Assembly: GCF_030013595.1 (NCBI RefSeq)
Contig: NZ_CP122768.1
Reading direction: 5' to 3' (one strand)
DNA: 64,000 nucleotides
Source of the DNA: Escherichia coli
Lineage (GTDB): Bacteria > Pseudomonadota > Gammaproteobacteria > Enterobacterales > Enterobacteriaceae
Shown: piece after piece, positions 1-64,000 of the stretch
How positions within the stretch are numbered: the stretch's first letter is position 1
Layout: every line of letters starts with the position of its first letter
Position numbers and translations under genes: made by a program
Notes under the pieces: generated by a model
What the model was told of the DNA's origin: nothing
The model's input: the letters and a program-made list of their open reading frames with translations, nothing else
Databases searched by the model: none

Positions 1-362
1 CGATCATCAACCTCGGTTTCTGCTTCATTCGTCTGGCAAAAGTGAAGGATTTGTCGCTAAAAGCCGACTTTTCGCTGGCAAAACCGCTGATCATTCACAA
101 CGTGTTACTCTCGGCACTGGGCGGTTTGATGTGGTATCTGCAATTCTTTTTCTATGCCTGGGGCCACGCCCGCATTCCGGCGCAGTATGACTACATCAGC
201 TGGATGCTGCATATGAGCTTCTATGTATTGTGCGGCGGTATCGTCGGGCTGGTGCTGAAAGAGTGGAACAATGCAGGTCGCCGTCCGGTAACGGTGTTGA
301 GCCTCGGTTGTGTGGTGATTATTGTCGCCGCCAACATCGTCGGCATGGGCATGGCGAATTAA
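1..362 (+). CDS. rhaT: L-rhamnose-proton symporter RhaT, C-terminal part (5' end lies outside the window)
   Basis: Open frame from window edge to stop at 362; hydrophobic membrane-protein translation ending ...IVGMGMAN; convergent with rhaR as in K-12. Confidence 0.85.
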
Positions 363-1207
363 TCTTTCTGCGAATTGAGATGACGCCACTGGCTGGGCGT
401 CATCCCGGTTTCCCGGGTAAACACCACCGAAAAATAGTTACTATCTTCAAAGCCACATTCGGTTGAAATATCACTGATTAACAGGCGGCTATGCTGGAGA
501 AGATATTGCGCATGACACACTCTGACCTGCCGCAGATATTGATTGATGGTCATGCCAGTCTGCTGGCGAAATTGCTGACGCAAAACGCGCTCACTGCACG
601 ATGCCTCATCACAAAATTCATCCAGCGCAAAGGGACTTTTCAGGCTGGCCGCCAGCCGGGTAATCAGCTTATCCAGCAACGTTTCGCTGGATGTTGGCGG
701 CAACGAATCGCTGGTGTAACGATGGCGATTCAGCAACATCACCAACTGCCCGAACAGCAACTCTGCCATTTCGTTAGCAAACGCCACATGCTGACTACTT
801 TCATGCTCAAGTTGACCGATAACCTGCCGCGCCTGCGCCATCCCCACGCTACCTAAGCGCCAGTGTGGTTGCCTTGCGCTGGCGCTAAATCCCGGAATCG
901 CCCCCTGCCAGTCAAGATTCAGCTTCAGCCGCTCCGGGCAATAAATAATATTCTGCAAAACCAGATCGTTAACGGAAGCGTAGGAGTGTTTATCGTCAGC
1001 ATGAATGTAAAAGAGATCGCCACGGGTAATGCGATAAGGGCGATCGTTGAGTACATGCAGACCATTACCGCGCCAGACAATTACCAGCTCACAAAAATCA
1101 TGTGTATGTTCAGCAAAGACATCTTGCGGATAACGGTCAGCCACAGCGACTGCCTGCTGGTCGCTGGCAAAAAAATCATCTTTGAGAAGTTTTAACTGAT
1201 GCGCCAC
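359..1207 (-). CDS. rhaR: AraC-family rhamnose regulator RhaR
   Basis: ORF 359..1318; C-terminal AraC HTH; start set to GTG at 1205..1207 (V-A-H-Q-L-K) giving 282 aa as in K-12. Confidence 0.9.
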
Positions 1208-1280
1208 CGTGGCTACCTCGGCCAGAGAACGAAGTTGATTATTCGCAATATGGCGTACAAATACGTTGAGAAGATTCGCG

Positions 1281-2117
1281 TTATTGCAGAAAACCATCCC
1301 GTCCCTGGCGAATATCACGCGGTGACCAGTTAAACTCTCGGCGAAAAAGCGTCGAAAAGTGGTTACTGTCGCTAAATCCGCAGCGATAGGCGATGTCAGT
1401 AACGCTGGCCTCGCTGTGGCGTAGCAGATGTCGGGCTTTCATCAGTCGCAGGCGGTTCAGGTAACGCTGAGGCGTCAGTCCCGTTTTCTGCTTAAGCTGC
1501 CGATGTAGCGTACGCAGCGAAAGAGAAAATTGATCCGCCACGGCATCCCAATTTACCTCATCGGCAAAATGGTCCTCCAGCCAGGCCAGAAGCAAGTTGA
1601 GACGTGACGCGCTGTTTTCCAGGTTCTCCTGCAAACTGCTTTTACGCAGCAAGAGCAGTAATTGCATAAATAAGATCTCGCGACTGGCGGTCGAGGGTAA
1701 ATCATTTTCCTCTTCCTGCTGTTCCATCTGTGCAACCAGCTGTCGCACCTGCTGCAACACGCTGTGGTTAACGCGCCAGTGAGACGGATACTGCCCATCC
1801 AGCTCTTGTGGCAGCAACTGATTCAGCCCGGCGAGAAACTGAAATCGATCCGGCGAGCGATACAGCACATTGGTCAGACACAGATTATCGGTATGTTCAT
1901 ACAGATGCCGATCATGATCGCGTACGAAACAGACCGTGCCACCGGTGATGGTATAGGGCTGCCCATTAAACACATGAATACCCGTGCCATGTTCGACAAT
2001 CACAATTTCATGAAAATCATGATGATGTTCAGGAAAATCCGCCTGCGGGAGCCGGGGTTCTATCGCCACGGACGCGTTACCAGACGGAAAAAAATCCACA
2101 CTATGTAATACGGTCAT
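1281..2117 (-). CDS. rhaS: AraC-family rhamnose activator RhaS
   Basis: 278-aa ORF matching recalled RhaS sequence; overlaps rhaR start region; divergent from rhaB. Confidence 0.95.
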
Positions 2118-5130
<3,013 letters not shown>

Positions 5131-5135
5131 ACACT

Positions 5136-5166
5136 GCCGGATGCGGCGCGAGCGCCTTATTCGGCC
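5136..5166. repeat. REP element (gccggatgcggcg...ccttattcggcc palindrome) between rhaA and rhaD
   Basis: Imperfect palindrome with REP consensus GCCGGATGCGGCG seen directly. Confidence 0.6.
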
Positions 5167-5212
5167 GACAGATCGTGCATCCGACAACACCGAATTTACA
5201 GGAACACCGAAC

Positions 5213-6037
5213 ATGCAAAACATTACTCAGTCCTGGTTTGTCCAGGGAATGATTAAAGCCACCACCGACGCCTGGCTGAAAGGCTGGGACGAGCGCAACG
5301 GCGGCAACCTGACGCTACGCCTGGATGACGCCGATATCGCGCTTTATCACGACAACTTCCACCCACAACCGCGCTATATTCCGCTCAGTCAACCCATGCC
5401 TTTACTGGCAAATACGCCGTTTATTGTCACCGGCTCCGGCAAATTCTTCCGTAACGTCCAGCTCGATCCTGCAGCTAACTTAGGCGTCGTAAAAGTCGAC
5501 AGCGATGGCGCGGGCTACCATATTCTCTGGGGGTTAACCAACGAAGCCGTCCCCACTTCCGAACTTCCGGCGCACTTCCTTTCCCACTGCGAGCGTATTA
5601 AAGCCACCAACGGTAAAGATCGGGTGATCATGCACTGCCATGCCACCAACCTGATCGCCCTTACCTACGTACTGGAAAACGACACCGCGGTCTTCACTCG
5701 CCAACTGTGGGAAGGCAGCACCGAATGTCTGGTAGTGTTCCCGGATGGCGTCGGCATTTTGCCGTGGATGGTGCCCGGCACGGACGAAATCGGCCAGGCG
5801 ACCGCACAGGAAATGCAAAAACATTCGCTGGTGTTGTGGCCCTTCCACGGCGTCTTCGGCAGCGGTCCGACACTGGATGAAACATTCGGTTTAATCGACA
5901 CCGCAGAAAAATCAGCACAAGTATTAGTGAAGGTTTATTCGATGGGCGGCATGAAACAGACCATCAGCCGTGAAGAGCTGATAGCGCTCGGCCAGCGTTT
6001 CGGCGTTACACCACTCGCCAGTGCGCTGGCGCTGTAA
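5213..6037 (+). CDS. rhaD: Rhamnulose-1-phosphate aldolase
   Basis: ORF 5123..6037; start set at ATG 5213 ([10 protein letters not shown]) giving 274 aa. Confidence 0.95.
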
Positions 6038-6046
6038 GGAGCAAAC

Positions 6047-6361
6047 ATGATCCGCAAAGCCTTTGTCATGCAGGTTAACCCCGACGCCCACGAAGAGTAT
6101 CAGCGTCGGCATAATCCAATCTGGCCGGAACTGGAAGCAGTGTTGAAATCTCACGGTGCGCATAACTACGCCATTTACCTCGACAAAGCGCGTAATCTGC
6201 TGTTTGCCACGGTAGAGATTGAATCTGAAGAACGGTGGAATGCGGTAGCCAGTACTGATGTTTGCCAACGTTGGTGGAAGTATATGACCGACGTTATGCC
6301 CGCTAACCCGGATAACAGCCCGGTGAGTAGCGAGCTGCAAGAAGTGTTTTACCTGCCTTAA
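6047..6361 (+). CDS. rhaM: L-rhamnose mutarotase
   Basis: 104-aa ORF directly after rhaD. Confidence 0.9.
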
Positions 6362-6401
6362 TGAGTTGCGGTGCCGGAAAATATCCAGCACCGCGCCTTC
6401 A

Positions 6402-7796
6402 TCAGAAGAAGTATTTAAAGCGAACGCGTGCCCCGTAACGGTCATCAGTATCATCACCGTGTTTTTTATCACCGTCGCTATCCAGAATGGAGTAATACGT
6501 CCCGAGGTAAATATTAAAGTTCTCCATATCCATCACATTAGCGAACTGATAAGACGCATGAATGGTGTGAATGGTGTACGTCCCTTCATCATCAATCCAG
6601 CAGTCGTTATCACAAACTACACCGCTGAATTCATCAATCTTATTGTGCGCGTAGATATAACCCAGCTCGAAACGTTTCCACAGCGCGTTAATCCCGGCAG
6701 TGAAATCTTTCTCATTATTAGCATCTAAATAGGCGGTATTAAGATTAACCACGACGCCATTTTCCGGATCCGTTTTCAGGCCATTCCAGGTCATGCTCAT
6801 ACCATAGCCGGTACGATCGGACTGATCGACAAAATTACCCTTGCTATCGGTATAACCATAAGCATTATTTACCACGTTCGCTTCCATCGCTGCGGAAACG
6901 GTAAATTCTTCCGTCGGCGACCAGGCAATTACCGGACGCAGATAAGCAACATTTTTCTGCTGCTCCATATCGCGCCCATGATAATTACCGTCATTATATA
7001 AAGATGTTCCGTCTTCAAGTAACGTGTTTAATTCAAAATACCAGTTATCAAGTTGTTTGCTGACGAGAAAATTACCGCCAGCGTTAGAGCGCCCGCGGCC
7101 CTCTTTCATCATATAGATATAACCGCTGCCATCGTCATAAAGATCGTTCGCAGTATTACCGGAATGTTCAACAAAGGTATCCTGATTCAGCGGGAACATA
7201 TCGTAGGCTTCAAAACGGCCTACTTTGACCTTCCAGTCGTTTTCTTTGCCAAAGAAGAATACCGCATCATCGATATTTACTGAACCGTGCATATCCCCCA
7301 GCGGTTGTGCGGAGAACCCGGCGAAATAGCCATTAGCCAGTTTTCGCATACCATCAAAACCTAACAGAATACGACCATTGAGATTCCACTGTTCATTAGT
7401 GGGATCGCTATTCACATCAGCGTTGGTCATTGCCAGCAGGCCATGATTACTTTCTGCATCCATATTAAATTCTACGTCGCCGTAGATTTTTAAATCGCCA
7501 TAACCTGAGAGCAAAAGATTAGGTGAGGTGGAATTTTTCTTTGCAGATTCCGCCGTTGCCTGTCCATTTACCGGCGTATTGCCCTGGGCAGCCTTAATTT
7601 CGCGGATCTCAGCGGCTTGTTGTGTCTGCAGCTGTTTAACCTGGCTCTCTGCTTTTGCTGCCCGCATTTCTGCAGCTTCCAGGCGTTCTTCCAGCAATGC
7701 CATGCGTTGTTCCAGCGTTAAATGCTGTGTTTTTGCCATTCCGGTACTACATGCCAATAATAAACCGATGGCTAAAGATAATGTCGATTTTTTCAT
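6402..7796 (-). CDS. Outer-membrane carbohydrate-porin-like protein with N-terminal coiled-coil extension (LamB/ScrY-type)
   Basis: 464 aa; signal peptide MKKSTLSLAIGLLLACSTGMA; Ala/Glu/Gln-rich heptad region; Tyr/Gly/Asn-rich beta-barrel-like body; C-terminal ...RFKYFF; lower GC than flanks. Confidence 0.75.
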   Translation of the reverse strand: MKKSTLSLAIGLLLACSTGMAKTQHLTLEQRMALLEERLEAAEMRAAKAESQVKQLQTQQAAEIREIKAAQGNTPVNGQATAESAKKNSTSPNLLLSGYGDLKIYGDVEFNMDAESNHGLLAMTNADVNSDPTNEQWNLNGRILLGFDGMRKLANGYFAGFSAQPLGDMHGSVNIDDAVFFFGKENDWKVKVGRFEAYDMFPLNQDTFVEHSGNTANDLYDDGSGYIYMMKEGRGRSNAGGNFLVSKQLDNWYFELNTLLEDGTSLYNDGNYHGRDMEQQKNVAYLRPVIAWSPTEEFTVSAAMEANVVNNAYGYTDSKGNFVDQSDRTGYGMSMTWNGLKTDPENGVVVNLNTAYLDANNEKDFTAGINALWKRFELGYIYAHNKIDEFSGVVCDNDCWIDDEGTYTIHTIHASYQFANVMDMENFNIYLGTYYSILDSDGDKKHGDDTDDRYGARVRFKYFF

Positions 7797-8272
7797 TATT
7801 TACGTTCCCTGAAATAAAAGAGACCCTACGCTTTCCAAAAGGAATACGTATATAGAGAAATATAAGGTGTGCACTTTCGAATTTTTAATCCAACTTCAGC
7901 AGGCCGATGGATAGTATCCCGCTGCATAATATGAGTAAATCCGCTGATTTCCTGGAACGTGAGGAATATAACAATAGTGCCGTTTTTAACCAAATATCGT
8001 AAAAAATATTAGATATAATTCACGCTGACTCATAAGCCACAAATATAAATAACCTTGCTGCAAAACATGTGCGGCAGTTAAACATTCACAACATCATTAA
8101 ATAATGATTTTTTATTCACTGCATTTATTTTGCCCATCAATATGTGCCTTACACCGCAAAATTTATCCTTCACTCTGCCTTATATTGTCACGACTTCACG
8201 ACATATCCGCGCTCATCACAAAACCGCCCCGCCGTTACAATTAACTATAATATTTTTTCATGGAGTCCAATA

Positions 8273-8719
8273 ATGGCAGCACTTACTGCAAGCTGTATTG
8301 ACCTGAATATTCAGGGCAATGGCACTTATTCCGTTCTGAAGCAGTTGGCGACAATGGCGTTACAAAACGGTTTTATCACCGACTCACATCAATTCCTGCA
8401 AACCCTGCTGCTGCGCGAAAAAATGCACTCCACGGGATTTGGTTCCGGTGTCGCCGTGCCGCACGGTAAAAGCGCCTGCGTTAAACAACCGTTCGTGTTA
8501 TTCGCCCGCAAAGCGCAGGCCATTGACTGGCAGGCCAGCGATGGCGAAGACGTCAATTGTTGGATCTGCCTCGGCGTGCCGCAAAGTGGCGAAGAGGAAC
8601 AGGTCAAAATCATCGGCACACTATGCCGCAAAATTATCCACCAGGATTTTATCGACCAACTGCGACAGGGCGACGCCGACCAGGTGCTTGCTTTGTTAAA
8701 TCAAACCCTCAGCTCATAA
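8273..8719 (+). CDS. frvA: PTS fructose-like EIIA component
   Basis: Start set to ATG 8273 inside ORF 8144..8719; 148 aa. Confidence 0.9.
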   Translation: MAALTASCIDLNIQGNGTYSVLKQLATMALQNGFITDSHQFLQTLLLREKMHSTGFGSGVAVPHGKSACVKQPFVLFARKAQAIDWQASDGEDVNCWICLGVPQSGEEEQVKIIGTLCRKIIHQDFIDQLRQGDADQVLALLNQTLSS

Positions 8720-8723
8720 GGAA

Positions 8724-10181
8724 GTGGCGATGGAGTCATCCTTACGTATTGTCGCGATCACCAACTGCCCCGCCGGGATCGCTCACACCTACATGGTGGC
8801 GGAAGCCCTGGAACAGAAAGCCCGTTCTCTCGGTCATACCATTAAAGTTGAAACTCAAGGATCAAGCGGCGTCGAAAACCGCTTATCCAGCGAAGAGATT
8901 GCCGCTGCCGATTACGTGATTTTCGCCACCGGGCGTGGCCTGAGCGGTGACGATCGCGCGCGATTTGCCGGGAAAATGGTTTATGAGATTGCCATCTCCC
9001 AGGCGCTGAAAAATATCGACCAGATTTTCAGTGAATTACCGACAAACTCACAGCTTTTTGCCGCAGATAGCGGCGTGAAGCTCGGCAAACAGGAAGTGCA
9101 AAGTGGCAGCGTAATGAGCCATCTGATGGCGGGTGTCTCTGCGGCGCTGCCGTTTGTCATCGGTGGCGGTATCCTGGTGGCGCTTGCCAACATGCTGGTG
9201 CAGTTCGGTTTGCCGTATACCGATATGTCGAAAGGCGCGCCGTCGTTTACCTGGGTGGTTGAATCCATCGGTTATCTCGGCTTCACCTTTATGATCCCCA
9301 TCATGGGCGCTTATATTGCCTCGTCGATTGCCGATAAACCCGCTTTCGCTCCGGCGTTTCTGGTTTGCTATCTGGCGAATGACAAAGCCCTGCTCGGCAC
9401 CCAGTCTGGCGCGGGCTTCCTCGGCGCGGTGGTGCTGGGGCTGGCGATTGGCTATTTCGTCTTCTGGTTCCGTAAAGTGCGCCTTGGCAAAGCATTACAA
9501 CCGCTGCTCGGTTCCATGCTGATCCCGTTCGTCACTCTGCTGGTTTTCGGCGTACTGACTTACTACGTTATCGGACCGGTGATGTCCGACCTCATGGGCG
9601 GGTTGCTGCACTTCCTGAACACCATTCCTCCGTCAATGAAGTTTGCGGCAGCGTTTTTGGTCGGTGCGATGCTGGCGTTCGATATGGGCGGCCCTATCAA
9701 TAAAACCGCCTGGTTCTTCTGCTTCTCACTGCTGGAAAAACACATTTACGACTGGTACGCCATCGTCGGCGTTGTCGCGCTGATGCCGCCTGTCGCGGCG
9801 GGTCTTGCGACGTTCATTGCGCCCAAACTGTTTACCCGACAGGAAAAAGAGGCTGCCAGTAGTGCCATTGTGGTCGGTGCCACAGTCGCAACCGAACCGG
9901 CTATTCCTTACGCTCTGGCAGCTCCGTTGCCGATGATTACCGCCAATACGCTGGCGGGCGGTATTACCGGCGTGCTGGTGATCGCTTTCGGAATCAAACG
10001 TCTGGCGCCAGGTTTGGGTATCTTTGACCCGCTGATCGGCCTGATGTCGCCGGTGGGTTCGTTTTATCTGGTGCTGGCGATTGGCCTCGCGCTGAACATT
10101 TCATTCATTATCGTCCTGAAAGGATTATGGTTACGCCGCAAAGCCAAAGCTGCGCAACAGGAGCTTGTCCATGAACATTGA
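8724..10181 (+). CDS. frvB: PTS fructose-like EIIBC component
   Basis: 485-aa polytopic membrane protein directly after frvA. Confidence 0.9.
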   Translation: MAMESSLRIVAITNCPAGIAHTYMVAEALEQKARSLGHTIKVETQGSSGVENRLSSEEIAAADYVIFATGRGLSGDDRARFAGKMVYEIAISQALKNIDQIFSELPTNSQLFAADSGVKLGKQEVQSGSVMSHLMAGVSAALPFVIGGGILVALANMLVQFGLPYTDMSKGAPSFTWVVESIGYLGFTFMIPIMGAYIASSIADKPAFAPAFLVCYLANDKALLGTQSGAGFLGAVVLGLAIGYFVFWFRKVRLGKALQPLLGSMLIPFVTLLVFGVLTYYVIGPVMSDLMGGLLHFLNTIPPSMKFAAAFLVGAMLAFDMGGPINKTAWFFCFSLLEKHIYDWYAIVGVVALMPPVAAGLATFIAPKLFTRQEKEAASSAIVVGATVATEPAIPYALAAPLPMITANTLAGGITGVLVIAFGIKRLAPGLGIFDPLIGLMSPVGSFYLVLAIGLALNISFIIVLKGLWLRRKAKAAQQELVHEH

Positions 10182-11241
10182 GTTACTGCAACAGTTGTGC
10201 GAAGCCAGCGCCGTCAGCGGCGATGAACAGGAGGTTCGCGACATTCTGATAAACACGCTGAAATCCTGCGTGAATGAAATAACCTTCGATGGGCTGGGCA
10301 GCTTTGTTGCCCGTAAGGGAAGTAAAGGTCCAAAAGTTGCCGTTGTCGGGCATATGGATGAAGTCGGCTTTATGGTCACCCACATCGACGAGAGCGGTTT
10401 TCTGCGCTTTACCACCATTGGCGGCTGGTGGAATCAGTCGATGCTCAACCACCGGGTAACCATACGCACACACAAGGGATTTAAAATCCCTGGTGTGATT
10501 GGTTCCGTCGCGCCACATGCGTTAACCGAAAAGCAAAAGCAACAGCCGCTGTCATTTGATGAGATGTTCATTGATATTGGCGCGAACAGCCGCGAAGAAG
10601 CGGAAAAACGCGGCGTGGAAATTGGTAATTTTATTAGCCCGGAAGCCAATTTTGCCTGCTGGGGCGAAGATAAAGTGGTCGGCAAGGCGTTGGATAACCG
10701 CATCGGCTGCGCAATGATGGCTGAGCTATTGCAGACGGTGAATAATCCCGAAATTACGCTGTATGGCGTTGGCAGTGTGGAAGAAGAAGTTGGCCTGCGC
10801 GGGGCGCAAACCTCGGCTGAACACATTAAACCGGATGTGGTGATCGTGCTGGATACCGCCGTAGCGGGCGATGTTCCGGGCATTGATAACATAAAATACC
10901 CGCTGAAACTGGGCCAGGGGCCGGGGCTGATGCTGTTTGACAAGCGCTACTTCCCCAACCAGAAACTGGTAGCAGCGTTAAAAAGCTGTGCCGCACATAA
11001 TGATTTACCGCTGCAATTTTCCACTATGAAAACCGGTGCGACGGATGGCGGGCGCTACAACGTGATGGGTGGCGGTCGCCCGGTTGTCGCGCTGTGCCTG
11101 CCAACTCGTTATCTGCACGCCAACAGCGGCATGATTTCAAAAGCCGATTACGATGCTCTGCTCACGTTGATACGGGATTTTCTGACCACCTTAACCGCGG
11201 AGAAAGTCAACGCGTTTAGCCAGTTCCGTCAGGTGGATTAA
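10165..11241 (+). CDS. frvX: M42-family peptidase/cellulase-like protein FrvX
   Basis: 358-aa ORF overlapping frvB by 17 nt. Confidence 0.9.
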   Translation: MSMNIELLQQLCEASAVSGDEQEVRDILINTLKSCVNEITFDGLGSFVARKGSKGPKVAVVGHMDEVGFMVTHIDESGFLRFTTIGGWWNQSMLNHRVTIRTHKGFKIPGVIGSVAPHALTEKQKQQPLSFDEMFIDIGANSREEAEKRGVEIGNFISPEANFACWGEDKVVGKALDNRIGCAMMAELLQTVNNPEITLYGVGSVEEEVGLRGAQTSAEHIKPDVVIVLDTAVAGDVPGIDNIKYPLKLGQGPGLMLFDKRYFPNQKLVAALKSCAAHNDLPLQFSTMKTGATDGGRYNVMGGGRPVVALCLPTRYLHANSGMISKADYDALLTLIRDFLTTLTAEKVNAFSQFRQVD

Positions 11242-12989
11242 TGCTAAACGAACGCCAGTTAAAGATTGTCGATCTGCTGGAGCAACAGCCACGCACGCCT
11301 TGCGAGCTGGCGCAACAGACTGGCGTTTCTGGCAGGACCATCCTGCGTGATATTGACTATCTCAACTTTACCCTTAACGGCAAAGCCCGCATTTCTGCCA
11401 GTGGTAGTGCGGGCTATCAGCTGGAAATCTTCGAGCGCCGCAGCTTTTTTCAGTTGCTGCAAAAGCACGATAACGACGATCGGCTGCTGGCGCTGTTATT
11501 ACTGAATACTTTCACTCCCCGTGCGCAACTCGCCTCGGCGCTTAATTTGCCAGAAACGTGGGTCGCAGAGCGTCTGCCCCGCCTGAAACAGCGCTATGAA
11601 CGCGGTTTTTGTCTCGCTAGTCGCCCTGGTTTGGGCCATTTCATTGATGAGACAGAAGAGAAACGCATTATTTTGCTGGCGAATCTTTTACGCAAAGATC
11701 CGTTTTTAATTCCTCTGGCGGGCGTAACACGAGACAACCTTCAGCAATTATCCACGGTCTGCGACAACCAACACCGCTGGCCGCTGATGCAGGGTGATTA
11801 TCTCTCCAGCCTGATTCTGGCGATTTACGCCCTGCGTAATCAACTGACCGATGAGTGGCCGCAATATCCCGGTGACGAGATAAAACAAATCGTTGAACAA
11901 AGCGGCCTGTTTCTTGGTGATAACGCTGTAAGAACCCTGACGGGGTTGATAGAGAAACAGCATCAGCAAGCGCAGGTAATTTCAGCCGATAATGTGCAGG
12001 GGTTGCTGCAAAGAGTGCCGGGCATCGCGTCATTGAATATTATTGATACGCAGCTGGTTGAGAATATTACCGGGCATTTATTACGTTGCCTTGCCGCACC
12101 GGTGTGGATTGCTGAGCACCGCCAAAGCAGCATGAATAACCTGAAAGCCGCCTGGCCTGCGGCTTTTGATATGAGTCTGCACTTTATTACGCTACTGCGT
12201 GAACAGCTCGATATTCCCCTTTTCGACAGCGATCTGATCGGTTTGTATTTTGCCTGTGCGCTGGAACGACATCAAAACGAACGCCAGCCGATCATTTTGC
12301 TCTCGGACCAGAACGCGATTGCCACCATTAATCAGCTCGCCATTGAGCGCGATGTTTTACATTGTCGGGTGATTATTGCCCGTAGCTTAAGCGAACTTGT
12401 TGCCATTCGCGAAGAAATTGAGCCGTTATTGATCATTAACAACAGTCATTATTTACTGGATGACGCGGTAAATAATTACATCACCGTAAAAAATATCATT
12501 ACGGCTGCCGGTATCGAACAAATAAAACATTTTCTGGCGACGGCGTTTATTCGCCAGCAGCCGGAGCGTTTTTTCTCTGCCCCCGGAAGTTTTCATTTTT
12601 CGAATGTACGCGGTGAAAGCTGGCAACATATTACCCGGCAAATATGTGCACAATTAGTGACGCAACACCATATCACCGCCGATGAAGCGCAGCGCATCAT
12701 CGCCCGCGAAGGCGAAGGTGAAAACCTGATTGTTAATCGCCTCGCCATCCCCCATTGCTGGAGCGAACAGGAGCGACGTTTTCGTGGATTTTTTATTACC
12801 CTCGCCCACCCGATCGAGGTGAATAACGAAGTCATTAACCACGTGTTGATCGCCTGTGCCGCCGCCGATGCGCGTCACGAGTTGAAAATATTCAGCTATC
12901 TTGCCAGCGTCCTGTGTCAGCATCCGGCAGAAGTTATTGCCGGGTTAACAGGATATGAGGCATTTATGGAGTTACTTCACAAGGGGTGA
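11241..12989 (+). CDS. frvR: frv operon regulator with HTH and PTS regulation domains
   Basis: 582-aa ORF whose start overlaps frvX stop. Confidence 0.9.
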   Translation: MLNERQLKIVDLLEQQPRTPCELAQQTGVSGRTILRDIDYLNFTLNGKARISASGSAGYQLEIFERRSFFQLLQKHDNDDRLLALLLLNTFTPRAQLASALNLPETWVAERLPRLKQRYERGFCLASRPGLGHFIDETEEKRIILLANLLRKDPFLIPLAGVTRDNLQQLSTVCDNQHRWPLMQGDYLSSLILAIYALRNQLTDEWPQYPGDEIKQIVEQSGLFLGDNAVRTLTGLIEKQHQQAQVISADNVQGLLQRVPGIASLNIIDTQLVENITGHLLRCLAAPVWIAEHRQSSMNNLKAAWPAAFDMSLHFITLLREQLDIPLFDSDLIGLYFACALERHQNERQPIILLSDQNAIATINQLAIERDVLHCRVIIARSLSELVAIREEIEPLLIINNSHYLLDDAVNNYITVKNIITAAGIEQIKHFLATAFIRQQPERFFSAPGSFHFSNVRGESWQHITRQICAQLVTQHHITADEAQRIIAREGEGENLIVNRLAIPHCWSEQERRFRGFFITLAHPIEVNNEVINHVLIACAAADARHELKIFSYLASVLCQHPAEVIAGLTGYEAFMELLHKG

Positions 12990-13588
12990 ACTGTGTCGGA
13001 TGCGCCGCATCCGACACTGCATTTATCACCAAAATCAAAAATGTTTAACGCAAGCTATTATAGTCATCGACCATTTCGTTGTACTCGCGTAACGCTCGCG
13101 GAAATGAGTCGTCGACCATCCAGCTGGTGTTTGCATCCTGAAGTTGCTCTTTATCCCAGTCAGAGTACGGAACTTTATCTCTGACGCGGCGAACATATTT
13201 TTTAGCCTCGAGTTGATACTGGTCTGCCGAATTAATGAACGAGAAATTCATACCGCCTTTATCCGCTTCTTTGGCCTGCGCCACCAGCGTTTCCAGTTCA
13301 GAGACTTTCTTCATTGCCGCATCAACATCAAACTTCTCTTGCGAAATCAGGTTATTAATTTGTTTCGCTGAAATCATGACTGCCAGAGAGTAGTAGTGGA
13401 ATGTTTTCCCTTCTCTTTGTTCAATATTTTTCAGTTCCGCAAGCTGGCGCTTATCGTTAATTTCCTGAATCGCCGCATGATAAGATTCTGCTACAGGTTC
13501 AAAGGCTTCAAGATTTTTTAAGAATGTCTGGTGGGTGATGCTGCCAACTTACTGATTTAGTGTATGATGGTGTTTTTGAGGTGCTCCA

Positions 13589-13864
13589 GTGGCTTCTGTT
13601 TCTATCAGCTGTCCCTCCTGTTCAGCTACTGACGGGGTGGTGCGTAACGGCAAAAGCACCGCCGGACATCAGCGCTATCTCTGCTCTCACTGCCGTAAAA
13701 CATGGCAACTACAGTTCACTTACGCCGCCTCTCAGCCCGGTACGCACCAGAAAATCATTGATATGGCCATGAATGGCGTCGGATGTCGCGCCAGTGCACG
13801 CATTATTGGCGTTGGCCTCAACACGATTTTCCGCCACTTAAAAAACTCAGGCCGCAGTCGGTAA
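13589..13864 (+). CDS. insA: IS1 protein InsA
   Basis: 91-aa [43 protein letters not shown]... (zinc-finger-like). Confidence 0.9.
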
Positions 13865-14286
13865 CCTCGCGCATACAACCGGGCAGTGATGTGATTGTCT
13901 GCGCTGAAATGGACGAACAGTGGGGCTACGTCGGTGCTAAATCACGTCAGCGCTGGCTGTTTTACGCGTATGACAGGATGCGGAGGACGGTTGTGGCGCA
14001 CGTCTTCGGTGAACGCACTCTGGCCACACTGGAGCGTCTTCTGAGCCTGCTGTCGGCCTTTGAGGTCGTGGTATGGATGACGGATGGCTGGCCGCTGTAT
14101 GAATCACGCCTGAAGGGAAAGCTGCACGTTATCAGCAAGCGTTATACTCAGCGCATTGAGCGGCATAACCTGAATCTGAGACAACATCTGGCAAGGCTGG
14201 GACGGAAGTCACTGTCGTTCTCAAAATCGGTGGAGCTGCATGACAAGGTCATCGGGCATTATCTGAACATAAAACACTATCAGTAA
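13783..14286 (+). CDS. insB: IS1 InsB frame (InsAB' transposase made by -1 frameshift at the A6C site near 13840..13846)
   Basis: 167-aa ORF in the -1 frame overlapping insA; slippery ttaaaaaactc motif present. Confidence 0.85.
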
Positions 14287-14987
14287 GTTGGAGTCATTAC
14301 CTGTCTGGTGCAGCGTTTTCCCTTTCGCAAACGCATCGTCTTTATAATTTTCCTGGGTGTAATATTTATCCATTTCGTTAATGGTATTACCCAACGCCAC
14401 GGCAGCATCAATATAACTCACCGCCACGCCATCAATAGGTTGCAGCGCAGGCGTTAACGCCACGACTCTTTTTATTCCTTTTTGACACTCAGAGAGATTG
14501 GATTCACTAATGCCGTAAATGCCATAAACAAGGCTCTCTTTACCTGTTGGCCCCTGTTTAAAATCTTTCAGCCAGTCAGCGTAACGCGCCAGACTGTTCT
14601 GTACAGGAATCTGTAACTTGTTGTAGCACTTGATATAGACATCCATTTTTTCGTCGAAAACCGCTTGTTCATCGACCACCGGTTGCGCAGGCGTTTCAGG
14701 TTTAACTTCTGCTTTTGCAACGGGAGCTTCAGTAGGTTTCGCTTCAGGAGCTGGTGCGGCAGGTTGACTATTGGCAGGCGGGGGCGTTTCTGTTTCGGCT
14801 TTTTTATCATCACAACCCGTGAGACCGAGGGCCATGATGGCGACTATAATAGCGGAAGATAATAAATTCCTTTTCATTTAATTGCCTTATAAATATATAG
14901 ATAAGAGAGTGAACATAATAAATGAAAAAAGAAAACGCCACTACACGCGTTTTGTTTATAAATAAAATAATAAAATTCACGAAATGA

Positions 14988-15026
14988 ATAAGTCCTGCAA
15001 TTTAATATATATCGCAGGACTTATTT
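14988..15026 (-). terminator. Hairpin downstream of fdhD (aataagtcctgc...gcaggacttatt)
   Basis: 12-bp perfect inverted repeat just after the fdhD stop, in an AT-rich context. Confidence 0.5.
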
Positions 15027-15029
15027 TAA

Positions 15030-15863
15030 TTAATTGCTCAAACGCTGCGGATGGGTATAAACCGTTGCCCGGCCCGGTTTACAAAAGCCCACCAGCGTCA
15101 AATTACAGCGTTCAGCCACTTCTACAGCAAGTGTGGTCGCGGCAGACACCGCAAACAAAATCTCTACGCCACACATCGCTGACTTTTGCACCATTTCATA
15201 ACTGGCACGGCTGGAAACCAGCACCGCACCTTGCTGCCAGCTTTCCCCTTCTTGTGACCGGCGGCCTAACAGTTTGTCCAGCGCCACATGGCGACCCACG
15301 TCTTCATGCCCGCCGACCAGTTCGCCAGATGGCAACATCCAGGCAGCGGCGTGAGTACAACCAGTCAGTTGCCCCACTGGCTGAAAATCGTTGAGATGAC
15401 GTAATGCATCATCCAGTTTGTTGAGATCAAACGTCTGGGTGAACGGTAGCGGCTGCACCGGTTTTCCGATGTCATTAAGTTGCTCCACGCCGCATACGCC
15501 ACAGCCCGTACGTCCCGCCAGCGCCCGGCGGCGCTCCTTCAACCCCATAAAGCGGCGGCTGGAAAGCTCAATTTGTACTTCAAGACCATTACAGGAAGGA
15601 ACGACATCCATGCCGAAGATATCGCGCGGACTTTCTATTATCCCCTCGGAAAGCGAAAAACCGAGCGCAAAGTACTCAAGGTCTTTGGGCGACGCCATCA
15701 TCACCACATGCGAAATGCCGTTGTAGACCAGCGCAACGGGAACTTCTTCCGCGACCTCATCTAACCGTGGGTGTTGTAAATCATCACGCCGCCATAACTC
15801 AATTTGACGAACACTCGTGATATTTGTCACATTTTCGATTTCTTTTTGCTGTGTTTTTTTCAC
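15030..15863 (-). CDS. fdhD: Formate dehydrogenase accessory sulfurtransferase FdhD
   Basis: 277-aa ORF divergent from fdoG. Confidence 0.9.
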
Positions 15864-16056
15864 TTTCTCTTAACCAGATAAGAACACACACACCAACATT
15901 ATGGTATTCTGTTACAAACCCTTCCTGGATGGAGGGAAATTGAGCCAATTCTGGACCTTTGCGGCCCCTTCCGCAAAGAAAAATAACTCCCACTCCCTGC
16001 ACACGCAGCAAGCGAATGTAAATGGGACGTGACAATGTCGAAACAAGGAGCAATCC

Positions 16057-19000
16057 ATGCAGGTCAGCAGAAGGCAGTTCTTTAAGATCTGCGCTGGCGG
16101 TATGGCAGGCACCACGGCAGCGGCACTGGGTTTTGCCCCCAGCGTAGCGCTCGCGGAAACCCGGCAGTATAAACTGCTGCGCACCCGCGAAACCCGTAAT
16201 ACCTGCACCTATTGTTCCGTAGGCTGTGGGCTGTTGATGTACAGCCTCGGTGACGGAGCAAAAAACGCCAAAGCATCTATCTTCCATATCGAAGGTGACC
16301 CGGATCACCCGGTCAACCGCGGAGCACTTTGTCCGAAAGGCGCTGGCCTGGTGGATTTCATCCACTCCGAAAGCCGTCTGAAGTTTCCGGAATACCGTGC
16401 GCCAGGTTCTGATAAATGGCAGCAAATCAGTTGGGAAGAGGCGTTTGATCGCATCGCCAAACTGATGAAAGAAGACCGCGATGCTAACTACATTGCGCAA
16501 AACGCCGAAGGCGTGACTGTTAACCGCTGGCTCTCCACCGGGATGCTGTGTGCTTCCGCGTCGAGTAACGAAACCGGCTATTTAACGCAAAAATTCTCCC
16601 GCGCGCTGGGTATGCTCGCGGTTGACAACCAGGCGCGTGTCTGACACGGACCAACGGTAGCAAGTCTTGCTCCAACATTTGGTCGCGGTGCGATGACCAA
16701 CCACTGGGTCGACATCAAGAACGCCAACCTCGTCGTGGTGATGGGCGGTAACGCCGCTGAAGCTCACCCGGTCGGGTTCCGCTGGGCGATGGAAGCCAAA
16801 ATTCACAACGGCGCGAAGCTGATTGTGATCGATCCTCGCTTTACGCGTACGGCGGCGGTAGCTGACTACTATGCCCCTATTCGTTCCGGTACTGACATTG
16901 CTTTCCTGTCAGGCGTATTGCTGTACCTGCTGAACAATGAAAAATTCAACCGCGAATACACCGAAGCCTATACCAACGCCAGCCTTATCGTGCGTGAGGA
17001 TTACGGCTTTGAAGATGGCCTGTTCACCGGCTACGACGCGGAAAAACGCAAGTACGATAAATCCTCCTGGACTTACGAACTGGACGAAAACGGCTTCGCC
17101 AAACGCGATACCACGCTGCAACATCCGCGCTGCGTGTGGAACTTGCTGAAACAGCACGTTTCCCGCTACACGCCGGATGTGGTTGAAAACATCTGTGGTA
17201 CGCCAAAAGACGCGTTCCTGAAAGTCTGCGAATACATCGCCGAAACCAGTGCACACGATAAAACTGCCTCGTTCCTGTATGCCCTCGGCTGGACGCAACA
17301 CTCCGTTGGTGCGCAGAACATTCGTACGATGGCGATGATCCAGCTGCTGCTCGGCAATATGGGGATGGCAGGCGGCGGCGTTAACGCCCTGCGCGGTCAC
17401 TCCAATATTCAGGGACTGACGGACCTGGGGCTGCTGTCGCAGAGCCTGCCGGGTTACATGACGCTGCCGAGCGAGAAGCAGACCGATCTGCAAACCTACC
17501 TTACCGCCAACACGCCAAAACCGCTGCTGGAAGGCCAGGTAAACTACTGGGGCAACTACCCGAAATTCTTCGTCTCCATGATGAAGGCCTTCTTTGGTGA
17601 TAAAGCGACGGCGGAAAATAGCTGGGGCTTTGACTGGTTGCCGAAGTGGGATAAAGGCTACGACGTCCTGCAATACTTCGAGATGATGAAAGAAGGCAAG
17701 GTCAATGGCTATATCTGCCAGGGCTTTAACCCGGTTGCCTCATTCCCGAACAAAAACAAAGTGATCGGTTGTCTGTCGAAACTGAAGTTCCTCGTCACCA
17801 TCGACCCGCTGAACACTGAAACCTCTAACTTCTGGCAGAACCACGGTGAGCTGAACGAAGTTGACTCGTCGAAGATCCAGACCGAAGTGTTCCGTCTGCC
17901 ATCGACCTGCTTCGCGGAAGAGAACGGTTCTATCGTTAACTCCGGTCGCTGGTTGCAGTGGCACTGGAAAGGTGCGGACGCCCCGGGAATTGCGCTGACT
18001 GATGGCGAGATCCTCTCCGGTATCTTCCTGCGCTTGCGCAAGATGTATGCCGAACAGGGTGGCGCGAACCCGGACCAGGTGCTGAACATGACCTGGAACT
18101 ACGCCATTCCGCATGAGCCGAAGTCGGAAGAAGTAGCGATGGAGAGCAACGGTAAGGCGCTGGCCGATATTACCGATCCGGCAACCGGTGCGGTTATCGT
18201 CAAGAAAGGCCAACAACTTAGCTCGTTCGCCCAACTGCGCGATGACGGTACGACCTCCTGTGGCTGCTGGATTTTCGCCGGTAGCTGGACGCCAGAAGGT
18301 AACCAGATGGCGCGTCGTGATAACGCCGATCCGTCTGGCCTCGGTAACACGCTGGGCTGGGCATGGGCATGGCCGCTTAACCGCCGCATTCTGTATAACC
18401 GCGCCTCCGCAGATCCGCAGGGTAACCCGTGGGATCCGAAGCGTCAGTTGCTGAAATGGGACGGCACTAAGTGGACCGGCTGGGATATTCCGGACTACAG
18501 CGCAGCACCTCCGGGTAGCGGCGTCGGGCCGTTTATCATGCAGCAGGAAGGCATGGGGCGTCTGTTTGCCCTCGATAAGATGGCGGAAGGTCCGTTCCCG
18601 GAACACTACGAGCCGTTTGAAACGCCGCTGGGAACTAACCCGCTGCATCCAAACGTTATCTCGAACCCGGCTGCACGTATCTTTAAAGACGACGCCGAAG
18701 CATTGGGTAAAGCCGATAAGTTCCCGTATGTCGGAACCACCTATCGTCTGACCGAGCACTTCCACTACTGGACCAAACACGCGCTGTTGAACGCGATTTT
18801 GCAACCAGAGCAGTTTGTGGAAATCGGTGAGTCGCTGGCGAATAAACTTGGCATTGCCCAGGGCGATACCGTGAAAGTCTCCTCCAACCGTGGCTATATC
18901 AAAGCCAAAGCGGTGGTGACCAAACGTATTCGCACGCTGAAAGCGAACGGCAAAGATATCGATACCATCGGTATTCCGATTCACTGGGGCTATGAAGGTG

Positions 19001-19107
19001 TTGCGAAAAAAGGCTTTATTGCCAATACGTTAACGCCATTCGTTGGTGATGCGAACACGCAGACGCCGGAGTTTAAGTCCTTCCTTGTGAATGTGGAAAA
19101 GGTGTAA
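16057..19107 (+). CDS. fdoG: Formate dehydrogenase-O major subunit (selenoprotein; in-frame UGA at 16642..16644 read as Sec)
   Basis: ORFs 16057..16644 and 16693..19107 are one frame split only by TGA; Tat signal (RRQFFK); molybdopterin oxidoreductase body; total 1016 aa. Confidence 0.95.
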
Positions 19108-19119
19108 CGGAGACGACAT

Positions 19120-20022
19120 ATGGCTTATCAATCTCAAGATATCATTCGTCGTTCCGCGACTAACGGTCTGACCCCCGCGCCTCAGGCGCGGGACTTCCAG
19201 GAAGAAGTGGCGAAACTCATCGACGTCACCACCTGTATCGGCTGTAAAGCCTGTCAGGTGGCGTGTTCAGAGTGGAACGACATTCGCGATACCGTCGGCA
19301 ATAACATTGGGGTGTACGACAACCCCAATGATTTAAGTGCCAAATCGTGGACGGTGATGCGCTTCTCGGAAGTGGAACAGAACGACAAACTGGAATGGCT
19401 GATCCGCAAAGACGGCTGTATGCACTGTTCCGATCCAGGCTGCCTGAAAGCGTGCCCGGCGGAAGGAGCAATTATTCAGTATGCCAACGGTATCGTCGAC
19501 TTCCAGTCCGAGCAGTGCATCGGCTGCGGTTATTGCATTGCGGGCTGTCCGTTCGACATTCCGCGCCTCAACCCGGAAGACAACCGCGTCTACAAATGTA
19601 CGCTGTGCGTTGACCGCGTGGTGGTTGGGCAAGAACCGGCCTGCGTGAAGACCTGCCCAACGGGCGCGATTCACTTCGGTACGAAAGAGTCGATGAAAAC
19701 GCTGGCGAGCGAGCGCGTGGCGGAGCTGAAAACTCGCGGTTACGACAATGCGGGTCTGTACGATCCGGCAGGCGTTGGCGGTACACACGTTATGTACGTG
19801 CTGCACCATGCTGACAAGCCAAATCTGTATCATGGCTTGCCGGAGAACCCGGAAATCAGCGAAACCGTGAAATTCTGGAAAGGCATCTGGAAACCGCTCG
19901 CAGCTGTTGGCTTTGCGGCTACCTTCGCGGCCAGTATCTTCCACTACGTGGGTGTCGGTCCGAACCGTGCGGATGAGGAAGAGAATAATCTGCACGAAGA
20001 GAAAGACGAGGAGCGCAAATGA
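19120..20022 (+). CDS. fdoH: Formate dehydrogenase-O iron-sulfur subunit
   Basis: 300 aa with multiple CxxCxxCxxxCP ferredoxin motifs. Confidence 0.95.
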
Positions 20023-20654
20023 AACGACGTGACACCATCGTGCGCTACACCGCGCCGGAACGTATCAACCACTGGATCACCGCCTTCTGCTTCATCCTGG
20101 CGGCGGTGAGCGGGCTTGGCTTTTTGTTCCCGTCCTTCAACTGGTTGATGCAAATCATGGGCACACCGCAGCTGGCGCGAATTCTGCACCCGTTTGTCGG
20201 CGTGGTTATGTTTGCCTCGTTCATCATCATGTTTTTCCGTTACTGGCATCACAACCTAATCAATCGGGATGATATCTTTTGGGCGAAGAATATTCGTAAG
20301 ATCGTCGTCAACGAGGAAGTAGGTGACACCGGGCGTTATAACTTCGGTCAGAAATGCGTTTTCTGGGCGGCGATTATTTTCCTGGTTCTGCTGCTGGTGA
20401 GCGGCGTGATTATCTGGCGTCCTTATTTTGCGCCTGCTTTCTCAATCCCGGTGATCCGATTCGCGTTAATGCTGCATTCATTTGCCGCAGTGGCGTTAAT
20501 TGTGGTTATCATGGTGCATATCTACGCCGCCCTTTGGGTGAAAGGCACGATTACCGCCATGGTGGAAGGATGGGTTACCAGCGCCTGGGCGAAGAAACAT
20601 CACCCGCGCTGGTACCGTGAGGTCCGCAAGACAACGGAAAAGAAAGCTGAATGA
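20019..20654 (+). CDS. fdoI: Formate dehydrogenase-O cytochrome b556 subunit
   Basis: 211-aa membrane protein overlapping fdoH stop. Confidence 0.95.
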
Positions 20655-21580
20655 GTATTCGCATAATCCCGCAAGATGAGCTGGGTTCGAGCGAGAAACG
20701 TACGGCGGATATGATTCCGCCGTTATTGTTCCCTCGGCTCAAGAATTTATACAACCGCCGCGCCGAGCGTCTGCGCGAGCTGGCAGAAAATAATCCGCTG
20801 GGTGATTACCTGCGCTTTGCTGCGCTTATCGCCCACGCCCAGGAAGTGGTGCTGTACGACCATCCGCTGGAGATGGATCTGACTGCACGCATTAAAGAAG
20901 CCAGCGCACAGGGCAAGCCCCCGCTGGATATTCACGTTCTGCCGCGTGATAAGCACTGGCAAAAGCTGCTGATGGCGCTGATTGCTGAGCTGAAACCTGA
21001 AATGAGCGGCCCGGCGCTGGCAGTGATTGAGAATCTGGAGAAGGCATCGACCCAGGAGCTGGAAGATATGGCCAGCGCACTGTTTGCCTCTGATTTCTCG
21101 TCCGTCAGCAGTGATAAAGCGCCGTTTATCTGGGCTGCGCTGTCGCTCTACTGGGCGCAGATGGCTAATCTGATCCCCGGCAAAGCCCGCGCTGAATACG
21201 GCGAACAACGTCAATATTGCCCGGTATGTGGCTCTATGCCGGTGTCCAGCATGGTGCAAATTGGCACCACTCAGGGGCTGCGTTACCTGCACTGCAACCT
21301 GTGTGAAACCGAATGGCACGTGGTGCGCGTAAAATGCAGCAACTGCGAGCAGAGCGGCAAACTGCATTACTGGTCGCTGGATGACGAACAGGCCGCGATT
21401 AAAGCCGAAAGCTGCGATGACTGCGGCACTTACCTGAAGATTCTTTATCAGGAAAAAGAACCGAAAGTTGAAGCCGTGGCAGATGACCTCGCCTCTCTGG
21501 TACTGGACGCGCGAATGGAGCAAGAAGGCTACGCCCGCAGTTCCATCAACCCGTTCCTGTTCCCGGGTGAAGGGGAGTAA
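20651..21580 (+). CDS. fdhE: Formate dehydrogenase formation protein FdhE
   Basis: 309 aa with CxxC pairs; overlaps fdoI stop. Confidence 0.95.
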
Positions 21581-21761
21581 TCTCTGACGTTTTCCGGGTG
21601 GCGCAGGTCGCCCGGATTATAGCTCATAGGGTGTGACGACACTATCTCTCGTATTCCGCGTTACAACCTCAAGCTATGCCGCCAGTGCCTGTTTTGCCTC
21701 AATTTTCACACTGAGAAAATCGATAAGGATATCGATATCAAATAGCCAAATCTTTTTGCCA

Positions 21762-21980
21762 TTACCATTCCTCGCGCAGCTTACGCTGGTATTCGACACC
21801 ATCTTCCTCACTCCCTTGCCAGATGCCAAAAGCACTGGCTCTTGCTGTTTGCGATTGATTTACCAGGTATTGATCTACCGCTTCCCGTAATAGCTTCGCA
21901 CGAGGAAGATTACGCTGCACCTCGAGATCATCAAGTTGCTTAAACAACTCATTCGATAAATTGAGTAAAATTCTGCCCAT
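21762..21980 (-). CDS. yiiF: Ribbon-helix-helix (CopG-like) small protein YiiF
   Basis: ORF 21762..22004; start set to second ATG giving 72 aa; paralogous to yiiE. Confidence 0.7.
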
Positions 21981-22095
21981 ATCTATACCTGCCAGAGAGT
22001 TCATAAATATCTCGCCATTATCATTTTTGAATCTATGGAGAGAAAAGTACCCTTGCCGAATCTTTAAAGAAAGCTCATTTACGCATCATTTTTTA

Positions 22096-22138
22096 TTTTT
22101 GCGAGGCGTTTTCCAGATATGATGTAACAGTTGCAGTT
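22096..22138. repeat. Conserved ~43-bp upstream element, copy 1 (upstream of yiiF)
   Basis: tttttgcgaggcgttttccagatatgatgtaacagttgcagtt closely matches 22536..22578. Confidence 0.6.
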
Positions 22139-22222
22139 ATTATAAGTTCAAGTAAAACAACCTTGTATTAATATCAGAATAAGGGCATCTGGTTTTTATA
22201 TTCAAGAATAATAAATTTTTTG

Positions 22223-22441
22223 TCATTCCTTATGCTCCTTACACTGATCATCGACACCCACTGCCTCCCCCTTTTGCCTGCCTCCCTTTGCTTTACGCAC
22301 CGGGAATTGCTGACGTTCCAGATATTGCTCTACCGCTTCGCGTAAAATTGCAGATCGTGAAACCTTACGCCAGCCCCTAAGCTTGTTCAGCCGTTTAATT
22401 GCCTCTTCTGATAAATGAAGAAAAACCGTATTCATCGCCAT
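22223..22441 (-). CDS. yiiE: Ribbon-helix-helix (CopG-like) small protein YiiE
   Basis: ORF 22223..22468; start set to ATG 22441 (MAMNTVFLHLSEEAIKRL) giving 72 aa. Confidence 0.7.
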   Translation of the reverse strand: MAMNTVFLHLSEEAIKRLNKLRGWRKVSRSAILREAVEQYLERQQFPVRKAKGGRQKGEAVGVDDQCKEHKE

Positions 22442-22535
22442 TACCAATACCTTACATATATTACTCATTAATGTATGTGCGAAAATTACGCCGAAAAATC
22501 ATTTAAAAAAAGCGGATTTTTGCATGCTGTTTTGT

Positions 22536-22578
22536 TTTTGCGAGACGTTTTCCAGAAATAATAAGAACGTTGCAGTTG
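22536..22578. repeat. Conserved ~43-bp upstream element, copy 2 (upstream of yiiE)
   Basis: tttttgcgagacgttttccagaaataataagaacgttgcagtt; paired with copy 1. Confidence 0.6.
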
Positions 22579-22962
22579 TTTCATTTGTTAATCAAAAATG
22601 GTTTGGTTATCGCCCAGGATGAGATATGGGTGCTATAAATATATTATATTCAGGGATATTTATTTTTTGATTGGGTCTTCATTTGCATAATCTGAATGGT
22701 GTACCCGAAAAACGTCAGCATCCTAACAGCACCAGGATTTAAGGTGAAATTTAACATCCATCACAGACCGTTCAATGCTGCCACCAACCGGTCTTTACTT
22801 GCTCGTCGTTATAATTTTGTGGGTAACAGTTCGGGAAACAAGGAATTCCTTCCGGAACACCCCGGTATCATCCGATAGCATTGACGTCAATCATCAGCGC
22901 GACGGTGAGTTTTTTTAATCGCATCATAGGATGGTAACGTTAAGCACGATTACGGGTCATAG

Positions 22963-23008
22963 TAAAACTCCTGAGCAGGCGGCACTATGCCGCTTTCACA
23001 GGAGTTCT
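22963..23008 (-). terminator. Nested hairpin downstream of the 604-aa gene
   Basis: Outer stem aactcctg/caggagtt and inner stem gcggca/tgccgc, followed by a T-run on the minus strand. Confidence 0.45.
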
Positions 23009-23135
23009 GAATGCTGGTGCTTTCTGTATGGCTTCGCTATGCCCCTCGCGGCTAAGCGCCTGCACACATCTCTCTTTGAATGTCATTTTTGCAATGCATT
23101 GTCCGAATTCTGATAATCCTAATGAGTTTTACCCG

Positions 23136-24950
23136 TCAGACTCCCATCCCTACGGTATACGAGCTAGATTCATGAATGAAATCGACATTTTTAAAAAACG
23201 AATCTTGTAAAACATCCGTGTTGATATTACCTTGCAACCCAACATTAAATTTGTTAGAGAGATGAAGAACTCGAATATCAAAAAGGTCTTTTAACATCAT
23301 TAATTCTTTGGCTGTTAATGAATCGCAACTAAAATATCCCTGTTGATCAAAAAGCTTTTCTATTTCTCTACCATCGGCGAGGCGTTTTTCAAGGAGTGTT
23401 TGCAACATCGAGTTGCCAAGGACAATGGATATCGTGCGATCTTTCGCAGATTTACACCCCATCACAACGGCAACATTCGTATCCCCCTCAGGAGTTTCAT
23501 TTATCGCCGTCGCTAAAATGGTGGTCAAACACGCAAACGGAACTGTATTTCTTTCGTGATTTAATTTATCTACCAGTTCATTCCATTTATCAAAAGCCGG
23601 GCTATATTTGTTGCGTACAGAAATATCCGACTGGTTAAACAATTCAGCCATGCGATTTTTTATCATCTCGATATCCGGCGAACCAGAAAGACTTTGCGCA
23701 TAATACGGTCCTGATGATGTTGCATACATTAAAGCCGAGCCCACACCTGTCGCCATGATGGGCGCAGCTACGGTTTTGGCAAGGGCGACGCTGCGATGGC
23801 TATGCGCTTCACAGGCTAAAGGAACATATTCCACTGACTGCGGTAATTCCTTACATGCCTCCCTCATCATTGCGGTATGCTTTACAAACAACGGTTTTTC
23901 ACTGCCCAAAAAAACCTTCTGCTTAATTGCACTAAGAAAACGTAAATCCAAAATGATTGTTTTTGGTTTATTATTTTTTGGCACATTTCCTATTATCCCG
24001 CTAAGAACCTTCCTTGCTGCATGGAGATTTTTTTGCACAGCACATAACACAATTGACGAAGCCTTCTCTACTGCGTTATTGATTTTAATTTTAAAATCTG
24101 CATGATATACGTTGACGGGCAATGCAAGTATATCTTCCCCTACATCTTTGGCTGAGTATTTATTTGTGATCGACGGTCGTGAATCCACGAGAAAACTTAG
24201 CTGCAAATTATGCTCTATATTACCAGCTGTTTTTGTAGTGTGATTAAACATAGAGATGCCACCTCTCATTCTTTCACACATATCCTCAACTTTATCACTT
24301 CGTTCTTGTGGCAATTTGGCTTTAACGTTAATTTGATGATTTTTACCCGTGCATTCCTTAACAACAAGAGGAATGTTATCTAAAGTGCCATACAGGCTAA
24401 TAACGTCACCAGGATTTTTATCATGTAAGTAAGTTTGATTAATACTCGAAGCATTCACAAAGAGGTCAATATTATAACTGTTTATAACTTCACCTACATC
24501 AAATGTGTAGTGCTTACTCTGGAGGCTGCCATCCTTGTTTAATTGTATATCAATCAAGATATCCCCGGACTTTGTCACCATATCTTTGCCATAAACCATT
24601 TGCATAGCCATTTCGAGGAGGTTTTTATCTAACTGATTGCGGGCGTTGAGTAAGCGACTACCAAATAATTTATATACTGTTCCCGTCATTGCCAGCGCTG
24701 CGCTTTCTGGTACTTTGCGTTTCCACAGTGAGGTTTCTTTATTTTTAAACAGGTCATATTTATTATTACTCGACAACCCGAGTTTAAGTTCGTTAACACA
24801 ATCGCACAGTTGCTCCTCACCTTCCATTTTAAGGCGATGTGAAAAATCATTTAATAGCGTTTGCTTCGGTGATTCATTGCTCATTAGTTGTTTTTCTAAA
24901 TTAACAATAGAATAACTTTCTTGTTTAATGAGATTAATATTGGCAACCAT
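23136..24950 (-). CDS. Hypothetical 604-aa protein with CX5R phosphatase P-loop (CKSAKDRT); candidate IpgD/SopB-like phosphoinositide phosphatase
   Basis: Intact ORF; Shine-Dalgarno AAGGAGG 6 nt upstream of ATG; AT-rich by eye; motif VVMGCKSAKDRT encoded at 23433..23456, about 105 residues from the C-terminus. Confidence 0.8.
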   Translation of the reverse strand: MVANINLIKQESYSIVNLEKQLMSNESPKQTLLNDFSHRLKMEGEEQLCDCVNELKLGLSSNNKYDLFKNKETSLWKRKVPESAALAMTGTVYKLFGSRLLNARNQLDKNLLEMAMQMVYGKDMVTKSGDILIDIQLNKDGSLQSKHYTFDVGEVINSYNIDLFVNASSINQTYLHDKNPGDVISLYGTLDNIPLVVKECTGKNHQINVKAKLPQERSDKVEDMCERMRGGISMFNHTTKTAGNIEHNLQLSFLVDSRPSITNKYSAKDVGEDILALPVNVYHADFKIKINNAVEKASSIVLCAVQKNLHAARKVLSGIIGNVPKNNKPKTIILDLRFLSAIKQKVFLGSEKPLFVKHTAMMREACKELPQSVEYVPLACEAHSHRSVALAKTVAAPIMATGVGSALMYATSSGPYYAQSLSGSPDIEMIKNRMAELFNQSDISVRNKYSPAFDKWNELVDKLNHERNTVPFACLTTILATAINETPEGDTNVAVVMGCKSAKDRTISIVLGNSMLQTLLEKRLADGREIEKLFDQQGYFSCDSLTAKELMMLKDLFDIRVLHLSNKFNVGLQGNINTDVLQDSFFKNVDFIHESSSYTVGMGV

Positions 24951-36161: not shown

Positions 36162-36950
36162 ATGAGTATCATCGAAGTGACAGGTAATCCACGCCATGAC
36201 CAACTCGTTCATCTAATCGCAGAACGCGGTTATATGAATATTGAAGAACTGGCACAACTGCTGGATGTTTCAACGCAAACCGTGCGCCGGGATATCCGAA
36301 AACTCAGTGAGCAGGGCTTGATCACCCGTCATCATGGAGGGGCCGGGCGCGTCTCCAGCGTCATGAATACCGCTTTTGAGCAACGGGAACTATCGCTCAC
36401 CGCCGAGAAACGGGCGATCGCTGAGGCAGTCGCCGATTACCTTCCCGAACGCTGTACCGTCTTTATCACCATCGGTACAACCGTAGAAGCCGTTGCCAGG
36501 GCATTACTCAACCGGCGTGATTTACGCATTATCACTAACAGCCTACGTGTGGCACAGATTCTTTATAAGAATCAGGATATTGAAGTGATGGTGCCGGGAG
36601 GCACTTTACGCGCTCATAACGGCGGGATTATCGGCCCAGGAGCCGTGGATTTTATTGAAGGCTTCCGCGCAGATTATTTAATCACCAGTATAGGTGCCAT
36701 TGAACATGACGGCACCCTACTGGAATTTGATGTAAATGAAGCGTTAGTCGCGAGAACGATGATTAAACATGCGCGGAATACATTGTTAGTGGCCGATCAT
36801 ACGAAGTTTGCCGCGTCTGCTGCCGTTTCAATTGGCAATGCACGGAATGTCAGGGCTTTTTTTACTGATGCCCCGCCTCCCAATTCTTTCTGCCAGTTGT
36901 TAAGTGAAGAGAATGTTGAACTGGTGGTTGCCGAGCAAGAAGTATCCTGA
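36162..36950 (+). CDS. DeoR-family transcriptional regulator (YihW/CsqR-like)
   Basis: 262 aa; N-terminal HTH and DeoR C-terminal effector domain. Confidence 0.8.
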   Translation: MSIIEVTGNPRHDQLVHLIAERGYMNIEELAQLLDVSTQTVRRDIRKLSEQGLITRHHGGAGRVSSVMNTAFEQRELSLTAEKRAIAEAVADYLPERCTVFITIGTTVEAVARALLNRRDLRIITNSLRVAQILYKNQDIEVMVPGGTLRAHNGGIIGPGAVDFIEGFRADYLITSIGAIEHDGTLLEFDVNEALVARTMIKHARNTLLVADHTKFAASAAVSIGNARNVRAFFTDAPPPNSFCQLLSEENVELVVAEQEVS

Positions 36951-37009
36951 AATTGAAACTTCGGTTGATACGGTTTCCGTTGGCCGGATTAAGCACATCC
37001 GGCCATTAA

Positions 37010-38275
37010 TTAAGCTTCAGCCGCCAGCATCTCTTTCTTACGTTGGCTAATACGCTTAACCAGCATTACGGAAACCACCGCACCACAGAATGCGAAGCAG
37101 GCCATAATGCCAAACACGATTTTGTAGCCAATAATCCCCGGATTTAAATCCAGAATGTAGCCATACAGACTGAAGCAGAACATCGCCGGGGCGTAACCAA
37201 TAAAGCTACCCAACGCCATCGCCGCGCCTGTTTTATTTTCAGCAATTTTTGCTTCGCCGATAGGTGCAAAAAATACGGCTCGCTGTGTAAAGACTATAGC
37301 GCCAAAGCCCAGCGTACATGCCATCCCTAAATATACCGGCATACTTTCGTGCGGCAGCATAATCAACAGTACGAGCGCAGCGGTACTGATGATAAAGGTG
37401 TAGCATAGATATTTACTCGGCGATTTCAGGATCTTATCTGAAATCATGCCACCAATCGGTCCACCAATCATTTTCAGACAGTATTGGTTAATGATGCCGT
37501 AAGCCCCCACCAGCGCAACGGGCAATAGATAGATGTTTTTCAGGAATGGAATGAAGAATGTCAGGCCACAGTAAACCGCGTAAACGAAGAAGACGTTGAA
37601 AGCGATAAGCCAGATAGTTTTGTCTTTCAGCACCGAGGTCATACTGGTGTTTTTCGATGCTCCGTCTTCTTTTTTCACCTCAACGGACGGTGCCTCTTCT
37701 TTGTCATTCAGAACAAAGAAAATGATAATGCCTACGGCAATCACAATAAGGGAATAGAACCAGATGCCTGCTTTAAAACCCAATAAGCCACTGCCAAACC
37801 AGGTAAATACTGCCAACGCAGAAAATGCCACCACGGTATCGACAATGCCACGCCCTGTTTCGAAGAAGCCAAACAACCGACCTTGTTGTTCGCTATTGCC
37901 CAATCGACTTACCGACTTGAGCAAGACCGGCCAGTTCATCATGTCGCAAGTAACGCCAAATAGCGCCCAGACAAAGAGGATGCCCCAATACCCCGGCATT
38001 GTCGTCAAATAAACACCCAGTAATCCTGTCGCAATGAGTGAGAATGACATGGTGTATCTGCGCGGTAGTTTATCGGCAAAATAAATAGACAGAAAAAAGC
38101 CCACTGTCGTGACAAATGAGTTTACCGACATAGCATTACCAATTTGACCATTGGTCAAATGGAAATATTCCTGCATCGGGATATAAAACGCATCTTTCAG
38201 CGACGGTAATTTATAAATTGTACCGCCACACAATGTTAATAGACTAAATAACGCCCATTTCTTTTTCGTGAGCAT
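37010..38275 (-). CDS. yihN: MFS transporter YihN
   Basis: 421-aa polytopic ORF, synteny with yihM and yihL. Confidence 0.8.
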   Translation of the reverse strand: MLTKKKWALFSLLTLCGGTIYKLPSLKDAFYIPMQEYFHLTNGQIGNAMSVNSFVTTVGFFLSIYFADKLPRRYTMSFSLIATGLLGVYLTTMPGYWGILFVWALFGVTCDMMNWPVLLKSVSRLGNSEQQGRLFGFFETGRGIVDTVVAFSALAVFTWFGSGLLGFKAGIWFYSLIVIAVGIIIFFVLNDKEEAPSVEVKKEDGASKNTSMTSVLKDKTIWLIAFNVFFVYAVYCGLTFFIPFLKNIYLLPVALVGAYGIINQYCLKMIGGPIGGMISDKILKSPSKYLCYTFIISTAALVLLIMLPHESMPVYLGMACTLGFGAIVFTQRAVFFAPIGEAKIAENKTGAAMALGSFIGYAPAMFCFSLYGYILDLNPGIIGYKIVFGIMACFAFCGAVVSVMLVKRISQRKKEMLAAEA

Positions 38276-38376
38276 AACATCCCCTAAGCGATTTTTAAAA
38301 TCACTGTTTTAAAGGCAATAAGATACCGACCATTCATATCGAATGGTTTTATTAACTGCGTATGAGTTAAAACTTA

Positions 38377-39357
38377 TTAGTGGTTCAGAAGATGGTTTGC
38401 CTCTTGTTTGATTTGTTGTAGTACGTTACGCACATGATTTATCTGGTTAATTGCATCTTCTTTTTCTTTACGTAACCGCGCATCCAGTAAATGATTTTCT
38501 GGCAATGGTGTTTCACTCATCTGGCGATAAGGGATCCACGGATTATCATCTTCGTCTTCAAAGCGGAACGCCGGCGCATAGTAATCAACCTCTTCTTCCA
38601 GGCCATATGCCGTCACCTGCGGCTCATCATCACCCAGGCAGATAAGGTGCGTTAATAACGCTTTGAACGGCATATCACCCTGACCTGAAATACAGGCTTT
38701 ATGACCCAGGCCACCCTCTTCTTTAACGATCAAGGCATCTTTGATATGGACCTGGGTAATATGCGGTGCCATCGTTTTTAAAGCGTCGATGGGATGCTCA
38801 TTTGCATTGATCATGTTCGCAAAATCAAACAGTAAGGAAAGAGATTCCATCTCACTTTCTTTGACCAGCGACACCAGCTCATGGCTTTTTAAATCTTCAT
38901 GCTGTTCGATCGTAAAAGTCAGGCCGCTGTCCTGATACGTTTCCCGTACATAGGCAATGTCGTTAGCGATGATCGATAATACGTCGCGCAAATTACCTTC
39001 ATAACGTGGATAAAAACGTACGGACGATGCCCCAGTTTTCAACGCAATGGCGACGGCTTCGTCAATAGATGCCTTATCTGAAGCGCTGGTTTCAATATGA
39101 ATATCAAGGTTCAGACGGCGGGCTTTATCCCCAAAGGCAGAGAGTTCTTTATCGTCCATATTACCAAGAGAAAAACGCTCTCCATCCAGAACATGGATTT
39201 TGACGCCACGTAGATTATTTTCACTTGCGATATCAAGTAAATCAGCAGGCAACACTCTTTCCAGCCGCATATTTAAATGAAAGGCATAAGCATGTAAATA
39301 AAGAGGAAGAGTGTCGACACGTTGTAGAATCTTTCTTGCGTTATTTATTGTCACCAT
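38377..39357 (-). CDS. yihM: Sugar phosphate isomerase/epimerase (TIM barrel) YihM
   Basis: 326-aa ORF, synteny. Confidence 0.8.
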   Translation of the reverse strand: MVTINNARKILQRVDTLPLYLHAYAFHLNMRLERVLPADLLDIASENNLRGVKIHVLDGERFSLGNMDDKELSAFGDKARRLNLDIHIETSASDKASIDEAVAIALKTGASSVRFYPRYEGNLRDVLSIIANDIAYVRETYQDSGLTFTIEQHEDLKSHELVSLVKESEMESLSLLFDFANMINANEHPIDALKTMAPHITQVHIKDALIVKEEGGLGHKACISGQGDMPFKALLTHLICLGDDEPQVTAYGLEEEVDYYAPAFRFEDEDDNPWIPYRQMSETPLPENHLLDARLRKEKEDAINQINHVRNVLQQIKQEANHLLNH

Positions 39358-39364
39358 AAAACAC

Positions 39365-40075
39365 CTACAGATTAATGATGAGGTCTACGGCCTCAAATCG
39401 CCAATATTCAATATCTATCTGGACAATATTGCCTTGCTGGTCGGCGCGATGCTTTTCAATTAAGATCGCTGGCATACCCGCAGAACCGCCAAGATACTTG
39501 CTGATATCGCCCGGCATTCTGACGGGTTTGAAAATCAATTTTTTTACTACCGTCTCTTTTTGGTAGCACTTTTCCCAGACTGCAGAAAATGAGTGGTTTT
39601 CAAGTTGTTCAATAAAACCCGGAGCAACTTCAGGATTAATATATGTTTCGTGATAGAAAACTTTATGTCCTTCCAGCGCCCCCCAGCCGGTGATGCGATA
39701 GAGTTCAGTTGATGGTGTCACTGCAATCAGTGGCGCGAGCGTCTCGGGAATATCGCTGGTACGGTTTTTCTCGGTAAACCCCCAGGAAGGCTCTCGTCCT
39801 TGCTCAATTGCGGCCCGCTGAAAGCTCGCTGACAGCTCCGGACTGTAATTAAATCGCGGCTGGGTCACGAACCACCCCTTACGATCCTTACGGAAGATTT
39901 TGGATTCTGCCTCGAGGTTCAACAACGCCTGGCGCAGCGTCATACGTTTAATGCCCAGCAGTTCTCCCAGCTCTCTTTCTGAAGGGAGTTTTCCACCCGG
40001 CGTGGTGATGCCATCTTTCAACCACCGATCCAGTTTCTCTTTTGCATTTTCTACGGTGGATTGATTCTCCGCCAT
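39365..40075 (-). CDS. yihL: GntR-family transcriptional regulator YihL
   Basis: 236 aa with N-terminal GntR HTH (LPSERELGELLGIKRMTLRQAL). Confidence 0.85.
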   Translation of the reverse strand: MAENQSTVENAKEKLDRWLKDGITTPGGKLPSERELGELLGIKRMTLRQALLNLEAESKIFRKDRKGWFVTQPRFNYSPELSASFQRAAIEQGREPSWGFTEKNRTSDIPETLAPLIAVTPSTELYRITGWGALEGHKVFYHETYINPEVAPGFIEQLENHSFSAVWEKCYQKETVVKKLIFKPVRMPGDISKYLGGSAGMPAILIEKHRADQQGNIVQIDIEYWRFEAVDLIINL

Positions 40076-40241
40076 TGTTTAATCCTTTTGGTTTAAACCA
40101 GATGAAGCATCTTACGCTTACGCCAAAAAAGAAAGCAATTAACGGTGTATGACTTTGCAGATAATTGTGACAAAGCTCTCTATTGACGTAATCACAGACT
40201 TATAAGGGAGATACTCGCATTGGTGTGCGCTCACGACAGGT

Positions 40242-40273
40242 AAAAAAAACCTGCCAGCGATGGCAGGTTTTTT
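40242..40273 (-). terminator. Rho-independent terminator of typA (bidirectional architecture)
   Basis: A8 run, cctgcca...tggcagg hairpin, T-run; immediately downstream of typA stop. Confidence 0.8.
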
Positions 40274-40290
40274 ATGACTGAAAAGCGAAA

Positions 40291-42114
40291 TTAATCGTCT
40301 TTCGGTGCGCGGTTGGCGCGACGACGATCGTTTTCCGTCAGGTGACGTTTACGAATACGGATAGAGGTCGGAGTCACTTCTACCAGTTCGTCATCATCGA
40401 TGAACTCCAGAGCTTGTTCCAGAGTCATGCGGATAGGCGGAACCAGAACAACGGCTTCGTCAGTACCGGAAGCACGCATGTTGGTCAGTTTCTTACCGGT
40501 CAGGCAGTTTACAGTCAGGTCGTTAGAGCGGCTGTGAATACCGATAATTTGACCTTCGTAAACTTCTGCACCGTGACCGAGGAACAGCTTACCGCGATCC
40601 TGCAGACCGAACAGCGCGAACGCTACCGCTTTACCCTGACCGTTAGAGATCAGTACACCGTTCTGACGCTGACCCACTTCGCCCGGACGTACGTCGTCGT
40701 AGTGGCTGAAGGTGGAGTACAGCAGACCAGTACCGGAAGTCATGGTCATGAACTCAGAACGGAAGCCAATCAGACCACGGCTTGGGATCACGTAGTCGAG
40801 ACGTACGCGGCCTTTACCGTCTGGATTCATGTTTTTCAGGTCGCCTTTACGTTCGCCCAGCGCCTGCATCACAGAACCCTGATGCTGTTCTTCAACGTCC
40901 AGCGTCACGTTTTCATACGGCTCTTGTTTACGACCGTCGATTTCACGGAAGATTACTTTCGGACGGGATACCGCCAGCTCGAAACCTTCACGACGCATGT
41001 TTTCGATAAGAACAGACAGGTGCAGTTCGCCACGACCAGAAACGCGGAACGCATCGGCGTCTTCGGTTTCTTCTACGCGCAGCGCAACGTTGTGTACCAG
41101 TTCTTTGTTCAGACGATCCAGGATCTGACGAGACGTTACGAACTTACCTTCTTTACCGCAGAACGGCGAGGTGTTAACGCAGAAGAACATAGAAACGGTC
41201 GGCTCATCAACGGAGAGTGCCGGCAGCGCTTCAACGTTTTGCGTGTCGCAAACGGTGTCAGAAATGTTCAGTTCGCCCAGGCCCGTGATCGCAACGATAT
41301 CGCCAGCTTCCGCCAGATCGGTTTCAATACGTTCCAGACCGAGGTGGCCCAGCACTTTACCGACTTTCGCGTTACGGGTTTTGCCTTCGCTATCGATGAT
41401 AGTGACCTGCTGGTTCGGCTTCACTTTACCGCGCTTGATGCGGCCAATGCCGATAACGCCAACATAGCTGTTGTAATCGAGCTGAGAAATCTGCATCTGG
41501 AACGGACCGTCAAGGTCAACGTCCGGCGCAGGAACGTGGTCAACAATCGCCTGATACAGCGGGGTCATGTCTTCCGCCATATCTTCGTGGTCCAGACCCG
41601 CGATACCGTTCAGCGCAGAAGCGTAAACGATCGGGAAGTCCAGCTGCTCGTCGGTCGCGTCGAGGTTAACGAACAGATCGAATACCTGATCCACAACCCA
41701 ATCAGGACGCGCGCCAGGGCGGTCAACTTTGTTGATAACAACAATCGGCTTCAGGCCGTAAGCAAACGCTTTTTTGGTTACGAAGCGCGTTTGCGGCATC
41801 GGGCCGTCAAATGCGTCAACCACCAGCAGCACTGAGTCTACCATGGACATTACACGTTCAACTTCACCACCGAAGTCGGCGTGCCCCGGGGTATCAACGA
41901 TGTTGATACGGTAATCATTCCATTTGATAGCGGTGTTTTTCGCGAGGATGGTAATCCCACGCTCTTTCTCCAAATCGTTGGAGTCCATCACGCGCTCTTG
42001 GGTTTCGGCACGAGAGTCGAACGTACCGGATTGTTGGAGCAGCTTGTCTACCAGGGTGGTTTTACCATGGTCTACGTGCGCGATGATGGCGATATTACGC
42101 AATTTTTCGATCAC
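40291..42114 (-). CDS. typA: Ribosome-dependent translational GTPase TypA/BipA
   Basis: 607 aa; G1 motif AHVDHGKTT. Confidence 0.95.
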
Positions 42115-42265
42115 AACTTTGCCTCAGGCATTAGAAATAGCGCGTTATTGTACACGGATTAATCGCACTACAAAACAGGATCACAAACATCCTCCGCAAA
42201 CAAGTATTGCAGAGTCCCTTTGTGATCGCTTTCACGGAGCATAAAAAGGGTTATCCAAAGGTCAT

Positions 42266-42316
42266 TGCACCAATATGGTGCTTAATGTTTCCATTGAAGC
42301 ACTATATTGGTGCAAC
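42266..42316. promoter_or_regulatory. NtrC enhancer sites upstream of glnA
   Basis: tgcaccaatatggtgc and gcactatattggtgca match the TGCACC-N5-GGTGCA consensus. Confidence 0.7.
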
Positions 42317-42386
42317 ATTCACATCGTGGTGCAGCCCTTTTGCACGATGTTAAGCATGATAACGCCTTTTAGGGGCAATTTAAAAG

Positions 42387-42403
42387 TTGGCACAGATTTC
42401 GCT
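42387..42403 (+). promoter_or_regulatory. Sigma-54 promoter glnAp2
   Basis: ttggcacagatttcgct carries the GG-N10-GC sigma-54 -24/-12 elements. Confidence 0.8.
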
Positions 42404-42486
42404 TTATCTTTTTTACGGCGACACGGCCAAAATAATTGCAGATTTCGTTACCACGACGACAATGACCAATCCAGGAGAGTTAAAGT

Positions 42487-43896
42487 ATGTCCGCTGAACA
42501 CGTACTGACGATGCTGAACGAGCACGAAGTGAAGTTTGTTGATTTGCGCTTCACCGATACCAAAGGTAAAGAACAGCACGTCACTATCCCTGCTCATCAG
42601 GTGAATGCTGAATTCTTCGAAGAAGGCAAAATGTTTGACGGCTCCTCGATTGGCGGCTGGAAAGGCATTAACGAATCCGACATGGTGCTGATGCCAGACG
42701 CATCCACCGCAGTGATTGACCCGTTCTTCGCCGATTCTACCCTGATTATCCGTTGCGACATCCTTGAACCTGGCACCCTGCAAGGCTATGACCGTGACCC
42801 GCGCTCCATCGCGAAACGCGCTGAAGATTACCTGCGTTCTACTGGCATTGCCGACACCGTACTGTTCGGGCCAGAACCTGAATTCTTCCTGTTCGATGAC
42901 ATCCGTTTCGGATCTTCTATCTCCGGTTCCCACGTTGCTATCGACGATATCGAAGGCGCATGGAACTCCTCCACCCAATACGAAGGTGGTAACAAAGGTC
43001 ACCGTCCGGCAGTGAAAGGCGGTTACTTCCCGGTTCCGCCGGTAGACTCTGCTCAGGATATTCGTTCTGAAATGTGTCTGGTGATGGAACAGATGGGTCT
43101 GGTGGTTGAAGCCCATCACCACGAAGTAGCGACTGCTGGTCAGAACGAAGTGGCTACCCGCTTCAATACCATGACCAAAAAAGCTGACGAAATTCAGATC
43201 TACAAATATGTTGTGCACAACGTAGCGCACCGCTTCGGTAAAACTGCGACCTTTATGCCAAAACCGATGTTCGGTGATAACGGCTCTGGTATGCACTGCC
43301 ACATGTCGCTGTCTAAAAACGGCGTCAACCTGTTCGCAGGCGACAAATACGCAGGTCTGTCTGAGCAGGCGCTGTACTATATTGGCGGCGTAATCAAACA
43401 CGCGAAAGCGATTAATGCCCTGGCAAACCCGACCACCAACTCTTACAAGCGTCTGGTGCCGGGCTACGAAGCACCGGTAATGCTGGCTTACTCTGCGCGT
43501 AACCGTTCTGCGTCTATCCGTATTCCGGTGGTTTCTTCTCCGAAAGCACGTCGTATCGAAGTACGTTTCCCGGACCCGGCGGCTAACCCGTACCTGTGCT
43601 TTGCTGCCCTGCTGATGGCCGGTCTTGACGGTATCAAGAACAAGATCCATCCGGGCGAAGCGATGGACAAAAACCTGTATGACCTGCCGCCGGAAGAAGC
43701 GAAAGAGATCCCACAGGTTGCTGGTTCTCTGGAAGAAGCACTGAACGAACTGGATCTGGACCGCGAGTTCCTGAAAGCCGGTGGCGTGTTCACTGATGAA
43801 GCGATCGATGCGTACATCGCTCTGCGTCGCGAAGAAGATGACCGCGTACGTATGACTCCGCATCCGGTAGAGTTTGAGCTGTACTACAGCGTCTAA
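42487..43896 (+). CDS. glnA: Glutamine synthetase
   Basis: 469 aa matching recalled GlnA sequence. Confidence 0.97.
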
Positions 43897-43956
43897 TAGT
43901 TGAAGTTGTACTACCCGGCGCAACAACGCCGGGATTTAGTTGCCGTGGAAACTTTC

Positions 43957-43983
43957 AGCCCATCTCTGCATGGGCTTTTTTCT
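43957..43983 (+). terminator. Rho-independent terminator after glnA
   Basis: agcccat...atgggct hairpin followed by a T-run. Confidence 0.7.
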
Positions 43984-44069
43984 CCGTCAATTCTCTGATG
44001 CTTCGCGCTTTTTATCCGTAAAAAGCTATAATGCACTAAAATGGTGCAACCTGTTCAGGAGACTGCTTT

Positions 44070-45119
44070 ATGGCAACAGGCACGCAGCCCGATGCTGGGC
44101 AGATCCTCAACTCGCTGATTAACAGTATTTTGTTAATCGATGACAACCTGGCGATCCATTACGCCAACCCCGCCGCGCAACAACTGCTCGCCCAAAGCTC
44201 CCGCAAATTGTTTGGTACGCCGTTACCGGAACTGTTGAGCTACTTCTCATTAAATATCGAGCTGATGCAAGAAAGTCTGGAGGCGGGGCAAGGCTTTACC
44301 GATAACGAAGTGACGCTGGTCATCGACGGGCGCTCGCATATCCTTTCTGTGACGGCCCAGCGTATGCCGGACGGCATGATCCTGCTGGAGATGGCTCCGA
44401 TGGATAACCAGCGCCGCTTAAGTCAGGAACAGCTACAGCACGCCCAGCAGGTTGCTGCCCGTGATTTAGTGCGCGGCCTGGCACATGAGATTAAAAATCC
44501 GCTTGGCGGTTTACGTGGCGCGGCGCAGCTGCTCAGCAAAGCATTACCTGACCCGTCACTACTCGAATATACCAAAGTGATTATCGAACAGGCGGACCGG
44601 CTGCGAAATCTGGTCGACCGTCTGTTGGGACCGCAACTGCCCGGTACGCGCGTTACCGAAAGTATTCATAAAGTGGCTGAACGCGTGGTGACGCTGGTGT
44701 CGATGGAACTGCCGGACAACGTGCGGTTGATTCGTGATTACGACCCCAGCCTGCCGGAACTGGCGCACGACCCGGATCAAATTGAGCAAGTGCTCCTGAA
44801 TATTGTGCGCAATGCGCTACAGGCGCTGGGGCCAGAGGGTGGTGAAATCATTCTGCGTACCCGCACAGCTTTCCAACTGACCTTACACGGCGAGCGTTAT
44901 CGGCTGGCGGCGCGAATTGATGTGGAAGATAACGGGCCAGGTATTCCGCCTCATTTGCAGGATACACTGTTTTACCCGATGGTCAGCGGCCGCGAAGGTG
45001 GCACCGGGCTTGGCTTATCCATCGCCCGTAATTTGATTGATCAGCATTCAGGCAAAATTGAATTTACCAGTTGGCCAGGTCATACCGAGTTCTCGGTTTA
45101 CCTGCCTATCAGGAAATAA
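44070..45119 (+). CDS. glnL: Nitrogen regulation sensor kinase NtrB
   Basis: 349 aa with H-box and ATPase motifs. Confidence 0.95.
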
Positions 45120-45130
45120 AGGTGACGTTT

Positions 45131-46540
45131 ATGCAACGAGGGATAGTCTGGGTAGTCGATGACGATAGTTCCATCCGTTGGGTGCTTGAACGTGCGCTCG
45201 CTGGAGCGGGTTTAACCTGTACAACATTTGAGAACGGCGCGGAGGTACTGGAGGCGCTGGCGAGCAAAACGCCGGATGTGCTGCTTTCAGATATCCGTAT
45301 GCCGGGAATGGACGGGCTGGCGCTGCTCAAGCAGATTAAACAGCGACATCCGATGCTTCCGGTCATCATTATGACCGCACATTCCGATCTGGATGCTGCC
45401 GTCAGCGCCTATCAACAAGGGGCGTTTGATTATCTGCCCAAACCGTTTGATATCGACGAAGCCGTCGCGCTGGTTGAGCGCGCCATCAGTCATTACCAGG
45501 AACAGCAGCAGCCGCGTAATGTTCAGCTTAACGGCCCAACGACCGATATCATCGGCGAAGCGCCAGCCATGCAGGACGTGTTCCGTATTATCGGTCGGCT
45601 TTCGCGTTCTTCTATTAGCGTGCTGATTAACGGCGAATCCGGCACCGGTAAAGAACTGGTCGCTCATGCCCTGCATCGCCACAGTCCGAGAGCCAAAGCG
45701 CCATTTATCGCGCTGAATATGGCGGCTATTCCGAAGGATTTGATCGAATCAGAACTGTTTGGTCACGAGAAAGGCGCGTTTACCGGCGCGAATACCATTC
45801 GTCAGGGGCGTTTTGAACAGGCCGATGGTGGCACATTATTCCTCGATGAAATTGGCGATATGCCGCTGGATGTGCAGACCCGTTTGCTGCGCGTACTGGC
45901 AGATGGTCAGTTTTATCGCGTTGGCGGCTATGCGCCGGTGAAAGTAGATGTGCGGATTATCGCTGCCACTCACCAGAATCTTGAACAGCGGGTGCAGGAA
46001 GGCAAGTTCCGTGAGGATCTGTTCCACCGCCTGAACGTCATCCGCGTTCATCTGCCGCCGCTGCGCGAACGTCGGGAAGATATTCCCCGTCTGGCACGCC
46101 ATTTTTTACAGGTTGCCGCGCGCGAACTGGGAGTAGAAGCGAAGTTACTGCATCCGGAAACCGAAGCCGCGCTGACGCGTCTGGCTTGGCCAGGCAACGT
46201 GCGCCAGCTGGAAAACACCTGCCGCTGGCTAACGGTAATGGCTGCCGGACAGGAAGTGTTGATTCAGGATTTGCCTGGCGAACTGTTTGAATCAACGGTT
46301 GCGGAGAGTACTTCGCAAATGCAACCGGACAGTTGGGCGACGCTGTTAGCGCAGTGGGCAGACAGGGCGCTGCGTTCCGGTCATCAAAATCTGCTTTCCG
46401 AAGCGCAGCCTGAGCTGGAGCGGACGTTACTGACCACCGCGCTGCGACATACGCAGGGGCATAAACAGGAAGCGGCGCGGCTACTCGGCTGGGGGCGTAA
46501 CACTCTGACGCGGAAGTTAAAAGAGCTGGGGATGGAGTGA
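45131..46540 (+). CDS. glnG: Nitrogen regulation response regulator NtrC
   Basis: Start set to ATG 45131 ([12 protein letters not shown]) giving 469 aa; receiver, sigma-54 AAA+ (GESGTGKE) and HTH domains. Confidence 0.95.
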
Positions 46541-46651
46541 TTCACGGCTTGTGTGTAAAGATTGATTATTGAGCGCAAATTGCTGGTATTTTGCGCTTTA
46601 CTGTTCCGATAAGTTCAGTATGATCTTGCCCGGAAAACGGGGAGAGTCATT

Positions 46652-46762
46652 ATGCTGGAATCAATAATTAATCTGGTATCGAGTGGCACAGTTGACAGCC
46701 ACACACCGCAAACTGCTGTTGCTGCCGTGCTGTGTGCCGCGATGATTGGGCTGTTTAGCTGA
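46652..46762 (+). CDS. yshB: Small membrane protein YshB (36 aa)
   Basis: MLESIINLVSSGTVDSHTPQTAVAAVLCAAMIGLFS; known small ORF between glnG and hemN. Confidence 0.6.
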   Translation: MLESIINLVSSGTVDSHTPQTAVAAVLCAAMIGLFS

Positions 46763-46796
46763 GTTTCAGATTGCTGATGAAGTGCTCTTTGTTCAT

Positions 46797-46884
46797 GCCG
46801 GATGCGGCGTGAACGCCTTATCCGGCCTACAAAAGCAATATTTTCAACAGGTTTTGTAGGCCTGATAAGCGTAGCGCATCAGGC
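46797..46884. repeat. BIME (two inverted REP units) between yshB and hemN
   Basis: gccggatgcggcgtgaacgccttatccggcctac ... gtaggcctgataagcgtagcgcatcaggc. Confidence 0.7.
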
Positions 46885-46951
46885 AATCTTGTTCTCAGCA
46901 CATTGATGGCGCTTTCGTTTTCTACTTTGTAAACGAAGCGCCATTCACTAT

Positions 46952-48325
46952 TTAAATCACCCGTGAGAACTGCTGCATCCGCGCTTTCTGGCGCAGATAG
47001 GTATCAAAGCACATGCAAATGTTGCGGATCAGCAAGCGACCTTTCGCCGTCACCTGTATTCCCTTCTCATCCACATCCACCAGTCCGTCTTTTGCTAATG
47101 GGGCGAGCAACTTGAGATCTTCCGCAAAGTAATCAGCGAAGTGCAAATCCCACTGTTGCTCAATAGGGGCGTAATCCAGACGGAAGTTGCAGATGAGCGA
47201 CTTAATCACATCGCGGCGAATACAGTCATCACGCGTTAGCGCAATACCACGCCACAGCGCGTTGCCTTGTTCATCCACTTGCTGATAGTACTGCTTCAAC
47301 TCTTTCTGGTTCTGCGCGTAGCAGTCGCCAATCATGCTGATGGCGGAAACGCCCATCCCCAGCAGATCGGTATCGCCCTGAGTGGTGTAGCCCTGGAAGT
47401 TACGGTGCAGCACGCCTTCACGCTGGGCCACCGCCAGCTCGTCATCCGGACGGGCAAAGTGATCCATACCGATAAACTGATAGCCCGATTGCGTCAGGAA
47501 GGCGATGGTTTCCTGCAGGATATCGAGTTTTTGCTGCGGACTCGGCAGGTCAGCATCTTTGATTTTGCGCTGAGCAGCAAAAATGGTCGGCAGATGCGCG
47601 TAGTTAAAGACACTCAGACGATCGGGGTTCAGCTCCGCCACGCGTTTCAGGGTAAAAGCGAAACTCTCCGGCGTCTGTTTCGGCAGGCCGTAAATCAGGT
47701 CGATGTTGGTGGAGGTAAAACCAATCTCACGCGCATGGTTAAGCAGTGCAAAGATGAACTCTTCATCCTGCTCGCGGTTAACCAGACGTTGCACTTCTTT
47801 GTTGAAGTCCTGCACGCCCATGCTCAGGCGATTAAAGCCCTCGGCGCGTAAATGATCGAGTACATCCAGTTCGATTTCGCGCGGATCGACTTCGATCGAA
47901 ATCTCCGCATCGGCATTGAACTGGAAGTTTTCGCGCAGCAGCTTCATCAGGCGGCTGATTTGCGCTTTGTTCAGATACGTCGGCGTACCACCGCCCCAGT
48001 GCAGCTGGCTCACCTTGCGCCCGGCAAAAAGCGGTGCACGATGGACGATTTCTTGCTCCAGCGCGTCCAGATACTGATCGGCCTTGTGCTGCTGGCGAGT
48101 AACAATCTTATTGCAACCGCAGAAGTAACAAAGCTTATGGCAGAACGGGATATGTACGTAGAGAGATAATGGACGCTCAGGATAGCGCGCCACGGCTTGT
48201 AAAAACGCCTGTTCGCCGAAGTCTTCTGAAAACTCCAGCGCGGTCGGGTACGAGGTGTATCGTGGCCCGGAATAGTTATATTTCTGGATCAGGGCCAGAT
48301 CCCAGTCGATTTGCTGTACAGACAT
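46952..48325 (-). CDS. hemN: Oxygen-independent coproporphyrinogen III oxidase (radical SAM)
   Basis: Start set to ATG 48325 (MSVQQIDWDL) giving 457 aa; CxxxCxxC motif. Confidence 0.95.
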   Translation of the reverse strand: MSVQQIDWDLALIQKYNYSGPRYTSYPTALEFSEDFGEQAFLQAVARYPERPLSLYVHIPFCHKLCYFCGCNKIVTRQQHKADQYLDALEQEIVHRAPLFAGRKVSQLHWGGGTPTYLNKAQISRLMKLLRENFQFNADAEISIEVDPREIELDVLDHLRAEGFNRLSMGVQDFNKEVQRLVNREQDEEFIFALLNHAREIGFTSTNIDLIYGLPKQTPESFAFTLKRVAELNPDRLSVFNYAHLPTIFAAQRKIKDADLPSPQQKLDILQETIAFLTQSGYQFIGMDHFARPDDELAVAQREGVLHRNFQGYTTQGDTDLLGMGVSAISMIGDCYAQNQKELKQYYQQVDEQGNALWRGIALTRDDCIRRDVIKSLICNFRLDYAPIEQQWDLHFADYFAEDLKLLAPLAKDGLVDVDEKGIQVTAKGRLLIRNICMCFDTYLRQKARMQQFSRVI

Positions 48326-48513
48326 GCTCACTCCTTCCGATGGCGTCTCTGGCGGCTACGGCGTACCGGCGGATGCCCGTTTCGGGTCATCAGCCGGTTG
48401 CGCAGCCACTTTTGTCGCCGCGACAACCGCTGTAGTTTAACGAATAACCACACCAGATAACATATAACCGGAAGGGTTATCAGCAGAACGGGAAGGCCCA
48501 CGGCGGCAATCCG

Positions 48514-49023
48514 TTAGTTGCCCCGCAGCAGACGCATCATATCTTCTTGCTTCTCGTCTTCTTCCTCTTCTTCGTCATCGTCATAAGAGAGGCCGAGTTT
48601 CTGCATCAACTCATCAATACGATCCAGTTTGGCATCCACCCAGGATTGCTCTTCGGCGCTCAGGGTTTCGCCTGCCTCCAGACGTTCCAGCAGCGCATCC
48701 AGACGCTCATCCGTTTCCAGTAACTCCAACTCCGCCTGCGGTGAAAGCATAGGTTTCTCACTCTTCGGTTTGTGCTGTTTGGTGACTTTTTCAGTCACGC
48801 CCAATGGAATAGGGGTTTTACTGCCAATACGTGGATCTTTCGGTGCGTTCTGGCCTTTACTGCCTGACGTGGTGTTACCGCCCGCTGCGCGGCTGCCCGG
48901 CGCATGACCACGACGTTTTTTCTGACGCTTACGGTCACGAGCTTCCTGATCCAGCTCCTCGCGTGTTTTTCGACGCGCTTTTGCATGACCTTTGCTGCGT
49001 GAGTTTGAAGATGATGGTTTCAT
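48514..49023 (-). CDS. yihI: Der GTPase-activating protein YihI
   Basis: Start set to the internal Met ([12 protein letters not shown]) giving 169 aa; basic N-terminus and acidic C-terminal tail. Confidence 0.85.
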
Positions 49024-49086
49024 AATGGTTCGTCTTTTAGCCGTTTTATTCAGTATAGATTTGCGGCGGAATCTAACAGAAAGCAA

Positions 49087-49334
49087 GCAAAGAAAAAAGG
49101 CGACAGATTACTCTGTCGCCTTTTTTCCTGACTCATAACCCTTAACGGGTCTTACAATCCTTGCAGGCCGCCAACACACCCTGTTTTTCCATTAGCCGGA
49201 ACAATCCGTGTTGATTCCATTTCCGTTTAATTACGTCTCCGGACGTTTGTCTTCCTGACAATCCTCTGTCTTCGCCTCCTGGCGCTCCTGACCCTCATCC
49301 TGAGTCATTGTTCCTGTTAGCGTCCTCGCTCTAT
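49087..49334 (-). ncRNA. csrC: CsrC small RNA (CsrA-sequestering)
   Basis: Minus strand carries multiple AGGA/GGA motifs and a terminator hairpin (ggcgacagagtaatctgtcgcc + T-run); matches recalled csrC in the yihI-engB intergenic region. Confidence 0.8.
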
Positions 49335-49604
49335 GGGTGCTACTTTACGCCTTTGCTTTAAACAAACAATCAACCGCCATCAGTATTTGCACATTTTCAG
49401 AGTTTTATATAAAAGCAATTAACTGATTTATATAGCTTATTTGACATGCATCGCAGAATTTTCTCTGCTATTTCGCATAAAGACTATCGGCAATGTCTCA
49501 CAAAGCGTATGGCTTTTACTTACAACGCTCACGCCGAAAAATCCGCCTTTTATTATGGTTCAGGTATAATCGCCGCAAAGCTTTGACTGACGGAGACGAC
49601 CGCT

Positions 49605-50237
49605 TTGACTAATTTGAATTATCAACAGACGCATTTTGTGATGAGTGCGCCTGATATTCGCCACCTACCTTCCGATACCGGAATTGAAGTGGCTTTTGCA
49701 GGCCGTTCCAACGCAGGTAAATCCAGCGCGCTGAACACGCTGACTAACCAGAAAAGCCTGGCTCGTACCTCAAAAACCCCAGGGCGCACCCAGCTTATCA
49801 ACCTGTTTGAAGTGGCTGACGGCAAGCGTCTGGTTGACCTGCCCGGCTATGGCTACGCGGAAGTCCCGGAAGAGATGAAGCGCAAATGGCAACGCGCGCT
49901 CGGCGAATACCTCGAAAAACGTCAGAGCCTGCAAGGTCTGGTGGTGCTAATGGATATTCGCCATCCGCTGAAAGATTTGGATCAACAGATGATTGAGTGG
50001 GCGGTAGACAGCAATATCGCCGTGCTGGTGCTGCTGACCAAAGCGGACAAACTGGCAAGCGGCGCACGTAAAGCGCAATTGAATATGGTGCGTGAAGCGG
50101 TGCTGGCGTTTAACGGTGATGTGCAGGTTGAAACGTTCTCTTCACTGAAGAAACAAGGCGTGGACAAGCTGCGGCAGAAACTGGATACCTGGTTTAGCGA
50201 GATGCAGCCTGTAGAAGAAACGCAGGACGGCGAATAA
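49605..50237 (+). CDS. engB: Ribosome biogenesis GTPase EngB/YihA
   Basis: 210 aa with G1 motif GRSNAGKSS. Confidence 0.95.
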
Positions 50238-50258
50238 TTTTCTTGCCTTAATGCTTGT

Positions 50259-50338
50259 GCCGGATGTGGCGTATCCGGCCCGTAAATTCAATAGATTACA
50301 CTTCTACCGTTGGCCTGATAAACATGGCGCATCAGGCA
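50259..50338. repeat. BIME/REP pair between engB and spf
   Basis: gccggatgtggcgtatccggc ... tggcctgataaacatggcgcatcaggca. Confidence 0.65.
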
Positions 50339-50360
50339 TTACGGATCTTTTCTTTCGCCC

Positions 50361-50471
50361 AATAAAAAACGCCCCAGTCATTACTGACTGGGGCGGCTAA
50401 AATATTCAGCCAAATCCGATTACGTGAAGTAAAAGGTCTGAAAGATAGAACATCTTACCTCTGTACCCTAC
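50361..50471 (-). ncRNA. spf: Spot 42 small RNA
   Basis: Reverse complement matches recalled Spot 42 from gtagggtacagaggtaagatg to ccccagtcagtaatgactggggcgtttttt terminator. Confidence 0.9.
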
Positions 50472-50618
50472 GCGACTAACTTTACTCTTTTTTGTTCAGT
50501 TCAGAAAGCATTTTTTGTAATTTTTTTTCAGTTGTTGCATAGGAATTTCTAATAGCCATCACAAAACGTGACAGCTTATGTTGCTTACTTACGAAAAAAG
50601 GGCATATTCAGGCGAATC

Positions 50619-53405
50619 TTAGTGCGCCTGATCCCAGTTTTCGCCACTCCCCACTTCCACCAGCAACGGCACATCCAGACGGGTACAGTTTTCCATCAGT
50701 TGATGAATCTGCTTCGCGACGGCATCGACATCATCTTTATGAACTTCAAATACCAGTTCATCGTGTACCTGCATGATCATACGTACACGCGGTTGCTCAG
50801 CCTGTAGCCACGCATCAACGGCAATCATCGCCCGTTTGATAATGTCGGCGGCGGTTCCCTGCATTGGCGCGTTAATGGCTGCACGTTCAGCCGCTGCACG
50901 ACGAGCCCCATTGCTGGATTTGATATCCGGCAGATACAGACGGCGTCCGTCCAGCGTTTCAACGTAGCCCTGCTCTTTCGCCTGAGCACGGGTGCGTTCC
51001 ATATACTCCAGCACGCCAGGGTAGCGTTCGAAGTAAAGGTCCATGTACTTCTGCGCTTCTTTACGTGGAATGTTCAATTGCCGCGCCAGACCGAAAGCAC
51101 TCATGCCATAAATCAGACCAAAGTTGATCGCTTTCGCGCTACGGCGTTGCTCGCTGGTTACGGTTTCCAGTGGCAAACCAAACACTTCTGCCGCCGTTGC
51201 CCGGTGGATATCTTTTCCTTCCGCGAATGCGGTCAGCAAGCCTTTGTCACGCGAGAGATGCGCCATAATGCGCAGTTCAATCTGCGAGTAGTCCGCCGAG
51301 ACAATCACATAATCCTCTGGCGCAATAAACGCCTGGCGGATACGACGACCTTCTTCGTTACGCACCGGAATGTTTTGCAGGTTAGGATCGGTTGACGATA
51401 AACGTCCCGTTGCAGTTACTGCCTGGTGATAAGAGGTATGCACACGCCCGGTTTTCGGGTTGATCATCAGCGGCAGCTTGTCGGTGTAGGTCGATTTCAG
51501 CTTCGCCAGACCACGATACTCCAGAATCACTTTTGGCAACGGATAGTCCAGCGCCAGTTCTTCCAGTACCTCTTCCGACGTTGACGGCGCGCCACCCGGC
51601 GTTTTCTTCAGCGGTTTAATTCCCTGTTTTTCAAACAGAATGGTTTGCAACTGCTTGGTGGAGGAAAGGTTAAATTCTTCACCTGCAATTTCATGCGCTT
51701 TCTTTTCCAGCTCAGCCAGACGAAGAGTGAGCTCTTCAGAATGATTGTGCAGCACTTTCGGATCGATCTTCACACCGTTACGTTCAATGCGTGAAAGCAC
51801 CGGCACTAGCGGCATTTCGATATTCTCGAAGACGTTCAACGGCCCTTTGTGTTTTTGCAGATCCGGCCACATTTTCAGATGCAGCTGCAAGGTGACATCT
51901 GCATCTTCGGCGGCGTAACGTCCGGCCTCTTCGAGGGCAATCTGGTTAAAGGTCAGTTGATTTTTACCTTTACCAGCAATCTCTTCAAAAGTGATGGTTT
52001 TATGCTTCAACCAACGTTCCGCGAGGCTGTCCATATCGTGGCGACCGGCAACGCTGTTGAGAATGTAGGACTCCAGCATGGTATCAAATGCAATCCCCCG
52101 CAGTTCAATGCCGTAGTTCGCCAGAATACCGCGATCGTATTTCAGGTTTTGCCCAACCTTCAGCGCCTTTTCATCTTCCAGCAGCGGTTTTAGCAACTCG
52201 AGTGCACGCTCGCGAGAGATTTGATCGGGCGCATCAAGATAATCATGAGCAACCGGAATATATGCCGCTACGCCTGGCTCGATAGCAAAAGAAAGCCCGA
52301 CCAGGTTAGCAGAGATGTTATCAAGGCTGTCGGTTTCGGTATCAAATGCAAATACCGGCGCTTTTTCCAGCTTCGCAATCCACGCTTTCAGTGTTTCTTC
52401 ATCAAGGATGGTGACGTAGTTGTCATAAGAAATCACCGTTGCCGTCACTTCTGGTGCTTCGTCTGCAACACTGGTTTCCTGTGGCTTCGCGGCTGGTTTT
52501 GCCCCTTTGGCCTGTAACCATTTGCCCGCTTCGACATCAGCAGTCCAGCGTTTGAACTCATACTTTTTGAACAGCCCCAACAACTCTTCCGCCGCCGGTT
52601 GCTGCACTTCCAGTTGTTCGCAGGTCAGCTCCAGTTCAACGTCGGTTTTAATCGTCGCCAGCTGGTATGAGAGATAAGCAACTTCTTTGTTTTGCTCGAG
52701 CTTCGCTGCCATTGTTTTCGCGCCACGGAAGCTCAACCCGGCAATTTTTTCTGGCTCGGCATACAGCGTATCCAGCCCGCCAAGACCTTGCAGCAATGCC
52801 TGCGCGGTTTTTTCACCGACGCCCGGTACGCCAGGGATGTTATCGGAGGAGTCACCCATCAGCGCCAGGAAGTCGATGATCAGTTCTGGCGGCACGCCGT
52901 ACTTATTCACCACCTCTTCCGGGCCGAGGATGGTATTCGTCATGGTATTGATAAGCGTAATATTTGGCGTCACCAGCTGCGCCATATCTTTATCGCCAGT
53001 GCTGATCAGCACCGGACGCCCGGCTTTTTCGGCTTCGCGCGCCAGAGTACCGATAACGTCGTCCGCTTCTACGCCAGAAACCGCCAGCAGCGGCAGTCCC
53101 ATCGCTTTAACCATCGCGTGCAAAGGTTCGATTTGTGCTCGCAGATCGTCCGGCATTGGCGGGCGATGTGATTTGTAATGTTCAAACAGTTCATCACGAA
53201 AGGTTTTTCCCTTGGCGTCAAATACCACCGCTGCATGCGTCGGTTTATATTGCATGATCAGACTGCGCAGCATGTTGAGGACACCATACATCGCACCGGT
53301 CGGCTCGCCTGCGCTATTAGTCAGCGGGGGAAACGCGTGATATGCGCGATAAAGATAAGATGAACCATCTACAAGGATAAGTGGATTTTGGGGGATCTGA
53401 ACCAT
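50619..53405 (-). CDS. polA: DNA polymerase I
   Basis: 928-aa ORF with 5'-3' exonuclease, 3'-5' exonuclease and polymerase regions. Confidence 0.97.
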
Positions 53406-53528
53406 AATGTCCGTGCCTGTTTATCAGATTATGGGTAAAGGATGCCACAGACAGGATAAAAACATGAGTTTTTCACCGCTTTTCGTGAAAATCTTTTGTA
53501 GATCTTCTGGATCGCTCGCAAATCGTCA

Positions 53529-53537
53529 TGTGGATAA
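53529..53537. promoter_or_regulatory. DnaA-box-like 9-mer (tgtggataa) in the polA promoter region
   Basis: Exact match to the TTATCCACA consensus on the opposite strand, about 125 bp upstream of polA start. Confidence 0.4.
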
Positions 53538-53768
53538 CTTTGTGCATAAATTATTTACATCGCTTTTAATTTATTATCATGCTTTTTACAGCATGATGTT
53601 TGTCTTTGTTTTTCATGAAGTTAAAAATAAGACCATCCCTAGTAATTAAGATAATGGGATTTTTTCTAATGTGGATAGATATGAATTATTTTTCTCCTTA
53701 AGGATCATCCGTTATTTGGGTCGTTTTCTGCTAAAATCTGCGCCTTGCGCTTCTTTAGCGCACTGTCT

Positions 53769-54701
53769 ATGGCTAACCTTTTGAATAAATTCATTATGAC
53801 GAGAATACTCGCTGCGATAACCCTTTTGCTGAGTATCGTATTGACCATTTTGGTCACTATTTTTTGCTCCGTCCCGATCATCATTGCCGGGATTGTAAAA
53901 CTATTGCTACCTGTGCCAGTCATTTGGCGAAAGGTTTCGCGTTTTTGTGATTTTATGATGTATTGCTGGTGTGAATGTCTGGCGGTATTACTGCATCTGA
54001 ACCCACACCTGCAATGGGAAGTTCACGGGCTGGAAGGGTTAAGTAAGAAGAACTGGTATCTGCTTATTTGTAACCACCGTAGTTGGGCAGATATTGTCGT
54101 ACTGTGCGTGCTGTTTCGTAAGCACATTCCGATGAATAAATATTTCCTCAAGCAGCAGCTGGCCTGGGTGCCTTTTCTTGGCCTGGCATGCTGGGCGCTG
54201 GATATGCCGTTTATGAAGCGTTATTCCCGCGCTTATTTATTACGTCATCCGGAGCGACGTGGTAAAGATGTCGAAACCACTCGGCGTTCTTGTGAAAAGT
54301 TTCGCCTGCATCCCACCACCATTGTCAATTTCGTTGAAGGCTCCCGTTTCACGCAAGAAAAACATCAGCAAACCCACTCCACTTTTCAAAACTTGTTGCC
54401 ACCAAAGGCGGCAGGCATTGCGATGGCGCTAAATGTACTGGGTAAACAATTCGATAAACTGCTTAATGTTACGCTGTGTTATCCGGACAATAACCGTCAG
54501 CCGTTCTTCGATATGTTAAGCGGTAAACTGACGCGAATTGTCATACATGTGGATTTGCAGCCTATTTCCGATGAGTTACATGGCGACTACATCAATGACA
54601 AAAGCTTTAAGCGCCATTTTCAGCAATGGCTGAACTCACTGTGGCAGGAAAAAGACCGGCTTCTGACGTCGTTGATGTCATCACAGCGGCAGGACAAGTA
54701 A
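53769..54701 (+). CDS. yihG: Acyltransferase-family inner membrane protein YihG
   Basis: Start set to ATG 53769 ([10 protein letters not shown]) giving 310 aa. Confidence 0.85.
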
Positions 54702-54741
54702 ATTTTGCTCGCCTCTGAATGAGCAGAGGCGAGTGAGTATT

Positions 54742-56172
54742 TTAATGAACAAAACGTCCGGCACGAGACATAAATTCTTCTTCGCTCATCTCCTGTCCGT
54801 TAAAAACAACTTTACCCGGTGTATAACGCAGTTGCAGCGAGGCGGTATTGTTGTCAATCGTGATTAACTGAAACATCTGACCTAAGGTCATCATCCCGCT
54901 GATTTGTTTATCAGCCTGCTTTTGCGCTTTTTCAGCATCCATCCCTTCAGATAAATTAAGCTGTTTTGCGGTTTCTGTGACGACATTAAGCGGTAACTTC
55001 ACATCAAAATTGAGCGATTTAATATCTTTGTTTGTGGATGATGAGGATTTGGCTGGGTCGGCAATACTGATATCCAGATTGGCATTTAGTTCGCCGAGTG
55101 CATTCTTCCATCTTACCGGTTGTTTAATGGTCGGCTCACTTTTTTGTAATAACGGTAAATACTCTTTGAACAATGCAGCATTCACTTCTTGCAGAGCAAC
55201 TTCATCGTTTGCTAACTCAGGGTGTGCAGCAAGCTGCTTCTGCATCGCAATGTTATACTGGATGATAAATTGGCGCACCGCTGAAGGATCAATAGATTCA
55301 GCAATCAATGACCACTCACCACTACCGAGTTTCTGATTCCCTTTTGTTAACTTATCAAGTTCGTAGGTCAGATTGACATTGATATAATCTTTGTCTTTAA
55401 CGCGATCCAGCCTGGTTTTTGCAACGAAAGTATCGATTTGGGCAACGTCTTCCCCGTGATTGATAATGTTAATCTGATTAAATTTCGACTCGCTTTCACC
55501 AACCGGAAATTTCTTTTCTTCTAATCGCGCCAGAGAATCAATGGTAAAGCTTTTCGCCGTTACTTTGTTCATTGGTGATAATTGCAGAACAATATCTTCG
55601 ACTTTGCCTTCAATATCCAGGTTAGACAATGAACTACCATCACCATTAAAAGTAAACTGGCCCTTACCAAAGGAAAACTTTCCATACTCTGCAGGGGCAA
55701 CATCTAATGTCGTAGAGAATGAGCCACCAAACGCGAATCGCAATGTCGCTTCCACGGGCGATTTATTTTTCGCGGCGATAAATAGCGGTTGTGTCAGTTC
55801 ATTATTCACTAAGTTCACTTTTGCCGCTGCCAGTGCTGGGATGACATTACCATGCATTAACATTGTGATGGGCAACGGACCGTGCTCAACATCCACATCA
55901 AATACAACTTTCTGGCCTGGCTTGATATTGAGATCGGGTGCACCGTTATCGAATGTCATTTGCATTTGAAAACGGGAATTAAAAAAGCCTTTGTCAAAAT
56001 TTTGATAACTTAACGTCATATCGTAGGCATGTTCACCTTTCTTTTTAGCATCGTTAAAATCTTTAATAAATTTTTCGACACCAGGCTGAATTTGCGTACC
56101 TGTGTACCATGTGCCACCACCCCAGATTACGGCTAACGCAACAATAACACCTGTAGCTGACTTACGTATCAT
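54742..56172 (-). CDS. yihF: DUF945-family protein YihF
   Basis: Start set to ATG 56172 (MIRKSATGVIVALAV) giving 476 aa. Confidence 0.85.
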   Translation of the reverse strand: MIRKSATGVIVALAVIWGGGTWYTGTQIQPGVEKFIKDFNDAKKKGEHAYDMTLSYQNFDKGFFNSRFQMQMTFDNGAPDLNIKPGQKVVFDVDVEHGPLPITMLMHGNVIPALAAAKVNLVNNELTQPLFIAAKNKSPVEATLRFAFGGSFSTTLDVAPAEYGKFSFGKGQFTFNGDGSSLSNLDIEGKVEDIVLQLSPMNKVTAKSFTIDSLARLEEKKFPVGESESKFNQINIINHGEDVAQIDTFVAKTRLDRVKDKDYINVNLTYELDKLTKGNQKLGSGEWSLIAESIDPSAVRQFIIQYNIAMQKQLAAHPELANDEVALQEVNAALFKEYLPLLQKSEPTIKQPVRWKNALGELNANLDISIADPAKSSSSTNKDIKSLNFDVKLPLNVVTETAKQLNLSEGMDAEKAQKQADKQISGMMTLGQMFQLITIDNNTASLQLRYTPGKVVFNGQEMSEEEFMSRAGRFVH

Positions 56173-56277
56173 ATAAATATTCCCTGATAAAACAGCAAAA
56201 CTTTGAATATCCACTTATGCTGAAATAATGTCCAGCGGCAGGACGCATTATCAGAATGTATTTATATTTATTAAATA

Positions 56278-56307
56278 ATAAAAAAAGCCCGTGAATATTC
56301 ACGGGCT
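56278..56307 (-). terminator. Rho-independent terminator of dsbA
   Basis: agcccgtgaatattcacgggct hairpin followed by a T-run on the minus strand. Confidence 0.8.
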
Positions 56308-56326
56308 TTATGTAATTTACATTGAA

Positions 56327-56953
56327 TTATTTTTTCTCGGACAGATATTTCACTGTATCAGCATACTGCTGAACAAAAACATCCATATTGCTGGTATCCA
56401 TACCCTGCGGATTCAGCTGATATTTACCGTTAACAAACATCGCCGGAACACCACGCAATTGCACGTCAGCTGCAGCTTTTTCCTGCTGAGCGACCAGAGA
56501 TTTCACCACGAAGCTGTTCCACGCCGCGTCGTACTCTTCACCTTTAATACCTGCGTTGATAAATACATCGCGGATATCAGATGCTGAACGAATGGTCTGG
56601 GTTTTCTGTACGCCTTCAAACAGTGGAACAGTGACTTTGTCTTCCACGCCCAGCGCCATCGCCACAGCCCATGCCTGAGTCAGATCTTTGCCCAGGTCAC
56701 CACCCATGAAGTTGACGTGGTATTTAGTCATCTTCACGCCTTCCGGCAGTTTTTTCTTCACGTTATCAGAAATATGCAGAACTTCTTCAAACTGATAGCA
56801 GTGCGGGCAGAAGAAAGAGAAAAACTCCAGCACTTGCGGCGCGCCAGCAACTGGTTTTTCCAGGGTAGTGTACTGTTTACCATCTTCATACTGCGCCGCC
56901 GATGCGCTAAACGCTAAAACTAAACCAGCCAGCGCCAGCCAAATCTTTTTCAT
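56327..56953 (-). CDS. dsbA: Periplasmic thiol:disulfide oxidoreductase DsbA
   Basis: 208 aa with CPHC active site; identical to recalled K-12 DsbA. Confidence 0.97.
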
Positions 56954-56969
56954 GATCTACTCTCTCCGA

Positions 56970-57956
56970 TTAATACATAGGTGTTAATTGCAAAGGGGGT
57001 TCTTGTAGAACTTTTGCCTGTTCTATAAAAGTCGCCGTCTGTCGCAGCCAGTAATCTTCCCCGGTTAACCACGGGAAATTTTTCGGGAACGCGGGATCAG
57101 CCCAACGCCGCATTAGCCAGGCAAGATAATAAACCAAACGCATGGCGCGTAAAGGTTCAATCAGTCCGATTTCAGCGGTGTCGAACTCGCTAAATTCTTC
57201 ATAAGCTTCAATAATAGTTTCCAGTTGCATCCGCTGCTCGGCTTTATCGCCATTGAGCAACATCCACAAATCCTGAATAGCCGGACCATTACGTGCATCA
57301 TCCAGATCAACAAACATTGGACCATCGCGCCAGAGAATATTCCCGGCGTGGCAGTCTCCATGTAGCCGCAGAACGGTGAAATCTTCCCGCCAGTGTGCTG
57401 TAACGGCGGCGATCAGCTCATCTGTCGCTTTCAGGAATGCCGCTTTCAACCCGGAAGGTATCAGTGTAGCGTCCTCAAACAGCTTGCGTGGCTCAATGAG
57501 ATATTCATTCAGACCGATGGTCGGGCGATGGATAAAAAGCTGTTTGCGCCCCGTCTGGTGCATACGCCCTAAATAACGCCCAACAGCTTCCATCTGATCG
57601 ATATTATCAGCTTCGAACTGGCGACCACCGACGCTTGGAAAAACAGCGAAATAAAATCCCTGATGATTCAATAAAGTCTGACCGTTAAAGGCCACAGGCG
57701 CTGCGACCGGAACTTCATCGTTAACCAGCTCCAACGCAAATTGATGTTCTTCGAGGATTTGATCGGCTGTCCAACGTTCAGGGCGATAAAATTTGACGAC
57801 AAAACGTCGACGATCTTCGTCCTGAAATTGATAGACACGGTTTTCATAGCTGTTAAGCGGGGTAAGACCGGAATCCACCCGGATCCCTTGCTCAAATAGA
57901 GCATCCATGATGGTATCCGGGTGTAGTGTCTGGAAAGTAAAAGCGCTGTTGTTCAT
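56970..57956 (-). CDS. srkA: Stress response Ser/Thr kinase SrkA (YihE)
   Basis: 328-aa ORF upstream of dsbA in the same orientation. Confidence 0.9.
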   Translation of the reverse strand: MNNSAFTFQTLHPDTIMDALFEQGIRVDSGLTPLNSYENRVYQFQDEDRRRFVVKFYRPERWTADQILEEHQFALELVNDEVPVAAPVAFNGQTLLNHQGFYFAVFPSVGGRQFEADNIDQMEAVGRYLGRMHQTGRKQLFIHRPTIGLNEYLIEPRKLFEDATLIPSGLKAAFLKATDELIAAVTAHWREDFTVLRLHGDCHAGNILWRDGPMFVDLDDARNGPAIQDLWMLLNGDKAEQRMQLETIIEAYEEFSEFDTAEIGLIEPLRAMRLVYYLAWLMRRWADPAFPKNFPWLTGEDYWLRQTATFIEQAKVLQEPPLQLTPMY

Positions 57957-58032
57957 CCCATCATCCGGAAAACATTACGAATGATGAAGGATATCATTTC
58001 ACGATGATTTTGGTGGCACCGCTTACAAGCTT

Positions 58033-58302
58033 TTACTCTTTAATTACGCCGCGAGCGCGTAACAGCGCCGTTTTGAAATCTTCTTCATAATCTTTTTGCA
58101 AACCCGGGATAACCGCATCTTTCGCGGAATCACGCATTTTCAGGTGATAGATCAGAATGTCATCCGTCAAATCCGCCAGTTCGCCGTCAAAACCTGACTC
58201 TTTCGCCAGTTTCTGCAAAAATTGCAGCAGGTTAAGGTCTGGCTCTTTTTGCCAGGCTGGCTGGAGGAGTTCAATAACTTCATTCAGACGTTTACATTTC
58301 AT
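58033..58302 (-). CDS. yihD: DUF1040 protein YihD
   Basis: Start set to ATG 58302 ([13 protein letters not shown]) giving 89 aa. Confidence 0.8.
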
Positions 58303-58371
58303 AGTAATGCTCCTTACTCTTGAGACAGACACGTTAGCAGGGTCAATCCCACAATAAAAGAGGCGATATCG

Positions 58372-58956
58372 GTGAATCTGATGACGACGATAACAGGCGT
58401 TGTGCTGGCGGGCGGTAAAGCCAGACGAATGGGCGGCGTAGATAAAGGATTGCTTGAATTAAACGGCAAACCATTATGGCAACATGTCGCTGACACGCTT
58501 ATGACGCAGCTCTCTCACGTCGTGGTTAATGCTAATCGTCATCAGGAAATCTATCAGGCAAGCGGTCTGAAAGTGGTTGAAGATTCACTGGCGGATTACC
58601 CAGGCCCTCTGGCAGGAATGCTTTCAGTAATGCAGCAGGAAGCGGGGGAGTGGTTTTTGTTTTGCCCATGCGATACGCCTTACATTCCCCCTGATTTAGC
58701 TGCCCGGCTTAATCATCAGCGCAAAGAGGCACCTGTCGTGTGGGTCCACGACGGTGAACGCGATCACCCGACTATTGCTCTGGTAAACCGCGCAATTGAG
58801 CCTTTATTACTGGAATATCTGCAAGCAGGAGAACGCCGGGTAATGGCATTTATGCGTCTGGCTGGCGGTCATGCGGTTGATTTCAGCGATAATAAAGATG
58901 CATTTATTAACGTGAATACGCCAGAGGAGCTTGCCCGATGGCAGGAAAAACGATGA
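58372..58956 (+). CDS. mobA: Molybdenum cofactor guanylyltransferase
   Basis: 194 aa ([11 protein letters not shown] motif). Confidence 0.95.
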
Positions 58957-59465
58957 TACCGTTACTCGCCTTTGCCGCGTGGAGCGGCACTGGAAAAACT
59001 ACGCTTTTGAAAAAACTGATCCCGGCATTATGCGCCAGAGGGATCCGTCCAGGGCTGATTAAGCATACGCACCATGATATGGATGTTGATAAGCCAGGCA
59101 AAGATAGCTATGAGCTGCGCAAGGCTGGCGCGGCACAAACCATCGTTGCCAGCCAGCAACGATGGGCCTTGATGACGGAAACACCAGACGAAGAAGAGCT
59201 GGATCTACATTTTCTCGCAAGTCGAATGGATACCTCAAAGCTGGATTTGATTCTGGTCGAAGGGTTTAAGCATGAAGAGATCACAAAGATTGTGCTGTTT
59301 CGCGATGGAGCCGGACATCGACCTGAAGAATTAGTGATAGATAGGCATGTTATTGCTGTAGCCAGTGATGTGCCGCTTAATCTTGATGTCGCATTACTGG
59401 ATATTAATGATGTTGAGGGGCTGGCTGATTTTGTGGTGGAGTGGATGCAAAAGCAGAACGGATAA
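58938..59465 (+). CDS. mobB: Molybdopterin-guanine dinucleotide biosynthesis adapter MobB
   Basis: 175 aa with P-loop GTGKTT; overlaps mobA end. Confidence 0.9.
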
Positions 59466-59527
59466 GCAAGAGTAGGCTGGATAAGACGCGCCAGCGTCGC
59501 ATCCGGCATTTTTTTCACCAACGCAAA

Positions 59528-59552
59528 AAGGCCATCCTGACGGATGGCCTTT
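59528..59552 (-). terminator. rrn operon terminator hairpin downstream of 5S rRNA
   Basis: aaggccatcc-tgac-ggatggcctt perfect hairpin between the 5S 3' end and the mobB stop. Confidence 0.7.
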
Positions 59553-59563
59553 CGCTTAATTTG

Positions 59564-59683
59564 ATGCCTGGCAGTTCCCTACTCTCGCATGGGGAGACCC
59601 CACACTACCATCGGCGCTACGGCGTTTCACTTCTGAGTTCGGCATGGGGTCAGGTGGGACCACCGCGCTAAGGCCGCCAGGCA
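59564..59683 (-). rRNA. rrf: 5S ribosomal RNA
   Basis: Reverse complement matches E. coli 5S over 120 nt with one apparent substitution near the 5' end. Confidence 0.95.
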
Positions 59684-59775
59684 AATTCTGTTTCATCAGA
59701 CCGCTTCTGCGTTCTGAGTTAATCTGTATCAGGCTGAAAATCTTCTCTCATCCGCCAAAACATCTTCGGCGTTGT

Positions 59776-62680
<2,905 letters not shown>

Positions 62681-62873
62681 TCACAACCCGAAGATGTTTC
62701 TTTCGATTCATCATCGTGTTGCGAAAATTTGAGAGACTCACGAACAACTTTCGTTGTTCAGTGTTTCAATTTTCAGCTTGATCCAGATTTTTAAAGAGCA
62801 AATATCTCAAACATCACCCGAAGATGAGTTTTGAGATATTAAGGCAGGTGACTTTCACTCACAAACCAGCAAG

Positions 62874-62949
62874 TGGCGTCCCCTAGGGGATTCGAACCCC
62901 TGTTACCGCCGTGAAAGGGCGGTGTCCTGGGCCTCTAGACGAAGGGGAC
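62874..62949 (-). tRNA. tRNA-Glu (UUC) in the 16S-23S spacer
   Basis: Reverse complement GTCCCCTTCGTCTAGAGGCCCAGGACACCGCCCTTTCACGGCGGTAACAGGGGTTCGAATCCCCTAGGGGACGCCA, 76 nt. Confidence 0.95.
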
Positions 62950-63034
62950 GTATCAGTCTGCTTCGCAAGACGCCTTGCTTTTCACTTTCTATCAGACAAT
63001 CTGTGTGAGCACTGCAAAGTACGCTTCTTTAAGG

Positions 63035-64000
<966 letters not shown>

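What the first reader, a model, noticed from the sequence alone, without database searches (positions are those of the whole stretch)
6362..8272. Carbohydrate-porin-like gene with N-terminal coiled coil inserted between rhaM and frvA
Seen: a 464-aa minus-strand ORF (6402..7796) with a classical signal peptide, an Ala/Glu/Gln/Lys-rich heptad segment of about 50 residues, a Tyr/Gly/Asn/Asp-rich body and a C-terminal aromatic residue (…RFKYFF). This is the architecture of ScrY/LamB-type sugar porins that carry a periplasmic coiled-coil extension. It is convergent with rhaM across a small hairpin (6368..6394) and separated from frvA by a 476-bp AT-rich region. Established knowledge, from memory: frvA and rhaM are adjacent in K-12, so this gene is accessory at this position. 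Its substrate, and whether it serves the cryptic frv PTS or rhamnose-related oligosaccharides, is unknown.
Basis: partly seen in the sequence, partly recalled or inferred. Interest (0 to 1): 0.45.

Follow-up and report, generated by a model that had tools for sequence, protein, structure and literature searches.

The report
Orphan RafY-type sugar porin gene
This is an ordinary, already annotated outer-membrane sugar channel of the RafY (raffinose porin) family, carried by about half of E. coli strains next to the rhamnose genes and lost, rather than never gained, in the K-12 laboratory strain.

Summary
A 464-aa minus-strand ORF (6402..7796) has a signal peptide, a heptad coiled coil, an Asp/Gly/Asn/Tyr-rich body and a C-terminal ...RFKYFF. 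It is convergent with rhaM across a strong hairpin and lies 476 bp from frvA.

The barrel is a full-length match to Pfam PF16966, "glycoporin RafY" (E 5e-154), and the protein is 79% identical to the plasmid raf-operon porin RafY. It is not LamB/ScrY. The AlphaFold model shows about 16 strands and resembles 16-stranded trimeric porins more than ScrY or LamB. Only the N-terminal coil is ScrY-like (Sugarporin_N).

RefSeq calls the gene "carbohydrate porin" and an O157:H7 paper calls it rafY2. It is in 2557 of 5426 complete E. coli genomes. Orthologs occupy the same frv–porin–rhaM neighbourhood in Citrobacter, Kluyvera, Klebsiella, Enterobacter and others. In Klebsiella and Enterobacter they sit beside rafR-rafA-rafB. 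So the gene is probably ancestral here, an orphan of a chromosomal raf locus, and K-12 lost it. B2 strains keep it but lack frvABXR.

It is under purifying selection and has a conserved CRP-like promoter.

Known kind, low novelty.

The parts
6402..7796 (-). CDS of the RafY-family glycoporin (464 aa, stop codon included). RefSeq name 'carbohydrate porin'; called rafY2 in O157:H7 literature.
   Evidence: ORF. PF16966 at E 5e-154. 79 % identity to the plasmid raf-operon porin. RefSeq annotation. The rafY2 name is in PMC4809568.
7734..7796 (-). Signal peptide, residues 1-21 (MKKSTLSLAIGLLLACSTGMA). Predicted signal peptidase I cleavage is after A21.
   Evidence: Sequence features and family alignment. 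No dedicated predictor was available.
7587..7724 (-). Periplasmic N-terminal coiled-coil extension, residues about 25-70 (Sugarporin_N-like).
   Evidence: Heptad register. Helix 28-70 in the model. PF11471 at E 0.06 here, and at E <= 1e-3 in 20 of 44 relatives.
6405..7487 (-). Beta-barrel domain, residues 104-464 (Porin_8/RafY). About 16 strands, a conserved C395-x3-C399 loop, and a C-terminal ...RFKYFF.
6368..6394 (.). G+C-rich hairpin between the convergent rhaM and porin genes. Likely a shared 3'-end structure or weak bidirectional terminator, without a U-tract.
   Evidence: The fold of 6355..6410 is -28.1 kcal/mol with z -6.1. The terminator scan does not call it. Other genera have a different hairpin at the same place.
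7958..7973 (-). Conserved CRP-like site TGTTATATTCCTCACG, centred about -61.5 from the predicted transcription start.
   Evidence: Two mismatches to TGTGA-N6-TCACA. 13 of 16 columns are invariant in 7 sequences from 5 genera, against 58 % mean column identity. Present upstream of 14 of 15 orthologs and 0 of 16 paralogs.
7911..7939 (-). Predicted sigma-70 promoter: -35 TTTACT (7939..7934), 17-bp spacer, -10 TACTAT (7916..7911). Inferred start near 7904.
   Evidence: The 18-nt gap after the CRP-like site and the TTTAC -35 element are conserved while the bases between them vary. At 8 of 12 matches it falls below the generic scan threshold. This is inference, not a mapped start.
7828..7849 (-). 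Hairpin in the 5' untranslated region, ACGTATTCC-TTTT-GGAAAGCGT. The Shine-Dalgarno AGGGA follows at 7806..7810.
   Evidence: Most genera fold a stem-loop at this position from different sequences. No formal covariation test was run.
6363..8137 (.). The 1775-bp segment (porin gene plus 341 bp upstream) that K-12 replaces with 164 bp of unrelated sequence.
   Evidence: Pairwise BLAST of the window against the K-12 locus. The K-12 164 bp matches none of the loci held at that point, L001-L014.

Best explanation
The gene encodes a chromosomal ortholog of RafY, the raffinose-plasmid glycoporin (Pfam PF16966, TCDB 1.B.15).

**Export and structure.** The protein is exported with a cleavable signal peptide. 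It is inserted into the outer membrane as a barrel of about 16 strands, most likely trimeric. Its N-terminal ScrY-like coiled coil hangs into the periplasm.

**Function (by analogy).** RafY was reported to be a wide general-diffusion pore rather than a sugar-binding channel. By analogy, this protein would let di- to oligosaccharides too bulky for OmpF/OmpC cross the outer membrane faster at low concentration. Candidates are raffinose and stachyose-type alpha-galactosides, sucrose and maltodextrins. Inner-membrane carriers that the strain has anyway (LacY, MelB and others) would then take them up.

**Regulation (inferred).** It is transcribed on its own from a promoter in the 476-bp spacer. That promoter carries a conserved CRP-like site at about -61.5, so expression is probably switched on under catabolite-derepressing conditions.

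**Evolution.** It is the surviving member of an old chromosomal frv–(regulator)–rafRAB–rafY–rhaM neighbourhood. E. coli lost rafRAB, and the K-12 lineage lost the porin too.

**Shown versus inferred.**
- Shown here: family membership, architecture, distribution, synteny, purifying selection and promoter conservation.
- Inferred: pore properties, substrates, trimer state and CRP control.
For: - **Family and identity:** PF16966 over the full model, E 5e-154. 79 % identity over 450 aa to the porin that follows rafR-rafA-rafB-rafD on an E. coli IncF plasmid.
- **Fold:** the model has 16 long strands plus helix 28-70. The best fold matches are 16-stranded trimeric porins, including DcaP.
- **N-terminal coil:** Sugarporin_N is found across the family.
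- **Distribution:** the gene covers >= 80 % of the query in 2557 of 5426 complete E. coli genomes and is always annotated 'carbohydrate porin'.
- **Selection:** the window and ST95 alleles differ by 54 synonymous and 12 nonsynonymous codons.
- **Synteny:** orthologs keep the same position in Citrobacter, Kluyvera, Klebsiella, Pseudocitrobacter, Superficieibacter and Enterobacter. rafR-rafA-rafB is adjacent in Klebsiella sp. B345, K. spallanzanii and Enterobacter spp..
- **Paralog contexts:** more distant paralogs sit beside LacY-like permease plus GH32, or beside GPH-type permeases.
- **Promoter:** the footprint is in 14 of 15 orthologs.
[quoted passage not shown] The title of Andersen et al. 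[quoted passage not shown] A RafY-family porin, GlyP, is sufficient for a fitness gain in OmpK35/36-deficient K. pneumoniae (bioRxiv 10.64898/2026.03.29.715108).
Against: - No experiment on this chromosomal E. coli gene was found. The one paper naming it (rafY2) only lists it next to a raffinose phenotype.
- The structural model is of moderate confidence: mean pLDDT 63.6, with loops 119-134, 200-237 and 264-280 below 50. Strand number and pore size are therefore provisional.
- The CRP-like site has an imperfect left half (TGTTA). At two mismatches such sites are no more frequent in the window than in shuffles (21 against 26 expected). Only its conservation argues for function, and the bound factor could be something else.
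- E. coli strains with this gene usually lack rafA/rafB/rafD, so raffinose need not be the relevant substrate.
Confidence: 0.82

Rival explanations
1. It is a LamB/ScrY-family sugar-specific porin: an 18-stranded barrel with an internal sugar-binding 'greasy slide'.
Against: There is no PF02264 match at E <= 10, while PF16966 matches end to end. Sequence search finds no ScrY or LamB among solved structures, even at E <= 10. The model has 16 strands, and eleven 16-stranded porins outrank ScrY. The title of Andersen et al. 1998 says RafY is not carbohydrate-specific.
Confidence: 0.05
2. It is the outer-membrane partner of a neighbouring system. It would feed either the cryptic frvABXR PTS or a rhamnose-oligosaccharide route ending in rhaBADM.
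For: Adjacency to rhaM and/or frvA is conserved across many genera.
Against: - The gene is convergent with rhaM and divergent from frvA, so it shares a transcript with neither.
- About 1180 E. coli genomes carry the porin without a contiguous frvA. In ST95 this is because frvABXR is deleted.
- In Citrobacter the upstream flank carries HTH-cupin and azlCD rather than frv, and the two Enterobacter loci show no rhaM in the stretch examined. So both flanks vary between genera.
- The only catabolic genes that repeatedly sit beside the ortholog are rafR-rafA-rafB.
Confidence: 0.07
3. It is a decaying leftover of a lost raf operon: silent or functionless, and on its way to deletion as in K-12.
For: rafRAB are missing in E. 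coli. The gene is absent from about half of genomes. Some strains carry an IS1 insertion or only a 77-bp 3' remnant (H36 and H55). The AT-rich upstream region (36 % G+C) is the kind H-NS often silences, which is my own inference.
Against: The ORF is intact at full length in 2557 genomes. The 54 synonymous against 12 nonsynonymous codon differences between distant alleles indicate purifying selection. Promoter elements are conserved across genera, including those without rafRAB nearby.
Confidence: 0.06

Closest known systems
RafY, glycoporin of the plasmid raf operon (pRSD2-type; Pfam PF16966 Porin_8; TCDB 1.B.15)
   Same: Same length (464 aa) and 79 % identity. The architecture is the same: signal peptide, coiled coil, Porin_8 barrel, conserved CxxxC loop and C-terminal ...RFKYFF.
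   Different: This gene is chromosomal, at the rhaM-frvA junction, and has no rafR/A/B/D beside it. It has its own 476-bp upstream region with a CRP-like promoter that the plasmid rafD-rafY spacer lacks. It has not been tested experimentally.
Chromosomal RafY orthologs of Klebsiella sp. B345, K. spallanzanii and Enterobacter spp. (rafR-rafA-rafB-porin next to rhaM or frvA)
   Same: 71-76 % identity, the same chromosomal neighbourhood, and in three of the four loci the same promoter motif; it was not found upstream of the K. spallanzanii ortholog, L016.
   Different: Those loci keep the LacI-type repressor, GH36 alpha-galactosidase and LacY-type permease. E. coli, Citrobacter and Kluyvera keep only the porin.
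GlyP of Klebsiella pneumoniae, a RafY-family porin in the glyR-permease-hydrolase-porin operon
   Same: It belongs to the same Pfam/TCDB family. It is described as an alternative larger-pore porin whose expression changes nutrient access when the major porins are lost.
   Different: It is repressed by a LacI-type regulator and is part of an operon. It probably belongs to the paralog group that I find beside LacY-like and GH32 genes (50-62 % identity). I could not verify that assignment.
ScrY sucrose porin / LamB maltoporin (Pfam PF02264, TCDB 1.B.3)
   Same: The physiological role is the same: outer-membrane passage of oligosaccharides. ScrY shares the N-terminal Sugarporin_N coiled coil.
   Different: The barrels show no detectable sequence relationship. 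ScrY and LamB have 18 strands and an internal sugar-binding site, against a predicted 16-stranded general-porin-like barrel here.
DcaP of Acinetobacter baumannii (PDB 6eus)
   Different: Only 12 % identity, a different family, and it carries dicarboxylates rather than sugars.

Membership tests
RafY glycoporin family (Pfam PF16966 Porin_8 / TCDB 1.B.15) | Significant end-to-end match to the family profile | tested here: met
   PF16966 at E 5.2e-154, with residues 104-464 covering model positions 1-372 of 372. All 44 aligned relatives also match.
RafY glycoporin family (Pfam PF16966 Porin_8 / TCDB 1.B.15) | Close similarity to the founding member encoded downstream of rafR-rafA-rafB-rafD | tested here: met
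   79 % identity and 86 % positives over 450 aa to the porin of a plasmid raf operon. That plasmid is not pRSD2 itself, whose sequence I did not hold.
RafY glycoporin family (Pfam PF16966 Porin_8 / TCDB 1.B.15) | Outer-membrane beta-barrel with signal peptide and C-terminal aromatic beta-signal; 16 predicted strands | tested here: met
   The signal peptide and the ...RFKYFF terminus are seen. The AlphaFold model has 16 long strands. TCDB predicts 16 strands for the family (PMC4827864). The model confidence is only moderate (pLDDT 63.6).
RafY glycoporin family (Pfam PF16966 Porin_8 / TCDB 1.B.15) | Forms a wide general-diffusion channel that speeds uptake of raffinose, sucrose, maltose and maltodextrins | not testable with these tools
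   This needs bilayer, liposome-swelling or uptake assays. It is known for plasmid RafY only (papers cited).
RafY glycoporin family (Pfam PF16966 Porin_8 / TCDB 1.B.15) | Genetic linkage to raffinose catabolic genes | tested here: not met
   No raf genes lie near the gene in the window or in the identical RefSeq locus. The linkage is present for orthologs in Klebsiella and Enterobacter. This is a feature of the operon, not of the protein family.
LamB/ScrY sugar porin family (Pfam PF02264 / TCDB 1.B.3) | Match to the LamB profile or to ScrY/LamB sequences | tested here: not met
   PF02264 is not among the hits at E <= 10. Sequence search finds no ScrY or LamB chain in the PDB at E <= 10.
LamB/ScrY sugar porin family (Pfam PF02264 / TCDB 1.B.3) | 18-stranded barrel | tested here: not met
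LamB/ScrY sugar porin family (Pfam PF02264 / TCDB 1.B.3) | N-terminal periplasmic coiled-coil extension (ScrY; Pfam PF11471 Sugarporin_N) | tested here: met
   The hit is weak in this protein (E 0.06, residues 27-54). It is significant in 20 of 44 close relatives, and 43 of 44 reach E <= 0.1. The heptad register and predicted helix agree.
LamB/ScrY sugar porin family (Pfam PF02264 / TCDB 1.B.3) | Aromatic greasy slide and saturable sugar binding in the channel | not testable with these tools
   This needs a structure or sugar-titration electrophysiology.
OprB carbohydrate-selective porin family (Pfam PF04966) | Match to the OprB profile | tested here: not met

The most novel reading that the evidence does not exclude
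The orphan porin is kept in E. coli lineages such as ST131, ST95 and O157:H7 not for raffinose but as a CRP-controlled, wide-bore back-up porin. It would alter nutrient competition in the gut and the permeability of bulky antibiotics, as GlyP does in porin-deficient K. pneumoniae. The E. coli allele might also be lipid-anchored through its lineage-specific LLAC motif.
Probability: 0.2. Interest if true: 0.5.

Novelty: already known. Interest (0 to 1): 0.15.

Why it matters
It matters little as a discovery. The family, its founding member and the RefSeq annotation of this very gene already exist.

The modest value is in tidying the picture:
- The gene is RafY-type, not LamB/ScrY-type.
- It is an ancestral neighbour of the rha and frv loci that K-12 lost, so K-12-based knowledge simply misses it.
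- It survives under purifying selection, with its own conserved CRP-like promoter, in about 47 % of complete E. coli genomes, including major pathogenic lineages.

A RafY-family porin was recently shown to compensate for loss of the major porins in K. pneumoniae. The E. coli gene is therefore a reasonable candidate to examine in studies of oligosaccharide foraging, gut competition and antibiotic permeability.

Tried and rejected
- **NCBIfam scan:** no family at E <= 0.01, so the RefSeq name does not come from an NCBIfam HMM.
- **PDB by sequence:** only chance hits to dehydroquinase at E about 0.3. No solved RafY-family structure was found this way.
- **Generic promoter and terminator scan of 6300..8300:** three promoter-like hits against 5.0 expected, and none of them is the conserved promoter. 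The rhaM/porin hairpin is not called because it lacks a T-run.
- **CRP pattern alone:** not enriched in the window (21 against 26 expected). The site is credited only because of cross-genus conservation.
- **Remnant search in K-12:** K-12's 164-bp replacement matches none of the loci held at that point, L001-L014. The deletion mechanism and its endpoints remain unexplained. A loose resemblance between the two rhaM-proximal hairpins was judged too weak to use.
- **Lipoprotein reading of C16 (LLAC):** set aside. The Cys is not conserved in the family, where most members have V-A-N, and position -2 is atypical.
- **Original RafY paper:** Ulmke et al. 1997 (PMC179467) is not held. A search for frvA/rhaM/porin found nothing relevant.
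- **Insertion by a mobile element:** rejected. No IS, integrase or repeats flank the gene, and the synteny is shared across genera.
Full report
**Observation.**

The ORF list gives a 464-aa ORF at 6402..7796 on the minus strand with an ATG start. Its features are as described:
- The N-terminus MKKSTLSLAIGLLLACSTGMA|KTQ has the charge, hydrophobic core and small residues at -3/-1 of a signal peptide. The cleavage region aligns with ...TG[FMV]A|KT in relatives.
- Residues 25-70 keep a single heptad register, with 11 of 15 a/d positions hydrophobic, and are rich in Ala/Gln/Glu/Leu.
- The body is rich in Asp/Gly/Asn/Tyr.
- The protein ends in ...RFKYFF.
- The rhaM stop is at 6359..6361.
- The hairpin at 6368..6394 folds at -28.1 kcal/mol within 6355..6410 (z = -6.1). 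It has no T-run, and the terminator scan does not report it.
- The spacer to frvA (7797..8272) is 476 bp with 36 % G+C.

**What the protein is.**

- Pfam gives one significant hit: PF16966 Porin_8, 'Porin-like glycoporin RafY', E 5.2e-154. It covers residues 104-464 and the whole model.
- LamB (PF02264) and OprB (PF04966) do not appear, even at E <= 10.
- NCBIfam has no model for it, and no solved structure is detectable by sequence.
- On E. coli plasmids, an 86 %-identical DNA match lies directly downstream of a LacI-family regulator, a GH36 alpha-galactosidase, an MFS permease and a GH32 hydrolase. That is the raf operon, so the plasmid gene is rafY.
- The window protein is 79 % identical to it over 450 residues and has the same length.
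- RefSeq annotates the chromosomal gene as 'carbohydrate porin' in every genome listed.
- A comparative study of O157:H7 mentions a rafY homolog annotated rafY2 in strains that lack rafRABD (PMC4809568).

**Fold.**

I predicted the structure with AlphaFold2 on a 44-sequence family alignment.
- Mean pLDDT is 63.6 and pTM is 0.60.
- The model has a long helix at 28-70 and 16 long beta-strands.
- Three loop regions have low confidence.
- Foldseek against the PDB returns only 16-stranded porins at the top: OmpU, VhChiP, OprB, Rhodobacter porins and OmpF/OmpC.
- This agrees with the 16 strands that a TCDB-based survey predicts for family 1.B.15. The same survey places that family nearest the sugar porins (PMC4827864).
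- The barrel is therefore of the general-porin class, with the caveat of a moderate-confidence model.

**N-terminal extension.**

- In this protein, Pfam Sugarporin_N (PF11471, the ScrY-type periplasmic extension) scores only E 0.06.
- Scanning each of 44 relatives, 20 reach E <= 1e-3 and 43 reach E <= 0.1.
- The residues E29, R31, E36, R38, E43, R45, A46, A49 and E50 are invariant in the family.
The architecture is Sugarporin_N plus a RafY barrel.

**Distribution in E. coli.**

- The gene covers at least 80 % of the query in 2557 of 5426 complete genomes.
- 1378 genomes have the whole rhaM-porin-frvA arrangement of the window.
- About 1180 more have rhaM-porin without a contiguous frvA.
- In ST95, homology runs from rhaM to window 8255 and then jumps to 13064, inside yiiG. 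So frvABXR is deleted while the porin and its upstream region are kept.
- ST131 and an O6:K2:H1 strain also carry the porin gene (H45, H14); H14, like H10-H13, matches only as far as the porin's upstream region.
- In K-12 (DH1), rhaM and frvA are 300 bp apart. Window 6363..8137 (1775 bp) is replaced by 164 bp that match none of the loci held at that point, L001-L014.
- Occasional strains have an IS1 in the gene or only a 77-bp 3' remnant (H36 and H55).
- The window and ST95 alleles are 95 % identical in DNA. They differ by 54 synonymous and 12 nonsynonymous codons, which is the pattern of a gene under purifying selection.

**Synteny beyond E. coli.**

| Organisms | Identity | Arrangement |
|---|---|---|
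| Citrobacter spp., including C. rodentium | 81-84 % | Convergent with rhaM, downstream of an HTH-cupin gene |
| Kluyvera | 79-83 % | Same; in Kluyvera genomosp. 1, frvBA lies just beyond the HTH-cupin gene |
| Klebsiella sp. B345, K. spallanzanii | 74-76 % | HTH-cupin, rafR (LacI), rafA (GH36), rafB (LacY-type), porin, then convergent rhaM |
| Two Enterobacter species | 71-75 % | Porin divergent from frvA, as in E. coli, and followed by rafR-rafA-rafB |
| Pseudocitrobacter, Superficieibacter, isolate RIT691 | 70-74 % | Fit the same map |

Every ortholog of >= 70 % identity that I recovered lies in one neighbourhood: frvBA – (HTH-cupin) – (rafRAB) – porin – rhaM. The parsimonious reading has three parts:
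- The porin is ancestral at this junction.
- E. coli, Citrobacter and Kluyvera retain it as an orphan of a chromosomal raf cluster.
- The K-12-type allele is a secondary loss, not the ground state.

More distant paralogs (48-64 % identity) sit next to LacY-like permease plus GH32 in eight loci. Five loci have a GPH-type permease just upstream of the porin, and others have different sugar genes. This supports a general role of the family in oligosaccharide uptake.

**Regulation (inferred).**

- Aligning the upstream regions from five genera gives 58 % mean column identity. Against that background there is a nearly invariant block, TGTTAyxTyxCTCACG (window 7973..7958 on the minus strand).
- The block is followed after exactly 18 variable bases by TTTAC, and after 17 more bases by a TAnTnT hexamer.
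- The block matches the CRP core TGTGA-N6-TCACA with two mismatches.
- With -35 at 7939..7934 and -10 at 7916..7911, the block is centred near -61.5. That is the classical class I activator position, from established knowledge of CRP promoters.
- The motif occurs upstream of 14 of 15 orthologs and none of 16 paralogs examined.
- The plasmid rafD-rafY spacer lacks it.
- A stem-loop about 30-50 nt before the start codon (7828..7849) recurs in most genera with different sequences.
- All of this is inference. No transcript data were available, and the pattern alone is not statistically enriched in the window.

**Mechanism.**

The literature on the family says the following:
- According to the title of Andersen et al. 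[quoted passage not shown]
- From my own memory of Ulmke et al. 1997, which I could not retrieve, RafY complements lamB and scrY mutants and passes stachyose and maltodextrins up to maltoheptaose.
- A 2026 preprint shows that a K. pneumoniae RafY-family porin, GlyP, alone confers the fitness gain in OmpK35/36-deficient cells once it is derepressed by LacI-type glyR mutations.

By homology, the window's protein most likely forms a wide, probably trimeric, outer-membrane channel. It would speed diffusion of oligosaccharides near or above the OmpF/OmpC size limit, and it would be expressed under catabolite derepression.

**Rivals.**

- A LamB/ScrY-type specific porin fails the profile and strand-number tests.
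- A dedicated frv or rhamnose partner is contradicted by gene orientation, by the B2 frv deletion and by the variable flanks.
- A functionless relic is contradicted by the intact ORFs, the purifying selection and the conserved promoter.

**Novelty and score.**

The gene is annotated in thousands of genomes, belongs to a curated Pfam/TCDB family with a characterised founding member, and has been named rafY2 in print. What is added here is context:
- correction of the family assignment;
- ancestral synteny and loss in K-12;
- the link to chromosomal raf clusters;
- a candidate CRP promoter.

That is useful housekeeping rather than a surprise. Novelty: already known. Interest: 0.15.

Noticed in passing
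window 8256..13063 (compare L002 8111..8799): In ST95, the whole frvABXR operon and the start of yiiG are deleted. The porin and its upstream region are retained, and yiiG is left as a truncated pseudogene. Other listed genomes whose match also ends in the porin's upstream region (H9-H14) may carry the same deletion, but only ST95 was examined.
   Followed up: partly
window 7749..7760 (residues 13-16, L-L-A-C): The E. coli allele has a lipobox-like LLAC inside the signal peptide, where most family members have V-A-N. The plasmid RafY has N-A-C. It is probably irrelevant because position -2 is atypical, but lipidation at C16 was not excluded.
   Followed up: partly
window 7828..7849 (-): A 5'-UTR stem-loop (ACGTATTCC-TTTT-GGAAAGCGT) lies about 30-50 nt before the porin start codon. 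Orthologs in Citrobacter, Kluyvera, Enterobacter and Klebsiella fold a hairpin at the same place from different sequences. This suggests a conserved mRNA structure (stability or sRNA/translation control). No formal covariation test was done.
   Followed up: partly
window 5131..5212 (rhaA-rhaD spacer) vs L003 1724..2173 and L002 4898..5173: The rhaA-rhaD intergenic region is 82 bp here. It is 450 bp in K-12 and 276 bp in ST95, so there is a variable insert between the two genes.
   Followed up: no
L005-L011 (e.g. L006 9747..10895); hit H29: Citrobacter, Kluyvera and Klebsiella carry an iron-containing alcohol dehydrogenase gene directly upstream of rhaM (between rhaD and rhaM in Citrobacter); Kluyvera and Klebsiella also have an ABC sugar transporter between rhaD and that gene. 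Most E. coli lack both. One E. coli (2013C_3997_C1) shows a 'fucO lactaldehyde reductase' at this locus.
   Followed up: no
L016, L021, L024, L032 (Klebsiella spallanzanii SB6411): One genome carries four RafY-family paralogs in different sugar-utilisation contexts: rafRAB, a GPH-type permease, LacY-like plus GH32, and one with no marker found. The family has expanded in Klebsiella.
   Followed up: partly
window 6600..6614 (residues 395-399, C-D-N-D-C): A Cys-x3-Cys motif in a predicted loop between strands is conserved across the family (consensus GVxCDxDCW). It is probably a disulfide-stapled loop.
   Followed up: no
L008 9393..9505 and L010 8396..8538: In C. rodentium and Kluyvera, the short spacer between the porin and rhaM also holds REP-like palindromes (GCCTGATGGCGC...GCGCTTATCAGGCC). 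These are absent from the 40-bp E. coli spacer.
   Followed up: no

Follow-up and report, generated by a model that had tools for sequence, protein, structure and literature searches.

An intact IS1 element with a 9-bp target duplication interrupts yiiG in Escherichia coli

The closest described relatives of the element reported here are IS1A, IS1B and IS1X2, the IS1 elements of the Enterobacteriaceae. These are 768 bp long and end in imperfect repeats of about 23 bp that start with GGTGATG or GGTAATG, and they carry insA, insB' in the -1 frame, an A6C motif and a left-end promoter, encode a 232-aa InsAB' and give a 9-bp target duplication in AT-rich DNA. InsA is an inhibitor and repressor of transposition, A6C is the programmed -1 frameshift site that fuses InsA to InsB', and on a regional scale IS1 prefers AT-rich DNA. 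The closest described events are the IS1 insertions in the yiiG gene of strains H2, CH4784, CUWW10 and A21005-2 and of isolate 131, which lie in the AT-rich middle third of the gene, have 8-9-bp duplications and appear in PGAP annotation as split DUF3829 pseudogenes.

We analysed a 64,000-nucleotide stretch of an E. coli genome (contig NZ_CP122768.1; the whole stretch is referred to below as the window), in which an initial annotation had placed an IS1 insertion in yiiG. The IS1 in the window shares all of the features listed above with IS1A, IS1B and IS1X2. It differs from them in sequence at the isoform level, its PGAP label being simply 'IS1 family transposase', and these differences do not make it a new element. 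The event likewise resembles those in the strains named above in the gene hit, the duplication length, the position in the AT-rich middle third, the split-pseudogene annotation and the orientation, the last of which is uniform among the yiiG events as an ascertainment artefact because the query joined same-strand pieces only. The insertion points and the IS1 isoforms differ, and the events are therefore independent of one another. The insertion in the window is a textbook case of IS1 inactivating a dispensable gene, an already known kind of event. The features of the locus are collected in Table 1.

Table 1. Features of the IS1 insertion in yiiG and of its surroundings, in window coordinates.
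Feature	Position	Strand	Remark
frvR	11241..12989	+	converges on the yiiG 3' end
yiiG 3' fragment, codons 190-351 and stop	13045..13533	-	severed from promoter and start codon
Left target-site duplication TGTCTGGTG	13525..13533		single copy at the HCP5S3_I2 empty site
Complete IS1, 768 bp	13534..14301	+	
Left inverted repeat (IRL) GGTGATGCTGCCAACTTACTGAT	13534..13556	+	
Sigma-70-like promoter, CTGCCA / 16-nt spacer / TATGAT	13541..13568	+	inside the IS1 left end
insA, 91 aa, GTG start	13589..13864	+	zinc ribbon and helix-turn-helix
insAB' coding region, 232 aa	13589..14286	+	13589..13843 in frame 0, then 13843..14286 in frame -1
A6C slippery motif AAAAAAC	13840..13846	+	in the insA/insB overlap
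yiiG 5' fragment, 218-aa ORF	14221..14877	-	192 native residues and 26 from the IS1 end, then stop
Right inverted repeat (IRR) GGTAATGACTCCAACTTACTGAT	14279..14301	-	minus-strand reading
Right target-site duplication TGTCTGGTG	14302..14310		
Terminator-like hairpin between fdhD and yiiG	14953..14932	-	
fdhD	15030..15863	-	upstream of yiiG

Ends, coding content and relatives of the IS1 copy

The length of the element was checked by script and is exactly 768 bp, and the element aligns without gaps and over its full length to 768-bp IS1 copies in other genomes. Its ends are 23-bp imperfect terminal inverted repeats that match each other at 19 of 23 positions, and the same end sequences are present on IS1A, IS1B and IS1X2 copies. 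Each end sequence is present a single time in the 64-kb window, where shuffled sequence gives an expectation of 0, so the 64 kb hold a single IS1 and a composite transposon, which we considered as a candidate, was rejected. The identical 9-mers that flank the element form a repeat of exactly 9 bp: the bases adjoining it differ (A/C and G/C), and there is no extension on either side. Identity of the 9-mers at both ends would arise by chance with a probability of about 4e-6. The initial annotation had described a 768-bp element with IS1-type inverted repeats between identical 9-mers, and all coordinates of that description hold on re-inspection.

Within the element, insA matches the Pfam families Zn_ribbon_InsA and HTH_Tnp_IS1, and the -1 frame, which stays open through position 14286, matches DDE_Tnp_IS1 (E = 1e-74); the family scores (75.3 bits for PF03811, 97.1 bits for PF12759 and 249.4 bits for PF03400) are all far over their cutoffs. 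The slippery site is read in the insA frame as TTA AAA AAC. Conceptual -1 fusion gives an InsAB' of 232 aa without an internal stop, which scores 242.8 bits against the NCBIfam equivalog for IS1 family transposase (NF033558, cutoff 100) and is identical at 232 of 232 residues to a PGAP-annotated copy in strain P13-6. It had been claimed that insA and a -1-frame insB with its A6C motif are intact, and on this point the absence of stops, the family models and the uninterrupted fusion agree. The only promoter-like site returned by a consensus scan of positions 12800..16100 is the one in the IS1 left end, which falls at what we take to be the known position of the IS1 insA promoter, and an Rfam scan gave no match in or beside the IS1. 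No defining structural feature of IS1 is missing from the element.

At the DNA level this copy is 97.1% identical to an IS1X2 copy and 93.4% identical to an IS1A copy, and its InsAB' is identical at 226 of 232 residues to that of an IS1X2 copy, at 221 of 232 to that of IS1B and at 219 of 232 to that of IS1A. Copies identical over all 768 bp are found in E. coli from pigs or swine (the ETEC series, O139:H1, O141:H4 and UMNF18), both on chromosomes and on plasmids and in varied contexts (rcsA, selB, dcuC, yiaN and others). Among the matches listed, the isolates behind 55 of 55 records with 100% identity were from pigs, swine or wild boar, and an IS1 copy at 99% identity or more is present in only 150 of the 9,595 matching records. 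The exact isoform appears to be tied to pig-associated E. coli; sampling, with several large porcine ETEC projects, and a real host-associated spread of plasmids are both possible sources of this association. The isoform has probably been active recently, because 100%-identical copies lie at many different sites in pig E. coli. The earlier suggestion that this is a recent and possibly still mobile copy seems fair, given the intact parts of the element and the identical copies at many sites. A pig-linked and apparently recently active isoform is of minor epidemiological interest.

The interrupted yiiG, its empty site and the carriers of the junction

Removal of 13534..14310 in silico restores a continuous minus-strand ORF of 1,056 nt that encodes 351 aa, and the restored product matches DUF3829 (PF12889) over residues 73-349 with 339 bits (E = 3.5e-101). 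This upholds the earlier statement that the flanking fragments join in frame to give a protein of 351 aa, described there as a lipoprotein. The 9-bp duplication corresponds to yiiG codons 190-192 (His-Gln-Thr; CDS nt 568-576; minus strand CACCAGACA). It lies in the AT-richest part of the gene, the surrounding 109 bp having 40% GC, which is the 9th percentile of the window. The 5' fragment retains the putative signal peptide and lipobox (LTGC, with Cys22) and the first part of DUF3829; the YiiG N-terminus, MKRNLLSSAIIVAIMALGLTG-C22-DD, resembles a lipobox LTGC as judged by eye. Under the established +2 rule, Asp at position +2 would suggest retention in the inner membrane. A PDB sequence search found no solved structure among YiiG relatives. 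A MarA ChIP-seq site, gcgcgttatgctgac, has been reported inside yiiG of ETEC H10407 (PMC5684230), and positions 14575..14589 of the window read GTCAGCGTAACGCGC, one base off the reverse complement of that site, in the retained 5' fragment and untouched by the IS1.

By its sequence, the clone is a close relative of isolates from pigs. Two faecal isolates from UK pigs, HCP5S3_I2 and LCP30S3_I5, match the right-hand 10 kb of the locus at 100.0% identity. Comparison with the yiiG of an IS-free strain had been proposed as a check on the insertion, and HCP5S3_I2 offers a natural empty site for it: yiiG is intact there and annotated as 'YiiG family protein' (WP_001604334.1), and the site reads AAGAATGTCTGGTGCAGCG, with one 9-mer only. 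When the IS1 and one repeat are taken out of the window, 2 mismatches in 7,223 bp separate it from HCP5S3_I2, and the restored YiiG is identical to the HCP5S3_I2 protein, the difference from this member of the YiiG/DUF3829 family being that the gene in the window is broken at codon 192. Over the whole window, with the rRNA operon excluded, 13 SNPs and 2 single-base indels distinguish the two genomes. They belong to one clonal lineage without being the same clone, and the insertion is younger than their split. The central claim of the initial annotation, that an IS1 with a 9-bp target duplication splits yiiG, is supported by the sequence checks, by the family models and by this natural empty site.

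A 100-bp probe for the left junction had no match of 80% coverage or more in 5,426 complete E. coli genomes. In NCBI assemblies, at least 11 contigs encode the 218-aa chimeric protein that is specific to the junction, and at least nine assemblies contain the junction independently of one another. In GCA_900448395.1 a 3.4-Mb contig matches the window at 6,657 of 6,657 bases, both junctions included. Eight drafts from several submissions have an identical right junction on contigs that end inside the IS1, with 0-1 differences per 3.7 kb. Public carrier assemblies already annotate an IS1 transposase and the two yiiG fragments as separate ORFs. The presence of the junction on at least 11 NCBI contigs argues that the insertion is real and clonally inherited and not an artefact. 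Since the junction is absent from the 5,426 complete genomes and common to the draft set, typing of this lineage could use either the IS1/yiiG junction or the 218-aa chimeric ORF as a marker.

These data also bear on whether the IS1 might be an artefact of assembly or a relic that is old, decayed or immobile. Short-read assemblies break at IS1 and misjoins are conceivable in principle, and beyond this we found no support for either. Against them stand insA and insAB' reading frames without stops or frameshifts, intact inverted repeats and duplication, the 100% identity of this IS1 to many copies elsewhere, the independent recovery of the junction and the one contig that spans both of its sides, and we regard a relic or artefact as hardly credible.

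The reading that we favour, with a probability of about 0.92, is simple transposition of an intact IS1 into the yiiG coding region followed by inheritance in one clone. The donor would have been a resident IS1 copy on the chromosome or on a plasmid; the sister strain HCP5S3_I2 carries an identical 768-bp IS1 on its chromosome and another on a 96-kb plasmid, so that a donor is at hand. As expected from IS1 biology, InsAB', produced when ribosomes occasionally slip into the -1 frame at A6C, would bind the inverted repeats of the resident copy and insert the element into the AT-rich middle of yiiG, and staggered cleavage and repair would leave the 9-bp duplication. YiiG function would be lost, with DUF3829 (residues 73-349) cut at residue 192, and the remaining product would be at most a truncated lipoprotein of 218 aa with a 26-residue foreign tail. 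The insertion would then have been passed down one clone, several independent assemblies of which carry it. Most probably it has little or no effect on fitness, neutrality being an assumption on our part. The gene should be marked as a pseudogene in this clone, which matters little beyond annotation. The natural yiiG knockout and the near-isogenic HCP5S3_I2 with its intact gene could be used together in a search for a YiiG phenotype.

Recurrence of IS1 at yiiG

Other complete genomes have independent IS1 insertions in yiiG at CDS nt 499-507, 544-552, 545-552 (with an 8-bp duplication) and 758-766. In these genomes the stretch from nt 499 to nt 776 contains at least six separate IS1 sites, further insertions lie upstream of the gene at -14..-6 and -59..-52, and about 10 distinct IS1 events in or beside yiiG were found in other strains. 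The other sites within yiiG have a GC content of 33-45% and lie in its AT-richest third. Three one-piece genome alignments that were considered as instances of the same insertion were rejected, as their junctions are at different sites about 24 bp away. In several strains IS1 is associated with adjacent deletions that take out frv genes, the 5' part of yiiG or the stretch from fdhD to fdhE: the porin-frv region is missing beside the IS1 in TW14425 and YZMc10-2, the region from the 5' part of yiiG through fdhE is missing in S1-INA-02-B, and the 5' part of yiiG is missing in LCP30S3_I3.

Such recurrence raises the alternative that the insertion in the window was selected, loss of YiiG being beneficial (under antibiotics or in the pig gut) and IS1 being the commonest route to a knockout. 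The six or more sites at nt 499-776, with more just up- and downstream, are in keeping with this, as is the persistence of the insertion in a clone that has been sampled several times. In the literature, one study attributed 32% of E. coli insertions to IS1 and listed yiiG as a hotspot of mobile-element insertion, replicated across two E. coli collections (bioRxiv 10.1101/527788). In another, a mutational scan, yiiG promoter mutations and an ATG>ATT start-codon mutation were recovered among antibiotic-selected mutants (PMC11742677).

As a control, we inserted the same IS1 in silico at sites of similar GC in yihF and in a RafY-like porin gene and repeated the search. IS1 was found at or beside the site in 27 complete genomes for yihF, 13 for the RafY-like porin gene and 10 for yiiG, these being counts of genomes and not of independent events, obtained with a query that detects one orientation only. 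By this crude genome-count measure yiiG is not exceptional as an IS1 target, and we rejected it as a special IS1 hotspot showing selection. That two AT-rich, dispensable control genes equal or exceed yiiG counts against selection of the insertion. So do the occurrence of IS1 at the yiiG locus in only about 0.3% of complete genomes, the position of the sites in the AT-richest stretch, as the regional preference of IS1 predicts, and the intact yiiG of the closest relative. The preference for AT-rich DNA together with the dispensability of the gene is enough to explain the recurrence at yiiG.

On balance we consider it unlikely that this insertion was selected, and we likewise doubt the broader proposal that selection repeatedly favours YiiG inactivation in E. 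coli, raised tolerance to antibiotics or to gut stress being a conceivable benefit. The hotspot survey and the antibiotic-selected mutants leave room for a selective benefit of YiiG loss. If there were one, the clone-wide IS1 knockout would be one case of convergent adaptive gene loss, and recurrent selection would point to a first phenotype for the DUF3829 family.

Neighbouring genes and the rest of the window

The interrupted gene sits between frvR and fdhD, and annotated genomes share the order frvX-frvR-yiiG-fdhD-fdoG. The initial annotation had raised the possibility that the IS1 is polar on frvR or fdhD or provides outward promoter activity toward them, and neither suggestion survives inspection of the locus. 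Neither gene is downstream of yiiG: fdhD lies upstream on the same strand, with the terminator-like hairpin in between, and frvR is convergent. With no gene downstream in the same direction, polarity on fdhD or frvR is impossible and no polar effect of the insertion is expected. Any read-out from the IS1 would be antisense to both genes, and the consensus promoter scan of 12800..16100 found no promoter-like site across either IS1 junction. IS1 ends are known to build hybrid promoters where the flanks are suitable, which is the one point that speaks for an IS1 whose effect is mainly regulatory, acting on fdhD or frvR by polarity or from an outward promoter. With the gene arrangement, the hairpin and the empty scan of the junctions against it, we judge such an effect very unlikely, and simple inactivation of yiiG by transposition remains our preferred reading.

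Between the convergent stops of frvR and yiiG, positions 12993..13017 form a near-perfect 25-bp palindrome, GTGTCGGATGCGCCGCATCCGACAC, which resembles a REP-type hairpin and could plausibly end transcripts arriving from both sides; the terminator scan is silent on it because it has no T-run. Both of the SNPs near the insertion that separate the window from HCP5S3_I2 lie in fdhD and change the protein, at S17G and A153V; here and below the window residue is given first. Relative to the common fdhD allele, WP_000753617.1, the window shows Q6R and S17G. Since S17G is seen in both comparisons, Ser17 seems to be particular to this clone. Beyond fdhD, a SECIS element (Rfam RF01989, 84.3 bits) lies at 16639..16697 on the plus strand, at the in-frame TGA of fdoG, which is known biology; because of this TGA fdoG appears as two ORFs, 16057..16644 and 16693..19107.

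A continuous minus-strand ORF of 604 aa lies between yiiE and fabY, at 23136..24950, and has no Pfam or NCBIfam match. In the sister genome, PGAP splits the DNA of this ORF into a 'transposase' (WP_236265008.1) and a partial 'hypothetical protein', and there are no differences between the two genomes anywhere between 20755 and 31512. The window ends in an rRNA operon (59566..64000) with 5S, 23S, tRNA-Glu and a partial 16S; the 23S differences from the sister strain cluster at 60465..62325 and probably reflect variation between operon copies. The small RNAs CsrC (49081..49334), Spot 42 (50363..50481) and ES222 (42196..42303) are present as expected.

What the first reader, a model, noticed from the sequence alone, without database searches (positions are those of the whole stretch)
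16642..16692. In-frame UGA selenocysteine codon in fdoG splits the ORF track call
The ORF track reports two ORFs (16057..16644 and 16693..19107) that are one frame separated only by TGA at 16642..16644. This is the expected selenocysteine codon of formate dehydrogenase-O; the SECIS hairpin should lie in the roughly 40 nt downstream. It is known biology but a frequent annotation error, and it confirms the fdo operon is intact in this strain.
Basis: partly seen in the sequence, partly recalled or inferred. Interest (0 to 1): 0.15.

Follow-up and report, generated by a model that had tools for sequence, protein, structure and literature searches.

The report
Selenocysteine UGA and SECIS in fdoG
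The apparent stop codon that splits this E. coli gene is the well-known selenocysteine codon of formate dehydrogenase-O, followed by its recoding hairpin, so the finding is correct but ordinary textbook biology.

Summary
ORFs 16057-16644 and 16693-19107 (+) are one reading frame interrupted only by TGA at 16642-16644 (codon 196).

- The window is E. coli and the gene is fdoG: it sits in fdhD / fdoG-fdoH-fdoI-fdhE and is 98.6% identical to K-12 fdoG.
- Codon 196 aligns with the non-standard residue at position 196 of the solved FdnG structure 1KQF.
- Rfam's SECIS_3 model matches 16639-16697 end to end (84.3 bits, threshold 63).
- The apical hairpin 16656-16673 has the bulged U at +17 and unpaired G-U at +23/+24, in the same register as fdhF.
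- Of 116 homologues from diverse bacteria, 113 carry TGA and 3 a Cys codon.
- The apical helix is held by compensatory changes at synonymous sites (pair types GC/AU/CG/UA/GU/UG).
- In other Enterobacterales all 16 codons after the UGA are nucleotide-identical, while flanking synonymous codons match only 46-76% of the time.
- selA, selB, selC and selD are in the closest genome and in at least 5424 of 5426 complete E. coli genomes.

Hairpin stability alone is not distinctive (z = -0.76). RefSeq already annotates the gene as one CDS. Nothing here is new, so interest is low.

Noticed in passing: an IS1 insertion in yiiG, and a pseudo-CDS called over the CsrC sRNA gene in the closest RefSeq genome.

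The parts
16057..19107 (+). fdoG, catalytic (alpha) subunit of formate dehydrogenase-O: one 1016-codon CDS with selenocysteine at codon 196
   Evidence: Single-frame translation. TIGR01553 scores 1574 bits against a cut-off of 814 over residues 2-1015. 1KQF_A FdnG aligns end to end. 98.56% nt identity to K-12 fdoG. RefSeq annotates one CDS at the same coordinates in the closest genome.
16057..16155 (+). Twin-arginine (Tat) signal peptide region of FdoG (MQVSRRQFFK...; the end point is approximate)
   Evidence: The S-R-R-x-F-F-K motif is visible in the translation. The cleavage site is inferred and was not tested.
16642..16644 (+). In-frame UGA, the selenocysteine codon (Sec196)
   Evidence: It aligns with X196 of 1KQF_A. 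TGA occupies the homologous position in 113 of 116 homologues and Cys codons in 3.
16645..16687 (+). SECIS stem-loop (the whole paired region of the Rfam SECIS_3 model; the model match spans 16639-16697)
   Evidence: RF01989 scores 84.3 bits against a gathering score of 63, E = 9e-20, model positions 1-59 of 59. 14 of 16 model pairs are standard in this sequence.
16656..16673 (+). Apical SECIS hairpin GGUAGCAAGUCUUGCUCC, the presumed SelB-binding part: bulged U at 16658 (+17), loop G-U at 16664-16665 (+23/+24)
   Evidence: The same hairpin appears in the MFE fold and in the Rfam structure. It is in the same register as K-12 fdhF. The apical five pairs are paired in 314 of 315 cells across 63 distinct sequences, with compensatory changes. 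The defining features are given in PMC8704476.
19120..20022 (+). fdoH, iron-sulfur (beta) subunit
   Evidence: TIGR01582 scores 478.7 bits against a cut-off of 334.7. RefSeq annotation.
20019..20654 (+). fdoI, cytochrome b556 (gamma) subunit
   Evidence: The FDH-O-specific model NF007924 scores 453.3 bits (cut-off 341). The FDH-N gamma model NF007558 scores 243.6 bits, below its cut-off of 339.
20651..21580 (+). fdhE, formate dehydrogenase accessory protein
   Evidence: NF002925 scores 604 bits against a cut-off of 426 over residues 1-308 of 309. RefSeq annotation.
15030..15863 (-). fdhD, accessory sulfurtransferase, transcribed divergently from fdoG
   Evidence: TIGR00129 scores 340 bits against a cut-off of 140.9. 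RefSeq annotation.

Best explanation
TGA at 16642-16644 is the selenocysteine codon (Sec196) of E. coli fdoG, the catalytic subunit of the respiratory formate dehydrogenase-O.

Proposed mechanism (inferred from established biology, not tested here): the mRNA just 3' of the codon (16645-16687) folds into a bacterial SECIS hairpin. Its apical part (16656-16673) presents a bulged U at +17 and unpaired G-U at +23/+24. The specialised elongation factor SelB, carrying GTP and Sec-tRNA(Sec), binds this hairpin. When the ribosome places UGA in its A site, SelB delivers selenocysteine in competition with release factor 2, and translation continues to the true stop at 19105-19107. The product is a 1016-residue Tat-exported molybdo-selenoprotein.

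Shown here: the codon, the frame, gene identity, the match to the curated SECIS model, covariation of the helix, and the presence of the sel genes in the closest genome. Inferred: SelB binding and actual Sec insertion in this strain.
For: Frame and codon.

Gene identity and context:
- Searches place the gene in fdhD / fdoG-fdoH-fdoI-fdhE.
- One search gives TIGR01553 at 1574 bits and an FdoI-specific model above cut-off.
- One search gives 98.56% identity to K-12 fdoG.

Active-site homology: X196 of FdnG 1KQF aligns with codon 196 and is followed by the conserved His.

SECIS:
- Rfam RF01989 scores 84.3 bits against 63, full length.
- U17, G23 and U24 are in the same register as fdhF, matching the published defining features (PMC8704476).

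Extra nucleotide constraint:
- fdoG and fdnG are 75% identical in nucleotides, but their longest identical run is 71 nt and starts 3 nt before the TGA; the next longest is 37 nt.
- In other Enterobacterales 16 of 16 comparable codons after the UGA are identical, against 0.46-0.76 in the flanks.

Comparative evidence:
- TGA in 113 of 116 homologues.
- The SECIS_3 structure is 76.4% paired against 29-51% when slid, with a covariation score of 0.202 against a shuffle mean of 0.108 (0 of 500 shuffles reach it).
- Wobble-wobble pairs 21-33 (GC38, AU10, CG8, UA3, GU2, UG2) and 24-30 (AU35, CG28) are 100% complementary in 63 sequences.

Machinery:
- tRNA-Sec, selA, selB and selD are annotated in the closest genome.
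- They are present in 5424-5425 of 5426 E. coli genomes.

Literature:
- All three E. coli Fdh enzymes are selenoproteins, and the Fdh-N/O activity band is lost in a selC deletion mutant (PMC3160892).
- fdhF, fdoG and fdnG are the three internal Sec TGAs of E. coli (PMC11903333).
Against: - The thermodynamic stability of 16642-16692 is unremarkable: -14.6 kcal/mol, z = -0.76, and 41 of 200 shuffles fold as well.
- The lower stem is imperfect here. 7 of 9 model pairs are standard, and the MFE fold prefers a register shifted by one. It is also poorly conserved across lineages.
- The sel genes lie outside the window, and the exact source genome was not found in the collection.
- No experiment on this strain is available.
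- The chi-square values ignore phylogenetic relatedness.
Confidence: 0.97

Rival explanations
1. The TGA is a genuine nonsense mutation. fdoG would be a pseudogene in this strain, producing a 195-residue fragment.
For: The codon is a standard stop, and a mechanical ORF caller splits the gene there. The hairpin is not unusually stable by energy alone.
Against: - The same TGA is in K-12 fdoG and fdnG and in 113 of 116 homologues across phyla.
- The 71-mer around it is present in 5425 of 5426 E. coli genomes.
- The 820 codons downstream are intact, with one amino-acid difference from K-12.
- A curated SECIS model matches above threshold.
Confidence: 0.01
2. The UGA is bypassed by another recoding route that does not involve selenocysteine, such as near-cognate read-through (Trp or Cys insertion) or a programmed frameshift.
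For: Not directly excluded by sequence analysis. Low-level near-cognate decoding of UGA is known in E. coli from established knowledge; it was not tested here.
Against: - The reading frame is unchanged across the codon, so no frameshift is needed.
- The downstream element matches the SelB-type SECIS in sequence, register and covariation.
- The aligned residue in the solved paralogue is the non-standard residue of a selenocysteine enzyme.
- The Fdh-N/O activity band is lost in a selC deletion mutant (PMC3160892).
Confidence: 0.01
3. The extreme nucleotide identity around the TGA reflects gene conversion between the paralogues fdoG and fdnG, not selection on an RNA structure. This rivals one line of evidence, not the Sec reading itself.
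For: fdoG and fdnG share a 71-nt identical run in a 75%-identical background. A conversion tract would look like this.
Against: - The identical 48 nt recur in 19 loci from other genera, including Yersinia, Photorhabdus, Providencia, Citrobacter and Enterobacter, where flanking synonymous sites have diverged to 0.46-0.76 identity.
- In more distant lineages the arms differ but stay complementary, which conversion does not explain.
Confidence: 0.03
4. The TGA is a sequencing or assembly error.
For: None specific.
Against: The sequence is identical in thousands of independent assemblies.
Confidence: 0.003

Closest known systems
E. coli K-12 fdoG (b3894), Sec196 and its SECIS
   Same: 98.56% nucleotide identity over 3051 nt with one amino-acid difference. 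TGA is at codon 196 in both. The sequence from -9 to +60 around the UGA is identical. The neighbours fdhD, fdoH and fdoI are the same.
   Different: 44 scattered nucleotide differences, none in the SECIS; the nearest is a synonymous T/C change at gene nt 567. In this window the nearby gene yiiG carries an IS1 insertion.
E. coli fdnG (FDH-N alpha; structure 1KQF) and Rfam RF01989 SECIS_3
   Same: The SECIS is identical from 3 nt before the UGA for 71 nt. Sec is at residue 196 in both. The alpha subunit is 77% identical in protein. The Rfam model matches at full length.
   Different: It is a paralogue at another locus (fdnGHI, K-12 1.547 Mb) with different neighbours. The gamma subunit in this window matches the FDH-O model and not the FDH-N model. 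PGAP nevertheless labels this gene 'fdnG'.
E. coli fdhF (FDH-H) SECIS, the experimentally dissected prototype
   Same: The UGA is followed by CACGG. The apical hairpin starts at G15-G16, has a bulged U at +17, and has loop G23-U24 at the same distances from the UGA.
   Different: - The Sec codon is at residue 140 of a 715-residue cytoplasmic enzyme.
- The apical stem is UGCA/UGCA with a 4-nt loop GGUC, against AGCAA/UUGCU with the loop GUC here. U18-A29 against A18-U30 is a compensatory swap.
- The Rfam SECIS_2 model, whose consensus resembles the fdhF sequence, scores only 28.1 bits here against a threshold of 70.
Deltaproteobacterial-type periplasmic FdhA SECIS (homologues with ...AALAESFGRG)
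   Same: The TGA is at the homologous codon and is followed by a hairpin inside the ORF.
   Different: The loop bases at +23/+24 are C-U. The predicted hairpin sits further 3' (GGCUCUGGCAGAGUC). The SECIS_3 pairing is mostly not met in these 26 sequences.

Membership tests
Bacterial SECIS element (Rfam RF01989 SECIS_3, FdnG/FdoG type) | Lies immediately 3' of an in-frame UGA, inside the coding sequence | tested here: met
   UGA is at 16642-16644 and the model's paired region is 16645-16687 in the same ORF. The definition is taken from PMC8704476 and PMC11881835.
Bacterial SECIS element (Rfam RF01989 SECIS_3, FdnG/FdoG type) | Scores at or above the family's curated gathering threshold over the full model | tested here: met
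   84.3 bits against 63, model positions 1-59 of 59, E = 9e-20. It is also recovered in the gathering-threshold scan of the window.
Bacterial SECIS element (Rfam RF01989 SECIS_3, FdnG/FdoG type) | Bulged U in the upper stem and adjacent unpaired G and U in the apical loop | tested here: met
   U at 16658 is unpaired between G15-G16 and A18. G16664 and U16665 are in the loop, both in the MFE fold and in the Rfam structure. The feature list comes from PMC8704476. 87 of 113 TGA homologues share it.
Bacterial SECIS element (Rfam RF01989 SECIS_3, FdnG/FdoG type) | Fixed spacing between the UGA and the apical hairpin: 11 nt, as in fdhF. The rule is recalled from Liu et al. 1998, which could not be read here. 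| tested here: met
   Nucleotides +4 to +14 (11 nt) separate the UGA from G15 in both this gene and K-12 fdhF. The primary paper is not held.
Bacterial SECIS element (Rfam RF01989 SECIS_3, FdnG/FdoG type) | Helix supported by compensatory base changes in homologues | tested here: met
   The apical helix is paired in 314 of 315 cells. Pair 21-33 has six pair types and pair 24-30 has two, all complementary. The whole-structure covariation score is 0.202, against a shuffle mean of 0.108 and at most 0.118 when slid. The lower stem is only weakly supported.
Bacterial SECIS element (Rfam RF01989 SECIS_3, FdnG/FdoG type) | Binds SelB and directs Sec insertion | not testable with these tools
   This needs binding or reporter assays. 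It rests on published work with the identical fdnG and the related fdhF hairpins (references).
FDH-O catalytic subunit FdoG (selenocysteine molybdopterin formate dehydrogenase, TIGR01553) | Full-length match above the curated cut-off | tested here: met
   1574 bits against 814.2, residues 2-1015 on profile positions 1-1009.
FDH-O catalytic subunit FdoG (selenocysteine molybdopterin formate dehydrogenase, TIGR01553) | The UGA codon aligns with the active-site selenocysteine of a solved homologue | tested here: met
   Codon 196 aligns with X196 of 1KQF_A within the motif ARV-X-HGPTV.
FDH-O catalytic subunit FdoG (selenocysteine molybdopterin formate dehydrogenase, TIGR01553) | FDH-O and not FDH-N: an fdoGHI operon flanked by fdhD and fdhE, with an FdoI-type gamma subunit | tested here: met
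   The gene order is fdhD(-), fdoG, fdoH, fdoI, fdhE. NF007924 (FdoI) scores 453 bits, above its cut-off of 341. NF007558 (FdnI) scores 243.6, below its cut-off of 339. The flanking rule comes from PMC3160892.
FDH-O catalytic subunit FdoG (selenocysteine molybdopterin formate dehydrogenase, TIGR01553) | Twin-arginine signal and N-terminal [4Fe-4S] cysteine motif | tested here: met
   SRRQFFK is at residues 4-10, and cysteines are at 50, 53, 57 and 92. Their function is inferred from the FdnG structure family.
Host selenocysteine-decoding system (selA, selB, selC, selD) | All four genes present in the same genome | tested here: inconclusive
   None lies in the window. In the closest genome, NZ_CM149870.1 (about 99.95% identical over the window), tRNA-Sec is at 69204-69298, selA at 169186-170577, selB at 170574-172418 and selD at 2334094-2335137. 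They are present in 5424-5425 of 5426 complete E. coli genomes. The actual source genome was not found, so for this strain the result is a strong inference and not an observation.

The most novel reading that the evidence does not exclude
In Enterobacterales, all 48 nt after the UGA are invariant in both fdoG and fdnG. This includes unpaired positions and a lower stem that is imperfect here and, by recollection of published fdhF work, dispensable. That may reflect a constraint beyond the SelB-binding apical hairpin, such as a second RNA conformation or register, contacts with the ribosome or release factor 2 that tune Sec insertion against termination, or a regulatory interaction. My data show the excess conservation, the weak pairing of the lower stem and an alternative register in the MFE fold. 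They do not show what the extra constraint is.
Probability: 0.1. Interest if true: 0.3.

Novelty: already known. Interest (0 to 1): 0.06.

Why it matters
It matters only for annotation quality. The two mechanical ORFs must be merged into one selenoprotein gene with a translation exception at codon 196, and the gene should be named fdoG and not fdnG. It also indicates that this strain keeps a complete FDH-O locus. No open question is advanced. The comparative data collected here simply re-illustrate, with clean wobble-wobble covariation, how an RNA signal is embedded in a coding sequence.

Tried and rejected
- **Energy fold.** It is not discriminating by itself, so I relied on the covariance model and covariation.
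- **Lower stem.** The Rfam lower stem has two non-standard pairs in this sequence (A-C and A-G), the MFE fold picks a register shifted by one, and it is poorly conserved. I do not claim it as a functional helix.
- **Source genome.** I assumed at first that the window came from NZ_CM149870.1, which is 100% identical over 5.8 kb. The 64-kb comparison showed an extra IS1 and 18 mismatches. Searching with the IS1 junction found no complete genome with the same insertion.
- **Primary papers.** The papers on the minimal SECIS (PMC147357) and on the fdhF and fdnG hairpin structures (PMC1369378) are not held, and a text search for the 11-nt spacing rule found nothing. That rule is cited from memory, and I checked it only by comparing registers with fdhF.
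- **Thermometer hit.** The sub-threshold match to the FdoG-1 5'-UTR thermometer family scores 32 bits against 50. Only the ribosome-binding site and the start of the coding region align well, so I do not treat it as a member.
- **Gene conversion.** I considered it as the cause of the fdoG/fdnG identity and rejected it as the sole cause, because the same sequence is conserved across genera.
Full report
**1. Observation**

The window sequence shows TGA at 16642-16644. The mechanical ORF list contains 16057..16644 (+, 195 aa) and 16693..19107 (+, 804 aa). These are in the same frame, because 636 nt separate their starts. Translating 16057-19107 in one frame gives 1016 codons with one internal stop at codon 196, plus the terminal stop. 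The 48 nt between the TGA and the next ATG are open in frame. The second ORF is therefore an artefact of starting at the first internal Met.

**2. What the gene is**

The 5.8 kb around the site matches 5424 of 5426 complete E. coli genomes over at least 80% of its length.

- In the best-matching genome, NZ_CM149870.1, RefSeq annotates one 3051-nt CDS at the same coordinates.
- That CDS is flanked by fdhD (divergent) on one side and by fdoH, fdoI and fdhE on the other.
- PGAP names it 'fdnG / formate dehydrogenase-N subunit alpha', which is the name of the equivalog model TIGR01553.
- The context is nevertheless that of FDH-O. The literature describes fdoGHI as flanked by fdhD and fdhE (PMC3160892).
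- The gamma subunit here passes the FDH-O-specific model (453 bits, cut-off 341) and fails the FDH-N one (243.6 bits, cut-off 339).
- Against K-12 fdoG the gene is 98.56% identical, with one amino-acid difference and TGA at codon 196 in both.
- The protein aligns end to end with the solved FdnG structure 1KQF. The non-standard residue X196 there falls exactly on this gene's codon 196, in ARV-X-HGPTV.
- A twin-arginine motif (SRRQFFK) and the N-terminal cysteines at 50, 53, 57 and 92 are present.

**3. The SECIS**

Rfam's SECIS_3 model (RF01989) matches 16639-16697 over all 59 positions. It scores 84.3 bits against a gathering score of 63, and the hit reappears in a gathering-threshold scan of the window.

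The paired region is 16645-16687. The apical hairpin, 16656-16673, is GGUAGCAAGUCUUGCUCC. The minimum-free-energy fold reproduces this apical hairpin, with U at 16658 bulged and G16664-U16665 in the loop. A review lists these as the conserved features of bacterial SECIS elements: a bulged U in the upper stem and adjacent unpaired G and U in the loop (PMC8704476).

Counting the U of UGA as 1, the landmarks are U17, G23 and U24. In K-12 fdhF, the prototype, they sit at the same positions.

There is also negative evidence. The 51-nt segment is not more stable than shuffled sequences (z = -0.76). The lower stem has two non-standard pairs here, and the MFE fold prefers a shifted register.

**4. Is the hairpin more than coding sequence?**

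Three independent tests say yes.

(a) *Paralogues.* fdoG and K-12 fdnG are 75.1% identical in nucleotides and 77% in amino acids. Only 59% of their same-amino-acid codons are identical. Their longest identical run is still 71 nt, starts 3 nt before the TGA, and is followed in rank by a run of 37 nt.

(b) *Other genera.* I scanned one genome per species with a degenerate pattern for the downstream motif GRGAMTNHW, leaving wobble positions free.
- This gave 120 loci, of which 116 had a readable homologous codon: TGA in 113, TGT in 2 and TGC in 1.
- Nineteen loci carry the identical 48 nt. Those whose titles were listed come from Yersinia, Photorhabdus, Providencia, Citrobacter, Enterobacter, Superficieibacter and E. 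albertii.
- In most enterobacterial loci (flank amino-acid identity 0.75 or more) every comparable codon of the 16 after the UGA is identical to the window's; four loci have 12, 13 or 15 of 16. In the flanks the fraction is 0.46-0.76. Photorhabdus gives 16/16 against 76/166.
- By my own arithmetic, 0.46 to the 16th power is about 4e-6.

(c) *Covariation.* On 89 distinct 59-mers (alignment A1) the SECIS_3 structure is paired in 76.4% of cells, against 29-51% when the partners are slid. Its covariation score is 0.202 against a shuffle mean of 0.108, and no shuffle out of 500 reaches the observed value.

Among the 63 distinct sequences with the G-U loop:
- The five apical pairs are paired in 63, 62, 63, 63 and 63 of 63 sequences.
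- Pair 21-33 joins the wobble base of Val201 to the wobble base of Ala205. It occurs as GC (38), AU (10), CG (8), UA (3), GU (2) and UG (2).
- Pair 24-30 joins the wobble bases of Ala202 and Leu204. It occurs as AU (35) and CG (28).
- No sequence is non-complementary at either of these two pairs.
- Most wobble columns not predicted to pair are complementary in only 8 to 18 of 63 sequences. Two control pairs (21 with 30, and 15 with 33) reach 48 of 63, but neither reaches the full complementarity of the predicted pairs.
- The lower stem is much less conserved.

The three Cys-codon homologues lack the U17/G23-U24 signature and form 2, 2 and 5 of the 7 upper pairs. Three sequences is too few for more than an illustration.

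The chi-square values ignore phylogeny. The multiplicity of pair types is the sounder evidence.

**5. The decoding machinery**

None of the sel genes is in the window.
- Across the complete E. coli genomes, selA-selB is found in 5425 of 5426, selC in 5424 and selD in 5425.
- In the closest genome, tRNA-Sec is at 69204-69298, selA at 169186-170577, selB at 170574-172418 and selD at 2334094-2335137. All are annotated as intact.
- That genome is not the source of the window. The window carries an extra IS1 and 18 mismatches over 50 kb, and no complete genome shares the IS1 junction.
- For this strain, the presence of the sel genes is therefore a strong inference and not an observation.

**6. Mechanism**

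The established mechanism is as follows (PMC8704476, PMC11881835 and PMC3160892). SelB binds both Sec-tRNA(Sec) and the SECIS hairpin directly 3' of the UGA, and it delivers selenocysteine when the UGA reaches the ribosomal A site. All three E. coli formate dehydrogenases contain Sec, and the Fdh-N/O activity band is absent in a selC deletion mutant. fdhF, fdoG and fdnG are the only three internal Sec TGAs of E. coli (PMC11903333).

Shown here are the codon, the gene identity, the SECIS signature and covariation, and the machinery in close relatives. SelB binding and Sec insertion in this strain are inferred.

**7. Rivals**

- A true nonsense mutation, a sequencing error and read-through not involving Sec are each contradicted. 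The evidence against them is conservation of the TGA across thousands of E. coli assemblies and 113 of 116 distant homologues, the intact downstream 820 codons, and the SelB-type signal.
- Gene conversion between the paralogues could contribute to their 71-nt identity. It cannot explain the conservation across genera or the compensatory changes.

**8. Comparison and novelty**

This is the known fdoG Sec196 codon and its SECIS. The element is identical to those of K-12 fdoG and fdnG, and it is a member of Rfam RF01989. It differs from the fdhF SECIS in stem sequence and loop size but not in register. RefSeq already annotates the gene as a single CDS.

Nothing is new. The only residual curiosity is that Enterobacterales keep all 48 nt invariant, including positions that the apical hairpin does not need.

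**9. Verdict**

The finding is already known and its interest is very low.

Noticed in passing
window 13534-14301 (flanks 13525-13533 and 14302-14310): A 768-bp IS1 element is inserted in yiiG, the gene downstream of fdhD on the - strand. It has terminal inverted repeats GGTGATGCTGCCAACTTACTGAT / GGTAATGACTCCAACTTACTGAT and a 9-bp target duplication TGTCTGGTG. It is absent from the otherwise ~99.95%-identical genome NZ_CM149870.1, and no complete E. coli genome in the collection has the same junction.
   Followed up: partly
window 16057-19107; RefSeq genomes H1-H10: PGAP labels this gene 'fdnG: formate dehydrogenase-N subunit alpha' in RefSeq E. coli genomes, although it is the fdoG of the fdoGHI-fdhE operon. 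The name is inherited from the equivalog model TIGR01553.
   Followed up: yes
window 15888-16086 (+): A sub-threshold match to Rfam RF02778, 'FdoG-1 5' UTR thermometer' (32 bits against a gathering score of 50, E = 2.6e-5), covers the fdhD-fdoG intergenic region and the fdoG start. Only the ribosome-binding site and the first codons align with confidence, and the 5' half is poorly aligned.
   Followed up: no
window 49081-49334 (-): The CsrC sRNA gene is here (277.9 bits). In the closest RefSeq genome a 'hypothetical protein; frameshifted; internal stop' pseudo-CDS is annotated inside it (L003 17143-17309, about window 49143-49309). This is probably an annotation artefact over a non-coding RNA gene.
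   Followed up: partly
window 50363-50481 (-) and 42196-42303 (-): Spot 42 sRNA is at 50363-50481 (122.8 bits); the small protein SpfP is annotated within it in the closest genome. ES222 sRNA (133 bits) is at 42196-42303, in the typA-glnA intergenic region.
   Followed up: no
window about 23136-24950 (-): Between yiiE and fabY the closest genome annotates a transposase and a truncated hypothetical CDS ('partial in the middle of a contig'). This is a second mobile-element remnant close to the fdo locus.
   Followed up: no
loci L013, L014, L016, L021, L026 and about 20 others (alignment A1): 26 of the 89 distinct homologous sequences have C-U, or in two cases C-G, at +23/+24. Most are Desulfovibrio-type with the motif AALAESFGRG. 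Their predicted hairpin lies further 3' (GGCUCUGGCAGAGUC), so they form a different SECIS class at the same Sec codon.
   Followed up: partly
L031 (Shewanella xiamenensis), L043 (Dehalococcoidia MAG), L082 (proteobacterial MAG): These are the only three homologues with a Cys codon (TGT, TGT, TGC) in place of TGA. They lack the U17/G23-U24 signature and most apical pairs.
   Followed up: partly
window about 59566-64000 (-): The window ends in an rRNA operon (5S, 23S, tRNA-Glu and part of 16S), according to the annotation of the closest genome. mobA and mobB, which make the guanine dinucleotide form of the molybdenum cofactor that formate dehydrogenases use, lie just before it at about 58372-59465.
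   Followed up: no

Follow-up and report, generated by a model that had tools for sequence, protein, structure and literature searches.

The element repeated upstream of yiiE and yiiF in Escherichia coli is very probably a CRP-S site, a non-canonical CRP site that is active only with Sxy (TfoX) plus cAMP-CRP, and the genes behind it appear to be the relic of a vapBC toxin-antitoxin (TA) operon with a class-I promoter; the dependence on Sxy and CRP is predicted from the DNA sequence. Because the core of the element matches a CRP/Sxy site and the yiiF antitoxin has survived a decayed toxin, we regard the locus as a relic addiction module that is probably linked to DNA uptake. The locus lies in a window of 64 kb (64,000 nucleotides), by which we mean the whole stretch of DNA that was analysed, and contains the following genes and remnants.

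21762-22004, minus strand: yiiF, an 80-aa ORF (72-aa version at 21762-21980) encoding a VapB-type ribbon-helix-helix (RHH) antitoxin.
22223-22441, minus strand: yiiE, 72 aa, a diverged tandem duplicate of vapB (RHH_1).
21617..21745, minus strand: vapC (PIN toxin) pseudogene, with codons about 7-27 (21745-21683) and about 102-125 (21673-21617) kept.
21594..21615, no strand assigned: hairpin rich in GC, CCGGGTGGCGCAGGTCGCCCGG, seen in the sequence between fdhE and the vapC remnant, which are convergent.

As an earlier reading of the sequence alone (hereafter the sequence-only reading) had recognised, the two genes are tandem RHH paralogs on the same, minus strand. YiiE and YiiF are 39% identical (BLASTP, E 8e-12), and the Pfam RHH_1 family matches YiiE strongly (1.1e-11) and YiiF weakly, under the cut-off. 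For YiiF we used the 80-aa length of RefSeq and PDB 2k5j, the NMR entry of Shigella flexneri YiiF, with which it aligns end to end (E 3e-37). That such proteins are of the antitoxin type, also proposed in the sequence-only reading, is borne out by a full-length match of YiiF to 7by2_A (E 2.4e-25), a structurally characterised VapB deposited in PDB 7by2 together with 7by2_B, 'Ribonuclease VapC'. Citrobacter VapB is 72% identical to YiiF and 45% identical to YiiE.

The claim that no toxin partner is evident proved wrong for yiiF, which is followed by a vapC remnant; an intact vapC occupies the syntenic site in other genera. Querying with Citrobacter VapC (tblastn) recovered the remnant in the window as two pieces, each with an E-value of 0.002, and at the DNA level it aligns to the intact vapC of Citrobacter and Salmonella with about 215 nt of the middle deleted. 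The sole PDB match of its peptide is VapC, 7by2_B. In Citrobacter, Salmonella and Pseudocitrobacter, an intact syntenic vapBC with the same upstream site consists of an 80-aa RHH gene and then an overlapping 124-aa PIN gene, an arrangement that is lost in the window. From the internally deleted vapC it follows that the E. coli locus is a degenerate VapBC and not a functional pair and, going by these alignments, yiiF is the surviving VapB-type antitoxin without a functional toxin. In the homologous VapBC of Klebsiella pneumoniae (PDB 7BY2/7BY3) both partners are present, whereas E. coli has a duplicated antitoxin and only a pseudogene for the toxin. Homologs of yiiE were found in Escherichia/Shigella only, and the C-terminal tail of YiiE, which aligns with the presumed toxin-binding tail of VapB, has decayed. 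As far as homology can tell, yiiE is an Escherichia-specific duplicate of vapB plus its promoter. A third, degenerate RHH copy upstream of yiiE was not found by tblastn. The hairpin CCGGGTGGCGCAGGTCGCCCGG is kept in other genera, as seen in the DNA alignment with the intact vapC of Citrobacter and Salmonella, and is likely a shared terminator of fdhE and the vapC remnant; a terminator scan did not call it.

The GC content is 0.34-0.47 from about 21700 to 25300 and about 0.55 in the flanks, which places the pair inside the AT-rich island and not beside it, as had been thought. The related suggestion that the pair acts on the neighbouring island found no support: yiiE, yiiF and their sites are constant among E. 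coli strains in which the content of the island varies (a 604-aa ORF, a hydrolase plus RelE-like/NadS, or neither).

The upstream regions of both genes contain the following repeated elements and predicted sites.

22063..22141, minus strand: direct-repeat copy F, 79 nt, made up of the CRP-S site and its flanks, with AACTGCAAC upstream and an A-rich tract downstream.
22502..22580, minus strand: direct-repeat copy E, 79 nt, 77% identical to copy F (repeat search).
22097..22118, minus strand: predicted CRP-S site of yiiF, an exact TGCGA-N6-TTCCA match with its 16-bp core at 22100-22115.
22536..22557, minus strand: predicted CRP-S site of yiiE, with its core at 22539-22554 reading TGCGAGACGTTTTCCA on the plus strand.

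The near-identical upstream element of the sequence-only reading is thus present, but it spans 79 nt, not 43 (the 43-nt windows agree at 35 of 43 positions, hand count). Its 22-nt core, TCTGGAAAACGYCTCGCAAAAA on the minus strand, is identical at 21 of 22 positions between the copies and occurs only twice in the window at up to three mismatches (0.00 expected). The centre of the site lies 103.5 nt from the start codon of yiiF (80-aa start) and 105.5 nt from that of yiiE, and the entire unit recurs after about 439-458 nt (alignment, repeat search). Of the proposed duplication of a gene with its promoter/operator, the gene with its upstream region stands; the private RHH operator does not, since the core is shared with non-RHH loci, as set out below. 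The 79-nt element was found in 5412 of 5426 E. coli genomes, with a median and a maximum of two copies, and is confined to the yiiE/yiiF locus.

Duplication of the whole unit, non-coding DNA included, is also what would be seen if the similarity were simply the boundary of an ancient duplication without function. We consider this highly improbable, as the core is conserved far better than the coding sequence, with its 39% protein identity, and than its own diverged flanks, and as it has been kept both across genera and in nearly all of these E. coli genomes. In Citrobacter, Salmonella, Pseudocitrobacter, Superficieibacter and Enterobacter, no other block in the region before the vapB orthologs is as well conserved as the core, whose flanks diverge. 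Even the spacer (G-S-C-G-Y-T) is conserved to a degree that a pure 5-6-5 CRP site would not lead one to expect; part of the similarity among the TA-linked copies could reflect shared ancestry of the DNA instead of selection.

Several other identities of the element were rejected. A dispersed repeat or MITE does not fit an element that is confined to one locus in E. coli and whose similarity between families stops at the ~22-nt core. A small ORF encoding GKRLAK is contradicted by a stop, or the lack of a start, just upstream in most copies; in this frame the variable positions are third codon positions, and the SymE-family copy alone lies inside a gene. Phage origin was dismissed after a scan of viral contigs, which returned mainly coding matches in Bacillus and a few copies in SymE context. 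Rfam covariance models gave no match in 21400-23300 at E-values up to 1, and a literature search using the raw motif sequence found nothing. A partial copy of the motif beside the fdhE stop lacks conservation in the aligned DNA of Citrobacter and Salmonella and is therefore probably due to chance.

The 16-bp yiiF core reads TGCGAGGCGTTTTCCA on the plus strand and TGGAAAACGCCTCGCA in gene direction, with TGCGA as the promoter-proximal half, and the yiiE core differs from it at a single position inside the N6 spacer. Against the E. coli CRP-S consensus 5'-TGCGA-N6-TTCCA-3' (Sinha et al. 2009, in the form quoted in PMC6728893), both copies match at all ten core positions (T4G5C6G7A8-N6-T15T16C17C18A19), and they are the only two matches in the 64 kb, where 0.18 were expected. 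The orientation of CRP-S sites is described as irrelevant, with two different half-sites being needed and distances being class-I-like (PMC6728893), and enterobacterial CRP-S half-sites have C6 or G6, never T6 (PMC1635313). Each copy here combines the half-sites TGCGA (C6) and TGGAA (G6), in keeping with the rule for position 6. The core is asymmetric, and across Enterobacteriaceae it faces either way with respect to the adjacent operon, in keeping with what is described for CRP-S sites. The canonical CRP site (CRP-N, TGTGA-N6-TCACA) shares the 5-6-5 architecture, T4, G5 and A8, but has T6 where the yiiE/yiiF sites have C6 or G6, with A7 in one half-site. Sites of the C6/G6 type bind CRP poorly without Sxy (PMC1635313, PMC6728893).

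Similar sites were found in K-12 regions that were taken by coordinates; a Pantoea sxy DNA query gave no E. coli match. The Psxy site CGGAAAGAGCCTCGCAAAT is identical to the yiiF site at 16 of 19 positions (hand count), and in both the TGCGA half is promoter-proximal. The site of ppdD shares AACGCCTCGCAAA with the yiiE/yiiF core, the site upstream of ybaV, which we take to be the comEA homolog, shares CGCCTCGCAAAAA, and the chpS site, TGGAAAGCGGCTCGGA, resembles it; all three have the spacer and the right half in common with the core. In the literature, the promoters of sxy, ppdD and chpS in K-12 are credited with CRP-S sites (Psxy in PMC6728893); for ppdD, CRP band shifts and Sxy-dependent induction are reported (PMC1635313). 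The CRP-S sites of the E. coli Sxy regulon (sxy, ppdD-hofBC, ybaV) thus share with those at yiiE/yiiF the TGCGA-N6-TTCCA core with C6/G6, the extended right half CGCCTCGCAAA and a class-I-like distance, which is predicted here. They differ in what they control: DNA-uptake cargo there, two orphan RHH antitoxin genes with a predicted Sxy dependence here. The regulon reportedly amounts to a list of 34 transcription units, with 63 genes induced by Sxy. It is the subject of Sinha, Cameron & Redfield 2009, Cameron & Redfield 2006, and Jaskolska & Gerdes 2015.

Downstream of each site lies a predicted promoter element.

22044..22049, minus strand: predicted yiiF -10 hexamer TACTTT (TAnnnT), in a conserved GTAnnTT block, with transcription starting near 22037.
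22483..22488, minus strand: predicted yiiE -10 hexamer TAATTT, in the same geometry as yiiF, with transcription starting near 22476.

All the vapB-type upstream regions that we compared have the GTAnnTT block, and its distance from the site is constant. With the predicted -10 hexamer as its single anchor, the centre of the CRP-S site would lie near -70.5, a class-I position (range used: about -60 to -100 relative to the transcription start). A generic sigma-70 scan called no minus-strand promoter at yiiE/yiiF, and the Cappable-seq, ROSE and Rend-seq annotation datasets of transcription starts that we searched have no yiiE/yiiF entry. In gSELEX data, the signals near yiiE are limited to SlyA binding and a weak peak of RpoS holoenzyme.

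The core could also be read as a promoter itself, namely a sigma-54 (-24/-12) promoter with GG and GC 10 nt apart and pointing to the genes. The TGG-N10-GCA spacing is correct, the -12 element of glnAp2 is TCGCT, and bound sites like CTGGAACGCTTTTCGCA exist. Still, on a matrix from 135 ChIP-seq sites (TGGCACG-N4-TTGCW) the motif scores 4.4-7.2 bits, where none of the 135 bound sites falls below 6.7 bits and their 5th percentile is 10.3, and the window holds 86 to 277 equally good 17-mers, depending on the motif variant. The main tables and supplements show no sigma-54 ChIP-seq peak at yiiE/yiiF, gSELEX shows none either, and the motif occurs in both orientations relative to the genes. A sigma-54 promoter is therefore extremely improbable.

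Beyond E. coli, an exact 19-mer of the site, used to scan 100,044 species genomes, was found at at least nine unrelated TA loci of types I and II in Enterobacteriaceae, in both orientations: VapBC, RelE-like/NadS, two Gp49/HTH systems, RelBE, CcdAB, TacAT, SymE and Hok. At eight loci its distance to the first gene, which lies downstream, is about 30-135 nt, and at the ninth it falls within the 3' end of a symE-like gene. It is also present in the sulA-sxy spacer of Pantoea. In some genomes (L074, L083 and L113) the site lies between the alpha/beta-hydrolase gene and fdhE with the TA genes absent; in such a place it may be a leftover, or it may act for the hydrolase. We give no figure for enrichment at TA loci because an exact 19-mer scan cannot gauge the frequency of CRP-S sites at non-TA promoters.

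This distribution bears on two further readings. As RHH antitoxins normally autoregulate, the core might be an autoregulatory operator at which YiiE and/or YiiF each repress their own promoter, and it is indeed duplicated with each RHH gene and conserved upstream of vapB orthologs. However, it is not a private RHH operator, because it also stands before the operons of HTH (HTH_37 and NadS-type), CcdA, RelB and TacA antitoxins, of which the HTH types and CcdA are not RHH proteins, upstream of or inside the type I toxin genes Hok and SymE, and upstream of sxy, ppdD and ybaV. Moreover, the presumed DNA-reading strands differ (RILLNL in YiiF, TVFLHL in YiiE) despite the 21/22 match of the core, and the core has neither dyad nor tandem-repeat symmetry. 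Conserved blocks near the -10 hexamer and in the 5' UTR make better operator candidates, and we judge an operator role of the core very unlikely.

Alternatively, mobile TA cassettes may recombine or end at the core, as at an integron attC or a transposon end, with its CRP-S likeness secondary. Often the site marks the precise border of variable DNA, 1-12 nt past the stop codons of core genes (L035, L045, L055, L122), arrays with one site per cassette in uniform orientation exist (L006, L114, L131), and a copy in E. cloacae sits exactly at a truncated rhuM breakpoint. Against this, there is no conserved hairpin, inverted partner or associated recombinase, and the far ends of the cassettes have no second copy. 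Comparison at nrdG-cybC shows that the motif comes in together with the TA cassette; where the cassette is missing, there is no copy. The motif also occurs at the non-mobile competence promoters of sxy, ppdD and ybaV, and the ybaV copy likewise lies past a stop codon. We explain the position at cassette edges by the site being the outermost element of the promoter region, and give a recombination function a slim chance at best.

With the repeated core read as a CRP-S site, the locus can be pictured as a class-I CRP/Sxy-activated promoter, modelled on P1 of E. coli hicAB and the toxTA promoter of Haemophilus influenzae. Sxy would help cAMP-CRP to occupy the weak, asymmetric CRP-S site, and bound CRP would recruit RNA polymerase to the otherwise poor yiiE and yiiF promoters. 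The ancestral unit, inserted between fdhE and fabY, would have consisted of a CRP-S site, promoter, vapB and vapC. A tandem duplication in Escherichia, covering the promoter, vapB and a few initial codons of vapC, would then have given yiiE and yiiF, after which the remaining vapC would have lost its middle. Two orphan antitoxin/repressor genes would remain, which we predict to be induced together with the competence regulon. If the RHH proteins repress their own genes, they would be expected to do so through the conserved blocks surrounding the -10 hexamer and the 5' UTR, and not through the repeated core.

Both model systems, hicAB of E. coli (Turnbull & Gerdes 2017) and toxTA of H. influenzae (Black et al. 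2020), are type II TA loci with a distal CRP-S/Sxy promoter. They have a separate antitoxin-repressed element, for which the conserved blocks are candidates here and which would imply a second promoter. In most strains the toxin of toxTA is partly deleted while the antitoxin and promoter persist, the same pattern as at the yiiE/yiiF locus. The gene order differs, as HicA/HicB and Gp49/HTH systems are toxin first, whereas yiiF/vapC has an RHH antitoxin first and a PIN toxin. CRP-S sites are reported for hicAB P1 and toxTA, and sxy overexpression induces chpSB, higBA and hokD. Whether this extends to a general rule is doubtful: we put forward only tentatively that CRP-S sites are a portable part of TA cassettes across Enterobacteriaceae, such that TA modules and orphan antitoxins are systematically switched on by the Sxy response. 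If true, a possible purpose would be the pre-loading of antitoxins against toxins on incoming DNA (anti-addiction); an alternative would be growth arrest coupled to DNA uptake.

For E. coli, these results mean that the yiiE/yiiF locus is probably wired to the DNA-uptake response, as far as its sequence indicates. Two long-uncharacterised K-12 genes, b3889 and b3890, would gain a regulatory input that can be tested, Sxy plus cAMP-CRP, and could be placed in evolutionary terms as a decayed vapBC pair whose antitoxin was duplicated. In practice this is of modest value, as the element belongs to a class already described. The link known for chpSB, higBA, hokD, hicAB and H. influenzae toxTA is now extended to many TA families and genera, which suggests that TA cassettes have a recurring, transferable tie to the competence regulon that is no oddity of K-12.

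In the E. coli DNA of the window, a variable gap of low GC content lies between fdoGHI-fdhE and fabY (yiiD). Two ribbon-helix-helix (RHH) genes lie in it:

21762-21980, or to 22004 as an 80-aa ORF, minus strand: yiiF
22223-22441, minus strand: yiiE

The two proteins are 39% identical. YiiE is a clear member of Pfam RHH_1 and YiiF a weak one, and a PDB search identified the NMR entry 2k5j as the YiiF protein. Upstream of each gene is one copy of a direct repeat of 79 nt; the copies are 77% identical and agree at 21/22 positions of a 22-nt core, of which no further copy was found in the 64-kb window. The sequence-only reading of tandem RHH paralogs with similar upstream elements is thereby confirmed, as is its duplicated gene-plus-regulatory module: the unit comprises a gene and its upstream DNA, repeated at a period of ~440-458 nt. 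That reading also placed the pair beside an AT-rich island, which needs correcting: both genes are inside the AT-rich, variable DNA, not next to it.

The genes are of antitoxin type, as the sequence-only reading had considered. The second PDB match of YiiF is 7by2_A; this entry, named 'CopG family regulator', shares its deposition with 7by2_B, 'Ribonuclease VapC'. Only one YiiF ortholog, of 80 aa, is present between fdhE and fabY in Citrobacter freundii, Salmonella enterica and Pseudocitrobacter. Its stop codon overlaps the start codon of a PIN-domain gene encoding 124 aa, and this syntenic pair is an intact vapBC toxin-antitoxin (TA) module. In the window, the stretch between the stop codons of yiiF and fdhE can be aligned with ~90 nt at the 5′ end and ~55 nt at the 3′ end of vapC, ~215 nt of the middle being missing relative to the intact gene. 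Searching the window with tblastn recovered VapC residues 7-27 and 102-125, and the sole PDB match of the remnant peptide is 7by2_B. The toxin partner that had seemed absent is a vapC pseudogene. Among the homologs found, yiiE is limited to Escherichia/Shigella. Since YiiE shares 45% identity with Citrobacter VapB, and the part aligned with the VapB C-terminal tail is diverged yet still alignable at the DNA level, yiiE is a tandem duplicate of vapB plus its promoter. Both yiiE and yiiF are now orphan antitoxins.

In K-12-type strains, the 5′ part of the vapC remnant contains an additional insertion of ~148 nt that resembles a REP/BIME element (282-610 of DH1 region L130 versus 21581-21761 of the window, whose strain lacks it). 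Hybrid genes join the N-terminal RHH domain of YiiE to the C-terminal tail of YiiF (proteins P0074 and P0078 of E. coli, P0216 of E. albertii), with the crossover within a shared 10-residue stretch. Their apparent origin is recombination between the two tandem genes, and they probably account for the genomes annotated with yiiE but without yiiF (H27-H29). The entire module is enclosed by a 16-nt inverted repeat (CTGACGTTTTCCGGGT / ACCCGAAAAACGTCAG, 15/16 complementary) with arms at 21584-21599 and 22703-22718. Three structural variants of E. coli retain the right arm; the left arm, which flanks the fdhE/vapC hairpin, shows no conservation in Citrobacter.

Across genera, no block upstream of vapB orthologs is better conserved than the core. 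The genome-wide search suggested by the sequence-only reading, run on E. coli, found it at the yiiE/yiiF locus only (5412/5426 genomes, median and maximum both two copies). Its 5-6-5 layout, TGGAA-N6-TCGCA, is the exact reverse complement of TGCGA-N6-TTCCA, which a passage of PMC6728893 quotes as the E. coli motif of Sinha et al. 2009 for CRP-S sites, CRP sites dependent on the competence regulator Sxy (TfoX). Such sites are asymmetric, with irrelevant orientation and a class-I-like mechanism (PMC6728893), and enterobacterial half-sites carry C6 or G6, never T6 (PMC1635313). Both window copies match all 10 core positions and are the sole such matches in the 64 kb. For comparison, we used K-12 promoters tied to Sxy by the literature (sxy, ppdD, ybaV, chpS and higB). 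The sxy site (CGGAAAGAGCCTCGCAAAT) is identical to the 19-nt motif around the core at 16/19 positions (manual count) in equal orientation; ppdD, ybaV and chpS sites share the spacer and right half, and higB has TGGAA-N6-TTCCA. The K-12 sites upstream of yiiE and yiiF are identical to those of the window. By sequence, the repeated element belongs to the CRP-S class. In the literature searched, the Sinha et al. 2009 regulon list aside, yiiE/yiiF were not found together with Sxy.

The earlier suggestion that the core is a private operator of the RHH proteins is contradicted by its presence at non-RHH operons and competence genes and by N-terminal strand residues that differ between YiiE and YiiF, and we regard it as very unlikely. 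A sigma-54 promoter is more improbable still: the core fails a weight-matrix test based on 135 bound sites, and no ChIP-seq peak lies there. The matrix does recover two published sites in the window:

20172-20188, plus strand: intragenic fdoI site IS47, CTGGCGCGAATTCTGCA
42387-42403, plus strand: glnAp2 site, TTGGCACAGATTTCGCT

It also scores TCGGCGTAATTTTCGCA (22478-22494, minus strand) at 12.7 bits, within the bound-site range. This sequence sits downstream of the CRP-S site and ahead of the yiiE start, overlapping the predicted -10 hexamer; it is absent from published ChIP-seq lists, and yiiF and other genera lack a conserved counterpart. Three further identities of the core, namely a small ORF, an Rfam RNA and an attC-like site, were tested and found unsupported. 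The repeated element is best explained as a putative Sxy-dependent CRP site rather than an RHH operator.

A GTAnnTT block containing a TAnnnT hexamer is conserved in all vapB-type upstream regions, 47-53 nt after the 19-mer. Read as a -10 element, this hexamer would put the centre of the CRP-S site near -70.5 and give 5′ UTRs of ~33-35 nt. The predicted transcription starts are:

near 22037, minus strand: yiiF
near 22476, minus strand: yiiE

The -35 regions are weak, as expected of an activator-dependent promoter. Sxy would aid cAMP-CRP in occupying the weak CRP-S site, and CRP at this class-I position would recruit RNA polymerase. Other blocks are also conserved near the -10 hexamer and within the 5′ UTR, ATGATATAC among them; the analogy with hicAB P1/P2 and toxTA makes them candidate operators for VapB.

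The gap between fdhE and fabY is a hotspot for TA modules: other genomes have HigBA, ParDE and RelE-like/NadS there, along with an alpha/beta-hydrolase gene. Regulation of the adjacent island by the pair, as previously raised, is unsupported: island content differs among strains while the pair is constant. The island's 604-aa ORF (23136-24950, minus strand) matches no Pfam or NCBIfam family; RefSeq annotates the identical sequence as 'transposase' plus a partial hypothetical protein. Inside it, at 23373-23391, lies a degenerate CRP-S-like 19-mer with 3 mismatches. In three regions (L074, enterobacterial MAG UBA5654; L083, Enterobacter sp. JUb54; L113, Klebsiella michiganensis), a CRP-S site faces fdhE with no TA between, 27-89 nt from the start of a divergent alpha/beta-hydrolase gene, which it may also serve; alternatively, the site may be left over from a cassette since lost.

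We scanned one genome per species (100,044 species) for the exact 19-nt pattern. Matches outside enterobacteria were chance or coding matches. Within Enterobacteriaceae, the motif occurred at numerous unrelated loci (in Enterobacter, several per genome), which had in common a TA module within ~30-135 nt in either orientation; given the design of the scan, this association is a qualitative one. Modules identified from Pfam or RefSeq annotation were:

VapBC
RelE-like/NadS
Gp49/HTH_37, two systems
RelB/RelE, between nrdG and cybC
CcdAB
TacA/GNAT
Hok
SymE-family gene, with the site inside its 3′ end

Comparing one occupied with one empty nrdG-cybC site showed that the motif comes in with the TA cassette. 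One non-TA match lay in the Pantoea sulA-sxy spacer.

In Enterobacter cloacae (L013 4317-4335, L118 1168-1186), a second CRP-S copy coincides exactly with the point where rhuM is truncated (…YFEEMLE|SASQF…), and rhuM contributes CTGGAA; downstream is a putative Gp49/HTH TA module, judged by eye. The arrangement resembles a cassette replacement with a 6-nt microhomology at the junction. The site also recurs in two more enterobacterial settings: a clpA-adjacent family (L047, L052, L030, L123) encodes 150-171-aa proteins with no Pfam match, and a family with a GTAACATGTTAC palindrome (L014, L048, L089, L096) has no convincing ORF. CRP-S sites often begin 1-12 nt from the upstream gene's stop codon (L035, L045, L055, L122), as does the K-12 ybaV site in the ppiD-ybaV spacer (L161 3790-3809), and in L045 and L055 the site doubles as the 5′ arm of a hairpin.

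The closest systems to yiiE/yiiF are hicAB of E. coli and toxTA of H. influenzae. In most strains the toxin of toxTA is partly deleted and the antitoxin persists, a decay pattern equal to that of yiiF and its vapC remnant. Earlier publications already report that Sxy induces chpSB, higBA and hokD; with nine loci, many genera and a site that moves with the cassette, the TA association seen here is broader than the descriptions we found. That TA cassettes are generally and portably wired to the competence regulon is a tentative, rather doubtful possibility.
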